The notes under the pieces: generated by a model
The model's database searches: none
Seen by the model: the letters and a program-made list of their open reading frames with translations, nothing else
What the model was told of the DNA's origin: nothing
Shown: positions 1-64,000 of the stretch, one piece after another
Position numbering within the stretch: position 1 is the first letter of the stretch
Layout of the letters: each line of letters starts with the position of its first letter
Translations under genes and position numbers: made by a program
Assembly: GCF_036588685.1 (NCBI RefSeq)
Contig: NC_086374.1
Coordinates: 69,626,001 to 69,690,000, forward strand
DNA from: Mytilus trossulus
Taxonomy: Eukaryota
Reading direction: 5' to 3'
Length of the DNA stretch: 64,000 nt

Positions 1-483
1 CATGTTTATGTATTTGCTGGTTAAATTATAAGAGGAAAAGAGGTTTCAATTAACCCCATCATCGTATCAGAAAAAGTCATTTGATATAAATTTGTCTGTC
101 ATGTTTTTTAAATATACGTTTTAAAAGCTTTTTGAAATTGATTATTAATGTGGGTTTAATAATGTTTGTCTCGACATTTAACTTCACCTCGTGACAAATA
201 CAAAAGCAATACACTAAAATTTATTCCTCACTTTTGTTTTTAGTAATGTTTAAACTATAAATCTATATGATCGCTGGTCTTTTTAATTGGCAGGTTAAAC
301 TCGCGGATTTAAAGTTCAGAACATTTTAATCTCTTACTGATCATAATACAACTAATGTTGCGATTGACCAGACACATTTCATTTAAACCACCCGAAGTAT
401 CTAAATACTGAAATTTGAGGATTGTTCGCTTTCTTTTGTTTTACGCCAAAAAATATGGAAATAAGACACTTGAAACAAAGAAA

Positions 484-497
484 AGTGCCTTGGCGAC
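484..497. promoter_or_regulatory. Candidate RFX X-box upstream of the ciliary TPR gene
   Basis: AGTGCCTTGGCGAC matches GTTGCCATGGCAAC at 10/14 positions, about 280 bp upstream of the ATG. Motile-cilia genes are typical RFX targets. Confidence 0.3.
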
Positions 498-772
498 ATA
501 CAGTAATAAACCACCATTTTCCTTTTAAAGTTTTTGTGAAATATTAAAACGGAATATTTATTTTTCTTTAAAAAAAGGAACGTTTTCACAGAAATCTTAC
601 GGAGACTGTTGTGTTAAAATGTTACAAAATGACGATAATTAGACATTGTAACATTACTAATTTTGTGTTTTTATCAAGGATACATCGTTAAAGTTGTGAA
701 TTATTGACATTAAGTGATAAGTATAGTGTTTTTATTTTTTCTTCATTTTTTTCTATTTTGATTCGATAAACA

Positions 773-1195
773 ATGACGGGAAAGATTCTGGGTCCCCGTT
801 CGTCGACTCCAAAGGGACCAACGTCCAGACTTCTACCACAAGTTCCAAAATTTTCAGTCAAAGAGCCACCTCTTTCAAAACAATCACGGATTCTGCCGCC
901 AGTTCCGCCTCCAAGAGACGGATCGAATGTAACAAACAAAATCCGATCACTTCCTCGGGTACCACGACCAATACAGGCGCCATTGACTGGCCAACAGGAT
1001 ACACACAACTTCGAGAAAAATCCAGCAATTCCGATTGTCCCTAAGCATCCGAGACAGCTTCCGAAGATACCTGTTGTAAAATCTAACCAAAAGCCTGATG
1101 ACAGAAGAGCTCATATGTTTGCAGTATATAAACACGATGCGGACGAATATTTACGGAAGAAGGAGTATGACAAGGCTTTAGATGCTTACACATCG
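773..1195 (+). CDS. TTC25: TTC25-like exon 1 (Pro-rich extension and start of TPR1)
   Basis: AAACAATG start; donor TCG|GTTAGT, phase 0. Confidence 0.8.
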
Positions 1196-4100
1196 GTTAG
1201 TATCAGCTACTTATCTATCAGCATATGAATATCTAAACTATTGGGTTTTTTCATCATTAAATTTAATTCATTTGTCTTTTATAAATCTGGTATAATTATG
1301 CTTACAAAATAACCTAAGTCCAACTAAGACTTTTATTCAAATATGAACATCTTTAGGTATATAAATTCGTTCTGAATAAAGTAGATATAATTCAATATGT
1401 TTTTCTGCAGTATAACTAGATCTGCCTTTTCTAAATAAATATAAAAGATAGATATCAAGTAATCTATGAATATAAATTTCAACATTTAATTTTAAACCCA
1501 TATTTTTTACACAATTAAGGTTTCAAATGTATTGATATATATATATATAATAAAGCAAAAGTGGAAGTACTTATCTATATCTGCGAATAGATAATAATTA
1601 ATGCAAAAGTGGAAGTTTTAACATGATCCTGTATGTGCCCTCTACACTGAGAGGATAGGTAATAGCTAGTCAACAATGTTATAAATTAAAGGGGGACAGT
1701 ATATACATTTCCGTATTTACCACAAAATGCCATAAAAGTAGATATAATATACTGTAAAACCATAAAATCGAAAATAAGAGATATCTGTATTCATAGTCAG
1801 ATTGTAGATAACAAACTTTTATAGCAAGTTGATATAAAATTACGTCACACTGATGTTTATGTTTGGTCAATTTGTTGTTCAGTCATGTATTGGAATCGAT
1901 TCTTGTATCTTTATTGACCACAACATTGATTTGACAAACAAACTGACTGAGAGTATTTATCACCTCTTATATAACTCAAAAGTCTTGATTTCTTATTACC
2001 AACGAGGGTATGTGAAAATAAACAAATAATTATCATTTATAATGTTAATTGAATGGTATATGGGAAGGTAATGAAATCGAAAGGAAATACCAGTGGCGGA
2101 TCCAGGACTTTTCCTAAGGGGGGGGGGGGGTGGGGGGGGGGCTGACTGACCTAAAGGGGGGGGGGGGCTCTCCAGTCATGCTTCAGTGATTCTCTATAAA
2201 AATCAACTATTTTTTCCCAAGAACGGGTGGGTGGGGCTGGACCTCCAGGCCCCCCTGGATCCGCCTATGAATACATTCCAGTTGCGAAGTAAGATAAGGA
2301 AGATATTGGCAGTAAAATGGAGTTTAAAACTAACATAAGAACAGAAATCAGCAACTGTATTAAAAGACGGCAATTAAGGGGTCTGTATTAGACCAAGGAA
2401 ACCCCAAAATATCAAGACACGATTAATTAACGATAGTTTTCACTAAAAAGTAAAGCCTCGCTCTGCTCGAACTATTAATGAATAGTTGTATCACTAGATG
2501 GCTTGACATGTTTTTTTCCCTCTCTAACGGTTAAAGACGTGTTAACACTAAATCCTATGGATGTGGACATAATGATTGATATTTTAGTCAAAGAAACATG
2601 ATGTTGTTTATAACTAGTAGTTGTTATTGGCTTTTAAGTAGCTATCAGTAACTGCAAGTACTCTCAGACTGACTGTAATTTGTGTGTTTGGTATTTTTGT
2701 AAATATGTTTGGGAACTTTGTGTCGACCTGATGTGTTGAGATTTTTTCAACTGATTTTTATCATTGTACAAAGAACCCTTTCGATTTGTTTTCTTATTTC
2801 AATTAGTTACATTTGAATGTTCGTTGTTTATATAAGCATGATGCTTATCCTGATAGCTTGCTAATTTTCATATTGAACTTGACGTTTTGTGCAAGAAGCT
2901 GAGCGAGTGACAAGCAAAAAATAAAAATATCTATAACAGCATGAATATATTTGTATTTAATTTGCAACTTAGGCGGTTGATGATCTCCCTTTTTAACTTC
3001 ATCTTAAGTAAATTTTATCAATTTCTTTAGTATTTAACTTATTTTCCTACTTCTTACGTATTCTAGCAATGATCTCCACATTTGACAAAACTACTCATCT
3101 TATGTAAAATAAAAAAAGGATGGCGTTCATTCCCCAAGCGCCTGCTATTTACTAACGTATTGAGTCGTAGATATATGTTCGCCATTAAAACAATGTAGAT
3201 GAAAACGCTGACGCTTGTGTGTTCTTTAACCGAGATTTACTTAAATCGCAAATCTAAAAATTTTAATGTAAATACAATTGATTCTATTGACATTCCAAAT
3301 GCAAATATTCTGATACGTTTTTAAACCTCTATTTCTATAAAACTAATAGGAATTCCTACTTGATGAAGTGCCTATACTTATTATTATATTGTTTGTCCAA
3401 ACAATCATAGTTCTTGTTTATCGATTTAATTTTATCACTTGTTTAAATAATTATTGTATAGAATAATTAAAAGTTGTGAAAAATAATTAACAGTTTGTAG
3501 ATTACGTGTATATTGTTTATCATAGAATTACTTTGTTACGTAAACCTTCGTATTTCTGTAAGTAATTCAAAGACATTTTATTCCTTAGTTAAACACAATT
3601 TTGTAAGATATATATTGAAAGAAAATATTTACAAAATACGTTAATTTTAGACAATTCGAAAGTGAATTTTGGTTATTTTTAGTCTACTTTATCATGTATA
3701 CGTATGGTTGATGTTGCTCACTTCATTCGTCAATATTATCGCCTAGGTCACGTCTCGTAAAAGCGTGTTCGCCTGAAGTGCGGAGTTCCGTTGTGTTGAC
3801 CCTCGACCAGATCAAACTAATGTAATTTAAAATTTTATTTGACGTATCTCCGTTTAGCAAGCGGCGTTCATTAGAAAGAGTAAAAAAGGGGCGAAAGATA
3901 CCAGAGTGACATTTAATCTCAAAGAAAGAAAATTAACTGACACTGCCATAGCTAAAACTTGAATAGAAGAAGACAGACAAGAGTACACAAGAGACAACAT
4001 AAAAAAATAAATACTAAGCAACTTGAACACCACCAAAAACTTGGGGTTATCTCAGGTTATCCTGCTCCAAATAAAGATCGACGTAGCATTGACGAGTCAA

Positions 4101-7100
4101 AATAAAAGGTTCGGGTAGGATAACATGTCTACATGCCGAATACAACCTTGTGTCTATATCATGTTAAAAAAATCCGGCTCAACGTGTCGGTCTATTTCAA
4201 ACTACAGTTAATTTCCATATAACATAAACATATTTTCATCCTTATGTTTATTTAATTTGCCACTGGACGTCAAAGTCATCTATCATGTAAGGTCAACACA
4301 CTAAAAACTCAAATATTCGTTGTTTTTAGATAAATAGTGAAATTGTATCGAGTTCAATTTCGATTCATAACTTGAAAAGTGTATTTGTACTCATTTATCT
4401 AGCTATTTATTGGAATACCCATTTGTTTGTTTAATTTACTGGACACGAATATTTTAAATCTATATTAAATTATTGATAACACGAATGTATGACATTCTTC
4501 TAGTTCATGTACAAACGGATTATTCACAATTTTTATAAATATCTCTATATTGCCAAAATCTTTCATTCAAATCTGTTCAAATCTGTTAATGAATTAGAAA
4601 TTTTTACCACGCCCTTAATATTGAAAGTAAAATACCAAAAATACCGAAAGGTTTTTTTTTTATCGAAGCTTCTCTAGAGACTTTGATTTTGTTGAAAAAG
4701 GAATACTGCTTTCTCAAAAGTTGCTAAGACAGGGCTATGCATCAATCAAATCAAGGTCATCACTCAAGAAATTATAAGGTCGCCATCATGAACTGATTGG
4801 CCATTATGACAAAAGTGTGTCAGAAATCATATCTGATATTCTTTCTCAGTCATAATAACCTTCCATCATTACCAAACTGAACAAAGAAATAAAACGACGG
4901 GTGCCGTATACGGTACAGGAAATGCTTACCCTTCCGGAGCACCTTTTTTTCACTCAGTTTTTAGTGGCGTTCGTGTTGTTTCTTAATTATTATCTATAAC
5001 TGTTGATGTAAATATTATTTGGTTTTGTAAGTCTTTTTGTTTACTTCTTGGTTTTAATTGTTATTGTCTCTTGTGTTCACCAGAAAACATTAATTGAGCA
5101 TTATTGAGTAATTTACTTATTGAATGGTGTCTCTTGGACATTTAGAAATGAATATATTTGCTATTTGACCGTCTGAATTAAGAAGGCTTTAAATATTAGT
5201 CACTGGAAGTAAACTGTATTTTGGCAATGTCGACTATTTTTATAGGTATTGCGTTCAATTACTGATCTATAATTTTTTTTTCGGTCTTTGTTATATAATA
5301 TACATTTTCACTTTACTTTTTTTTAAGTGTCGTTACATTTTATTTATTTCAAAGCATCTATCCTCTCTTTAGTTAGGGTGAAAATCAATCTCATATAGTT
5401 TATGTCAGACTGAGAAATGGATACGTTGTATATATATATATATATATATATCATTTAAGCAAATGTGTCAAAGATAAAATGAATAAAAGTGAAAAATTAT
5501 CATAACTTTCAGGTAAAGGAGAAAATCCAATATAATAAAGAATCAGTACCAAGACAACCGCGCAATTGTTCTCATTAACATATATCCCCAAGTACAGTCA
5601 GTTAAGATCGAAAACTGAGATTTTATAGAAATCCTTTTGTAATAAAAACAAACAAAAACAGTTGCTTATTAACTTTTCATCGAAAAATTGTTTGCAAGTT
5701 TATTGTTTAGTGCATAATGATGAGTACCATGTGCAAAGTTCAGATTGTGTTTTTGCCCGAAGTTGTGGAAAATACACCCCCTCTATTGAATATCAATCTC
5801 GTTTGTCGATAGCCAAAGACAGTAAGATAGGCTGCTGTTATTAGTGTTTTAGGGACATAAAAAAAAAGATGTGGTATGATAGCCAATGAAACAACTGTCC
5901 ACAAGAGACCAAATTGACACAGACATTAACAATTTACTATATGTCACCGTACTACCCCAATTTAAGCATACTTTCATCTTTAAAAGACCTAATGGTGAAA
6001 GTTAAGGGGTCGAATAATAGTTATGAGTTCGTATTTGAGTTGAGTCGAGCTGAAAAGCAAATTTCTTCTCCATGATTTTATATCTCGGAAGATAACTCGA
6101 CTCTGTTATCAATACTTCAAGATCGACGGTATGGAGTATATAGATGATATTTTCAAGTCTAAGAGCGATCTTATTGCACACACTTTAAGAATTTCATTAA
6201 CGGTACAACGACGTATAATGAGAGGTCAAAATATAAAAAAAACGACCCGTTCCAAATTTTGTCGTTTTGCCAAGGTACGCAATACATTCACGAAAACAAC
6301 CCAAATCAGATAAAAATGACAGCTTTGCAAATTTGACATAGCTTTAATCGTTTTTCAATAGATGTGCATACAAGCGAAAATATCATAGGAATTCGTCAAT
6401 AAAAAAAACTTCACCGCTTTATTAAAACAATAAGAATGAAATCTAGCACTATTCATATACTATCATAATGTTTCAAGTGGGTTATGAATATATCACAGCG
6501 CCGAATCCGTAAACTTAAGAATTTAACAGAAAATGGTTAAAACAGTTGCACAACTTTTTAGGAGAAATACCTATATTGATATGACAAATCGAGGATCTCT
6601 AGTGGCAAACTAAATGACCCTTTTATTGAGACTCATTAAAAAAATAACCAAATTGAAATGATACAACGCAGAACTTCTTGCTACACATATAATATATTCC
6701 GTAATACAAACACTGTCTTCAAACGATTCGCGTACACACTGAACTCCTGGTTTTCTACAAAATATTATACACCAACAAATACCAAATAACCCATAAGATA
6801 CTCTCATAACGTCAGGCAGAGGAAAAAGAAATATACATATATATAAAATTGAGAATGGAAATGGGGAATTTATCAAAGAGACAACAACCCGACCATAGAA
6901 AAAAATGTATGTATACTTACCATTATAAGCTACCTAAAACCAATAAGAACTCTTATACAGTGTACATTTTTTCCCCCTATTATCTACAAATTATAGCACT
7001 TTCGAAAATGCTACCAAGAATAGCAGCTCTTTGTATAACCGTTTACATCTTCACAGAACAGATTTCTATATCTGATCTTTCAAAATAATATAAAATAGCT

Positions 7101-10100
7101 TAACTAGTATATAGTTTTTTTCAAGCAATATACAAAGCAACATTATAAAACAAAAAAAACTCTGTAATACATAGTTTTCTTCCCTCCTAGTATCACTCAC
7201 AAATGAAATATTAACTCCATATTCTTATAATGACTGGAAATATGTTTATGTTGAAATTGGAAGACCAATGAGACAACTCTCCACCAGAGACCAAAATGAC
7301 ATAAAGTCAACACCATAGGTCACTGCATTAAAGATTCGCAATGCAACTATTTTGAGGAAATAGTGATTCATAAACATTAAATATATATAATCATTTCATG
7401 GCAACTCATTTCTGATGTCCTCGACCCTTCATTTGGGATAAGAATAGAATTGCATATGCAGATTCAATAAACTCCATATATGTGTATGTAAAAAAACGAG
7501 GATCATTCAATAATTTATATTTATTGCAGGCTTTGAAATTAGTTCCTGATGAAATGTCAACACTGGTAGCTAAGTCCAGATGTCATCAACTGATGGGCAA
7601 ACGAAAGAAAGCGATGCAAGATGTCGAAACAGCACTAAGTTTAGGACCACTGTTCCACGAGGTATTTATATGTTGCTCATAATATTTATGTTGTGTTGTT
7701 ATTCTTTAAATTCCTTACAGTTATAGCCCTTTTTTGTGTGATAAATTTTAGGGTTACAAATATACATCAACTTACAAACCGAATTACAACAGTAGCAGTG
7801 TCTATATAGCTAGACTGAATAACAAAAGTGACAATGATTTTTTAATAACAAAAGTGACAAAGTCTTTACTGAATAACAAAAGTGACAATGTCTTTACTGA
7901 ATAACAAAAGTGACAATGTCTTTACTGAATAACAAAGGTGACAATGTTTTTACTAAATAACAAAAGTGACAATGTTTTTATTAAATAACAAAAGTGACAA
8001 TGCCTTTACTGAATAACAAAAGTGACAATGTCTTTACTGAATAACAAAGGTGACAATGTTTTTACTGAATAACAAAGGTGACAATGTTTTTACTGAATAA
8101 CAAAGGTGACAATGTTTTTACTAAATATAAAAAGTGACAATGTCTTTACTGAATAACAAAAGGGACAATGTCTTTACTGAATATGAAAAGTGATAATGTT
8201 TTTACTGAATAACAAAAGTGACAATGTCTTTACTGAATAACAAAAGTGACAATGTCTTTACTGAATAACAAAAGTGACAATGTTTTATTGAATAATAAAA
8301 GTGATAATGTTTTTACTGAATAACAAAAGTGACAATGTCTTTACTGAATAACAAAAGTGACAATGTTTTATTGAATAATAAAAGTGATAATGTTTTTACT
8401 GAATAACAAAAGTGACAATGTCTTTACTGAATAACAAAAGTGACAATGTTTTATTGAATAATAAAAGTGATAATGTCTTTACTGAATAACAAAAGTGACA
8501 ATGTCTTTACTGAATATGAAAAGTGACAATGTTTTTACCGAATAACAAAAGTGACAATGTTTTTATTGAATAACAAAAGAGACAATGTTTTTATTGAATA
8601 ACAAAAGTGACAATGTCTTTACACTGAATATGAAAAGTGATAGTGTCTAGACTGAAAAACAAAAGTGACAATGTCTTTACTGAATAACAAAAGGTGACAG
8701 TGACTAGACTTAATAACAAATGTGACAGTGACTAAACTGAATAACAAATATGACAGTGACTAGACTGAATAACAAAAGTGACAGTGTCAAAACTGAATAA
8801 CAAAAGTGACAATGTCTTTACTGAATATGAAAAGTGACAATGTTTTTACCGAATAACAAAAGTGACAATGTTTTTATTGAATAACAAAAGAGACAATGTT
8901 TTTATTGAATAACAAAAGTGACAATGTCTTTACACTGAATATGAAAAGTGATAGTGTCTAGACTGAAAAACAAAAGTGACAATGTCTTTACTGAATAACA
9001 AAAGGTGACAGTGACTAGACTTAATAACAAATGTGACAGTGACTAGAAAGAAATATCAAAGGTGACAGTGACTAGACTGAATAACAAATGTGACAGTGAC
9101 TAAACTGAATAACAAATATGACAGTGACTAGACTGAATAACAAAAGTGACAGTGTCAAAACTGAATAACATAAGTGAGAAAGTCACAGTGTCTGTCATTT
9201 GTTTGTCTTAAAACTTGATTTCTTGGTTATTACATTTTTTCTTAATTTAAAACCTAGCATATCTAAATTGAATTATGAAACTAAGTTTAAAATCTTTATC
9301 CTGTAATACTAATTATAATAGTTGGTTTGAACTATAGTGCAAACTGACAAATATCAAACTTATGATTACAGTTGGTACCCTACAAAGTTTTAGTTTTATG
9401 TTATTTTTTGTTTCTATGCTAGAAGTTTTGACGGAGCTATTCATTGTTCTTATAAGATAAGATAAGATAAGATAGTTTTATCGTAACTATTTTTGACAAT
9501 TTTTGTCTAGCAACAGAAATGATGCCACAGTAGTTTTTAGTCTCCAATTCATTTTTTTTATAAATGAAAAATAGATGAATAAATGTTTACTTTTGAACGA
9601 AATTTTAATTTCATATATTTATTCATGATATGTATAAGCTGCAGTTTCGACTTGATGCAAAAAATGCATCATTGTTTCATATATTTGACATATGTAAGCT
9701 GTATTTCTGGCTGTTATACAAAATGTTGTGTTTTATTGCCATTAGGACTAAAGTCATTAGTCATGCGATAAACAGTAACGTCTTTTGTTGATTTTAAAAG
9801 GATTAAACTGCAACAGTTAAATGATTGGATTATGTTTGTTGTATATTTCATTGTAATGTTATTTGGTTGTTTGTTTAATCAAACTAAAGTGTTATATATG
9901 CTAATCCTAATGAGATTAAAAAACATTGCATATTGCTTTACGGAACTACTCTGTAACAATTAAGCAAGTTCAGTACCCTTATGTCTTTTTGTTTGTGCCC
10001 CAAAAATATAATAAACATTGGCATGTTGTATGTTTTTGATTATAAGAGCATGAAAGTTATATATTTTGGATTATAACGGCTTTGGATTACATATGTATTA

Positions 10101-13100
10101 TTTATTATAAGCCATGTTTCGTTGTGAAAATAAATCAACATCGTTGCTTAATAACAAACCCTTTGGCGGAAATACGCAAAACAAATGCATACTTTAGGTA
10201 ATCAGTGCATATAGTATTGTAATCATAATCCCTAAGCTCATAACAACCAACATCATACTATGATTCCATTAACTCATATCTATAAATAAAAACGGAAAAA
10301 GATAACGTCACATGTTAAACTAAATATAAAGAGGCTTTAAAAGAGCCATAAAAGGTCACTCTTATAAAAGAAACGAGTTTTTTGTTGTGCAACACCAATA
10401 CTCGTAGTATATGCATTAAAGGGCATGCGCACAGCGTCGTTCGGGTTTAATGTAAAACTGAATGTATGATAAATGTTGTACCCTATAATTCGAAAATAAA
10501 AAAGTATTACAAAATTATAAAATAATATTCCAAACATGTTAATTTGTCAGATAGCAAATTGATATTTTGGATTAAAACATAAAAAGGTGATATTAAGATC
10601 ACAGAAAATAGCACAAAGTACGAAAGACAATACAAGGAACCATTACCCGACTGTCACTCTCCTAAAAACCGTGACATCATCAAAGACAAAACAACGACGA
10701 AAACACATGCTTCAGATAGTCTTGGTATAGACTCAAATAAATTAAACCACTGTAACGTACTCACTACACACACCTCATCTGGTCCCCTTCTATACCACAG
10801 AAAACACATGTACAAAAAAGAAACCCAAAACAATGCAACTACGAACAGGATGATCACCAATGTTGACAAGAAAAAAGCATGCTGAGGTCATTTCAGCTGT
10901 TTTCGAGAAAAAATAGTACTCATAGTTTGCTTTTCAATGTTCACACACGATGTGAACAGATTTATCAAATGCTACTCAAGATAGTGCATTATATTAGTTT
11001 ATCAAACAATTTTCAATAATATATAATTACATTAGATGTATGTTTCATTATTATACGTTATTCTGATTGGCTAACTGCACATCGCATGTTATTCCGTAAG
11101 CAATTGCATTAGACAATAAAATTTATCATTCATGATGACACGAGGTCCCACAATAAAGTGCACAGGTGAATTAAATAAAACTTGATAAAAATCGTGTTTT
11201 CATGACCCTAGCTGAAAAATGTAATTATAAGTATTGAATGCTTCTTTTTGTAACTTTATAGGGTTGTAAAAGCGTTGACCGTGCGTACATTTTTGGAATG
11301 AAGCGCTTACGCGCATCATAGAAAATGTACTTCGGTCAACGTTTTTACACCCCAATAAAGTTACAAAAAGAAGCATTCAATTCTTAAATAAAATCTTTGG
11401 AATATCTTGAATCGTGCAACAGGAGAAAAAATAAAATTATGAATAGGGGAAATCTGTTAAATAGCAATATCTAGATAACAAATTATTTCTAATTGCAGGC
11501 ACTATTCCAGAAAGCAGAATTACTCTTCATTGACGGGGAGTATGATACGGCATTGGTCTATTATAATAAAGGAAATAAACAAAGACCAGATATCCAAGCA
11601 TTCCAAGATGGTATCTTTAAAAGTCAAGACGCATTAAACAAGCATGGTTCCGGTACGTTTATTCATATCCATATTGGCCATCATTTGGTTCTTTGATTTG
11701 CTATGCTAAGTATGATTTTTCCCAAGATATGCAATTCCGTGTTATTGTTCAAAAAGTTTAAAAGAAAATAAATTCAGAAGGGCAAAAAACACATTGTTAC
11801 ACAATATTGTTCATGTAAGTAATGAAACTTTCACTCAAAGGCGTGTTTTAGTGTGGTTGTTTATATCATATGTATCTTCTCATTTACAGCAAAAACAAAG
11901 AAGAAATCGAATGTGCCAACAGAAAGTCATGGAAACCCAACAAAAAGGGTAAATCTTTTAGCATTATACAACATAAACCGTTGACACATTTTCATCCAGA
12001 ATATACATAAAACCAATTGTTGTCCATTTTATTTTTTTAAATAATTAATCAATTCACAACTTTACTCTATCCTGTAGTCGTTCATCCTGATTATGCATGA
12101 AATATTTGCCACTGGATGTTAAGCAACCAAAAATCGATTAATCATGAAAACGATATTTTTTTTATTTATTATTATTGCAAATATGTTAATATACGTAGCA
12201 TGCACTATGTTCTTTACCATTGTTTATACATCCAAGCTGCACATATTTAATATCATAAATTCTCTCATCATCTATTTACGGAAAACCCTAAACTTACTCA
12301 TTTGAACTCTATTTTTTTTTTACTAAATCCGTACGTCGATCGAAATATATTGTTTTAAAAAAGTTTATTATTTTATGCCAGTGATTCTTTTTTTTGCTAA
12401 TAGAAAAGAGACGTCCAATCTCAGTTGAAGAAGAAGATTAACACATCGAAAGAGAGTACAGTTCCATCCAGGAATATGGGAACACCAACGACTCGTAATG
12501 TCAGGAACAATACTTATACAAGTAATACCCCAGAGAGCAAAAATTCAACGCCTAGAAATGTTCCAACTCCAAGCTTTCGACATCGTCAGGCTCAGGCTAA
12601 TCCATTGCTAAGAATGGAACATCTAAAAGGATCTATGGAATCTCTCTCTAAACCTTCTGTAGCTTCCGGTTCCGAAAAGGAAATGAATGAAGGGGAGATT
12701 ACAGAACGAAGAATGAAACAATTGTTGGGTAGAATGTATAATGACAAACAATATTTAGAAAGACTTGTCGAACAGGCTGGTAAGTAATAATATATTTGTA
12801 TTTCAGAATTTAATGTTGATTTTTGTCATTTTATCGTTTACCAAAGCTCAACTGGACAAACGCGATAAAAATTTAAAAAGTTTTCTACACTCATTGTACA
12901 AGAAAAGTTTTGTTGGCATGAGCGAAAGGAAATACTCACTTATATGGTTTCGCTAGCTTTAAAACCAGGTGTGCCCTAGCACTTTCTTCGGAATTTTTTT
13001 ATAACATGTGAGGAATATGGCAGTAGTTTTTCCAGTGTTCAAATGCATGCATATGACAAACTGACAACGCCATGTTGCATTATTACGTCAACACGAGAAG

Positions 13101-16100
13101 ACGATGATATTTTTGCCGATTTAACTTTATTCTTAGCAATTTTCTGATACCAGGTAGTATCGTGGAACACGCTATCTGATAGTTGAATATTTTGCATATA
13201 TATATGATACATGTACAATAATAGAAGAATTTAACCATATGCTTTTCTTTTACAATGTCCTTAATGTTTGTAGGCGAACTCCCTTCTGGATCAATCAGTT
13301 TGTCAAACATGGCAGAAAATGGTTTGAATTTCCTCTATGACCGCGTTCTTTATTGGGTTCGCCAAGGTCGTATATTACCACCAGAAGCCCCGATTTTACC
13401 ACCACCACCTCAACCAAAACCTTCCAAACTACTGGATAAAAGGACATCACCACGATCAGATACAAGCAGTGGTTCTAGACCTAGTGTTGATGCAAAATCA
13501 TCAAAGTCAGACACACGAAAGTCGGAAGTAGGTGTTAAACAACCTGCTTCGTGGTTCAGATATCTGGAACAAAAGAAAGTTGCTAAAGTTTCTAATAGGA
13601 AGACAAATAACCAGGGTAGGTTTCTTACTGTGTTAGAAGGACAGAAAATGGAGTTGATAGAAAACAATGAGAACAAAAAATCTCTCAGTCCATTAAGACC
13701 TACGCCACCAAAAACCGAAAAGCCGTCCTTGAAACGAGGAAGAAAACGAAAAGGTGCACGGTCAAGTGATAAAGAGAATTCCGATACGGATTCAGGATTA
13801 AATATAAGTTTTACAACATACAGAGGGAATAGTGACTATGGTGAAAATCACATGTCTTTTGAAGACATCGAACCAATCAAAGAGGAATCACCATCTCCAA
13901 GGAAAATGTCATCTAAAAGGCTTGTGAAATACATGAAGAAAGACAAGAAAGAAAAGCAGGCACAACGTCGGCAACAGATGATACATTTCGTCAATAAGGA
14001 AATTGAAGACATTGAAATAGGTAAGTTAAATGAAATCTAAATGCCATGGTATGTTTAAGATTGGAATAATGATTATTTTCAATAAACAAACAATGGAATT
14101 GAAATCAGTAAAACTCAGCGATCATAAAGGTACCAGACTTAAGCTTATAAATTGTTACAGCGTCCTTGACGCGCGTTTTGTCTAAATAACATTTATCAGT
14201 GACACTCATTTTAAGATGATTGGAAGACCAAATCAAATACGAAGTTCCGAAGCACCTGAGATCGCCCCCAGTTTTTGGTGTGGTTCGTGTGGCTTATTCT
14301 GTAGTTTTATATATGTTGTGTCATTTGTACTATTGTTTGTCTGTTTGTACTTTTCATTTTTAGCAATGGCGTTGTCAGTTTATTTTCGATTTATGAGTTT
14401 GGTTTGACTGTCCCTCTGGTATCTATCGTCCCTCTTTTGGAAAACATTGAAAACAAAAATATCATAAAATTGCGCCAAATATGTCTAAGGCAGTTATGCT
14501 TGTTATAGTTACCCTTTGCGTTTCGAATCGAATGATTCATTACGTTCATCAACAGAACATTAAAATAGAAAGAGAAAGCTTGTTAAACGTACTGAGATGA
14601 ATATGAAGGAATATCGATGTGTATTTATATAATTCGCATAATTTTGCATAATCTATACTACTAATGAAAGAGACCGATTTCATTCAGCCGCAACTGTTCT
14701 GAAACCATACAAAGCCGGAAATATTTGTAATATGACGTATGTACATGTATGTAGTGTTTTGTACTGTCGTTGAAACAATTCTTTTTCACAGAAAACGCCG
14801 ATTTGCGAGATGGTATCTCAATTCGGTGACCATTATCGGTTTTGGTCATATACACTTTCGCGAAAGCTCACTCCGCGAAATTTAAACACTTGCCCAATAG
14901 TACCGCAATTTTGCGGGCATCTTATGTATTCAAAATTCTTTCGTTAAAGCTGTTAGTAAAATTAAAATGTGTATTATAAATCAAATATTATTAAAAATTT
15001 ACAAAATACAAAAAATGTCTTTTATAGCATATGTAGATGCCAGATACATAGACTGTTCTCAAAGAGCTGAAGCATGTTTACAGACCATTACAACCTTTGA
15101 TGGTGAAGCACTTCCGAATGTCATGTCAATGATTGGTAAACTCCATAGCTACATCGGAAATTCAGCAATCGAAAACAAAGAATTTGAAATGGCCTTACGT
15201 CATCACGAACGTGATTTACAAATTGGTGAAGACAGGTGTGTATTTCAAGCAGATTCAATCTCATTTGATATCTTATAATATGTTTGTGAAATATTCACTG
15301 ATACATAGAGGATTTTTTTTTTATATTTGAACAAAATCACATTTTACATTTCCTTCTTGATAGATATGGACGAGACAAATTAAAACCGTAACAAAACAGA
15401 GTTACCGACGTACAAATATGACAGAAGTCAATAAAAAATGAAACATTTTAAATTCCTTAACATCGGATTCTATCAAAACTACGAGTAATTATTTGAAAAA
15501 ACCCACTCAATCCACAACTCCAAGACATATAAGATTGATAAGGTCGTAGTTGTATGAAACAAAAGTATCAAAATTTCGAACTGAAGCCAACATCATCTGG
15601 GGCAAGCGTGCTTGGGAGTTAAAATCTACTTTTAAAATAAAACATTACCCATTTAGCATAATGTATATGTGTGTTCAATGACCTCTTTGTAAATTGGAAC
15701 CTCAAACAAAAAGTAGAATAGCAAATTAACAAAAACCGTAGAGACAACATAAACAGAAGAAGGAAACCTTTGATTGTACAAAAATAACACATTATTTCAA
15801 TCTCAGAATACCTCTTCTATTATGTTCATTATCTTCGAAAAAATTTGAAAAAAATTATCTTATAAACATGTTTCATGCCCAAAAGCATCAAAAGTTTTGA
15901 CATTATGAAAACATGTTTTATGTCAATATAATTCAAGTACTGCAGTACTGAGAACTGTGTGGGTTATACTTTCATAGGCCTGCAACATTCAAGCAAAAGA
16001 AATAAAACCAATCACACCATACGTACTAATTCAGAAAAATTAGTTTGATTTACCTGGTAATAATGTTATGTCTATTTGTTCCAGTGACGACACAGAAATG

Positions 16101-19100
16101 ATCTCAAGAGCGCTTGGAAATCTAGGAAGAGTTTATGTTTCGCAAGGAAAACATCAAAATGCTTTAGAACTGTAAGCTGAAGCGCTGATAATTCATGTTA
16201 ATTTAAGTATTAAAACCTTTAAGATAAATAATTTCAGATAAAATGTCATGTTAGGTTATGGGGTATCCATTCATGACACAAAATTATTACATTTATCGCT
16301 ATTTTATGAAATTTTCCTATGATTTTACTGTCTGATATTTTTTTCTCGGCGGAGTCGAGTGATATGAAAATTATCGCTAGAAACTAAGGGAGCACGTGGC
16401 GTTGCTAATGAAATTGACATGAAATTGACAACGTCGGCATAGGTAAAATAGCGATAAACAGATTATCATTGGTCATCTCATCTTGATTGCTTTTCTGGCT
16501 TTACGTCCCGGCTCAAGCGAGAAAATCTCGTTGAGATGATCAATCTATAAGTACAGAAAAAAAATCACAGAAAAGGCAAAGGAACAGCGCCTGTATTGCC
16601 GTTCTTCATCGCAAAGTCACAATGAGGAATTAAACATCGATCAAATAAATGCTCACCTCACAGCGGGTTGAAAACAGTCCATTGTAACGGTTTGATAAGA
16701 TTTCTTTGCAACATAATTCGGATAGACTATGATCACTATGATCACAGCCACTTATAAAACGCCAAAATTGCATATTACATTAGATGAAAACCTATAAGTA
16801 AAGTTTCAAACTGATGTTCATGTCTTTCTTTACTTTATGGATCGACTTTTCATATATATTTTGTGTTGTAGGTTATTATTAAGTGTATGCATCATTCTTT
16901 TCGTTTAAATTTTACTTAACTAAGTGAATAGTACGTTATCGACTTTGTTTTAACAACCAGAAATACATGTACATTTATAAAACATAATCAAGAACCATAT
17001 TATATTTTGAAAAACAATACATTTTTAGGTTTTCCCGAAAAGTTCCATATTGTGCTACACGATTGGAGACAGCCTGGTTATACCATGAGATTGGAAACTG
17101 CTTCTTGATCCTTCAACAGTTTGAGTTTGCACGTGAAGCAGCACGACGCTCCTTAGAGGCAGCTGAGGAAGCTGTAGAATGGAGTTATCAGTTACAGTCT
17201 AGTGTTCTGTTGGGAGTAGCAGAAGGTAAGAAAAAAAAAACGTTCCAAAGTACCAGTAGTGGTATTCTTACGATTGATTGCTGTTTTATGCCACTTCTCT
17301 ATCCTATTTCGTGGCGATAATTTTTGTTTGTTTGAGGAATAACTGTGTGGAAGCATTGGACTCCAGTAAGGAACTTAACATCCGGTTAATTATGGAGTCG
17401 AACCTTCCTGTCACGTGAGGGAGTCGAATACACAACCTCAGTGTTGACAGGCTAGTGATACAGAAGTTAAACTACTTAGACTTCTCGGCAACCAACACCC
17501 GCAGGTGTTATTAAAAGTTACAAGAAAGAGTGTATGTGCTATAGTTTTGAATGGTGTTGGCAATAGCAGATAAAGTCTATAATTTTTAATTTAGATATGG
17601 ACGCTATAGTATTGTATTATAGTTTCTGTGAACTATTAAATCTGTCGTGTATAAAAAAAAATGTTGAAGTGCAGTTTTGCGTTACACATGTAGTGTTATA
17701 TTATCAATTGTATTTAGCATCTCGTTTGAGTTTTACTGATTTTATAAATTATGTTGAAATAAAAGTAAAATCACAAAAATAATGAACTCCGAGGAAAATT
17801 CAAAACGGAAAGTCCCTAATCAAATGGCTAAATCAAAAGCACAAACACATCATACGAATGGATAACATCTGTCATATTCCTGACTTGATACAGGCATTTT
17901 CTTATATATATCTATAGATAGAAAACGGTGGATGGAATATAGTTTTATAGATGGTTAAACATCTCCCTTATATGACAGTCGCATCAAATTCCAAATGATC
18001 AGAGATTTTAAAAATCTGACGGCTGATACGGGGCACCGAATGGGACTCTTGTGGTTTTGTACTCAAAATTCAATTTTGTACGGACAAAAGTGACTTTTGT
18101 TCAACAAAAAAATTTAATTTCCATATCAGGTAACAAAAGTCAATTTTGTATGCAAATATGTTTATATTTGCATACCTTTTAAACAAAATTGACTTTTGTC
18201 ATGACAAATATGAATTTTGTCTACAAAAATGAATTTTGTCATGACAAAAATGAATTTTGTCATCACAAAATTGAAGTTCAAACAAAACAAGTCTGTAGCA
18301 CATAGTTTTGTAAGACAAAAATGATTTTGTTAGGACAGAATTGAATTTTGTACAAAACCACAAGAGTCCCATTCGGCGCCCCGTAGCTGAAGGATAATTG
18401 AAAAAATCAAACTAACCATTCTCTGTTTATTTTTACCTGCATGCAATATATTTCTGTAGTAAGTTAAAAAAAATAATGTACTTAATCTCTTTTCAGTAAA
18501 ACTACGGGAATATCATTCTGCCTTTAATACTTTTGAGAGAGCACTGGACCAAGCTCGCATGCAAGGTAAGATAACAAAATACAAAATACATGTAGTTTGT
18601 AATTGCTCACAGTGCTGTTTTACTCTTGTTTGATGTTTTTATTTTTATGGTCGACTATTTACATTCGTTTGAAAACGGGAAAGCTCTAAGCATAATATAT
18701 TTTGTTTTTGTAAATATTTCTGCTTCATATAACGTAAATCAACCTAATTAAAAACCGATCTCTCATCTCTCCCGTTTTCTGATATGTCGCACTACGATGC
18801 GAGATATCTGAAAACGGGAGCGATGAGAGGTTGGTTTTTAATTAATAGTAGATTAAACGTAACAAGGCTTAACATTTAAGAAGTAAGATACATTTTTGAG
18901 TGCGTATTAAGTATACCACTAGCTTATTTTACCTATACATGTACGTTGGGTAATTTAAATAGTATATTTAAAACCGAAATCAACAGTTATTACTAATACT
19001 ATTATCATGAACCCAGTGTAAAGAAGTGTCCACCATTATTTTCAGGAGACACAAAGGCAGAAGGTGCCATCAGGGAAGCATTGCAGGATGTTAATCTCCG

Positions 19101-19449
19101 AATTGTAGAAGAAATGAAGCGAAATCAGCAAGAATTCATGTCCAGAAACAGGGCCGATTATGCAAAGTCACGTGCTGAAATGTCAGATTATTCCAGTATT
19201 TATATACCGGAAGACGATGGTGACGTATCACTTACAGAGACAGGATATGATACTGACAATTTACATTTGGACTTGGACCAAATGCGCAGTGAGATGGAGA
19301 CCTCTATGTTTGGGTCTGTTGCAAATCTTAGATCAGAAAGAACTTCTCGTAACGAAATGGGCTCCATGTTGAATTTGAATACAATGGGGAGGTCATCTAT
19401 TGTACCAAGTGCATATAACATTCTGCGCAGCAATACCGCAATGGGATGA
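773..19449 (+). CDS. TTC25: TTC25/ODAD4-like tetratricopeptide repeat protein (outer dynein arm docking complex subunit 4 family), 11 coding exons, about 951 aa
   Basis: join(773-1195,7530-7661,11499-11652,11890-11948,12404-12779,13274-14020,15028-15235,16085-16171,17029-17225,18497-18565,19046-19449) = 2856 nt. All introns are GT-AG with matching phases. Family motifs: LVAKSRCHQLMG, LFQKAELLFIDGEYDTALVYYNKGNKQRPD, KQLLGRMYNDKQYLERL, LHSYIGNSAIE, SRALGNLGRVY, WLYHEIGNC. Confidence 0.88.
2091..2269. mobile_element. MITE with CAGTGGCGGATCCAGG termini and 5-bp TSD (AATAC)
   Basis: TIRs CAGTGGCGGATCCAGG / CCTGGATCCGCCTATG; AATAC on both flanks; a related fragment lies at about 45195-45283. Confidence 0.75.
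4661..5070 (+). mobile_element. 3' fragment of a Penelope-like retroelement RT
   Basis: Translates to LLSQKLLRQGYASIKSRSSLKKL*GRHHELIGHY, which I recognise as the C-terminus of bivalve Penelope-like RTs. It is followed by the GGAAATGCTTACCCTTCCGGAGCACC tail. Confidence 0.55.
5429..5451. repeat. (TA)n microsatellite
   Basis: Direct reading. Confidence 0.9.
7530..7661 (+). CDS. TTC25: TTC25-like exon 2 (TPR)
   Basis: ttgcag|GCT...GAG|gtattt; ALKLVPDEMSTLVAKSRCHQLMG. Confidence 0.9.
7812..9190. repeat. About 28-bp minisatellite (CTGAATAACAAAAGTGACAATGTCTTTA), about 49 units, in intron 2
   Basis: Directly visible tandem array with variant units. Confidence 0.95.
11020..11388. mobile_element. 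Non-autonomous element ending in a long hairpin (11228-11386)
   Basis: About 70-bp imperfect inverted arms TAAGTATTGAATGCTTCTTTTTGTAACTTT.../...AAAGTTACAAAAAGAAGCATTCAATTCTTA; CTGATTGGCT near the other end. Confidence 0.6.
11499..11652 (+). CDS. TTC25: TTC25-like exon 3 (TPR)
   Basis: ttgcag|GCA...TCC G|gtacgt; ALFQKAELLFIDGEYDTALVYY. Confidence 0.9.
11890..11948 (+). CDS. TTC25: TTC25-like exon 4 (59 nt)
   Basis: ttacag|CA...AGG|gtaaat; needed to bridge phase 1 to phase 0. Confidence 0.75.
12404..12779 (+). CDS. TTC25: TTC25-like exon 5
   Basis: aatag|AAA...GCT G|gtaagt; KQLLGRMYNDKQYLERL. Confidence 0.85.
13274..14020 (+). CDS. TTC25: TTC25-like exon 6 (long low-complexity insert)
   Basis: tgtag|GC...ATA G|gtaagt; GLNFLYDRVLYWVRQ. 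Confidence 0.85.
15028..15235 (+). CDS. TTC25: TTC25-like exon 7
   Basis: ttatag|CA...GAC AG|gtgtgt; LHSYIGNSAIENKEFEMALRHHERDL. Confidence 0.9.
16085..16171 (+). CDS. TTC25: TTC25-like exon 8
   Basis: ttccag|T...CT|gtaagc; SRALGNLGRVY. Confidence 0.9.
17029..17225 (+). CDS. TTC25: TTC25-like exon 9
   Basis: ttttag|G...GAA G|gtaaga; ETAWLYHEIGNCFL. Confidence 0.9.
18027..18385. mobile_element. MITE with about 36-bp TIR TACGGGGCRCCGAATGGGACTCTTGTGGTTTTGTAC and 5-bp TSD GCTGA
   Basis: TIRs and TSD read directly; internal GACAAAA/AATTTTGT repeats. Confidence 0.9.
18497..18565 (+). CDS. TTC25: TTC25-like exon 10
   Basis: tttcag|TA...CAA G|gtaaga; VKLREYHSAFNTFERAL. Confidence 0.88.
18745..18844. 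repeat. About 100-bp imperfect palindrome (remnant of a hairpin-ended element)
   Basis: TAATTAAAAACCGATCTCTCATC...GATGAGAGGTTGGTTTTTAATTA. Confidence 0.7.
19046..19449 (+). CDS. TTC25: TTC25-like exon 11 (terminal)
   Basis: tttcag|GA...TGA; AEGAIREALQDVN. Confidence 0.85.
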
Positions 19450-19764
19450 TTCTAAACGGCCATACGTTTTGTCTTCACGCAACATTATACATTATATTAT
19501 ACATTATACACTGTTTTATATAAACCGTGTAAGACATGTGTTTGATCTACTCATCTTTCACTGTTTCATTGTTAAATTGTGCCAATATTTTAACTGTTCG
19601 ATATTTCAAAACTCATTTTAGTTTCGGAGTTTTGAAGAAAATCATAAAAACAGAATCTTGTGAACGATATATATAATGATTAATTTCTGATTTTATTTCT
19701 ACTTTGAATATGCTAAATTTTCGGTATCAAAGTAGATGTACAAATGCTCAGAATATTTGTGATG

Positions 19765-19770
19765 AATAAA
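19765..19770 (+). terminator. Putative polyadenylation signal of the TTC25-like gene
   Basis: First AATAAA about 315 nt after the stop codon, followed by T/GT-rich sequence. Confidence 0.5.
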
Positions 19771-22700
19771 CTTTCCTTTTATCGAGTGTCATTGAATTTC
19801 GGTTCGAATTTCGTTTATCAATGACATGCTCCATTATTATTGATTTTATTTTATCTTTGCACCTATCAATTACGCAGCAATTTTTGTTTCATTTGTTAAG
19901 TTATATTCTTTTAATTGTTAATTGTGTCATGCCTGTTATATATGTTTTAAAAAAGTTCAAGCATATTGTATTCTTACGTATAATGCACTTTCTAAGGACT
20001 ATTTTTGTGATGTTGACATCAACCTCGCACACGTAGACTTACTATAGAGATAATCACCATTGTGTTTTAACATTACTTAAAATCAAAGAAAGGAAAGTGT
20101 ACACGTCATGGTTACCTTGTACTACATGATCTCAATTTTGACCAATAGTTTCAATACTGTATTACTTTTCGTTTCGTTAAAAAAAGTCTAATTGTCCACT
20201 TCTATCATTGTCTACCTTTACTTTTTAAATCGAGCGTCACTGTTGAGTCCTTTGTAGAGTAAACGCACGTCTGGCGCAAAAAGAAAATCAATATTGTAAC
20301 ATACGATAAGTTTATTTTTCATATTTTTGTAAACAAAAAACATGATCGGCAGTATTACTGGCGTACTTTATTAATTTATTTTTTTTATTTTCAATAAATA
20401 TCAATGTTGGTAAAATTAATCTTTAATTATGTAAAAAATATGTGTAGAATTTGCTATAGTTTCAAGCTTGATATTTTTTTTTATGAATATGCCTTTCCAT
20501 TTCAATAGACAAATACAAACTTCAAGGACAATTACAAACTTTTGTAATACACTGAGACTATTGGTTGCACATGACAGGAGGTTGATATATTGTATCATCA
20601 TATTTTTAATTTGTTTCAATAAAATATATGTTATTACTTAAGCATGTTTTCTTTTATAACGAAAGACCGCATTTTAAACGATAATGCCACGATACATTTT
20701 ATTCTTGTGATATATTAGTGTCAATATTCTTGAAATCGAACGCCCCTGGGTTTTGGTACGGTTCTTACTTTTCAGTGTTTTGTTTTCTATGTTGTGTTTT
20801 TTGTATTCTGTTGATTGTCTTTTGGTCGGTTTTCCTTTGTCGTTGTATTGTCATTTATTTTTCGGTTTATGAGTTTGATTATCACCTTTTAATTTACCGC
20901 CTCTCTTAGTTCTTAACTGAACATGTCTTACAACAGAGAATGGTTTTATCACGAAATGATATTTCCAACACCTTCATTTTATTGGCCTAATGATTGAGCT
21001 TAGAAAAAAGAAATGTGGAGAGCACGTCAATCGGAAAGCAACTTACACACAATAAAAACAGAAAAGATAACACATGTGTTCAACAACAAAACAGTGTTTA
21101 CTGCGTTCAATATTCTCCGTCTCTTTCTCAACCCGCTGGATGCACGCAAGATTCTTTAATTGGTGAGAATTTCGTTTTTAGATTTTAGATTTTAGATTTT
21201 AGACTGATAAAAAAAATCACATTTCAAGATAAAATAATTGATATTTTAGCTGAAAAGTCTTTGGTACATAATATTTATTGGTGGCTTTTAACTAGCTTCC
21301 AGTAACTGCGAGAACTCTTGAGATCCGTTCGGTACTTTGTGATTTATGTCTTTTTATTCAGGTTTTCTTGTGCTGGTCTGATATACCAATGCCTTTTAAC
21401 TTCTTTGTATAACTTGTTTTTATGTCTTCTTTTATTGTGCTTTTTAACATAACCAATGTTAGGGAATGATTTTGCGCCCGCAAACATATTCAACACGGCC
21501 CGCGTTCTGTATTGTGTGTGTTTGTCTGAAGTCAGTATTCTGCAACTCGTTGGTGGTCTCTTGCTGTATATCATATTTGTTTCTCGTATTGTTTACCAAT
21601 TTTACTGTTTTCTGACCTTTTATAGATTTCTAACTTCTACTTCATATGCTCTCTGGTTAAAAAATGCCACAGTGTCAATCATATTAGATCTTTATTTTTT
21701 ATTGATCATGTCAGCTGACGTTAAGATCTACCAGAGTGTGTACAGTTAAGTCGCTTACGAACGCCGACAATCTGTTACAAAACACGTCCTCCAAACGTTA
21801 TAATTTTTTTTGTCATACAAACAAACAAGCATCTTGATGACGTCCGTTTCAGGGAACATTGTGTTTTAGGAGGTTTGTCCTTGTCTAAACCATGATTAAC
21901 TTATCTCTATTGACATTTTTTATGAATCAAAACGTTTGACAAGTGAGTTGAAACCTTCAAAGGTATTTTCTATCGAACGATTTATTTACAACAAATATAT
22001 ATATTATGAAGCCTTCAATAGATTGTTTCACATTACATTTCCTGCAACTGGGAAATAATTCAACCTATATTTCCGTCAGTGATATTGTAACAAAAAATAT
22101 TTTTCAATTAAATCATTCCAATAATGAAAATAAAAAAAACCATCGATATTTTGATTTTTAACTTACAAGAAAATCATTTGATAATAAAAGAACTTACAGC
22201 TCCAAGTAAAGGCAATGTAACGTAATACGGATTTTAAGTTCATTTTAGTCAGAATAGGACAGCTGAACGTGGCCAATATTTGTAAATTATCCAATTTCGT
22301 GTGCATAGTAACAACTATTGTATACTTTGATTAAAAGCAACAAAGAAAACAATTGTTATTTTCATGTTGATATAATAAATGAAACTGAAATATATAAAGT
22401 GGCGTTGACTTTTGACCTTGATATATTTTAGAATACATATTCGAATGGCGATATTTCTACTAATAAGAGTGATAATGGATGGAATTTGTAAGCTATACTC
22501 AGCTTACATTGTCTTTGAAAGATGCTTGGATATAGAGGGATAAGAAACACTACTTTTACTAAACCCTTTCCAAGTTTCTTGCAAACAATTTTAGGGGTCG
22601 GCAAAGAAGGTTACCGGACACTGAAGCACGTTTTAAATAAAACTATAAAAATAGTTGCACGAAAATTACATCGAGAAAAACGAAGCACGAGAAATAATTC

Positions 22701-24843
22701 GCAAATTATAAGAAAAAAGTATCAGAATACTCAGACGTTCTTAAAGATCATGCACCCATTATTAACGTATACCTTACGGTCACCTCTAAGCGTACGTCTG
22801 CCACTTGCATCTAATTTGAAAGAAATATGCATAGTAATTTGATGGACTTTATTACAATGCATACATATACAATGAATTACAAAAATAGAATGGTAATTAA
22901 CAATATACTAGTACATCAATTTCAAAAAAATCAGAAGGTATTATAACACTGACTCAAAATTAGTCACGGTTTCCTTTTTAATCAAATTCGGGAAGAGCCC
23001 GAGAAATTAATAGCACCGACACGAAACACGGAAAAAAATAAGAAACACGAAGCACGATCATCGAACCAAACACGAGAAATCGAAAATTAAAAAGTCAAAA
23101 CACGAAAACACGGGAAAAAAAGACCGAAAACGTTGCACGAAAATAACACTTTTCCACCCTCATTGCAGCTTGACTACTATACACCGTCATCCTCGTTGTT
23201 TTTTTTTCAAGTGCTGTAAACTCGTACTATCCTCCAGGGAAAACATAAAAAATAATAATAATAATTAGTTAGCTTATTAAGTTAGCGACAATTTTCCTGT
23301 TTGAGAACTCTTTTTTTAATGCTTAAAGATGTTTAAATTTATGCACTCAGGTCTATTTAGGTTTTCAAATATTAGCTTAGTCTTGATTTAAATGGGTACA
23401 TGGGGTCATACAGAATAGAGAATAATGAGCAATATGTATATATATATTATATATTATAAACGAGTCTAAATTGAAAACTACGTTCAAACCTATGATTGCG
23501 TTGGATAAAAACCGCAATTTTATACGTGTGCATGTAAAACAAATTTCGTTGTAGAAGGGTCTGAAAACAGCACAAACAACATTTTCCAAAAGACCAAAAA
23601 AGTGAAAAAGTATATTTAAACAAAACGCATTTGACTAACAGGTCGAACAACTGATGTTCTTTAACCCTGCTGACTGCCATTGGCGATTGCCAAATAAAAT
23701 TGATCACAAGATGTAACAAAAATGGATCTTAATTAAATTTAATACTAAACAGAAAACAATTAACATGTGGCCACGATGTTATACCACAAACATAAGGTGT
23801 CAATATTTTTGTTTTGTACACCAGATATATATGCAGAACATAGGCAAAAATATGATGATTAACGAAAAATGAATATAAAGGAAAGACAATAAAAAAAAAC
23901 ACCAATAAAGAATAGAGAAAATAGTCTACAAAATAAAAGAATAAAGAAATGACGAGACCCCATCATTAGCCTTTTTCTGTCTGTTTTACGCGGTTTTCTT
24001 TTCTCATTTTTAATGGGATATATTTTTATACGATAAAACTGAGAATTGGAATGGGGAATATGTCAAAGGGACAACAACCCGATCAAAGAGCAGACAACAG
24101 CCGAAGGCCACAAATAATATGAATGATAGATAAAGTCAAGAGTTCTTTGATCTTCTTAACAGAGGATAAAGTACATTACATATCGATGAAGATAAGACAA
24201 GCAATTTGTCAATATTTGGTGTCAAATTATCTCCAACCACATATATTGGTACTTTGCGAATAAATGGTTTTTATCTGCATTTGTCTACGTTGGATTTATA
24301 TGACAAAAAGTAATTATTTCAGAAAGGTAGTACCAATAAGGTCTAATAAAACCGTTAATATCCAGCATCAAATCTACAGAATTATTAGGTATAAAACCAT
24401 AAAATGTTTATGCTTTCAATGTAATTACAGCAGTTAATTGCTATGAAAGGGAAATAATCGAAAACATGTCTTCGGTATATCAGTAACAAGCTAAATATTT
24501 CTAGTTTTTTTGAATAGATCTATCTTTTCCATTTCGTTTTCTATTGGGTTCATTTTCCTTATTCCTTGATTCATAACTTTTCTAGACTCAGTTGTAGAGA
24601 TTTAACACTTGTCAAATGTTCACGATTCCATTATATCATTAGCTCAGTAGTCAGTATTTCAGTATTGACATGATTGAACAAACTTTACTAACATTATCCG
24701 TTTTTAAATTTTTAAATTATAAAGAAACTAAGGCAAAGTTGGCTTTAGATGAATTTGGCTATTTATTTTAGGAATTTTTTAGGTATAGCTCTTCAATGGT
24801 TTCGGTACTTATACATCTTCGGATTTCAATTGTTTAACTTTGA

Positions 24844-24884
24844 GCGTTCCTGATGATGGTAAATCCAGAAAACGCTTCGGACGC
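24844..24884 (+). ncRNA. Type I hammerhead ribozyme motif in a dispersed retrozyme/Penelope-type repeat
   Basis: gcgttc CTGATGA tgg taaat cca GAAA a cgc t TC ggacgc: core boxes intact, 6-bp stem I, 3-bp stem II, minimal stem III; predicted cleavage after 24878. Confidence 0.65.
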
Positions 24885-25613
24885 AATTAATTATAAAACG
24901 TGTTGTTTTCATTTTTTTTTATCTCTTTTACGTCTGATCTAGTTTGGGCATGTTTCAGAGCTGCTGTATCCTTGTCGTACACATCTCTTTTAAAACTAAA
25001 TCAAAATAAAGCGAAACCCGGAAAATATCAAATTCTAAAATGATCAGACTTGTAATTTCGGGGCCTTTCATAGCTGAATATGTAATATGGGCTGTGCTCA
25101 TTGTTGAAGACCGTACGGTGACCTATAGTTGTTAATTTCTGTTTCATTTTGAAATCTTGTGGAGAATTGTCTCATTAGCAATTATACCACATCTCCTTTT
25201 TTTATATTTCCTATCATGTTATAAATCGAGAGACTCTTGCATCAATAAAGTGTTGATATGCAATAAAGAATAGGTCAGGACAACAATTTCAAATACAATG
25301 AAAGCAATAGAAATTCAATATTAATCAACCTTTTTAACTATAGATTTTTACACAGAAAGCAATCAAATTGTTTATTTTCAATCTAGTATATTGAAAAGCA
25401 TTACATAATATACCGAGTTTTCTAAAGATTTCAAAAAGATTAGAAAAAAGATTAATAGAAACCGGAATGATTCATTATTTGCCATCAAAACTAATCCTTA
25501 AGTTTATTATTCATTTTTCCTTATCTTGAAAATGTCTTTCTTTCCCATTTCCCTCAGTTTCTTGTGGCCTGCTATACATTTATTGGATATAAACAATGAA
25601 TAAGTCACCTTAC

Positions 25614-26174
25614 AAACTGGTTTATATCGAGTATTTCTCTAATCCTCAAAACTATAAAGTCTATTTATCAATTTGTCCTATCCCACGTAGCATTATTGCA
25701 TACGTCACATAAAAGCGATTTTCTGTGGTACCTAATAGAAAAAAACTGGTTTCGTGTTAAATAACTTGGATAACCGAAAACTTCATTTTTAAAGTCGAAG
25801 ACCTGTGCAATCTGCTTTTCTAATTTCGACATCTTAATTGGCTTCTATCCATCATATTTCCTCCTTTGAAGTTCCTCGTTTAAATCTTTTGACTTTTTAA
25901 AACATATTTGGTTTGTTATTTCCCAAATTTCTTAGATATCAAGTGTTCTTCTCTTAAAAATACTTTACTCCAAGATGTTGTTCTGAATGTTATATGGTTC
26001 CTTTTATGCTTGCTATAGTGTCCTGTCCAGAAGCTTATATAGCAAGCAAAATCGGGACTTTGGATCACCAACTTGACCACTTTGTTTCGGACGTAGAAAC
26101 AGCTTTAGGTGTAATTCGGATTTGATTTAATTCCACATCTTCATAAATCAGCACTGGAAGACACAATCTTTTAA
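25614..26174 (-). pseudogene. Decayed coding exon of unknown family (copy 1)
   Basis: catgcag|...|gtaagg borders; about 185-codon frame (KRLCLPVLIYEDVEL...KWSSW.SKVP...) broken by stops and frameshifts. Confidence 0.45.
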
Positions 26175-26950
26175 CTGCATGTTCAAAGTAAATTAGAACA
26201 GAGTTTCAATACAGAAAAAGTTAAAATGAAACAAATAGTTCTGACTCAAACTGTAAATAAACGAATCGCATTAAAATGTTAATCAAAGATTAGTTTTAAA
26301 GGAGAAAAAACAAGGGATAAGTGATATCAATCCATAACATAAAACAATTAAATGCACATAAACAATTACTTATTTCAAGTGGCATCATATCCCATTTATT
26401 TGTAACGAAAATCGTATAAGTACATACCATGTGTTTTTAATATCTGCAGCCTCATTGTAAAAGTTCTGTCAAAGGTAGAATACTTTCAGAACATTTTGTG
26501 CCATGTACCAAGTCAGGAATAGGACAGTTTTCCATTCGTTTGATGTTTTTGAGCTTTATTGATTTTGCTATTTGATTAGGAACTTATCGTTTTGAATTTT
26601 CCTCTGAGTTAAGTATTTTTGAGATTTAACTTTGTATAAATGTTGATAATTGTAACAGCTATGATATACTGACTTCTTCTGAGTAATTCCAAGTAAAAAG
26701 AATAAAATACTATCTTCATTTTCATTGAACAGATAATAACGATAACCCTTAACTGTACAACAAGAAAAATATATGTAACAAACAACTATAAAATGTATTT
26801 CGCTTATTGCTATTCTTTGGAAAACCCTTTCACAAACATGCACCTATAAATAAAGTAATCCTGTTAGAAATACTTTATACCTGCTATACATCGGATAACT
26901 ACTGTTTAACTTAATAATATTGCATGGGTGACACTATTTATGTTTATATT

Positions 26951-27121
26951 AAAAAATTCCCGAGGCACATAAGTATAACGGGAATTGATTGTCTTCTTGC
27001 GCATGTGTAATACATGTACGTGTAGGTCTAGGAATTTTTGGCGCCAAAAAATTAGGTTGTAAAGTGACTGTTTTATATAGTTAATTCTAGCCTGTACTTC
27101 GTACTGTGAACATCGTATTTT
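26951..27121 (+). repeat. Split direct repeat A1
   Basis: 171 bp, 3 mismatches to A2 (31131-31301). Confidence 0.95.
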
Positions 27122-27145
27122 GTGAGTGCCGTTCACCGTCACGCT

Positions 27146-29977
27146 ATGGATGACTTAGAAAATAATGTGAAGCGTATCGTTAGTGAAGAAGTAAATAGAT
27201 CACAGAATGAATTTTTATCTAAGTTGGACAGTTTATTTACTACTAAATTTCAAGTTTATGACCAGCAACAGAAGGAACGTTCGGACGCACAGTTCAACCG
27301 TATTCACAATGACCTTTTATCAACAGACAGTTACAAATTTCAGAGGAAAAGTTGTGAAGATCAATTTAAGTTCAACCAGAAAGTGTCTGTCGCGTTGAAA
27401 GAAGCAGAAGCTGTTATCGAGCCAAAAGACCCATCTGCCGCGAGGGCTAAACAGAAGATATCTGAAGGTATTGAACTTTTAAATTATCGGCAAAAATTAG
27501 TAAAGATGGCAGACTCTTCAGAATGTGGGTGGAAATTGGTTCAGGAGTATACCGCAAATCCTTTGGCGGACGATTCAGAAGATGACAGAAAGATATTTCG
27601 AGCACAAAACAGAGCGGAAAGGAAGATCAAAGCAGACAGAGTAAAGAGGAGATCCCGCGCTGAGCTTTATGTAAAACCAGCGAGTTCCAGTGGAAGCAGA
27701 GATAGACAGACAGTATCAAGGAAGCCTGGTGTTTGTTATAATTGTTACAAGCCTGGTCATTGGCAGAATGAGTGTCCTGAAAAGAAACGACCAAAGTTAA
27801 GTAAAATTTTTGATATATGTTGTAATTTAGCTTGGGATTTGAGTTACAAATCAAATGTTGAGTTAAAAGGGGGGAGTCGTTTATTGAATTCTGCTCACAA
27901 AGAGGTAAACGAAACAATGGTCAATTGTGTTAACGGTTCAGTCAGGTATGACGAGAGTAATGACCAGACGTCTGGTCATTTAAATTTACAGGTGAATGTT
28001 TTGACACCAGTAGGTAAATTAAATAAGGCAATACACAAATGGAAGGAGACTGGTACAAGTGAGTACATTTTAAAAGTAATAGAGCAAGGCTATGGTATAC
28101 CATTTAAAACTCTTCCAGACAGTTGTGTTCTCAGAAATAATAAATCATCTTTAGATAATTCTGTTTTTGTAAATGGTGAAATTTCTAAATTATTAGATAA
28201 GAAGTGTATTTCAGAAGTACACGAAATACCGTATGTAGTAAATCCGCTAACGGTAGCATATAACAGATCAGCAAAACCTAGATTGGTTCTAGATTGCAGA
28301 CATATCAACGAGTGCATACATCAGTTTAAATTTAAGTTTGAAGATGGGTCAGTTGCCAAGCAACTATTTAATAAAGGAAATTATCTGTTTCGCTTTGATT
28401 TAAAAAGTGCTTATCATCACATAGAGATATTACCAGACCACAGAAAGTATTTAGATTTTAGTTGGCAATTTGAAGGGACAACCAGATATTATGTATTTAA
28501 TGTTCTTCCTTTTGGAATTGCTAGCGCTGGTCATATATTTACCAAACTTACAAAAGAAGTTGTTAAGTACTGGAGGAGTCAAGGTTTTAGAATCCTAATG
28601 TACTTAGATGATGGTTTGGGCGGAGACAGTAATTTCGATTGCGCACACATTGTTAGCACTTTTGTAAGAGAAAGTTTGACAGAGTTTGGTTTTTTAATAG
28701 CAGAAGAGAAATGTATATGGTTGCCTGTACAGAATATTACTTGGATAGGGTTATTTTGGGAAATGCAGTTTGGAAAATTGAGTATTACCGAGGAGAGAGT
28801 CGAAAGACTTCTTTCGGTTATTGACAAAACATTGATAAGTGTAGGTAAAGGCAAGCTTTTGTATAATGCTAGATTTGTGGCTGGTATTGTTGGACAGATA
28901 ATATCAATGATGTCTGTAATGGGAAACGTTTGTAGACTTAGAACTCGAGAATTGTACAATTGTCTTATAATGAGAGCAAGTTGGAACTCGCTTGTAGTAT
29001 TGAATTCTGTAGCTATTGAAGAGCTATATTTTTGGTTTGAGAACTTAAGAAAGTTCAATAGAAAGGGTTTTAATCTGCATGAGTCAGATTTTTGTGATTT
29101 TGTGGCGTATACTGACGCATCAGATGTCGGCTTTGGGGGATATGTAGTCCCAGCTGATACAGAGTCTGTCTGTGACTCTGATTGTATTATGAAAATGACT
29201 GATTGTGGTCTAGAAGTTCCTTATAACAGTTTGATAACTGTGACTAGTAACTGGTCGGTATCTGAAAGTGTTAAAAGCTCTACATGGAGAGAGCTTGAAG
29301 CAGTAAGTAGAGTAGTTAAAAGTTCTGTTACAATGCTGGAAAATCATACAGTTCAACTGAATACTGATAATAAAAACGTTACAAGCATAATTAAGAACGG
29401 TAGTAGAAAGTTAGATCTTCAAGAGATTGCTTGCGATTTAAATGAATTGTGCACAGAAAACAATATAAGTATTAAGACACAATGGGTTCCTCGGGAACAA
29501 AACACAATAGCTGATAATTTAAGTAGATATTCAGATTGTGATGATTGGGGAATTCATTTTGATGTGTTTGACATGCTTGATGAGCTTTGTGGAAAACATT
29601 CTATAGATAGATTTGCTACTGATTATAACAGTAAATGTTTTAGGTTTAATTCAAAATGTTGGTGCAAAGGTACTGAAGCTATTGACGCTTTCACGCAAAA
29701 TTGGCAAGGAGAAAATAACTGGTTGGCGCCACCGCCAAATTTGATAGCCAAGGTCATTAGAAAAGTATGCAACGATAGCGCGGACAGTACTCTTGTTGTT
29801 CCATTTTGGAAATCAGCTCCATTCTGGGCATTATTACACAATTCGAATTGCACTTTTGTTGAGAGTAAAATGCGGCTTACAAATAAAAACTTAATTGTAA
29901 GAGGTAGAGGTAATAATGGTATTTTTGGAGTAAATCCTTTGAATTTTGCAATGATTGCTTTTAAAATCAGATTTTGA
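27146..29977 (+). CDS. Gag (CCHC knuckle)-reverse transcriptase-RNase H-DNA N6-adenine methyltransferase-like polyprotein, 943 aa
   Basis: Gag CYNCYKPGHWQNEC; RT RLVLDCR, FDLKSAYHH, VLPFG, YLDDG; RNase H YTDAS, RELEAV, TDN, WVPREQNTIADNLSR; MT-like IDRFA...DAFTQNW..ENNWLAPPP...TLVVPFWKSAPFW. Confidence 0.93.
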   Translation: MDDLENNVKRIVSEEVNRSQNEFLSKLDSLFTTKFQVYDQQQKERSDAQFNRIHNDLLSTDSYKFQRKSCEDQFKFNQKVSVALKEAEAVIEPKDPSAARAKQKISEGIELLNYRQKLVKMADSSECGWKLVQEYTANPLADDSEDDRKIFRAQNRAERKIKADRVKRRSRAELYVKPASSSGSRDRQTVSRKPGVCYNCYKPGHWQNECPEKKRPKLSKIFDICCNLAWDLSYKSNVELKGGSRLLNSAHKEVNETMVNCVNGSVRYDESNDQTSGHLNLQVNVLTPVGKLNKAIHKWKETGTSEYILKVIEQGYGIPFKTLPDSCVLRNNKSSLDNSVFVNGEISKLLDKKCISEVHEIPYVVNPLTVAYNRSAKPRLVLDCRHINECIHQFKFKFEDGSVAKQLFNKGNYLFRFDLKSAYHHIEILPDHRKYLDFSWQFEGTTRYYVFNVLPFGIASAGHIFTKLTKEVVKYWRSQGFRILMYLDDGLGGDSNFDCAHIVSTFVRESLTEFGFLIAEEKCIWLPVQNITWIGLFWEMQFGKLSITEERVERLLSVIDKTLISVGKGKLLYNARFVAGIVGQIISMMSVMGNVCRLRTRELYNCLIMRASWNSLVVLNSVAIEELYFWFENLRKFNRKGFNLHESDFCDFVAYTDASDVGFGGYVVPADTESVCDSDCIMKMTDCGLEVPYNSLITVTSNWSVSESVKSSTWRELEAVSRVVKSSVTMLENHTVQLNTDNKNVTSIIKNGSRKLDLQEIACDLNELCTENNISIKTQWVPREQNTIADNLSRYSDCDDWGIHFDVFDMLDELCGKHSIDRFATDYNSKCFRFNSKCWCKGTEAIDAFTQNWQGENNWLAPPPNLIAKVIRKVCNDSADSTLVVPFWKSAPFWALLHNSNCTFVESKMRLTNKNLIVRGRGNNGIFGVNPLNFAMIAFKIRF

Positions 29978-31008
29978 TTGTTGTATTTCTTTTGCACAGG
30001 AATAAAGCAAGAGCAGTTTGTGCGTGACGCCGTGGTACATAGTGGAATTGATGAAACTCACCCTTTGTACAGTTCGGTTGCCAGCTTATCAACACGTTTA
30101 TTGGGATCTAGAAGTGACAGTACTGTGAAAAAATATTACTATGGTTTTTTAAAGTGGGAAAAATTTGTTAGTAAACATTGTTTAATTTCTATGCCTGCCT
30201 CGCCTATACATATTGCTTTATATTTGTCTAATTTGTTAGATTCCGGATCAACGTACAGTACGGTATCATCTGCTGTTTATTCAATTAAATGGGCACATGA
30301 AATGTGTGGTCAAATTGACCCTACAAATAACTCTTTTGTTGAAAATTTAGTTGAATCAGCTAAAAGAACTGCTAAACCTGTTGTTAATAAGAAAGACCCA
30401 GTCACTACTGATATCTTAATTCGGTTATGTTCTATGTTTCATTTTTCTACAGATTTACTGGTAGTTAGGGATCTTTTGATGACTTTGCTAGGTTTCAGTG
30501 GTTTTTTACGTTTTAATGAGTTAAGTCAGCTTAGATGTAACGATTTTTTCGTAAAAGAAGAGCATTTAGTTATTAAGATTAGGCGAAGTAAGACTGATCA
30601 GTACACAGATCAGGTGATGAAATTTTAATTTGTAAAGGTCATACTTTGGCTTGTCCTTATGCTATGTTTTTTAGATATGTAAGTTTAGCTGAATTAGTTT
30701 TGGATAGTGATATGTTTTTATTTCGACCTTTGTACAGAAGTAAGAAAACATGTGCATTAATTAGTATTAACAAACCTATTAGTTACACTACTGCTAGGGA
30801 GTGTGTTATTAAGAGATTAAGACTAGTTGCACCTGAATTGAATCTTGGGTCTCTTAGGTCTGGTGGTGCCACTATGGCGGCAAATTCAGGTGTCAATGAA
30901 AGGTGCTGGAAGCGCCATGGTAGGTGGAAAAGTGATTCAAGCAAAGACGGCTACGTAGCCGACTCTGTAGAAAGTAGGTTAGCCGTATCTAAAACTTTAG
31001 GCTTGTAG
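29978..31008 (+). pseudogene. Tyrosine recombinase (YR) of the element, disabled
   Basis: GFLRFNEL (R), SKTDQ (K), SLRSGGAT (R), HGRWKS and DGY (Y) are present. A 2-bp AC duplication at 30605-30606 shifts the frame, and the His of HxxR is missing (LNLG-SLR). Confidence 0.9.
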
Positions 31009-31044
31009 TATATTTATTTTCTTATTTTTCTATCTTTGTTGCTC

Positions 31045-31301
31045 TATGCAGTACTCGAGCTAGTCAACAACATAAGTTTGTGTTGTGTTTTTCTTTATAT
31101 AGTTAAGATGTATTAAGTGGAAAGAAGACTAAAAAATTCCCGAGGCACATAAGTATAACGGGAATTGATTGTCTTCTTGCGCATGTGTAATACATGTACG
31201 TGTAGGCGTAGGAATTTTTGGCGCCAAAAAATTAGGTTGTAAAGTGACTGTTTTATATAGTTAATTCTAGCCTGTACTTCGTACTATGAACATCGTATTT
31301 T
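31045..31301 (+). repeat. Internal B1-A2 junction of the split direct repeats
   Basis: B1 (86 bp) directly abuts A2 (171 bp): GAAGACT|AAAAAATTCC. Confidence 0.95.
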
Positions 31302-31741
31302 TAAGGGTTTTTTTAAGGAAAAAAGATTTGCATAAATTTGTATTTGATAAATATATTGATTTTTATGTAGGTTGATTGGCTATACAAACGTAATCGTATT
31401 TAGACTTTTGTACCAAAACTTTTCATAGCCCTTGAGTCCTAATGACTCGCTTTCTTTTCTATTTCGATATTTACAAACAAAATTATGTTTTTCTTTTTCT
31501 CATTTGATAAGTGAGGTCCAACACTTAGAGTTTCGTTGGCATGGACAAAAGGACACAGGTTTCCTAAAAGGGTTTTTCCTGGGCGGCCACGAAACATTCA
31601 TTTATTCAGTTATTCTAATACAAAAAGGTCAACATTGATGAGTATATATTTTTGTTGAACAATGATGTTATTGTTTTCACATTGTATAGTGTATAATATG
31701 TTTATATTGATCATTTGTCTTATTAAATCGGCAGCTCACAA

Positions 31742-31827
31742 TATGCAGTACTCGAGCTAGTCAACAACATAAGTTTGTGTTGTGTTTTTCTTTATATAGT
31801 TAAGATGTATTAAGTGGAAAGAAGACT
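31742..31827 (+). repeat. Split direct repeat B2
   Basis: Identical to B1 (31045-31130). Confidence 0.95.
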
Positions 31828-32395
31828 TTCAGATATCTTGTTGGACTCATCCGGGTCTCCGCTCTGTATGAAAAGCACATATACTTATTTTTTATATTCA
31901 TTTTGTGCTTATGTGCTTTGGTTGACATATGCGTTTGTTTTCATTGTGATTAAGATCATCATACAATCTTGTTTGCTGTTTTACTATTCTTCAAAATGTT
32001 ATCTATCATATCTATTTGGTTTGTTTACACATTGTTGTCAATAATGGAACTTTATGCTACTGTTTACAAGTGAGAGGTATAGCTAGTTACAAACCCAGAT
32101 ATAATCTAGTGCTTGATTCATAACTTTTCCAGACTCAGGATGATGTAGAGATTACAAACTAGTCAAATGTTGACGACGATTCCATTATATCATTAGCTCA
32201 GTAGTCAGTATTTCAGTACTGACATGATTTAACAAACTTTACTAGCATTATCCGTTTTTAAATTTTTAAATTATAAAGAAACTAAGGCAAAGTTGGCTTT
32301 AGATGAATTTGGCTATTTATTTAGGAATTTTTTACGTATAGCTTTCAATGGTTTCGATACTTATACATCTTCGGATTTCAAATGTTTGGCTTTGA

Positions 32396-32437
32396 TCGTT
32401 TCTGATGATGGTAAATCCAGAAAAACGCTTCGGACGC
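32396..32437 (+). ncRNA. Duplicate copy of the type I hammerhead motif
   Basis: cgttt CTGATGA tgg taaat cca GAAA a acgc t TC ggacg. Confidence 0.55.
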
Positions 32438-32734
32438 AATTAATTATTAAACGTGTTGTTTTCAATTTTTTATCTTTTTAAATGTCTGTTGTGGTTTGAT
32501 CGTGTTTTAGAGCTGCTGTATCCTATTCGTACACATCTCTTTTAAAACTAAATCATAATAAAGCGAAACCCGGAAAATCTCAAATTTTAAAATGATTAGA
32601 CTTGTCATTTCGGGGCCTTTCATAGCTGACTATGCTATATGGGCTTTGCTCATTGTTGAAGACCATACGGTGACCTATAGTTGTTATTTCTGTTTCATTT
32701 TTGGTATCTTGTGGAGAGTTGTCTCATTAGCAAT

Positions 32735-33348
32735 TGTTACGGCCAGAAATCGCCTTTAAATTGTAGCCAACAAAAGACACAAATCAATAGTAAAATTTAA
32801 CAATATTTATTATACAAAAGTTTACAAGAAGTATTACACAAATATTACTGTCAACTTAACTGTCAAAATATGACTCCAATCTGTATCCGGAAATCTTTTG
32901 GAATCCAATCTGAATATTACGTTCACTATACTAAGGTCACAATCCAGTATGATGTTGTTTGTAGAATAAAAGTGTCAACCCAAATGCTGTGAATACTAAT
33001 GTCTATCGATGTCTAAGTCTAAGTTTAATTCTGAGAGTTTAACTTTTGTGTCTGTATATATAGTGTTGTCATGGAAAATTCTAGAACACTCTATAATGGA
33101 ACATTGTGGAAAGTCCTAGAAAGTTACAACGGAAGTTTCTAGTAAACTAGAAGTTTATATTACGCATCTTTTATTATTATCATTCTGGAATCATCAAATA
33201 GAAAGTTCCAATCATTCCATAAGTATCTGTGATTGTTCCAGTGATTTCTAAACTGGACAGTTATAAGATTATTTGGTAAACAACTATCAGGCCATACAAA
33301 ACAAATTAGGCCAACATAAATAAACATAATAATTACAATAACATAACA
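32735..33348 (-). mobile_element. Solo LTR (Gypsy-type), 614 bp
   Basis: TGTTA...TAACA termini and 4-bp TSD CAAT; absent from copy 1 (CTCATTAG CAAT TATACCAC); TATA and AATAAA on the minus strand. Confidence 0.8.
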
Positions 33349-33724
33349 CAATTATACCACATCTTCTTTTTATATTTTCTATCATGTTACAAATCGAAAG
33401 ACTCTTGCATCAATAAAGTGTTGTTAAGCAATAAAGAATATGTCAGGTCAACAATTTCAAATACAATGAAAGCAATAGAAATTCAAAATTAATCAACCTT
33501 TTTGATTTTAGATTTTCCCACAGAAAGCTTTCAAATTGTTCATTTTCAATGTAGTATATTGAAAAGCATTACATAATGTACCGAGTTTTCTAAAGATTTT
33601 AAAAAGATAAGATTTTTTTTAATAGAAACCGGACAGATTCATTATTGGCCATCAAAACTAATCCTTATTTTTTTAAAATTTATTTTCCTTATCTTGAAGG
33701 TGTCTTTCTTTCACATTTCCGTCT

Positions 33725-34983
33725 TGTGGCCTGCTATACATTTATTTGATATAAACAATGAATAAGTCACCTTACAAACTGGTTTATATCGAATATTTCT
33801 CTAATCCTCAAAACTGTATAGTCTATTTATCAATTTGTCCTATCCCACGTAGTATTATTGCATACGTCACATAAAAACGATTTTCTGTTGTACCTAATAG
33901 AAAAAACTGGTTTCGTGTTAAATAACTTGGATAACCGAAAACTTCATTTTTAAAGTTGAAGACCTGTGCAATCTGCTTTTCTAATTTCGACATTTTTTTG
34001 GCTTCTATCCATCATATTTCATCCTTTGAAGTTCCTCGTTTAAATCTTTTTACTTTTAAAACATATTTGGTTTGTTATTTCCCAATTTTTTTCGATATCA
34101 AGTGTTCTTCTCTTAAATACTTTACTCCAAGATGTTGTTCTAAATGTTATATGGTTCCTTTAATGCTTGCAATAGTGTCCTGTCCGGAAGCTAATATAGC
34201 AAGCAAACTCGGGACTTTGGATCGCCAACTTGACCACTTTGTTTCGGAAGTAGAAACAGCTACAGCTGTATTTCTGATTTTATTTTATACCACAACTTAC
34301 TAAATCAGCATTGGAAGACACAATCTTTTAACTGCATGTTCAAAGTAAATTAGTGTGTGGCCTGCTATACATTTATTGGATATAAACAATGAATAAGTCA
34401 CCTTACAAACTGGTTTATATCGAATAATTCTCTAATCCTCAAAACTGTATAGTCTATTTATCAATTTGTCCTATCCCACGTAGTAATATTGCATACGTCA
34501 CATAAAAACGATTTTCTGTGGTACCTAATAGAAAAAACTGGTTTCGTGTTAAATAACTTGGATAACCGAAAACTTCATTTTTAAAGTTGAAGACCTGTGC
34601 AATCTGCTTTTCTAATTTCGACATATTAATTGGCTTCTATCCATCATATTTCATCCTTTGAAGTTCCTCGTTTAAATCTTTTTACTTTTAAAACATATTT
34701 GGTTTGTTATTTCCCAAATTTCTTAGATATCAAGTGTTCTTCTCTTAAATACTTTACTCCAAGATGATGTTCTGAATGTTATATGGTTCCTTTAATGCTT
34801 GGAATAGTGTCCTGTCCGGAAGCTAATATAGCAAGCAAACTCGGGACTTTGGATCGCCAACTTGACCACTTTGTTTCGAAAGTAGAAACAGCTACAGCTG
34901 TATTTCTGATTTTATTTTATACCACAATTTACTAAATCAGCTTTGGAAGACACAATCTTTTAACTGCATGTTCAAAGTAAATT
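33725..34983. repeat. 631-bp tandem duplication carrying two more copies of the decayed exon (33776-34331, 34407-34963)
   Basis: TGTGGCCTGCTATACATTTA...GTTCAAAGTAAATT occurs twice head to tail. Confidence 0.92.
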
Positions 34984-35864
34984 GTCTTTGTTCTAGTATT
35001 AATATTACTTTTTCTGTTGAATGGTTTTATGTGATATCAGTTTGACGTGGCTCGGTACTTATACATCTCGTCAATGTGTTTGTATTGGCTTTCATTTTTT
35101 TGTGGTTTGTTATGTATATGCAACTTTTTGTATTTCTTTTCTTCTTATTACGTGACTCTGTAATTTAAAAGATCCCGTAAGTATTATATTGGTCTATTAT
35201 ATGTCATTATGATATATTTCTATTATGAATTACTATATACGTTGAATCACAAACGTCAAAATCATTCAATCGCGTAGTGGTATTAACTATTTTTGGATTC
35301 TCATCAATTCTACCTATATTAAACTTTTAGACTAGTTTTAATATCGGTCTATTTCTGTAATTTATTCTAACATACTTTTGATTTTTAACCCTGTATGGTT
35401 ACATTGCCTATGTAAATTTTAAAACTGTTTGTATGCACATTGAACGACAAATTTATGTGACGTATACAAATTTTATGACGTCAGACACTCAAATCAATTA
35501 ATGTGTTCGTAGATAGAAGATGTTTTTGTGTGTACGGTTAAATTGTCCCCTTTTAAAATTGTTATACGATGATGACTGATGTACCCATATTTTGACTATT
35601 TTATTAATTGTGACTGTTTATTTAACGCATCATGTAAATATAACGGAATTTGATGAGACTGTTATCAAAGTGAGAGGGTAAGCGCTATAGAACCAGGTTT
35701 AATCCACCATTTTCTACATTTGAAAATGCCTGTACCAAGTCAGGAATATGACAGTTCTTGTTCATTCGTTTTTGATGCGTTTTGTTTTTTGATTTTGCCA
35801 TGTGATTATGGACTTTCCAAATTGATTTTCCTCTGAGTTCAGTATTTTTGTGATTTTACTTTTT
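34984..35864 (+). mobile_element. Long copy of an abundant dispersed repeat (ATGCCTGTACCAAGTCAGGAATATGACAG family) inserted into TT without an evident TSD
   Basis: Absent from copy 1 (AAAGTAAATT|AGAACAGAG). Fragments of the same family at about 17760-17990, 26500-26630, 36380-36515, 53230-53690 and 63000-63145. Confidence 0.75.
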
Positions 35865-35911
35865 AGTACAGAGTTTCAATAAAGAACAAGTTAAAATGAA
35901 ACAAATAGTCC

Positions 35912-36201
35912 TGACTCAAACTGTAAATAAACGAATCGCATTAAAATGTTAATCAAAGATTAGTTTTAACCCAAATACAAAAATTGGGGAGGACGATTTT
36001 TTTAACAGGCTTGGTTTATAAATAAAGTTGTCATAGTGATAGCAAAACAAGGGATATGACTCAAACTGTAAATAAACGAATCGCATTAAAATGTTAATCA
36101 AAGATAAGTTTTAACCCAAATACAAAAATTGGGGAGGACGATTTTTTTAACAGGCTTGGTTTATAAATAATGTTGTCATAGTGATAGCAAAACAAGGGAT
36201 A
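35912..36201. repeat. 145-bp tandem duplication
   Basis: TGACTCAAACTGTAAATAAAC...CAAGGGATA x2. Confidence 0.9.
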
Positions 36202-39032
36202 AGTGATATATATCAATGACATAAAACCGGTAAATGCACATAAACAATAACTTATTTCAAGTGGCATCATGTCCCATATATTTGTAACGAAAATCGTATA
36301 AGTACATACCATGTGTTTTTAATATCTGCAGCCTCATTGTAAAAGTTCTGTCAAAGGTAGAATACTTTCAGAACATTTTGTGCCAAGTACCAAGTCAGGA
36401 ATATGACAGTTGTCCATTCGTTTGATGTGTTTTGAGCTTTTTTAATTTTGCTGTTTGATTAGAGACTTACCGTTTTGAATTTTCCTATGAGTTCAGTATT
36501 TTTGTGATTTAACTTTGTATAAATGTTGATAATTGTAACAGCTATGATATATTGACTTCTGAGTAATTCCAAGTAAAAAGAATAAAATACTATCTTCATT
36601 TTTATTGAACAGATAACTATAACCCTTAACTGAACAACAAGAAAAATATATGTAACAAACAACTATAAAATGTATTTCGCTTATTGCTATTCTTTGGAAA
36701 ACCCTTTCACAAACATGCAACTATAAATAAAGTAATCCTGTTAGAAATACTTTATACATGCTATACATCAGATCAATACTGTTTAACTTAATAATATTGC
36801 ATGGGTGTCACTATTTATGTTTATAATTTCAGTTATTTTGTTACTCATCCGGGTCTTCGCTCTGTATTAAAAGCACATATACTTATTTTTTATATTCATT
36901 TTGTGCTTATGTGCTTTTGTTGACATATGTGTTTGTTATCATTGTGAATAAAATTATCATACAATGTTGATTGCTGTTTTACTATTCTTGAGAATGTTAT
37001 CTATCATGTCTGATTGGTTTGTTTATACAATGTTGTCAATATAATGGAACTTTATGCTACTGTTTACAAGTGAGAGGTATAGCTAGCTACAAAACCAGAT
37101 TTAATCCACTTTTTCTATAAAAGGAAAATGCCAAGAATATGACAGTAGTCTTCCATTTGTTCGATGTGTTTGATGTGTTTGAGCTTTCGATTTTGCTATT
37201 TGATGAGGGATTTGGGTTTCCTTTGGATTTCGTTATTTTTGATATTTTACTTTTCAATACTAAGGTACGTTTTTATTTGCTTAAATCAATATTACAAAAA
37301 AACCAGGTTTAAAACTTTGAACGCTAGACTTGAAAATAGTATACTGACTCATATAGCCAAAAAATAATATCTATGGCAATACATAATCATCATATTTAAT
37401 TTTATTTTTAGAAAAGTGAAAGGATATTACGTAAGAGATTAATTAACATGAGCAAAAAAGGTGGAAACTTGAACAAACAAGGAAAAAATGGGAAATGGGA
37501 TGAAAATGCAAAAAATACCCCAGAGTTTTGGAAATAAGCACCCTGTGTCTCCCCTTATGCTTTTTTTGTCACGATACTTGATCTCATTGATTATTTACCA
37601 TTTGCACTATGGTCACTGAATATATACAGTAAACTCGTTAACAAAGGAGATGAGAATTAAAAAAAACCTGTAAAAAACATAAAGAATGCCAAAATATACA
37701 TATACAATCTGTGGTATTTAGATGTTCGGAGCTGAAATTCACAAATACATTTTCATTTATTTGTATCTTCCAAAAGTTAATGTAGAATGACTATTGATGT
37801 TTTATTATTAGATTTAAACCGCTTTTGATACCTTTACAGTCGGCGTTATAGCACTCTCTGAGTCTGATCTATAGGAAAATAATCAAGTTTATTATGTTCG
37901 GTATATGTTATCATAGGCTTCAATGGACTGAATGCTTCTTTAACAGTGATTTTTCTGTTGAAACATTTTAAAGATACACATACATGTTTAAGATATGAAT
38001 AATATAATTTTTCATTGTAAAACTATGATAACTCTATCTATCAGTTTTGCTTTTTTCGATAATGCTTCAATTGTTTGCGAAAACAAAACCATTTATTACA
38101 CATCAATACAGATCGATCTAATGTAAAATATTGGCAATCACATCTCATGATTATTTAGATCTCAATTATTTGTATTTCTTATCATATTTTCGGTCGAAAA
38201 ATCACCAATGCTATGCTTTGCATATTTTAGTTCGTAGTATAATGCCGTTTTATCCCCTGAGAAACGACTATGAACATTCCTTTACAGTGTTGTGTTCTGT
38301 CAACTTAACGTCGTGTTGTAATCTGTAATATCTATTGACTGTTTTGGCGCCGGCGTTGACTTGTGGACTTTATTTCGCAGGAATTCATTGGAGTTTCGCA
38401 CTGAAAGAAAAGAATGACAAGTTAAAAGTCTGCAATTACCATGTAGAGAGTATAAGAACGAAAGGGTCTTTATCGCAGTTTATCTTGTTATGCATCACAA
38501 TCCTAATTATTTTGTGAAATAATGTTTAAGTGTTTCCATAGGATAGGATAACCAAAGAATAAAAGCTATCCAGATCATTTTAAGAAAAAATATGTACAAA
38601 ACAAATTCATTCCGATAAACTATGAACAGATTTGATCTCAGATTTACAAATAATAACAACATGTATAAATGTTTAGGCATACGAATGCTCACACCTTTAG
38701 ATGTGAATGATTCACTTCTAATTAAAGATCAAGGTTAAATGATTCAAACAGACCCTTTAAAGGACAAACATTAAATTTGGTATTTGGTTGGGAGGGGGAC
38801 ATTCCAGACACATGTGTTCTTTGCAAGAAAATAATGTGTTTTGTTGTCACTTTTATTTATTGGGTTTGAATTTATGTCAAATTAATAATCGGTCAATGCA
38901 CATACATGGTTTGAATTGTAAGTATTTAAACCAAACAAGAAATCAGATGCTACAAATACAAGTTTTAAACAACTATCGATTTCACACACTTCTTTAAAAA
39001 CTGTAGAAAAGTATGGTATATATATGAATATA

Positions 39033-39570
39033 CATTTATTTCTGGGCCTCAGGGAGATATGAAGATTTGTTCACCCAAGAATATTCAAATTTCACGAGGG
39101 CTCTGCCCGAGGGAAATATAATTTTTTTAGGGTGAACAAATCTTCATATCTCACGAGGACAAGGGAAATGCATGTTTTATTCCACTGCCTTAGCTGTGTA
39201 TACTATCTGAACTTTATATATTCAAACTTAAAAGTTTTCATACCGGCATTTTCCCGACTTATCTGCTTGATTTTATTCCTAAACACGACATACATATTGA
39301 TAAACAGTACGGATAAACATTGTTTTTAATTAGTGTTTTTGTTTTAACGTCTGAAATAAATGAACACGATAATGATATTAATTTAAGCTATTTAGAAAAT
39401 AAGAAGTTCAAGACGTTATGTACAATAACCGCGCGTGGCGTAAAGATTTAGTCCCGACATGTCAGAGGGGAATATATGATACTCAGAGGGGAATATGATA
39501 CTCAGAGGTGAATATGATACTCAGAGGTGAATATGAAGTTTTATTTGAACGTTTCAACCAACCAAATGTT
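39033..39570. mobile_element. Hairpin-ended non-autonomous element with an internal 19-bp tandem repeat
   Basis: Hairpin 39033-39173 (GAGATATGAAGATTTGTTCACCC / GGGTGAACAAATCTTCATATCTC); CAGAGGKGAATATGATACT x4 at 39463-39537. Confidence 0.6.
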
Positions 39571-41584
39571 GATTGTGCTTCCAACATCAACAGTCATGAA
39601 GTCGAACAATAACTTCCAATCTTAATGCAGCAATGAATTCATATGAAAACGGAATCATATCAATAAAATAAAGTATCGTTGTCTTTTACAAAACTTTCGA
39701 AATTATTTTAATTGAAATTTCATTTCTCATTTGATACTATCGTTACTACGTTTTTGTAAATGCTTGTCAGATAAGAGATAAGATAATTTCATAGAACAGT
39801 CATACGTAGTTCATAAAGTTATTAAAGGTCGTTAAACGATGCAAAAACTCTTTCAAATATAAACACAGAAGTTCTTTTTAGCAGAATATAACTGATAATA
39901 ACAGAAAGTAAACGTACTTAACGTTTGTTAATGTATATATTTGTTTAGAAGCCAACTGAAGGACGCCTCCGGGTACGGGAATTTCGCGCTACATTTAAGA
40001 CCTGTTGGTGACCTTCTGTTGTTGTTTTTTCTATGGTCGGGTTGTTGTCTCTTTGACACATTCTCCATTTCCATTCTCAATTTTATTATTCATATAAAGG
40101 TATAACAATAAAATATCACAATAGCAGGAGGACAGAAAAAAGATACCAAAGAGACATCTGAACTCACAAGTAGAAAACAAACTGACAAGGTAACATTCAA
40201 GATAGTCATCACAGTTTGAAAACATCATCTATATATACAGAAGAACATGAATTTGAAAGATAATGGGTAAATTCTATTTAATTTTTAGTGTTAGTGTTCA
40301 CAGATCAATACCTAAAGTTATGCCTTTATTAATATGAATAAAAGAAGACATAGACCACAAACCAATAATACACATATTATGTTTAAACACAACCCTACAT
40401 GACTATGTAAATATTAATTTTGTATTTATTATTTGAAATGATTTTTTTGCACCAATCCATATACAGATGCACTTTCATCATTATACTTCTTACCTTCAGA
40501 AATTAATTAATATTTACACGCCTATAATCACTTTCACATTCAGTAAGAAAAACCTTGATTTTTTATGAGTGGAAATAATCGTGATGCTCAACTGTAGGCG
40601 GAATAATCTGACCAGACAGGAGTTTAGACGCGATACAATATCTGTTGATTCATCAAACACCTGTTATGTATGCTGCATTAACTTTATATCATTTTTTGTA
40701 TAATAAAGATGCACAAAAATTAATAACAAAACTCAAGCCATTTCCAACTGATTTTATCAATTTTTATTGTGTTGTGCCATTAAACAAATTTGTAAGTTTT
40801 GGAGGAGTATATGTTGGCTAGGCAGAGGGATGCAGAGAACAGACATATTCAAATGAATGTGTGTCTGTCCTAATCTATGTGGCTATAATTCAGTGGTGGT
40901 CGGTGGTTGTTATATGCCATATTTGATGTTCGTTGTTATGTCATAATTTAGACCGGGTTTAGACAAAAGCACAAAACCATTTCTAATCACATTCTAATCT
41001 ATCTATAAAGAATACCCGTTGTTTTACCCCAAACTTATAATTATGCCATAAAAGTCGTCAGAAAAAAAACCCGATAAACAGGATGTTTTTGAGATCTACA
41101 ATGTATAAAGATGAAAGTAAAAGTTTTCCGGAAACAATACCGGAATATATTATCTGAACACTCCGCTTTTATTTTGAATAGATTCTTTCATATGCAAAGA
41201 AGCAATACCATTAATCAATTTTCAATACGTCAAAATAATCAGACATATTCCAAGCGTGGTCCCATTTAAGAGCATTGAAAGATCACGAATAGTTCAGATT
41301 GATTGATCATATCTGATGTCTAAAGAAATGAATCACCAAAGAAGAAAAAAATCCCACAAAAACATTTAATCTATCAACGTGTCTTCACATCATGTTGTTA
41401 GAATAATTACATAAAAGGTATAACAAATAACAAGCTTTATATAACAAATGGTAGATGCATAATTACTGGTATGCAAGGTTATATGCGAAAGAGAGAAAAT
41501 GTTCAAGATTTCTCTTAACCAAATGGCAAAAACTACCTACACTCCTAACACAACCATGAAGAGGTTTCTGGCTTGAGACAATTA

Positions 41585-41789
41585 CCGTATAGCGGGTTAT
41601 TTTCGCGGGGTGCAAATTTTCGCGGATAGAACAAAATCGCTTAATAAAAGTGCTCCAATTTAAAGTGTACATGATAAAGTATTGATCAAAGTTATGAATC
41701 CACCAAAATGAAAACCGCCAAAATATTTCGTACACCTTATTCAAGTAAATCGCGAAATTTTACAACCGCGAAAATAACCCGCTGTACGG
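41585..41789. mobile_element. Tc1/mariner-type MITE with TA TSD
   Basis: TA|CCGTATAGCGGGTTATTTTCGCGG...CCGCGAAAATAACCCGCTGTACGG|TA. Confidence 0.85.
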
Positions 41790-43099
41790 TATTCAAGAAT
41801 ATGTGGCAGGGTTATCTTTTTTTTCAGTTCTTTTAAACTCTATCAGCGGCTTACACAAGATTGTCAAAAAAAATACAAGAAAGGAACATAATCATATGAA
41901 ATCGATATAAACATTATTAAATCATTTGTTTAAAAGAAACTTAAACTATTTAACCCGCTGATGGGAAATCATACCATTCTACAATCTATAAGCATCACCG
42001 ATACTACACAGCACCGTACCAGTGAAGGTAGACCAAATCTTATATTTGCCACTTTAAAACAAAGCAATCTAGTATGCAGTACCGCAAAATGTAGCTTTTA
42101 TTTGCAAATTCAGGAACGGATGGTCATTCAATTGAATACCATACGTAATGAATGAACAACAACGGGTTTGAACTATAAATGGCGTTAATTTTTCTGCAAA
42201 TTGTGAAAAAAGAGATATGGCTTGATAACGCCCATTCATTATATTAAGATCTTTTATTATTAGTTACATAGTGTGCTAATGACCTTATACGGTATATATG
42301 GGGGTCAGTAAATTCCATATGGGGTGAGAGCGAAGCCGTATTACGTCACTAGCACACTTTGTAACGAATTTATCTTACCGACTATCGTAACGTGTAAAAT
42401 TTAGACCTATCAAAATGAGCAAGTCTTCAATACAGTTAGCATTAACATGATGAGGAAGCTACTTCCATTGATCCTACAAAAACAGATGCCAACAATGACA
42501 ACTTGTTAGATTTAAAGTGGTTTTTTTTAAAATTTATTTCACTTATCATCACTTTCTTCGTCTGTTGAAACCTTAAAGATTTTTTCTCAGTACTGTTTTG
42601 TTTTTTTATAGGGATGTAACACCACTAAAAACCGTGTATAAAATAAGCCACGCCTTCTTATTACCTTATATGGAATATAAAGGACGTAACTCCACTACTA
42701 GCAGTGTATGAAATAAGCCCCGACTCCCAACTAAGCTTATATTAAATATACACGGTTTCCACGAGGACGCTTTTAACCAATCATATTCCTAGAAATGTAT
42801 AGGAGGTAAGATAATTATATATACTTATTCTAAATGTCCAAATATTTTTGATACTGTAAAATATGTTTTTTTTAAAGCACACTTGTCGGATATTTGAAAA
42901 AAAAAAAAGGTTTTGGAAAGTTGTGCACTCTTAATACTGAATGCTTTTCAATAGGAAAAAACTAGTTCAGCACGCTCATAAGCTGTTTGATTCTAAGACA
43001 GCACGGTTAATAATAATTTTTATATTCCTCCCATGCACGTACATCTAAGAAATACATTAAGAGAAAACAATTCTGACAGGAAAAAAGTACTACATTTAA

Positions 43100-44010
43100 G
43101 TATTTTTAAATAAGCTAAAATTATATCAGCAAACCTGTAATATCTACTTTTGTACAATATAGCATGTGGCTGATTTGAATCTTGATACTTCAAAGAAAAA
43201 GTAGAACAGTCTTCGAAATAAATTGTTTTGTTAAAACAACCAAAATATATCTTAAAGTTTTAATACAATTGCAAACAGATTGAAAACAAATATCATAAAG
43301 TGCGATCTCTCATTCGAACTGTTGTAGTGTCCGCAGGCAAATGTTCTATAGTGTGCAACTTTAATTTTATACTGATATCGGTTTTTTAACTGTCTTCAAT
43401 TATTTTTTTATTGTAAAATATGTGCTTTATCAACAGACAATATTATGAATTTTTACAATTATTTTGTTATCATTTCCACGGTAAAAACGAATTTTAATAC
43501 TTAGATCTTTGAATAACATGTTAAAATTGACTACATAAGAAACAAAAATTAACTAATTCGATAAAACACTATGCCAATAATTTTGTCTAATAACCAACTA
43601 AATGTAAGCGCAATAAAACTTTTAAGTTGAAATGCAAATCATATAAGCCTGTTAAAATCGTTATCAAGGTAATGCTTAAATAAGCAATAAGAACTTCTCA
43701 AACGGAAGAACAGTTTAGACAATTTTGTTTTTTGAAACCGCCTATCCGTTACATGCATATATAACCACTTTGATCAAGGTAGGAATGCGTTTCATAAAAT
43801 ATTAATATTAATTTTTAATGCCAACTAAAATAACTTGTGTTATTTTTTTTAACATTCTCCTTCTGGTGTAAGTTGAATATCTGCTTTAACATGCACAGGA
43901 CACCAAGCAACATTTACTCTGATATTGTAAAATCAAATGAATGGTTGGTAATGGGGTAGATAGGTATTGACTCAATACGAACTGTCGTAAAAGCAGACTT
44001 TGAACATTGA
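43100..44010 (-). pseudogene. Decayed multi-exon paralog A (core exons)
   Basis: Homologous to 48290-48910 and 54330-54950; exon-like blocks with AG/GT borders and in-frame stops. Confidence 0.45.
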
Positions 44011-44208
44011 TGTTTACTAGGAAATTCTCTCATTATCATTTTGTGTTGTGACACACACTATAGATATGAAGTGCTAAAAAAATGAATTGAACTGAATTGA
44101 ATTGTCATAAACAAGCACATGAAACATTCATAAATTGGACACTTACGTTTTTAAACAATAGTCAGAAGCTATCATAGCGAAATCTTACACACATAAATAA
44201 TAGACAAA

Positions 44209-45764
44209 GGCCGTGTTCACACCAAACGCCGTGCAGAGTAAACATGTTTACAATTAGTTTAGTGTAGTGTGCACTGGTTTCACATTACATTTGTTCACAT
44301 CTATACACCTTGTTTAGCTACCTGTACATAAGATTTGTTCTCACTTGTAAACTATGTGTCATTTAAATGTTCATTACGTAGAACTGAATTCAAAATTTTG
44401 GGACAATTTTTCTAGCGGTAAGGGAACAACCATTTGACTTCAAAAGGGGGGGGAATGGAAATATTCCGATCCACAATTTGATACAAAAAATAAATGATCA
44501 TACAGATGATAAAAGAAATATTCTGAATCAAAGAGTTTCCCCATACATTATAGTGTTAAATATTAAAAAAAAATGTATTTGATCACCAGCATCGAAAAAA
44601 AGGAATAAAAACGTACGCGCGAATTTTTTTTTTTACTCAGATAAAATAAAATAACCCTCCCCCTTTTTAGGTTAAGTGGTTACTACTTTATGAAAGCCAT
44701 TTTTATAATTTGCAGTAGTTTGAATATACTAGATATGTCTCGATTACGCACTAGAAAACGTTAGCTGCAGCAGCGTGCTTACAGCCGAAAAAAAGGATTG
44801 AGTTATTAGGGATCTCTAAATTTTTATCTTTTCTGTTTGTTTCAAATGGTATTTCTTCTCCAAGAAGTATTTGGTAAAAATATAGGGTAACGTTTTTTTT
44901 AATTTATTTTAAGTGTTATTTAACGGATCTGAGATACTAGACAAACATATCATTTACCCACACTGTTTTTAGTCATGCATTTATGCGTGAATCGTTGTTT
45001 GAGTAAAGACCAGTGGCAAATATTTCTATGTACGTCAAGTCGATTCGGGAAGACCTTTTCAAATGAATTAGGCAGCAACTATTTACTTCATTTTTTAGGG
45101 AGGGGGTAGAGGGGCGTGGGCTATTGATTTTTCCAGGACAAATTTTGGTGACAAGTCGAATCAATTTTAGCATTATATATATATAGTGGCAGCTGAGGGA
45201 ATCACTGAAGCGTGACTGAAGTGGGCCCCCTCTTAGGTCAGTCAGTGGGCCCCCACTTATGAAAATTCCTGGATCCGCCACTGTGTTTTATACTCAACTA
45301 TAATAGCCCCACCCCCATGCCTTTATGTTTTATACTCAACTAGAATAGCTCCCCCCCCCCGAAAATCAATTGGTTCCTGCCTTATGGGTTCGACAATGAT
45401 GCTGCTTTGAGTTTTAATCAGGGGTTAATAAAGTACGTGATTTTTTTTTTAACAAAAAAAAATCTGTAAAATTTAGACAACAATTTCTGTAAAGAACTAT
45501 ACTAATAATTATCAAAAATATCAATTTTACTCAAAAATTGTTTCCTCCTTAAATATATACACGGTAAAAATAATGTCCTAAATGCCTAGTTTTGTGTACA
45601 CTTAACCTACACAAGGCCTACATTGACTATCGACTGTGTGTAGATAAAACATGATTTAAACTACATGTAAACATTGAGTTTTATCAATGGGAACGCAATT
45701 GTGTTTAGTTTACGTGTGAGTTACACTAACACAACACCGAATTTAGGTCAATGTGAACACGGCC
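44209..45764. mobile_element. PIF/Harbinger-like non-autonomous element with nested MITEs
   Basis: 13-bp TIR GGCCGTGTTCACA and 3-bp TSD AAA; the paralogous site at about 49085-49095 is empty. Confidence 0.8.
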
Positions 45765-46359
45765 AAAGATAACTTTGTTCAGCTGAAATATTGCACCAGA
45801 GAAGGTGGTTTATACAATAAGAATATAAATCGCTTTAGATAGACTTGTATTACTGTTAGTGTAAACTATAAAAGGATCTATAAATCAAAAAATTGAATGC
45901 ATCTTTTAAAGAAAAGTTCTGGGGTGTAACCGCGTTGGCCGATGTAAATTTATTAAAAGGTACAGTCATTAATGATTTTTACAAGTTATGAACTATTATT
46001 AAACACACAACAGAATTGTTTTACATCAGCATCGACTTCGACAATAGAGGCTAACCAATTCAAAACGGATATTCAAAATTCAAGATCATATTTCAGTACA
46101 TATAAATAGAAAGTTTGCAATTGAGAGGCTGAGATCATCTCTCTCTTTTGTAATTGTGCTGATTTTGTTTGCTTCATCCGATATGAACAAATTGAATAGG
46201 AGATATGTGGGCACTAGAATATGATACACACATATATGAACACAAATCTTTTACAATTGATGATGACGGTTAATATTAATTTTCTATTCAATTTTTTGAA
46301 ATAATAACGTACAGTTTGCACCAATCTTTATTTATAAACACGTTATTCCTGATTTTTCT

Positions 46360-49300
46360 TACCTACAGAAATTAATTGAAAACTGAAAGCCTTTAATCTA
46401 GTTGCCATTTAGTATGAAAGACCTTGATTTTGTTTCACGAGTGGAAATAATTCATATTGGCAACTGTAGACGGAGTAATCTGACCAGAAAACAGTAGTAA
46501 CATAACGCTGTAAATAATTTATTGAATCGACAATCATCTGTAATGTATATTGCATCATTATCCAAGATGCCAAAATCTCATATTTTTGTTTATTTTTTTT
46601 GTTAATTATTTTGTCTTAATTCTGCTCGTTTTTTGTAACTGATCCACATTTGACACGTCGAGACTATATGTAATGAGTAAACTCATTGTAGAAGGCCGAA
46701 CGATGGCCTATTCTACTTACTATATGCTCAATAAATCTTATTGGATAGTTGTCTTATTGCCAATCATATCACACCAACTTATTCTTAGCTTAAACTCATC
46801 AGACTAAAATCAAGCCTGGTCCTATTAAAGAGTATTGCAAGATCACAGATTTTTCAGATTGAGTGATCAAATTCAATGTCTTATAAAATAAATCATCAAA
46901 TGTTTGATTTATCAATGTTTTTCTAAACTGAATGAAAAAAACTGCTTACACTCCTTACACAAAGAGGTTTCTGGCTTGAGGCAATTTTTAATGAGAAGTG
47001 GCGTTGTTGCTTTTTTTTTATCTTATAAAAAAGAAGATGTGGTATAATTGCCAATGAGACAACTATCCACAAAAGACCAAAATGACACAAACATTAACAA
47101 TTATAGGTCATCGTACAGCCTTTCTCTTTCTTTCTTAGTCTTTCTCTACTTGTTCAGCCGCTTAAAAAGGTTGAACATCGCATAACCGTGGAAGCTTTCG
47201 TAACGGTATAACAAATGATGAAATCGCAATTTCAAAAAAAACTTAAACAATGTAGCCTGGTAGCGAGCTCTACACTCTAACATTGAGGGTCGAAATCACA
47301 GATTTAACTGTATTGTATATTTGCCGCAAAACAAATCCAGAAAATTAAACAGTAAACACTAGTTCTCTTATATATTAATAGCCAAATGTGAATATTCATT
47401 ATGATATTGAATATGAATATTTGGAGCATTTTCAGCCGTTTTTTTCTTATTTTGTGCACAGCGTGGAATTCATTTTTTTTCAATATATATGTACTGCATA
47501 AGCATGTTATATTTTGATACTGAAAACTATAATTTTTCGAACACAGTTGTTTATTCTTTTTCAATTGGAAATGTCTGAATAAAAAAATCATTATGTAATT
47601 GAACAATATGGAATTATCTGCTTTTGTCTAAGAATTTAAAAAAAAATGTTTCAGAAAAAAATGTTCTAAAAGAAATTATACAACATTTCAATATCAGACT
47701 AAATTACGTCAGCTTATATAAAAAGCATGTGTCTCTTTACAGGCAGATTATGAATTTTGTCTTGATACTTCCAAGTAAACAGCTTTAAGAATCAAAATAA
47801 ATTGAGATTTATAACTATTAAGGTGGTACCTAACACTGCAGGGAGATAACTCTGTAAAGTCAGCTTAACGTTTTAATTACGTTGTGTTGTAAAAGGAATA
47901 TTAAGCTTCTCAATGATCAAAATTGGTGTTTGTCAAATTGCTATATAACCAGGGTAATTTTTCTGACAAAACGGTTGGTTCAAATTTTTTAAAATTTTTA
48001 AATTTTTGTTAAAGTGTTAAAGTAAATACTTTGACAAAATTTTATGAAAATTAAACGAGCCAAATTAATTTTAGTGAAAGTGTTGGGTACCACCTTAATA
48101 TTTTAGAAACCAAAAATTATTTGAAAGTCTTCTTTAAATTTCATTCTGATTGAAAAACAATATCCTTGAAATAAAGTGTTGCATAATTCAGCTGAAATAG
48201 CGTCTGGAAACAAATTATCTGTTGTATGAAGGTTCAATGTAAGATTAATACGAATTTCTGTAATTGTTCAGGATTTTCTAGTAAAAGTTGTGCTTTTCTA
48301 TGAGACATTAACTTATGTATTTACGTTTTATTTACCTTATTTATCAACAGTAAATAACATGATAAAATTTACTACATCAAATATTTTTAACAAATTCGAT
48401 AAAAACGCTATGTTAATAATGCGTTCGTATAACCAACTAAAAATCATCTCAATACTTGGCACGTATACGTGCAACTCATTTCAACCTGTTAAACTCTTTA
48501 TCATGGTTATGGTTTAATAAACAATAAGAACTACTCAAACGATTAAACATTTAAAGTTTTTTGTTGATCAAACTAGAATATTTGAAGCTGACTTCCGGTG
48601 ACATGCAACTATAACCACTTTGATTAAGACGTAGAACGACAGAATGGCATTCTATGAAAACTCATTTTTATTATGAATTAAAATAACTTTGTGGTATCTT
48701 TGATTTTTTACATACTACTCCTGGTTTGAATGGAATATCTGCTTTAACATGCAAAAAACACCACGTTACATTTACTCTGATATTGTTAAATCGAACAAAT
48801 CGTTAGTCACGATGTGATGGTGCATTGAATCAATATACACAGATAATGCCTTTATTCACAAACAGCTCCTTGCAGTTAGAGAATACTTTGAACATTCGCA
48901 TGTTTGTTTTTGAAAATTCTTAGGTCAGCAATTATTATTGGAAGTTACAAGAATCTGTGATAAAAAAGTTGTTAAACAAATGTCAGAAATCTTCATGAGC
49001 AAATTCATTACTTAATATTATATGGTACTATTTTGATTCAAAAAGTTTTTGTCATTTCCAAGTAGGTGAACAAACATGAATAAAAGACAAAGACAATTTT
49101 GTAAGTTAGATAATGTTATCCGATATTGTTGTTTATACAATATTAAACCTTGTTTATTCTTTTTTGACTGTTAATGTAAATTTATAGAAGGATCTTTTTA
49201 GTCATTCTAAAACTGAGTTACAAAAAAGGCATACCAAAAGTATCTTTTCTTTATAATTAAGAAATCCGTTAGAGCCTATTCTTTATAACCTAGCCATCCG

Positions 49301-50515
49301 TTATTCTCATTTTTTTTTATTCTTTGCTTATTTCCTCAATTTTTTAAATTTCTTTTGCAAGTCATAATGTTTCCACATTATTTCTCTTCTAAAATTTCAT
49401 TCAAATCCTCCTGCATGCCAAACAAGATGTTTCTCAGCAAACTAAACGCAATTCTATTTATTTTACTATCGTTTCTACATATTGAGATAAATTAAAATTT
49501 CTGTTTTTTGGACATTTTCATCGTTTGCACTGACATACTTTTCTTGTTTTAATTTCAAAAGTTAAATCCAATCGGATTTTTGTGAACAAGAATATCTGAA
49601 ATGCATGTATCTTCATTTCAAAATAATGCTGTATGCTTTGGAAATAATTAATTTTTATTAATTTTTCATAAGCTTAGAAATTACAGGCATTTTCCAGAAC
49701 TCCAGAATGACATAGCATTTGGTTTGTCGCATGACTGAAACGAATTGAAATTTGTAAGTCAGAGCACATTTCTAATATATAAGACTTCTGCTTTCCGATA
49801 ATTATTTTTTTTGCAATATTTTGATTGAATTTTAAAATCCCTCCTAGCTGTAAAAAAAACTTTTGTTCTTATGTCCTCCTAACATTATTTGGACATTTTG
49901 CTCAAAAATAACAAAACATAACAAACATAATTCTTAGACAGAAGTTAAGTAGAAGGTGACAAACTGACCTCTTCATCATATATTTCAGCACCTAGCATCT
50001 GCTTTTTTTACACCCGTATCAATTTTTACATGAGGGGTGAAAGAAAACAAAGGGATATTAAAAATTCAAAATCAAGTTGACACAGTCATGTCAAAAAACG
50101 AAAAACGACAAGCAACTGTATTCAATACACAACATAGAAAACTGAAGAACATACCGAGCAACAACAACTCCACATTAAAACTAAGGTATCTCCGATATGT
50201 CGGAATTGTGAATTAGCAAGATTCTTAACTTGAAATAGTGACATATACTGTGGCGAAATAATTTTGCTCTGTGAGTATTTCATCAATCCTTATATCGTTA
50301 AGATCTTAGATTAGTAAAACACAAATAATTCGGCCAAGGAATCAAAACAATACTTATCTTAATGATATGAATATTAGCGGCAAAATCAACAAAACTACGT
50401 TCAAACAACACGATAAACCAGTAATATTAAGAGGAAGCTAAAAATACTTAAGACTGCACTGTTACATTCTATTATCGTTCATTTTACTTTGGAATAAGTT
50501 ATATTTAGCAACATT
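46360..50515 (-). pseudogene. Decayed multi-exon paralog B (most complete copy)
   Basis: ATG exon (MLLNITYSK|), hydrophobic exon (..LILPLIFISL), Cys-containing exons; every block has a homologous counterpart in paralogs A, C or D. Confidence 0.45.
47822..48094. mobile_element. TTAA-flanked MITE (Kolobok-like or Crypton-like)
   Basis: TTAA|GGTGGTACCTAACACT...AGTGTTGGGTACCACC|TTAA. Confidence 0.8.
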
Positions 50516-51173
50516 ATAATTAGAAAACACATTGTGGTTTAAACAGATGTATATTTGTACAAAATGCTTTTTTTTATATCTGCATTAAGATTTCTCTATA
50601 TATTATTAAGTTATTATTTATAATATTGATGATAAGTATAATTTAAAAAATATTCGGAAAGAGTAAAGGATAATTTAGATCTATCTGTTTTGGTAACAGT
50701 ATAATTGTACAAATATCTAGTACATATCTGTATTTTTTTGTTAAGTTTCTCAACCATTTATTTCAACGAGGGTTTCTTACTATCGATATACTAGAGAGGA
50801 TCATAACAAACAAAACTTTCCCGATTATCTTATATGTTTAGCATTATATGACTTTAGAATATTTAATAAATCTATTTTTATGCCAATATACTCGAGAAAC
50901 ATGCCTTCATGTCAAGGAATTAGAAATACACTACAATGCGATGAAAACTTCAAGTATAAATACGCATTAAACAGTCTGTATGTGTCAAGTTAGCATGTTT
51001 GGATGCATTTTAAAATCCATGGGGATATAATTCGTTGATAGTTAAATGCATAAGAATTATTTATAGTAAACGACACATAACTTGGAATTGTGATAAATGA
51101 CGTATCGAATTAAGAATTATTTTTTTGGTTCTACTTTAAAAAGAGATGCGACTGGTACCAACCATCAAAATTT

Positions 51174-51339
51174 TTTATCAGTTCAGATGTTGTCAAAGAT
51201 CTGCCTTTTGGTATGAAGACTATGAAGCTTACAACTGGAGAAATAGTCACAGTGTCAAATTCGATCCCAAGCCTTGCACCTACATCTCTTGTTAATCAGT
51301 AAATTCAGTTCTGTGATTCAGAAAATGTTGGTCATTTAG
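51174..51339 (+). pseudogene. DNA-transposon transposase fragment (Sola-like)
   Basis: FISSDVVKDLPFGMKTMKLTTGEIVTVSNSIPSLAPTSLVNQ*IQFC resembles the DLPFG.KT.KLS.GE motif I associate with Sola3-type transposases; contains an in-frame stop. Confidence 0.5.
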
Positions 51340-51524
51340 GTCAGTTTATGATAAGATCGATAAACACTTTTAAACTTATAATGATTTTGATTTGAGCCCA
51401 CTGATGAAATTTCTAATAATTGACAAAACTCACATCTGGTGTTGAAACAATTATGAACCTGGTACCCTTGATTGAAGTATTGAACACAGATACAGATAAA
51501 AAATTAAAAACCAATTCGTCAGAG

Positions 51525-52769
51525 AACAATTGAAGGTCTTTCCACCTCGATAATAAGAATGAAATTTTAAAAAAGATGTTAGAAAAGGTCACTCCTTGTT
51601 AATGTAATTTGGTACCTCAAACTGATATAAAAAATAAGATTAATAGGTATACTATGCAGAAAACTTAATTGTTTTATAATGAACAAGAAAGAATTATAGC
51701 AAAGGTCAAAATCTAGAACGTCAAGTTGACCTTCGACCTTGACATCAATTTCAAGGTCATAGGTCAGTGATCTCAAATCAAAAGACCCCAGATCAATCAC
51801 TTTTATGGTTGTGGAGAAATACCGATTTCAAATACAAAGGGGGAGAAAACTCTTATAAGGGGTTGACCAAAACACTTCGACTTAATGGGTTGAAGTTGCC
51901 CCTTATTGTAAACAGTAATTTTGCAAACATATCATAACATTAATTGTTACAGTTTCTTTTGAATAACGATAACAAGCAAAATTCTAAAATTTATAACATG
52001 ACCTTGACCTTTGACCTTGATCTAAATTTCTAGGTCATGGGTCAGTGAACTCAAATTGGAAGGTCCGAGGTCAATCACTTTTATGGTTGTGGAGAAATAA
52101 TGATTTAAAATACATAAGGGGAGAAAACTCCTATAAGGGTTAACCAAAACACTTCGACTGAATAGGTTGAAGTTGCACCTTATTGTAAAAAGTAATTTGG
52201 CAAACATATCATATCATTAAATGTTACAGTTTCTTTTGAATACGATAACAAGCAAAATTCAAAATTTATAACATGACCTTGACCTTTGACCTTGACCTCA
52301 ATTTCCTTCAAATGGACCAATGACTTCATATCAAAAGATTGTGGTTCTCTACGACTTATACCGTATGAATTTATCCAACATATCGTTTATCTTCAATTTT
52401 GAAGGGGAAACAACTCCCATAAGAAGTCTTCCAATCACTCCAGTCAAAATAAAACAAATCATTCTTAAGAGTAGACAAACAATTTGGTGAAAACAGTTTG
52501 TAAAAATCTTTTAAGTTTTTAGAGATATAGCGATAACAAGAAAAAGGGGAGATAACTACTATAAGAATAAGTGTTCGGTCACACAGGGTGAGTTTTGAAA
52601 CCTTCATTACTGTACAACATCATTGGCCAAACATCCATTTGATATGTTGTAAAACATCCATTTGATATGTTGTAAAACAAAAAAGCATCTCAGACGGCAG
52701 AAGAAAAAAAGAAAAAAATAATCAGAAGAAAAACAAAAGGTCTTTCCACGAAAAGTGGAAAGACCTAAT
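51525..52769 (+). mobile_element. Helentron-associated non-autonomous element with about 275-bp internal repeats
   Basis: 5' AGGTCTTTCCAC, 3' hairpin AGGTCTTTCCAC-GAAAA-GTGGAAAGACCT, and TGACCTTGACCTTTGACC-containing units with a 275-bp period. Confidence 0.7.
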
Positions 52770-54329
52770 AATAAATTAAAGGGTGCAAAATCGTGGAATT
52801 AGGAATTGAAAAGCCTCGTCTGCTATCACAGACACAAAAAGAAAACATACAGGTTTTATTCATGGAGTTTTCATTCAAACATCATTTAAAAAGTCTTTAA
52901 GGAACATCATGTCATATATATAAATTTTATTTACAAATTGATACATATATCTATAATTTACTGATAAAATACACAAAGTATATCTAATATTGTCGAATTC
53001 AATACATATCTTTTATTTTCTAAATTATTATTTCTTTTATTCTTTGAGTTGAGTTATAAAGCACTGACCAGAGCACATTTTGTATGGTCGAATCATATTG
53101 AAAATGTGTGCTTCTTTGTGTTATTGTTCTATAACAATTTCTGTATTCTTGTCTTTGTCTATACGCTTTTGCGTGTTTTTTTTTTAAATGACGTGGCTCT
53201 GTTCTATGATAATTTTTGTATTCTTATCTTTCTTTTTCGCTAATATGCTTGAATTTGTCTATATGCCTTTTTGTTTTCATTGTTACATATGTCGTGGCTA
53301 TGTACTTCAAGGTATTGCGTTATTGATCTATGGCAAATGTTTAATTATGTATTTGTTTGTTTTATTGTGATTGAGACAATAACATAATGTTGACTGCTGT
53401 ACCCCTATTTTGACATTCTTAACTGTTTTGTCTGACTAATTTTTGTCTGTTTGTATTGTTCGCACATCGTTGTCAATTTTATGGAATTTTATGCTTCTGT
53501 CATAAAAGTGAGAGGTTTAGCCTAAATATACAACCAGGTTTAATCTACCATTTTCTACATACGAAAATGCCGGTACAAAATCAGGAATACGACAATTGTT
53601 ATCCATTCGTTTGATGTGTTTTAGCTTTTGAATTTGCCATTTGATTAGGGACTTTCTTTTATAAATTCAGTAATTTTGTGATTATACCTTTTACAACACC
53701 GCTTTAGAATTACAAAAAGAAACATTCAATAATGTTGATGCAATCAACATTATAACTTTGGTCTTTTTCTGTATATTAGTAAAAACAGTGTCAGACAGAG
53801 GCGTGTTTAGTCACACATATTACATTGTTGGGGGAAATAAGATATAATATAAGATACTAGATTGTCAATGTCCGAAAAATGTCAACTTTTTTGTTTGAGG
53901 TTTAGAAAATTAAGGAAGGGTAAGATACTTTTTTCAGTCATTAACCTTGAATGATTTTAATACTAGAGTTAAAAATGGCTACAATTATAATTATGAAAAA
54001 ATTAAAACTGTTTCCTTCCTTAAACGAATCCTTGATTGTGAAGAAAAGAAAAATAACATGAAAGTGATATTGTACCAAATATGCATGTGTTACTATCATT
54101 AGCAGATAAAGTTCTAGATGCAGTTAACAATTCTTTGGAATCAAAACCATGGAGTCGTAGGCATCTGTTAATAATGTAATCATTCAATTTAAGCATAAGT
54201 AAAGTTTCAAGGTGAATACTATTAATTCATTTATTTTCATGGGTATCAACTTTCGCATTCCAAAAACTAAAATAGGGTTTTTCACTGTATACAATTATTT
54301 GTTGATATTTTATTGTGAAAGAAGTGATT

Positions 54330-55565
54330 ATCTATGAGACACTTAACCGTACGTAAATTTCAATTATTGTGTTATCTTTTCCATGTTATAAACATATTAG
54401 TACTAACAACTTCGTATTACATGCTGAAATTATTTATATCAGAAACAAAAATAACTAATTCGATAACATATTTTGCCAATGATGCTTTCTTATAACCAAC
54501 TTCAAATAACACTGTACACGAATACATGTAAATCAGTTGAACCTGTTAACATCGTATTGCTTTAATGAGCATAAATCACTACTAAAAAGAATAAACATTT
54601 AAGGGATTTTATTTATTAAACATGAAAAATTGAAGCTTACTTCCTGTTACATGCATATATAACCACCTTTATTAAGACGTCGAACGGTGGGATTGCATTT
54701 GATAGAATAATAAATTTAATGCTAACTAAAATTACATTGCGGTATCTTTGATTTTTTACATACTGCATCTGTTTTAAGTAGAATATCTGCTTTAACATGC
54801 AAAGACCACCACGTTACATTTACTATGATATTAGTAAATTGAATTAATGGTTGGTTACTAGACGACATGAAATGAATCAATATAAACAGGTAATTTCCTT
54901 TTTTATAAACAGCCTTGTGCCGTCAGTGCAGGGTTTGAACATTGATAACTTATTATAAATAGCAACACGAAAAACAACCATGAAAACAAACTCGAAAAGA
55001 AAACACAAACACGCTGTTTTTTTACGTTTTGAAACCGATTAAATTTAAATTTCCGTGCGCTGATATAAAATTTGCTTGTAGCAACAGTTCTTAAACATCT
55101 CTTAATAAAAAATTAGAGGAATCAAAATGACGTACTTATCATGTTAGTCATAATAAACACAACTGTGTCATTTTGCATGTCAAGAAATAGAATTTTGCAG
55201 CAGAAACCAAGCATAATCCGGCTCTTTTTTTTATTATAGTATCTAAAATCAAGAAAAAGGAAATTTGGACTCGCAGCTTTTACAATTTTTATTTTCTTCT
55301 CGGTGATCACTTCATCTTATTTAACTTGATGGTCACAGAATAGTTAAAATAAAATAAACAGTCACAAAATCAAACCAGAAACCCATATTTATCTTAATGA
55401 TATCAATATTAGCCAAAACATAAACATATCAATGTAATTACAACACGATATAAACAGTAGTAAATGAAGGCTAAAATACATCTATCTACTGATAATAAAA
55501 ACATGCAGTCTTATTTTCTATTATCGTCCACTTTACCATAGAATAAGTTTTATTTAGCAACATCA
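54330..55565 (-). pseudogene. Decayed multi-exon paralog C
   Basis: Homologous blocks MLLNKTYSM|, ..FWLILISL and ..NVTWWSLHVKADILL; stops and a mutated acceptor. Confidence 0.45.
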
Positions 55566-55619
55566 TAAATACTGGTACAAGAAAAAACTCATTTAAGATA
55601 CCAGGCTTCTAAATTAAGA

Positions 55620-55663
55620 CATCAGATGGACGTTTCATCTACAAAAGACTCATCAGTGACACT
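55620..55663 (-). ncRNA. Near-intact type I hammerhead motif (second repeat family)
   Basis: Minus strand gtgtca CTGATGA gtc ttttgta gat GAAA cgtcca TC tgatg; stem III is mutated. Confidence 0.45.
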
Positions 55664-56195
55664 CGAATCAAATTTAGATTTTAAAAGCTAAATAAAGTTC
55701 AAAGTTGTAAATCAAAGAGGACCCACAATTCCGAAAGGTTTTACCATGCAAATAAAGAGACACGAAGCATTGTAAAACCAATGTAAAGCTTACACAAATT
55801 CAGATTGTATAACTGTATACCGACATGAAGATCTTATATTTCATTACATATGTTTGTAAGTTCTAATTGTCAATATAACTGATAAATATTATTCAAAAAT
55901 GCTACACCCTGTCAATAACCATCGGACAATGGAAAGATCAAAAGGGCACTTGAAATATTTCTGTTTTGATGATTTTGTAATCGTAAACAATATTTAGATT
56001 TTTTTTCAGGATGTATTACCCTTATTTTAACATCTTCTTGACTGATTGGGCAGGACTAGTACTAAATATATCCCGTGATTTTGATTAATTATGTTTTATG
56101 AACTATGACTTTAAGTTTTTGAACAAAATATGTGTTTATGCAAATATACGCACGAGGAACGAGGATTGTATTACTATTATGTAATATGTAGCTAT

Positions 56196-58228
56196 TACGG
56201 GGCGCCGAATGGGACTCTTGTGGTTTTGTACAAAATTCAATTCTGTCATAACAAAATCATTTTTGTCTTACAAAACTATGTGCTGCAGACTTGTTTTGTG
56301 AGAACTTCAATTTTGTGATGACAAAGTTCATTTGTGTAGACAAAATTCATTTTTGTATATTAATTCATATACTGAACGGCTATAGAAACGCAACACTAGA
56401 TAATTTTTGTGTTATTTTTGAATGAACTTTTCTGTTACTAACGCCAAAATGATTATCAGAAAGGTCAACAAATTCTGTCTGACATTTTTTGGGTTCTGTT
56501 TTACACCTTCTGATTTTGCATTTGTTCAACCCATTAATTGGTTTTGGCAATTATGTGGTTGGAACTTGAGGGCTTTACAGGTTTTCCTTCAGTCAATTCT
56601 TTGGCAATGCAGTTAATGGTTAACATTTATGGCATGAATCTGAACTCAATGGCACTTGGCAATTTGGTTATCAGTTGACGTTGCGGCCGTAAACATGATT
56701 GGCAAATGACGTTGCATATTCAAATTCTTTTGATGTTTCATTGTCACTACACGTTGATCTGTTCATTGATGGCCAGCAACACATCTTGTCTACTTGTATC
56801 GTTGTCGGAAGGACAGTAGAACGAGTTTCTGATGTCATACGGTATGGTTGCAGCACATTTACGTTTTCATGTTTGCAGTATTCTTAAGGGCTAATTCAGT
56901 TCCTCGTTTGTAATATTTCTCAGACTTGGCAAAATGGAGATGCAACATTTAAAAAAAAAGTAAGTCAGGCAAAGGATTGAAAGAACTGTTTCACAAAGCA
57001 AAAAAACTGAAACAATCTTTCATGGGACCAAAATTTCGCTTTAAGAAATTCGTGCGACTTCAAAAATTCGGTATGTTCAATAACCACAGGTAAGTCAGAT
57101 TTTGATTTTTTGTAAGGAGAAAGAAGCATGATAAGCATGAAAAGTAGTTGTAAGAGAATCAAAAACGATTTGGTAAAATAAATCAAAAAAATTAGTGTTG
57201 CGTTTCTAAAGCCGTTCAGTATATTTGTCATGACAAAAGTCAATTTTGTCTAAAAGGTATGCAAATATAAACATATTTGCAAACAAAATTGACTTTTGTT
57301 AACTGATATGGAAATCAAATCACAAAAGTCAATTGTGTGAGGTAAGATTCAATTTTGTGAGACAAAATTCATTTTTGTGAGACAAAATTCAATTTTGTCA
57401 ATTTTGTTGAGACAAAAGTCAATTTTGTTAATTTTGTTGAGACAAAAATCAATTTTGTCAATTTTGTTGAGACAAAAATTTGTCTCAACAAAGTTGACAA
57501 AATTAAAAACAATTTTGTTAATTTTGTTGAGACAAAAGTCAATTTTGTCAATTTTGTCAATTTTGTTGAGACAAAAGTCAATTTTGTGACGACAAAATTC
57601 ATTTTTGTAACAACAAAATTGACTTTCATGAGACAAAATTGACTTTCGTGAGACAAAAATCAAGTTTGTTGAGACAAAATTCAATTTTGTCAATTTTGTT
57701 GAGACAAAATTCAATCATTTGTCAATTTTGTTGAGACAAAATTCAATTTTGTCAATTTTGTTGAGACAAAAGTCAATTTTGTCTCACAAAAGTCAATTTT
57801 GTCAATTTTGTTTATCACATTGATCAATTTTGTCTCACAAAAGTCAATTTTGTCTCACAAAAGTCAATTTTGTCTCACAAAGGTCAATTTTGTCTCACAA
57901 AAGTCAATTTTGTGTAACAAAAGTCGATTTTGTATGCAAATTAGTTCACAGAAACCAAACTAAACTAATTTGAATACAAAATTGACTTTTGTCGCCCAAT
58001 TTTCAAATTAGGTAACAAAAGTCAAGTCTGTGTAACAAAAATGAATTTTGTCATGACAAAAGTGACTTTTGTCCGCTGATAGATAATTTTGTATGACAAA
58101 ATTTTAAATTTGTAGTATGATCAAATTTTGTTAAACTGAACTCATTTTTGTTGAACAAAAGTTACTTTTGTCCGTACAACATTGAATTTTGAGTACAAAA
58201 CTACAAGAGTCCCATTCGGCACCCCGTA
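56196..58228. mobile_element. Long copy of the TACGGGGC-TIR element (TSD GCTAT) with an expanded internal tandem array
   Basis: Same TIRs as 18027-18385, in inverted orientation; GACAAAATTCAATTTTGT-type array at about 57340-58150. Confidence 0.9.
56370..57221. mobile_element. Nested Tc1/mariner-type non-autonomous element with TA TSD
   Basis: TIR TACTGAACGGCTATAGAAACGCAACACTA / TAGTGTTGCGTTTCTAAAGCCGTTCAGTA; the short host copy has the empty site AATTCA-TA-TTTGTC. Confidence 0.85.
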
Positions 58229-58689
58229 GCTATGTTAGGTTCTAAAATAAATATGCATTAAACGGTCTTTATGCTTCACGTTATTAATCTATTTTTTGCA
58301 GATAGAACAGGCACGATTTAATTCTTATATGGTTCATTGCACAAAAGTTATATAAAATCAGTACAGTAACACTGAACATGGAATCGTGATAAATTACGAG
58401 TCAAATTTAGAGGCAATTTTTCTGTTCTTCGATAAAAAAAAAAATAGAGCCGAGAGATATAAAAAAGAACTGGCAATATCATGGTATAGAAGATTGTATA
58501 CAAATACAATTTGCACGTTTATTTGTAAATCAGTTACGTCATGCTTGAACTAATTTAAGCTGTATAATTCATTCAAGTGTCCTTTGACGTCATGCTTTTT
58601 GTTCATCTAAGCAAGATCTTTATCTCCACCTATAACTTGATGGCTTTAGATGAGTTAGATAAAAGAAACAGTCAAAAATTCGAACAGAA

Positions 58690-58872
58690 ACCAAAACTTA
58701 TCTTAATGATATCAATATTAACGAAAACATAAACATGGCAACGTAAAAGCAACACAATATAAACAGTTGTAAATGCAAGTCTAAAATGCTTTTATCCAAT
58801 AGTAAAAATATGCACAGTTATATTCTATAATCGTTCATTTTACCTTAGAATAAGTTAAAGTAAGCAGCATCA
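58690..58872 (-). pseudogene. Decayed paralog D (5' exons only)
   Basis: MLLTLTYSK| and ..AMFMFSLILISL, homologous to paralogs B and C. Confidence 0.4.
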
Positions 58873-60034
58873 AACATACTGTTACAAGAAAAAAATAATT
58901 AAAGATACCAGGATTAAAATGTGTACTACAGATGCGCGTTTCATCTACAAAATAATGTACGTTTCATGTTTGGGTGCATTTTGAAATCGATTTTTGCAGA
59001 TGTGATTGGGGTGATTTGATTCTCAAATGTTTTTGTGCATAATAGTAATGTAAAGTTAACAGTATAATGACAGTGAACTTGGAATCGTGAAAAATGTCGA
59101 GTCAAATTTAGCGTGTTTTTTTCTGTCCTACGATAAAAATTAAAAAATAAAATAGAGGCGAAAGATATCAAACTTGTGTAGAAAAGTAATTTCTGTCATT
59201 GAAAATAACATGTTTAAGAATATAAAGGTATTACTGCATTCAGTTAAATAGAAAAGGAGAAAATATGAGCATGTTTGTAGTTATACTCGAATTAAACTAT
59301 TGTCGTACTGACATTTGGTTTAATACAATATAATGTTAGGAAAATACCAATCATACATAGTATACTAATCTCATTATGCCAAATAAAAATATAGTGTTTT
59401 CTATTTCCCTACCTATCCTTTTTAAGCTTAGAAATAGCCTACCTTGAAGATTTTTTGGGTCATTTTCCAATAAGAACAGTTAAATCAGAATTTCTCTCCC
59501 GTAAACTCAATGTAAAAAAAGATTTTAAAATATAAAAAATCCCTAACTACCTTCATATAGTTTTCAAAATGTAATAGGAAACACACATATTATTTTATTT
59601 GGTCTGCGTTTGAGAGTAGAACCTTTCTAGGAAAAAAGTTAAAAGAAAGTTTAGAAAAGTGCTATGGTAGATTTTTATGACAGTTCTAAGGAGAGTAAGA
59701 GAGGTTACATCTGATCCTACATGTATGTGCTTTTCTCCATAATGCTTTCATGTGACCTTTTAATAGTTATCAAAGATACCAGGCTTAGAATTTAACACAC
59801 CAGACGCGCGTTTTTTCGTCATCAGTGACGCTCAGATCAACTGGACATTTGAATCTTAGATTAGATAGGTCTAACAATTAAGGTGAATATCGGATAAGTC
59901 AGTAATATTTACTGTACCTACATTCAAGTAGTTACGGACCTTCAAACTGAAATATCCAAGGTCATGCTGTGAACCTGACCTTCAAAATATACAAGGGTGT
60001 TAGGATAGATCTAAACAAAAAAAAGATGTCTTAC

Positions 60035-60326
60035 CTACTTCGTCGATGTCCTTTGACATATTTAATGAAACTATCAGTAAAATTCCACTGAGCAAAATAA
60101 AAATACTCCCAATGAGCATGATTCCACGGGCAAGTCTTTTCCTAGCCGCTTCATCATGAAAAATTTTCAAATCGTCTAAAATTGACTTCCGGTGTTTTCT
60201 TAGTGCTGGCTTTGATGCATCAATAACCTCATACTGAGTCGAAATAACTTCAATATTTTCATCTATCTCTCCATCCGGCGAAACATGAATTGCAAGAAAT
60301 TTAACATAATTTGGCGATTCTTGCAT
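60035..60326 (-). CDS. Exon of a small single-pass membrane protein of unknown function
   Basis: 97-codon ORF with a basic patch (AARKRLAR) followed by a TM helix GIMLIGSIFILLSGILLIVSL; ends at a strong donor GTA G|gtaaga; candidate tiny last exon 59946-59942. Confidence 0.6.
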
Positions 60327-61828
60327 TTCTTCGATATAAAGCTGACCCGTTTCGCTATATGTTTTATTTCTGCATCATAATGGTATCCTTTTGTATAGTA
60401 TGGTTCCAATGCGCTCAAGAGATACTATTTATCCGATTAAATTCAAACTATTTTCACAGCATCAAATACATTATTTAAAAATCTTTAATTTCTCTAGTGA
60501 CACGAAAATTCCTTCCTGTCAGAATTTACATTCCGTATGACACAATATAACAACAAAATGAACTATTATTTGAATATATGATGCAAAACATAAAGTCTCA
60601 TTCGTCTTGTTTAACTTAAAGTTTCTGATGATTAAGAGTGGAAACTCGAAAAACATTTATGTTTGTAAAAATAAGTATATTTAGATGTTATCAACGATAC
60701 AATTGATTTTGTATTTATTGCGGAATGAATATTTCATGATTATAAGATTATAGGTCCGTTCATCTCGCGAGATCTGATTCATATGTATATATGGAACTGC
60801 TTTTGTATAAAATTATATTCAACGAGAACGCAAATTTATAATCCCTCTAAATTTTGAAAAAATACCTGAAATTCGAATTACTTTTTTGACATTTTAATGC
60901 ATGTTTTGTCCTCATTTCCTTGTATCTAACATGCATTAAAATTCTAAAACTGATACAAAAGCTATTCTTTCGATGTAAACTCCGACATTTTATTACTGAC
61001 AAAACTGATTTATTTCCATCATTTTTTACACAATCTTATCATTAATATCACATTAATCAAAAGCCAATAACTTATTCCCAGAATAACTGTAGGAAGGCAG
61101 AGTTGTTTTCAAACAATGCACTGCTGAGAAATTCTATTAGAATTGTCTAAGGCTGAAAGAAGCTATTCTCAATCTATCAGCAAGTTCTTTCTTGCTTCAT
61201 TGATGAACTTTGTGGAGCATCAAATTCTTCCATTTTTCTTTCATCGTGTTATATCTAGTAGCGTAAGTCGGTATTATTTTCTGGAAATTTCTATACAATC
61301 CTACTTGTTGAAATGTTTCAGAAATAAAACATGGATTCTCACTTGATGTCACGCTTCATTGATTATTTTCCATTGCAAAAGAACTGTATTATACCAACCA
61401 TACACTAATACGGAGATTTTTAATTATAAAAATGATGCTTCATGCTTTCAGAATGTAACGGCTCACAATAAAGAAAACTAGTTTAGATTCATTGACTAAT
61501 GAAATGTGTTATAGACACTTTTTACCTAAAGTCATGCCTTTGATAATCGCAAAATCGTTATTGTGTACAGATGCAGTTTTAAAGCCTTATTGATAATTTA
61601 CCAGCCGCAGTGTCATTTAACATGCATGGTTTGATTAAATACCAATGCAATACAATTAAATCATGACGATTTTACATTCTCAACTAAATTAAAAAAAAAT
61701 GTTCAGATTACCTCTTTTTTGCTGTATTGAAAACAGTATTCATATTTGAAAAAACACAAACAACTTTAGTAAATACGAACCGGAATATGCACATATGGTA
61801 CGAATAGTTTGAATTTGATTATATCTAA

Positions 61829-61855
61829 TCTCTCTCTCTCTCTCTCTCTCTCTCT
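61829..61855. repeat. (CT)n microsatellite
   Basis: Direct reading. Confidence 0.9.
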
Positions 61856-64000
61856 TCATTTGCAGACAATGCATCTTCGTAAATTGCTGAGATGGGTTCC
61901 TTAAATTTTATATATACGAACTAGTTATTACTATAATCCTTTCATACAACTGAAAGAAAGCACTTACTCGCTTAAACTTTGTCCGATGACTGTAGCGTAC
62001 ATTAAATACAACTTCACACATCTGTTCATAATAATTGCCTTAAGGATAACCTTCGTCAGGAACGATCAAAGATAAATTATTGTAGCCAAGTATGAATAAG
62101 AACCGAAAAATCTAAAGCGCGTATATGACGAAAGAGAAATATTCAATTTTAATTTAAACCATACATCCAGAAATCCGTTTCGGACGCATGAAAAACATGA
62201 CGTGTTGGTTTCATTAAAATAAATGACCAAATCCATATAAGGTCAATTTTGACAGTGTTGAATTCTTACTTTCTTTATAATAGAAGAGATACTTGATTTT
62301 ATAAAACAAAACGTTCTGTAAAATATTTGAAAAGATCCAAAACGGTTCTAAGTTACAAAAGAATATTGATCCAAAGCGTTGATTTTTTATCAATTAAAGT
62401 CTCATAACATTGAATAAAACGAAATCCAAAAGAAGCTCTCATCTTCACGGAGAGAATACGTTATATTGTTAAAAATAAAAGGTTAATCCTCGAATGCTTT
62501 GCATTAAAACGTGATTGAACGAAACAAGGAATTCCCTATAGAATGAATGTGAAAACGTACTCATAGTTTACATACTTAGGAATGAGGAAAGGAAAGAAAG
62601 ACGGTCAATGGTATACTATTCATTGGCGTAGTAAAGCAACAAAAATGAAATTAATGCACAGCTTCTACAACTTAAGCCCAGTTGTCACTATCAAAAATAC
62701 TAGGGTCAAGCTGTTTGATCTAAGTTTTGTTCGAAAGTCGTCACTATAGAAAATCCGTCAAAATCTTTTACCAAGAAAACATGTACAAGCCAACATTGAT
62801 ACAATGTTAACATGCCTTTACATAATCAAACTGATTCATATTTGGCATCTCAATTAGTAAATCAAAACTGTGATAGGAAAATCAGAACTATTAATTTTTT
62901 TTAAATTATATAATTCAAATCAACACGTGAAATACAAAAAAAACAAGAACATAGGTCGTTTAGATTTCAGTATTGGAATTGTCTGACCCTAAGGCTTACA
63001 TGTAAAAATTAAATCACAAAAAAACTGAACTCCGAGGAAAATTAAAAACGGAAAGTCCGTAATCAATTGGCAAAATCTAAGGATAAAACACATCTTACGA
63101 ATGGACAACAACTGTCATATTCCTGACTCGGTACAGGCATTTTCAACTTTGCAAAACAGCTGAACTTTACATTAAAAAATAAGATAACATGCTAAATAGA
63201 ATAGAAACATTTTTCCATGTACACGTCATTTAAGAAGCAATGTTAAGTTATGGTTGAATTGAAAAGAGTGCCTTAAGGTTTTTGGAAATCCAGTCACTTA
63301 CAAATGCAAGTGCATATTCCATCAAATTTTGACAGAATTCAAGATACATATTCTGATAAGAGATGTTATTTCGAACATCAAAAGAAATCAGAAACTGTTC
63401 ATCAGCAAACAATATTATTTTTAATCACAAGCGTTTAATCTTATCATCTTCGAAGGAACTGTTTGTTTGTGTATTACGGTATGTTAGCGATAGACAGGTA
63501 AAAATATTTGAGCAAATTAAAGATGACGGCGTTAAAACATATTGTTGGCTAAAAGACAGGGACCTTTGTATCAGAAAATGCAGGTTTCATTAATTTAAAG
63601 CTTAAACTAAACAAATAAGAGTTAATATTTCGTGTTACTCATGGCAAAAAAGGATATTTTGTGACTCACTACCTGTTTAAATTTTGAAATTGTATCTTTA
63701 TATTGTTCAAAACGAATTTATTTTGTAAAATTAGCGCTCATGAAACATTATATATTTGTTCTGAGAGAAAAATTGATAAAATGTATGCTAATCTCATTTA
63801 ACTGATATATAAGAATGAGCCATGTTTTTAAATTGCTATTTTGGGAACAGGTATGAGCGATTTAACATATTTTATGAAATTAAGCAAGTAACAAAAACAT
63901 GTAGAAGTGGATGTAATCATTAAAAATGTTGTTTCCAACTTTAATACATTCCAAGATAGAGCGTTTTAAATATAATGAAGATGGATTTACATATTTATAG

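Follow-up and report, generated by a model that had tools for sequence, protein, structure and literature searches.

In LTR elements the integrase enters the particle as part of Gag-Pol, whereas tyrosine-recombinase (YR) retrotransposons encode the recombinase in an ORF of its own at the 3′ end. The element analysed here lies in a window of 64,000 nucleotides from Mytilus trossulus, and raises the question of how such a recombinase is translated and how it reaches the particle. The first-pass annotation had proposed that it is made as a spliced Gag-YR fusion, with the whole of the pol region removed as the intron.

The element and its coding regions

The element belongs to the Mytilus-type Pat1-like YR retrotransposons, and this copy has decayed (Table 1). 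Echinoderm-form Pat1-like elements (PAT group, DIRS order) are defined in section 7 of PMC4157794, and the traits of this form are present: split direct repeats in the order A1-B1-A2-B2 with a 440-nt spacer ahead of B2, a pol made up of reverse transcriptase (RT), RNase H and methyltransferase (MT), a YR on the same strand with the internal repeats 3′ of it, and a Gag zinc finger (PF00098, residues 196–212). The differences from the form described there are that Gag and Pol make up one ORF, and that 440 nt separate A2 from B2. Ngaro was rejected: its split direct repeats fit, but it is defined by the absence of the MT domain, which is found here. DIRS1-like elements were also rejected, because inverted terminal repeats are absent at the element ends, the only inverted pairs being two short ones upstream of the element. 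No second copy was found in the window, and plasmid and phage collections gave 0 matches. A sigma-70 promoter scan, which is not relevant to a eukaryote, gave nothing exceeding shuffles.

Table 1. Features of the element, in window coordinates
Feature	Position	Strand	Basis
Direct repeat A1, 5′ end of element	26950..27121	+	172 nt, 98% identity with A2
Gag-Pol, single open ORF (Gag, CCHC knuckle, RT, RNase H, methyltransferase)	27146..29977	+	943 aa; ORF list and domain search
Proposed exon 1 (Gag residues 1–107 and first base of Gly108)	27146..27467	+	322 nt
Phase-1 donor AAG|GTATTG on invariant Gly108	27465..27473	+	rank 20/213 GTs in 26950–29960; Gly in 14/14 Gags
CCHC zinc knuckle	27731..27781	+	PF00098, residues 196–212, E 4e-5
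K[ILM]S motif past knuckle, with weak phase-1 donor TAA|GTAAAA (exon end 27800)	27798..27806	+	rank 65/213
Strong phase-0 donor CAG|GTGAAT (exon end 27991)	27989..27997	+	rank 2/213
Strongest donor of the copy, CAA|GTGAGT, phase 1, in frame with YR	28056..28064	+	rank 1/213
Reverse transcriptase domain	28292..28753	+	PF00078, E 4e-14
RNase H domain	29099..29527	+	PF17917 and PF13456
Dam-like methyltransferase domain	29531..29785	+	PF05869, E 1.6e-4, under curated Pfam cutoff
Pol stop TGA overlapping the sole branch-point-like TTGAT of the last 60 nt	29974..29978	+	A at −23
Polypyrimidine tract and CAG|G acceptor, phase 1 of YR frame	29980..30000	+	rank 1/315 AGs in 27170–31008; kept in L001 and L002
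Proposed exon 2 (Cre-like tyrosine recombinase, broken here)	30000..31008	+	domain and ORF analysis
Repeat B1	31045..31130	+	86 nt, 100% identity with B2
Repeat A2	31130..31301	+	repeat comparison with A1
Repeat B2, 3′ end of element	31742..31827	+	starts 440 nt past A2

Gag starts at the ATG at 27146 and runs into Pol with neither a stop nor a frameshift at the boundary. PF05869 is a precomputed assignment on the relatives P0002, P0177 and P0180, and atlas searches confirmed the integrase and zf-CCHC families and nothing further. The first 107 residues of Gag are 99% identical to the Mytilus coruscus model P0001, and the predicted structure of the exon 1 region consists of long helices (residues 2–59, 70–90 and half of 96–124). 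Fold searches with Gag gave 0 matches at E ≤ 0.001, the best match (Z 8.6, rmsd 1.1 over 58 residues) being a generic helical hairpin. A predicted complex of Gag 1–175 with Gag 1–107, run without the use of alignments, had a score of 0.02, which counts neither for nor against an interaction. The Gag row of the window is misaligned in alignment A4.

The YR is in the same frame as Gag-Pol, separated from it by a single TGA. In this copy it is split over two frames (29978–30628 and 30598–31008, with the change at about 30600–30628) and its His-x-x-Arg motif is without the His found in relatives, so this copy cannot make an active YR. This breakage, the shared frame, and the existence of donors stronger than the one proposed were omitted from the first-pass annotation. 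Its statement that the YR lacks a nearby ATG holds: no in-frame ATG occurs before 30191, which is 64 codons past the split codon. The RSxxTxxxY anchor of the YR aligns to Cre residues 37–41, and a start at 30191 would therefore drop what are presumably the N-terminal DNA-binding helices of a Cre-like enzyme.

Candidate splice sites on either side of pol

Both sites of the proposed splice were found where they had been placed. The acceptor, TTGTATTTCTTTTGCACAG|G, has its AG at 29998–29999 and is in phase 1 of the YR frame 29978–30628. When scored with approximate splice matrices, it is in the top 0.1% of the 6125 AGs in the window, and is thus beyond chance.

DNA was available for two relatives, L001 and L002, the two loci to which 27 pattern matches in a scan of genome contigs reduced; gag is absent from both. 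Their Pol identity is 44%. In each of them a pyrimidine tract, a branch-like motif and a phase-1 CAG|G occur 66–123 nt past the pol stop, and this acceptor ranks 3 of 158 AGs in L001 and 4 of 246 in L002. The spacer from pol stop to YR, which is 22 nt in the window and 66 and 123 nt in the two relatives, resembles the end of an intron.

A footprint of the acceptor is also seen in the protein, namely a stretch rich in F/Y/C/L/I and then [STAVLI][GD], at −46 to −35 from the RSxxTxxxY anchor. This motif was defined after the data were seen. It is present in 20 of 45 YRs and in its strict form absent from the other 25, compared with 2.8 ± 1.5 in shuffles (maximum 9 in 2000), 0–6 of 41–45 in 11 other windows, and 4.8% of 3385 non-coding stretches. 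The sequences bearing it are spread over the YR tree, with a median identity of 35%, and YR homology begins exactly at the acceptor Gly. An earlier, less well-controlled acceptor statistic gave 30/36 above the control mean and 16/36 that reached or exceeded the control maximum. Support for the acceptor at 30000 is good, and its conservation in phase across the family is borne out both by the two relatives with DNA and by the footprint in diverse YRs. It is very probable that YR is spliced via this site.

The donor has its exon end at 27467, and the length of exon 1 puts it in phase 1. Joining 27467 to 30000 takes out an intron of 2532 nt and makes a junction codon G+GA, which is Gly. It is the second best of 40 GTs within Gag, and the best phase-1 Gag donor that yields an open fusion. 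Its score is matched or beaten by 6.3% of the 7128 GTs in the window; judged on this copy alone, it therefore does not exceed chance, and it is weaker than the acceptor. Around the invariant Gly, the preceding residue is E/Q in all 14 Gags and the following one is I/M in 13 of them and never L/F, a pattern that fits AAG|GTR. Gly108 is predicted to sit mid-helix within the hairpin, and its invariance could for this reason come from helix packing. YR would likely be made as a Gag fusion, and a fusion at donor 27467 in particular would be slightly favoured.

Gene models and competing routes to the recombinase

Among 28 fused gene models, 18 enter YR at the pre-YR acceptor, and all six split residues other than Gly (C, W, R, R, S, S) are consistent with phase 1 when read by eye. 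The junctions were also counted by eye; an automatic pattern missed most models. Six of the 12 models leaving the N-terminal half of Gag exit exactly at Gly108, all with a G-first split codon, and four of these six derive from one Mytilus family. P0036 from Pinctada (pearl oyster) and P0160 from Saccoglossus (acorn worm; YR identity 34%) join Gag to YR at the residue equivalent to Gly108. The exact Gly is used by only two of seven Gag-to-YR models; four join elsewhere, and the P0153 model, from Mytilus edulis, keeps the register but has 8 unlike residues. The predicted structure of P0036, which is without about 100 YR residues and is informative on the junction region only, has a well-folded Cre-like core-binding domain past a hinge at the junction. 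The five Gag-YR fusions with known source are all NCBI or submitter gene models, that is, predictions, and 0 of the 12 contig-derived (ena/lgn) matches are fusions. Many pol-to-YR models combine scattered donors with the pre-YR acceptor, which indicates that gene finders tie almost anything to it.

The proposal of a spliced Gag-YR therefore survives in part. Use of the acceptor is supported family-wide and the Gly108 join recurs in gene models (predictions) of two other taxa, but other phase-1 donors also fuse in frame, and L002 carries in-frame Mets near the YR start. From the sites, their phase, the conserved acceptor, the missing Met and the equivalent joins in gene models of other taxa, we infer that splicing occurs in vivo with Gly108 as the main donor. 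On balance it is somewhat more likely than not that the family makes its recombinase from such a spliced mRNA. The unspliced RNA would be both the genome and the Gag-Pol mRNA. In the spliced form a phase-1 gag donor, most likely Gly108 (27467), would be joined to the acceptor at 30000 just past the pol stop, which would remove the entire pol and place some 107 helical residues of Gag in front of a full Cre-like recombinase that itself would have no usable start codon. The Gag arm could tether YR to the Gag particle or the cDNA.

Donors scoring above 27467 include 28058, 27991 and 27945; donor 27524 also does, yet a stop arises at its junction. The same acceptor could thus be joined to a later phase-1 donor (28058, or 27800 past the knuckle), to give a full-length Gag-YR with the conserved Gag core and the RNA-binding knuckle. 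The site at 28058 scores best and is in frame with YR, but its Ser is Asn in P0180, P0184 and L002, and the equivalent GT in L002 is in a different phase. The K[ILM]S motif at 27800 is found in 12/12 linkers, and the Gag-YR junction of model P0138 falls at the equivalent of this donor, which nevertheless ranks low (Table 1). For packaging, an entire Gag would make a more obvious tag. We consider a later donor unlikely.

The phase-0 donor at 27991 would have a different outcome, since its join to 30000 reads Glu-stop and gives Gag alone. Nine of 12 linkers have QV[SN] at this site, where 0.9 would be expected, and the two sites are compatible with a copia-type spliced Gag, with a single ORF and a stop directly past the junction. 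A tentative extension is a three-way scheme, in which unspliced RNA would give Gag-Pol, the phase-0 donor at 27991 Gag alone and the phase-1 donor at Gly108 Gag(N)-YR; PAT-like elements of bivalves through to hemichordates would share the scheme, and the Gag arm would carry the recombinase to the particle. On the same tentative reading, the acceptor of one YR clade whose pre-YR residues end in Gln (P0086, P0112, P0134, P0139) may have moved to phase 0, in which case its Gag donor should have shifted to match.

It is distinctly unlikely that YR is made alone, from an internal Met, a near-cognate start, reinitiation after pol or a short spliced leader, in which case the acceptor may only expose YR or end a Gag-only mRNA. 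Among 125 free YR ORFs, ten begin with an internal Met that lies 11 residues ahead of the conserved anchor, but this Met is absent in the window and L001, about 25 conserved residues lie upstream of it, and the positions of ORF starts vary widely, between −139 and −6. For the first-pass annotation, intact relatives with an ATG of their own at the YR start would have counted against the proposal, and the result is divided: in L002, Mets occur in frame −15 and +29 codons from the split codon, and L001 has no Met within 75 codons. Near-cognate codons occur at 30002–30047. For this copy, a leader exon carrying an upstream ATG from A1 is ruled out: the ATG at 27003 is followed by three phase-1 leader donors, all of which produce a TGA at the junction, and the ATG at 27014 has none in phase.

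It is very improbable that these signals arose by chance in AT-rich DNA and are exploited by gene finders, with nothing spliced: gene finders do pair scattered donors with the pre-YR acceptor, but its position, order and phase are conserved beyond shuffled and non-coding controls and in both DNA relatives, and YR homology begins at the acceptor point. Least probable is read-through of the single TGA to a Gag-Pol-YR polyprotein, which the adjoining ends of the pol ORF (29977) and YR frame (29978) would allow in the window, but which is largely refuted by frame differences in the relatives (YR in frame with the pol stop in 0/2, a double stop at the end of pol in L001, the YR frame closed past the pol stop in L002), and is not what the intron-like spacers suggest. 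Trans-splicing was dropped, as it would supply no start codon here.

Comparison with known systems

Retroviruses and gypsy reach a 3′ ORF that lacks its own ribosome entry by removing internal genes as an intron, in their spliced env, as do foamy viruses in their spliced pol. Those products carry a short leader at most, whereas the splice proposed here would add a structural arm of roughly 107 residues to a Cre-like enzyme.

Spliced Gag RNAs are known from the Ty1/copia elements Drosophila copia, barley BARE1 and Arabidopsis EVD (PMC5580714; PMC3735527). The present element is like these in having a single Gag-Pol ORF, with splicing as a candidate for rebalancing the proteins. The copia intron spans the entire pol and has a stop just past the junction, and the 27991–30000 join would do likewise. 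As described in these papers, the splices give Gag only; the integrating enzyme, which LTR elements encode within Pol, is joined to Gag by none of them. Section 7 of PMC4157794 describes neither splicing nor a route of YR expression for echinoderm-form elements. No translation or packaging route for the YR of YR retrotransposons is stated in the literature examined, and no report of a spliced Gag-YR fusion was found in the literature searched, a scope that excludes key DIRS reviews.

A spliced Gag-YR, if true, would explain both translation and packaging of the recombinase, and would imply that the N-terminus is missing wherever YR is annotated as a stand-alone ORF in these families. An influence of Gag on the choice of integration site has been proposed for Cafeteria Ngaro elements (PMC8547959), and a fusion would offer a route for this, although the link is speculation. 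The closest solved relative of the YR is Cre recombinase (PDB 7rhz, 1nzb and others; E 4e-14 and a fold match), which, unlike the YR here, stands alone as a protein and has a start codon of its own.

The element and its candidate splice sites

The retrotransposon has split direct repeats ordered A1...B1-A2...B2, a single 943-aa Gag-Pol ORF with CCHC, RT, RNase H and methyltransferase, and a Cre-like tyrosine recombinase (YR) downstream. By the structural definitions in section 7 of PMC4157794, rather than by phylogeny, it is an echinoderm-form Pat1-like element. The YR of this copy lies in the same frame as Pol, behind one pol stop. It is broken twice, being split over two frames and having a His-x-x-Arg motif without the His, while Gag-Pol is fully open. 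A2 and B2 are separated by a unique spacer, which could belong to the element or have been inserted afterwards. Host repeats on either side of the element recur with a spacing of 7.5-8.2 kb.

Positions of the features in the window
Feature	Position	Remark
Stop-to-stop ORF	13225-14040	+ strand, 271 aa
Host repeats	24560-26140, 32107-34929	flank element
Retrotransposon	26950-31827	
Upstream ATG	27003	within A1
Gag ATG	27146	
Candidate donor, exon end	27467	Gag Gly108
K[ILM]S site	27798-27806	after zinc knuckle
Further donors	27945, 27991, 28058	
Pol stop codon	29974-29978	overlaps sole branch-point-like motif before acceptor
Acceptor AG	29998-29999	
YR	30000-31008	
First in-frame YR Met	30191	
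Broken part of YR	30598-31008	
A2-B2 spacer	31302-31741	440 nt
ATTAAA	31722	in spacer

The first-pass annotation proposed that YR may be made as a spliced Gag-YR fusion. It had placed the Gag ATG, donor, acceptor and first YR Met correctly, and both sites are in phase 1 as claimed (donor AAG/GTATTG; junction codon Gly). On approximate scoring matrices, the acceptor, which it had called textbook, ranks first among the element's 315 AGs and falls in the top 0.1% window-wide. The 27467 donor comes 20th of 213, 6.3% of window GTs score as well, and 28058, 27991 and 27945 score above it. The annotation listed neither these stronger donors nor the broken YR and its place in frame behind the pol stop. 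As set out below, the acceptor is real and family-wide, while the donor and the splicing mechanism as a whole are probable.

The acceptor and the start of YR

A genome scan gave 27 pattern matches, which yielded two relatives with DNA, L001 and L002 (44% Pol identity). These sit in bacterial MAG records (Thiodiazotropha and Sedimenticola) though their contigs are of eukaryote retrotransposon type, and are most likely contaminating host DNA. Both have a pyrimidine tract, a phase-1 CAG/G before YR and a branch-like motif, and their acceptors rank 3rd of 158 and 4th of 246 AGs. Bases 9-17 of L001 read CAG/GTATGG, in phase 0.

YR proteins were sampled from the best 150 of 4806 listed relatives, plus further relatives, keeping the 45 that were not flagged as fused and reached at least 44 residues upstream of the RSxxTxxxY motif (the anchor). 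An acceptor-like footprint at -46 to -35 from the anchor is present in 20 of these 45. Controls gave 2.8±1.5 in 2000 shuffles (maximum 9) and 0-6 in 11 other windows, and the footprint turned up in 4.8% of 3385 stretches of non-coding sequence; the motif was set after inspection of the data, and the count is diluted because about five gene-model fusions are among the 45. The footprint-bearing YRs are spread across a midpoint-rooted tree of 51 sequences (median 35% identity; labels by eye). YR homology starts at the acceptor Gly. Judged by eye, 18 of the 28 gene models with other sequence upstream of YR enter it at this Gly, seven enter elsewhere and three were impossible to line up; all six non-Gly split residues are compatible with phase 1. 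A Mytilus californianus model (P0172), labelled partial, has a Met-less start just upstream of the Gly. The residues before YR end in Gln in one clade (P0086, P0112, P0134, P0139; support 0.95), which suggests a phase-0 acceptor there. Phase conservation across the family is seen for the acceptor, in both DNA relatives and in the footprint. YR is very likely to be spliced through this acceptor.

The alternative is a YR with its own start. The first Met is at +64 codons in the window, and L001 has none within 75 codons. The anchor aligns to Cre residues 37-41, and a start at +64 would therefore, by Cre anatomy, cost YR its N-terminal DNA-binding helices. The annotation had held that relatives with their own ATG would count against splicing: Mets occur at -15 and +29 codons in L002, and 10 of 125 free YR ORFs begin at a Met 11 residues upstream of the anchor, so nearly the whole YR could be made alone in some families. 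Two other routes were rejected: a leader exon from A1 (all three phase-1 donors after the upstream ATG create TGA in the window copy), and stop read-through (in both L001 and L002 the pol stop and YR are in different frames).

The probable Gly108 donor and the predicted fusion

All 14 Gags compared, with pairwise identities of 36-89%, carry Gly108; the residue before it is always E or Q, and the next one is I or M in 13 and never L or F, as AAG/GTR would require. Gly108 has a predicted position mid-helix in a hairpin, which offers protein packing as an alternative reason for the invariance. Six of 12 gene models leaving the N-terminal half of Gag do so at precisely this residue, and their split residues are G-first; one Mytilus family accounts for four of the six. 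Gag is joined to YR exactly at Gly108 in only two of seven Gag-to-YR models, the predictions from Pinctada (P0036) and Saccoglossus (P0160, register confirmed), whose YRs fall on opposite sides of the tree. In another of the six, a Mytilus edulis model (P0010), a related Gag exon is spliced through this donor into host SLC13A2/3/5 exons, possibly by exonisation or annotation error. All five Gag-YR fusions of shown source are gene models. None was found among 12 contig-derived matches, which is weak counter-evidence because contigs may be DNA. The rival donor 28058 scores higher and is likewise in frame with YR. That YR is made as a Gag fusion is likely, and that Gly108 is the donor is slightly favoured. 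K[ILM]S, present in 12 of 12 Gags, is compatible with a weak phase-1 donor or a conserved +1-frame stop (TAA in the window).

The Gag arm has predicted helices at 2-59, 70-90 and half of 96-124, and its residues 1-107 share 99% identity with a gene model from Mytilus coruscus. In the predicted P0036 structure a helix is interrupted at the junction, where local confidence is low (pLDDT 57-63); the core-binding domain of YR is a confident fold matching Cre. The same pattern, G-[IML]-x-[LIM], follows the donor in Gag and the acceptor in YR. The Gag arm would tether YR to the particle.

Spliced Gag-YR expression was absent from the titles, abstract openings and passages covered, and there is a modest chance of an earlier mention in the Goodwin and Poulter papers, Repbase or supplements. 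It is undescribed in the available parts of PMC7192593, PMC9341512, PMC4157794, PMC5633606, PMC6681497, PMC13465315 and PMC11506328; the same parts of PMC3266345 mention neither introns nor splicing, and those of PMC8547959 no splicing.

A possible Gag-only splice

A single Gag-Pol ORF requires some route to excess Gag, according to the relevant part of PMC5580714. The phase-0 donor 27991 ranks second of 213, and joined to 30000 gives Glu-stop. The same phase-0 reading of the acceptor gives Glu-stop in L001 and a stop after three codons in L002, but the L002 counterpart of 27991 is weak. QV[SN], the amino-acid trace of CAG/GTRA, is found in 9 of the 12 linkers, which otherwise vary, where 0.9 would be expected; counted by lineage the figures are 5 of 8 and 0.4. 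The third residue permits a stop in 24 of 24 hand-picked YRs against a background of 75%, but such stops frequently arise off frame in AT-rich DNA. A complete three-product code, with unspliced Gag-Pol, Gag alone through 27991 and Gag(N)-YR through Gly108, is a tentative reading and rather doubtful as a whole. Since one QVN serves as an acceptor in gene model P0009, an alternative to the 27991-30000 splice is a short linker intron, like that of BARE1 as described in part of PMC3735527.
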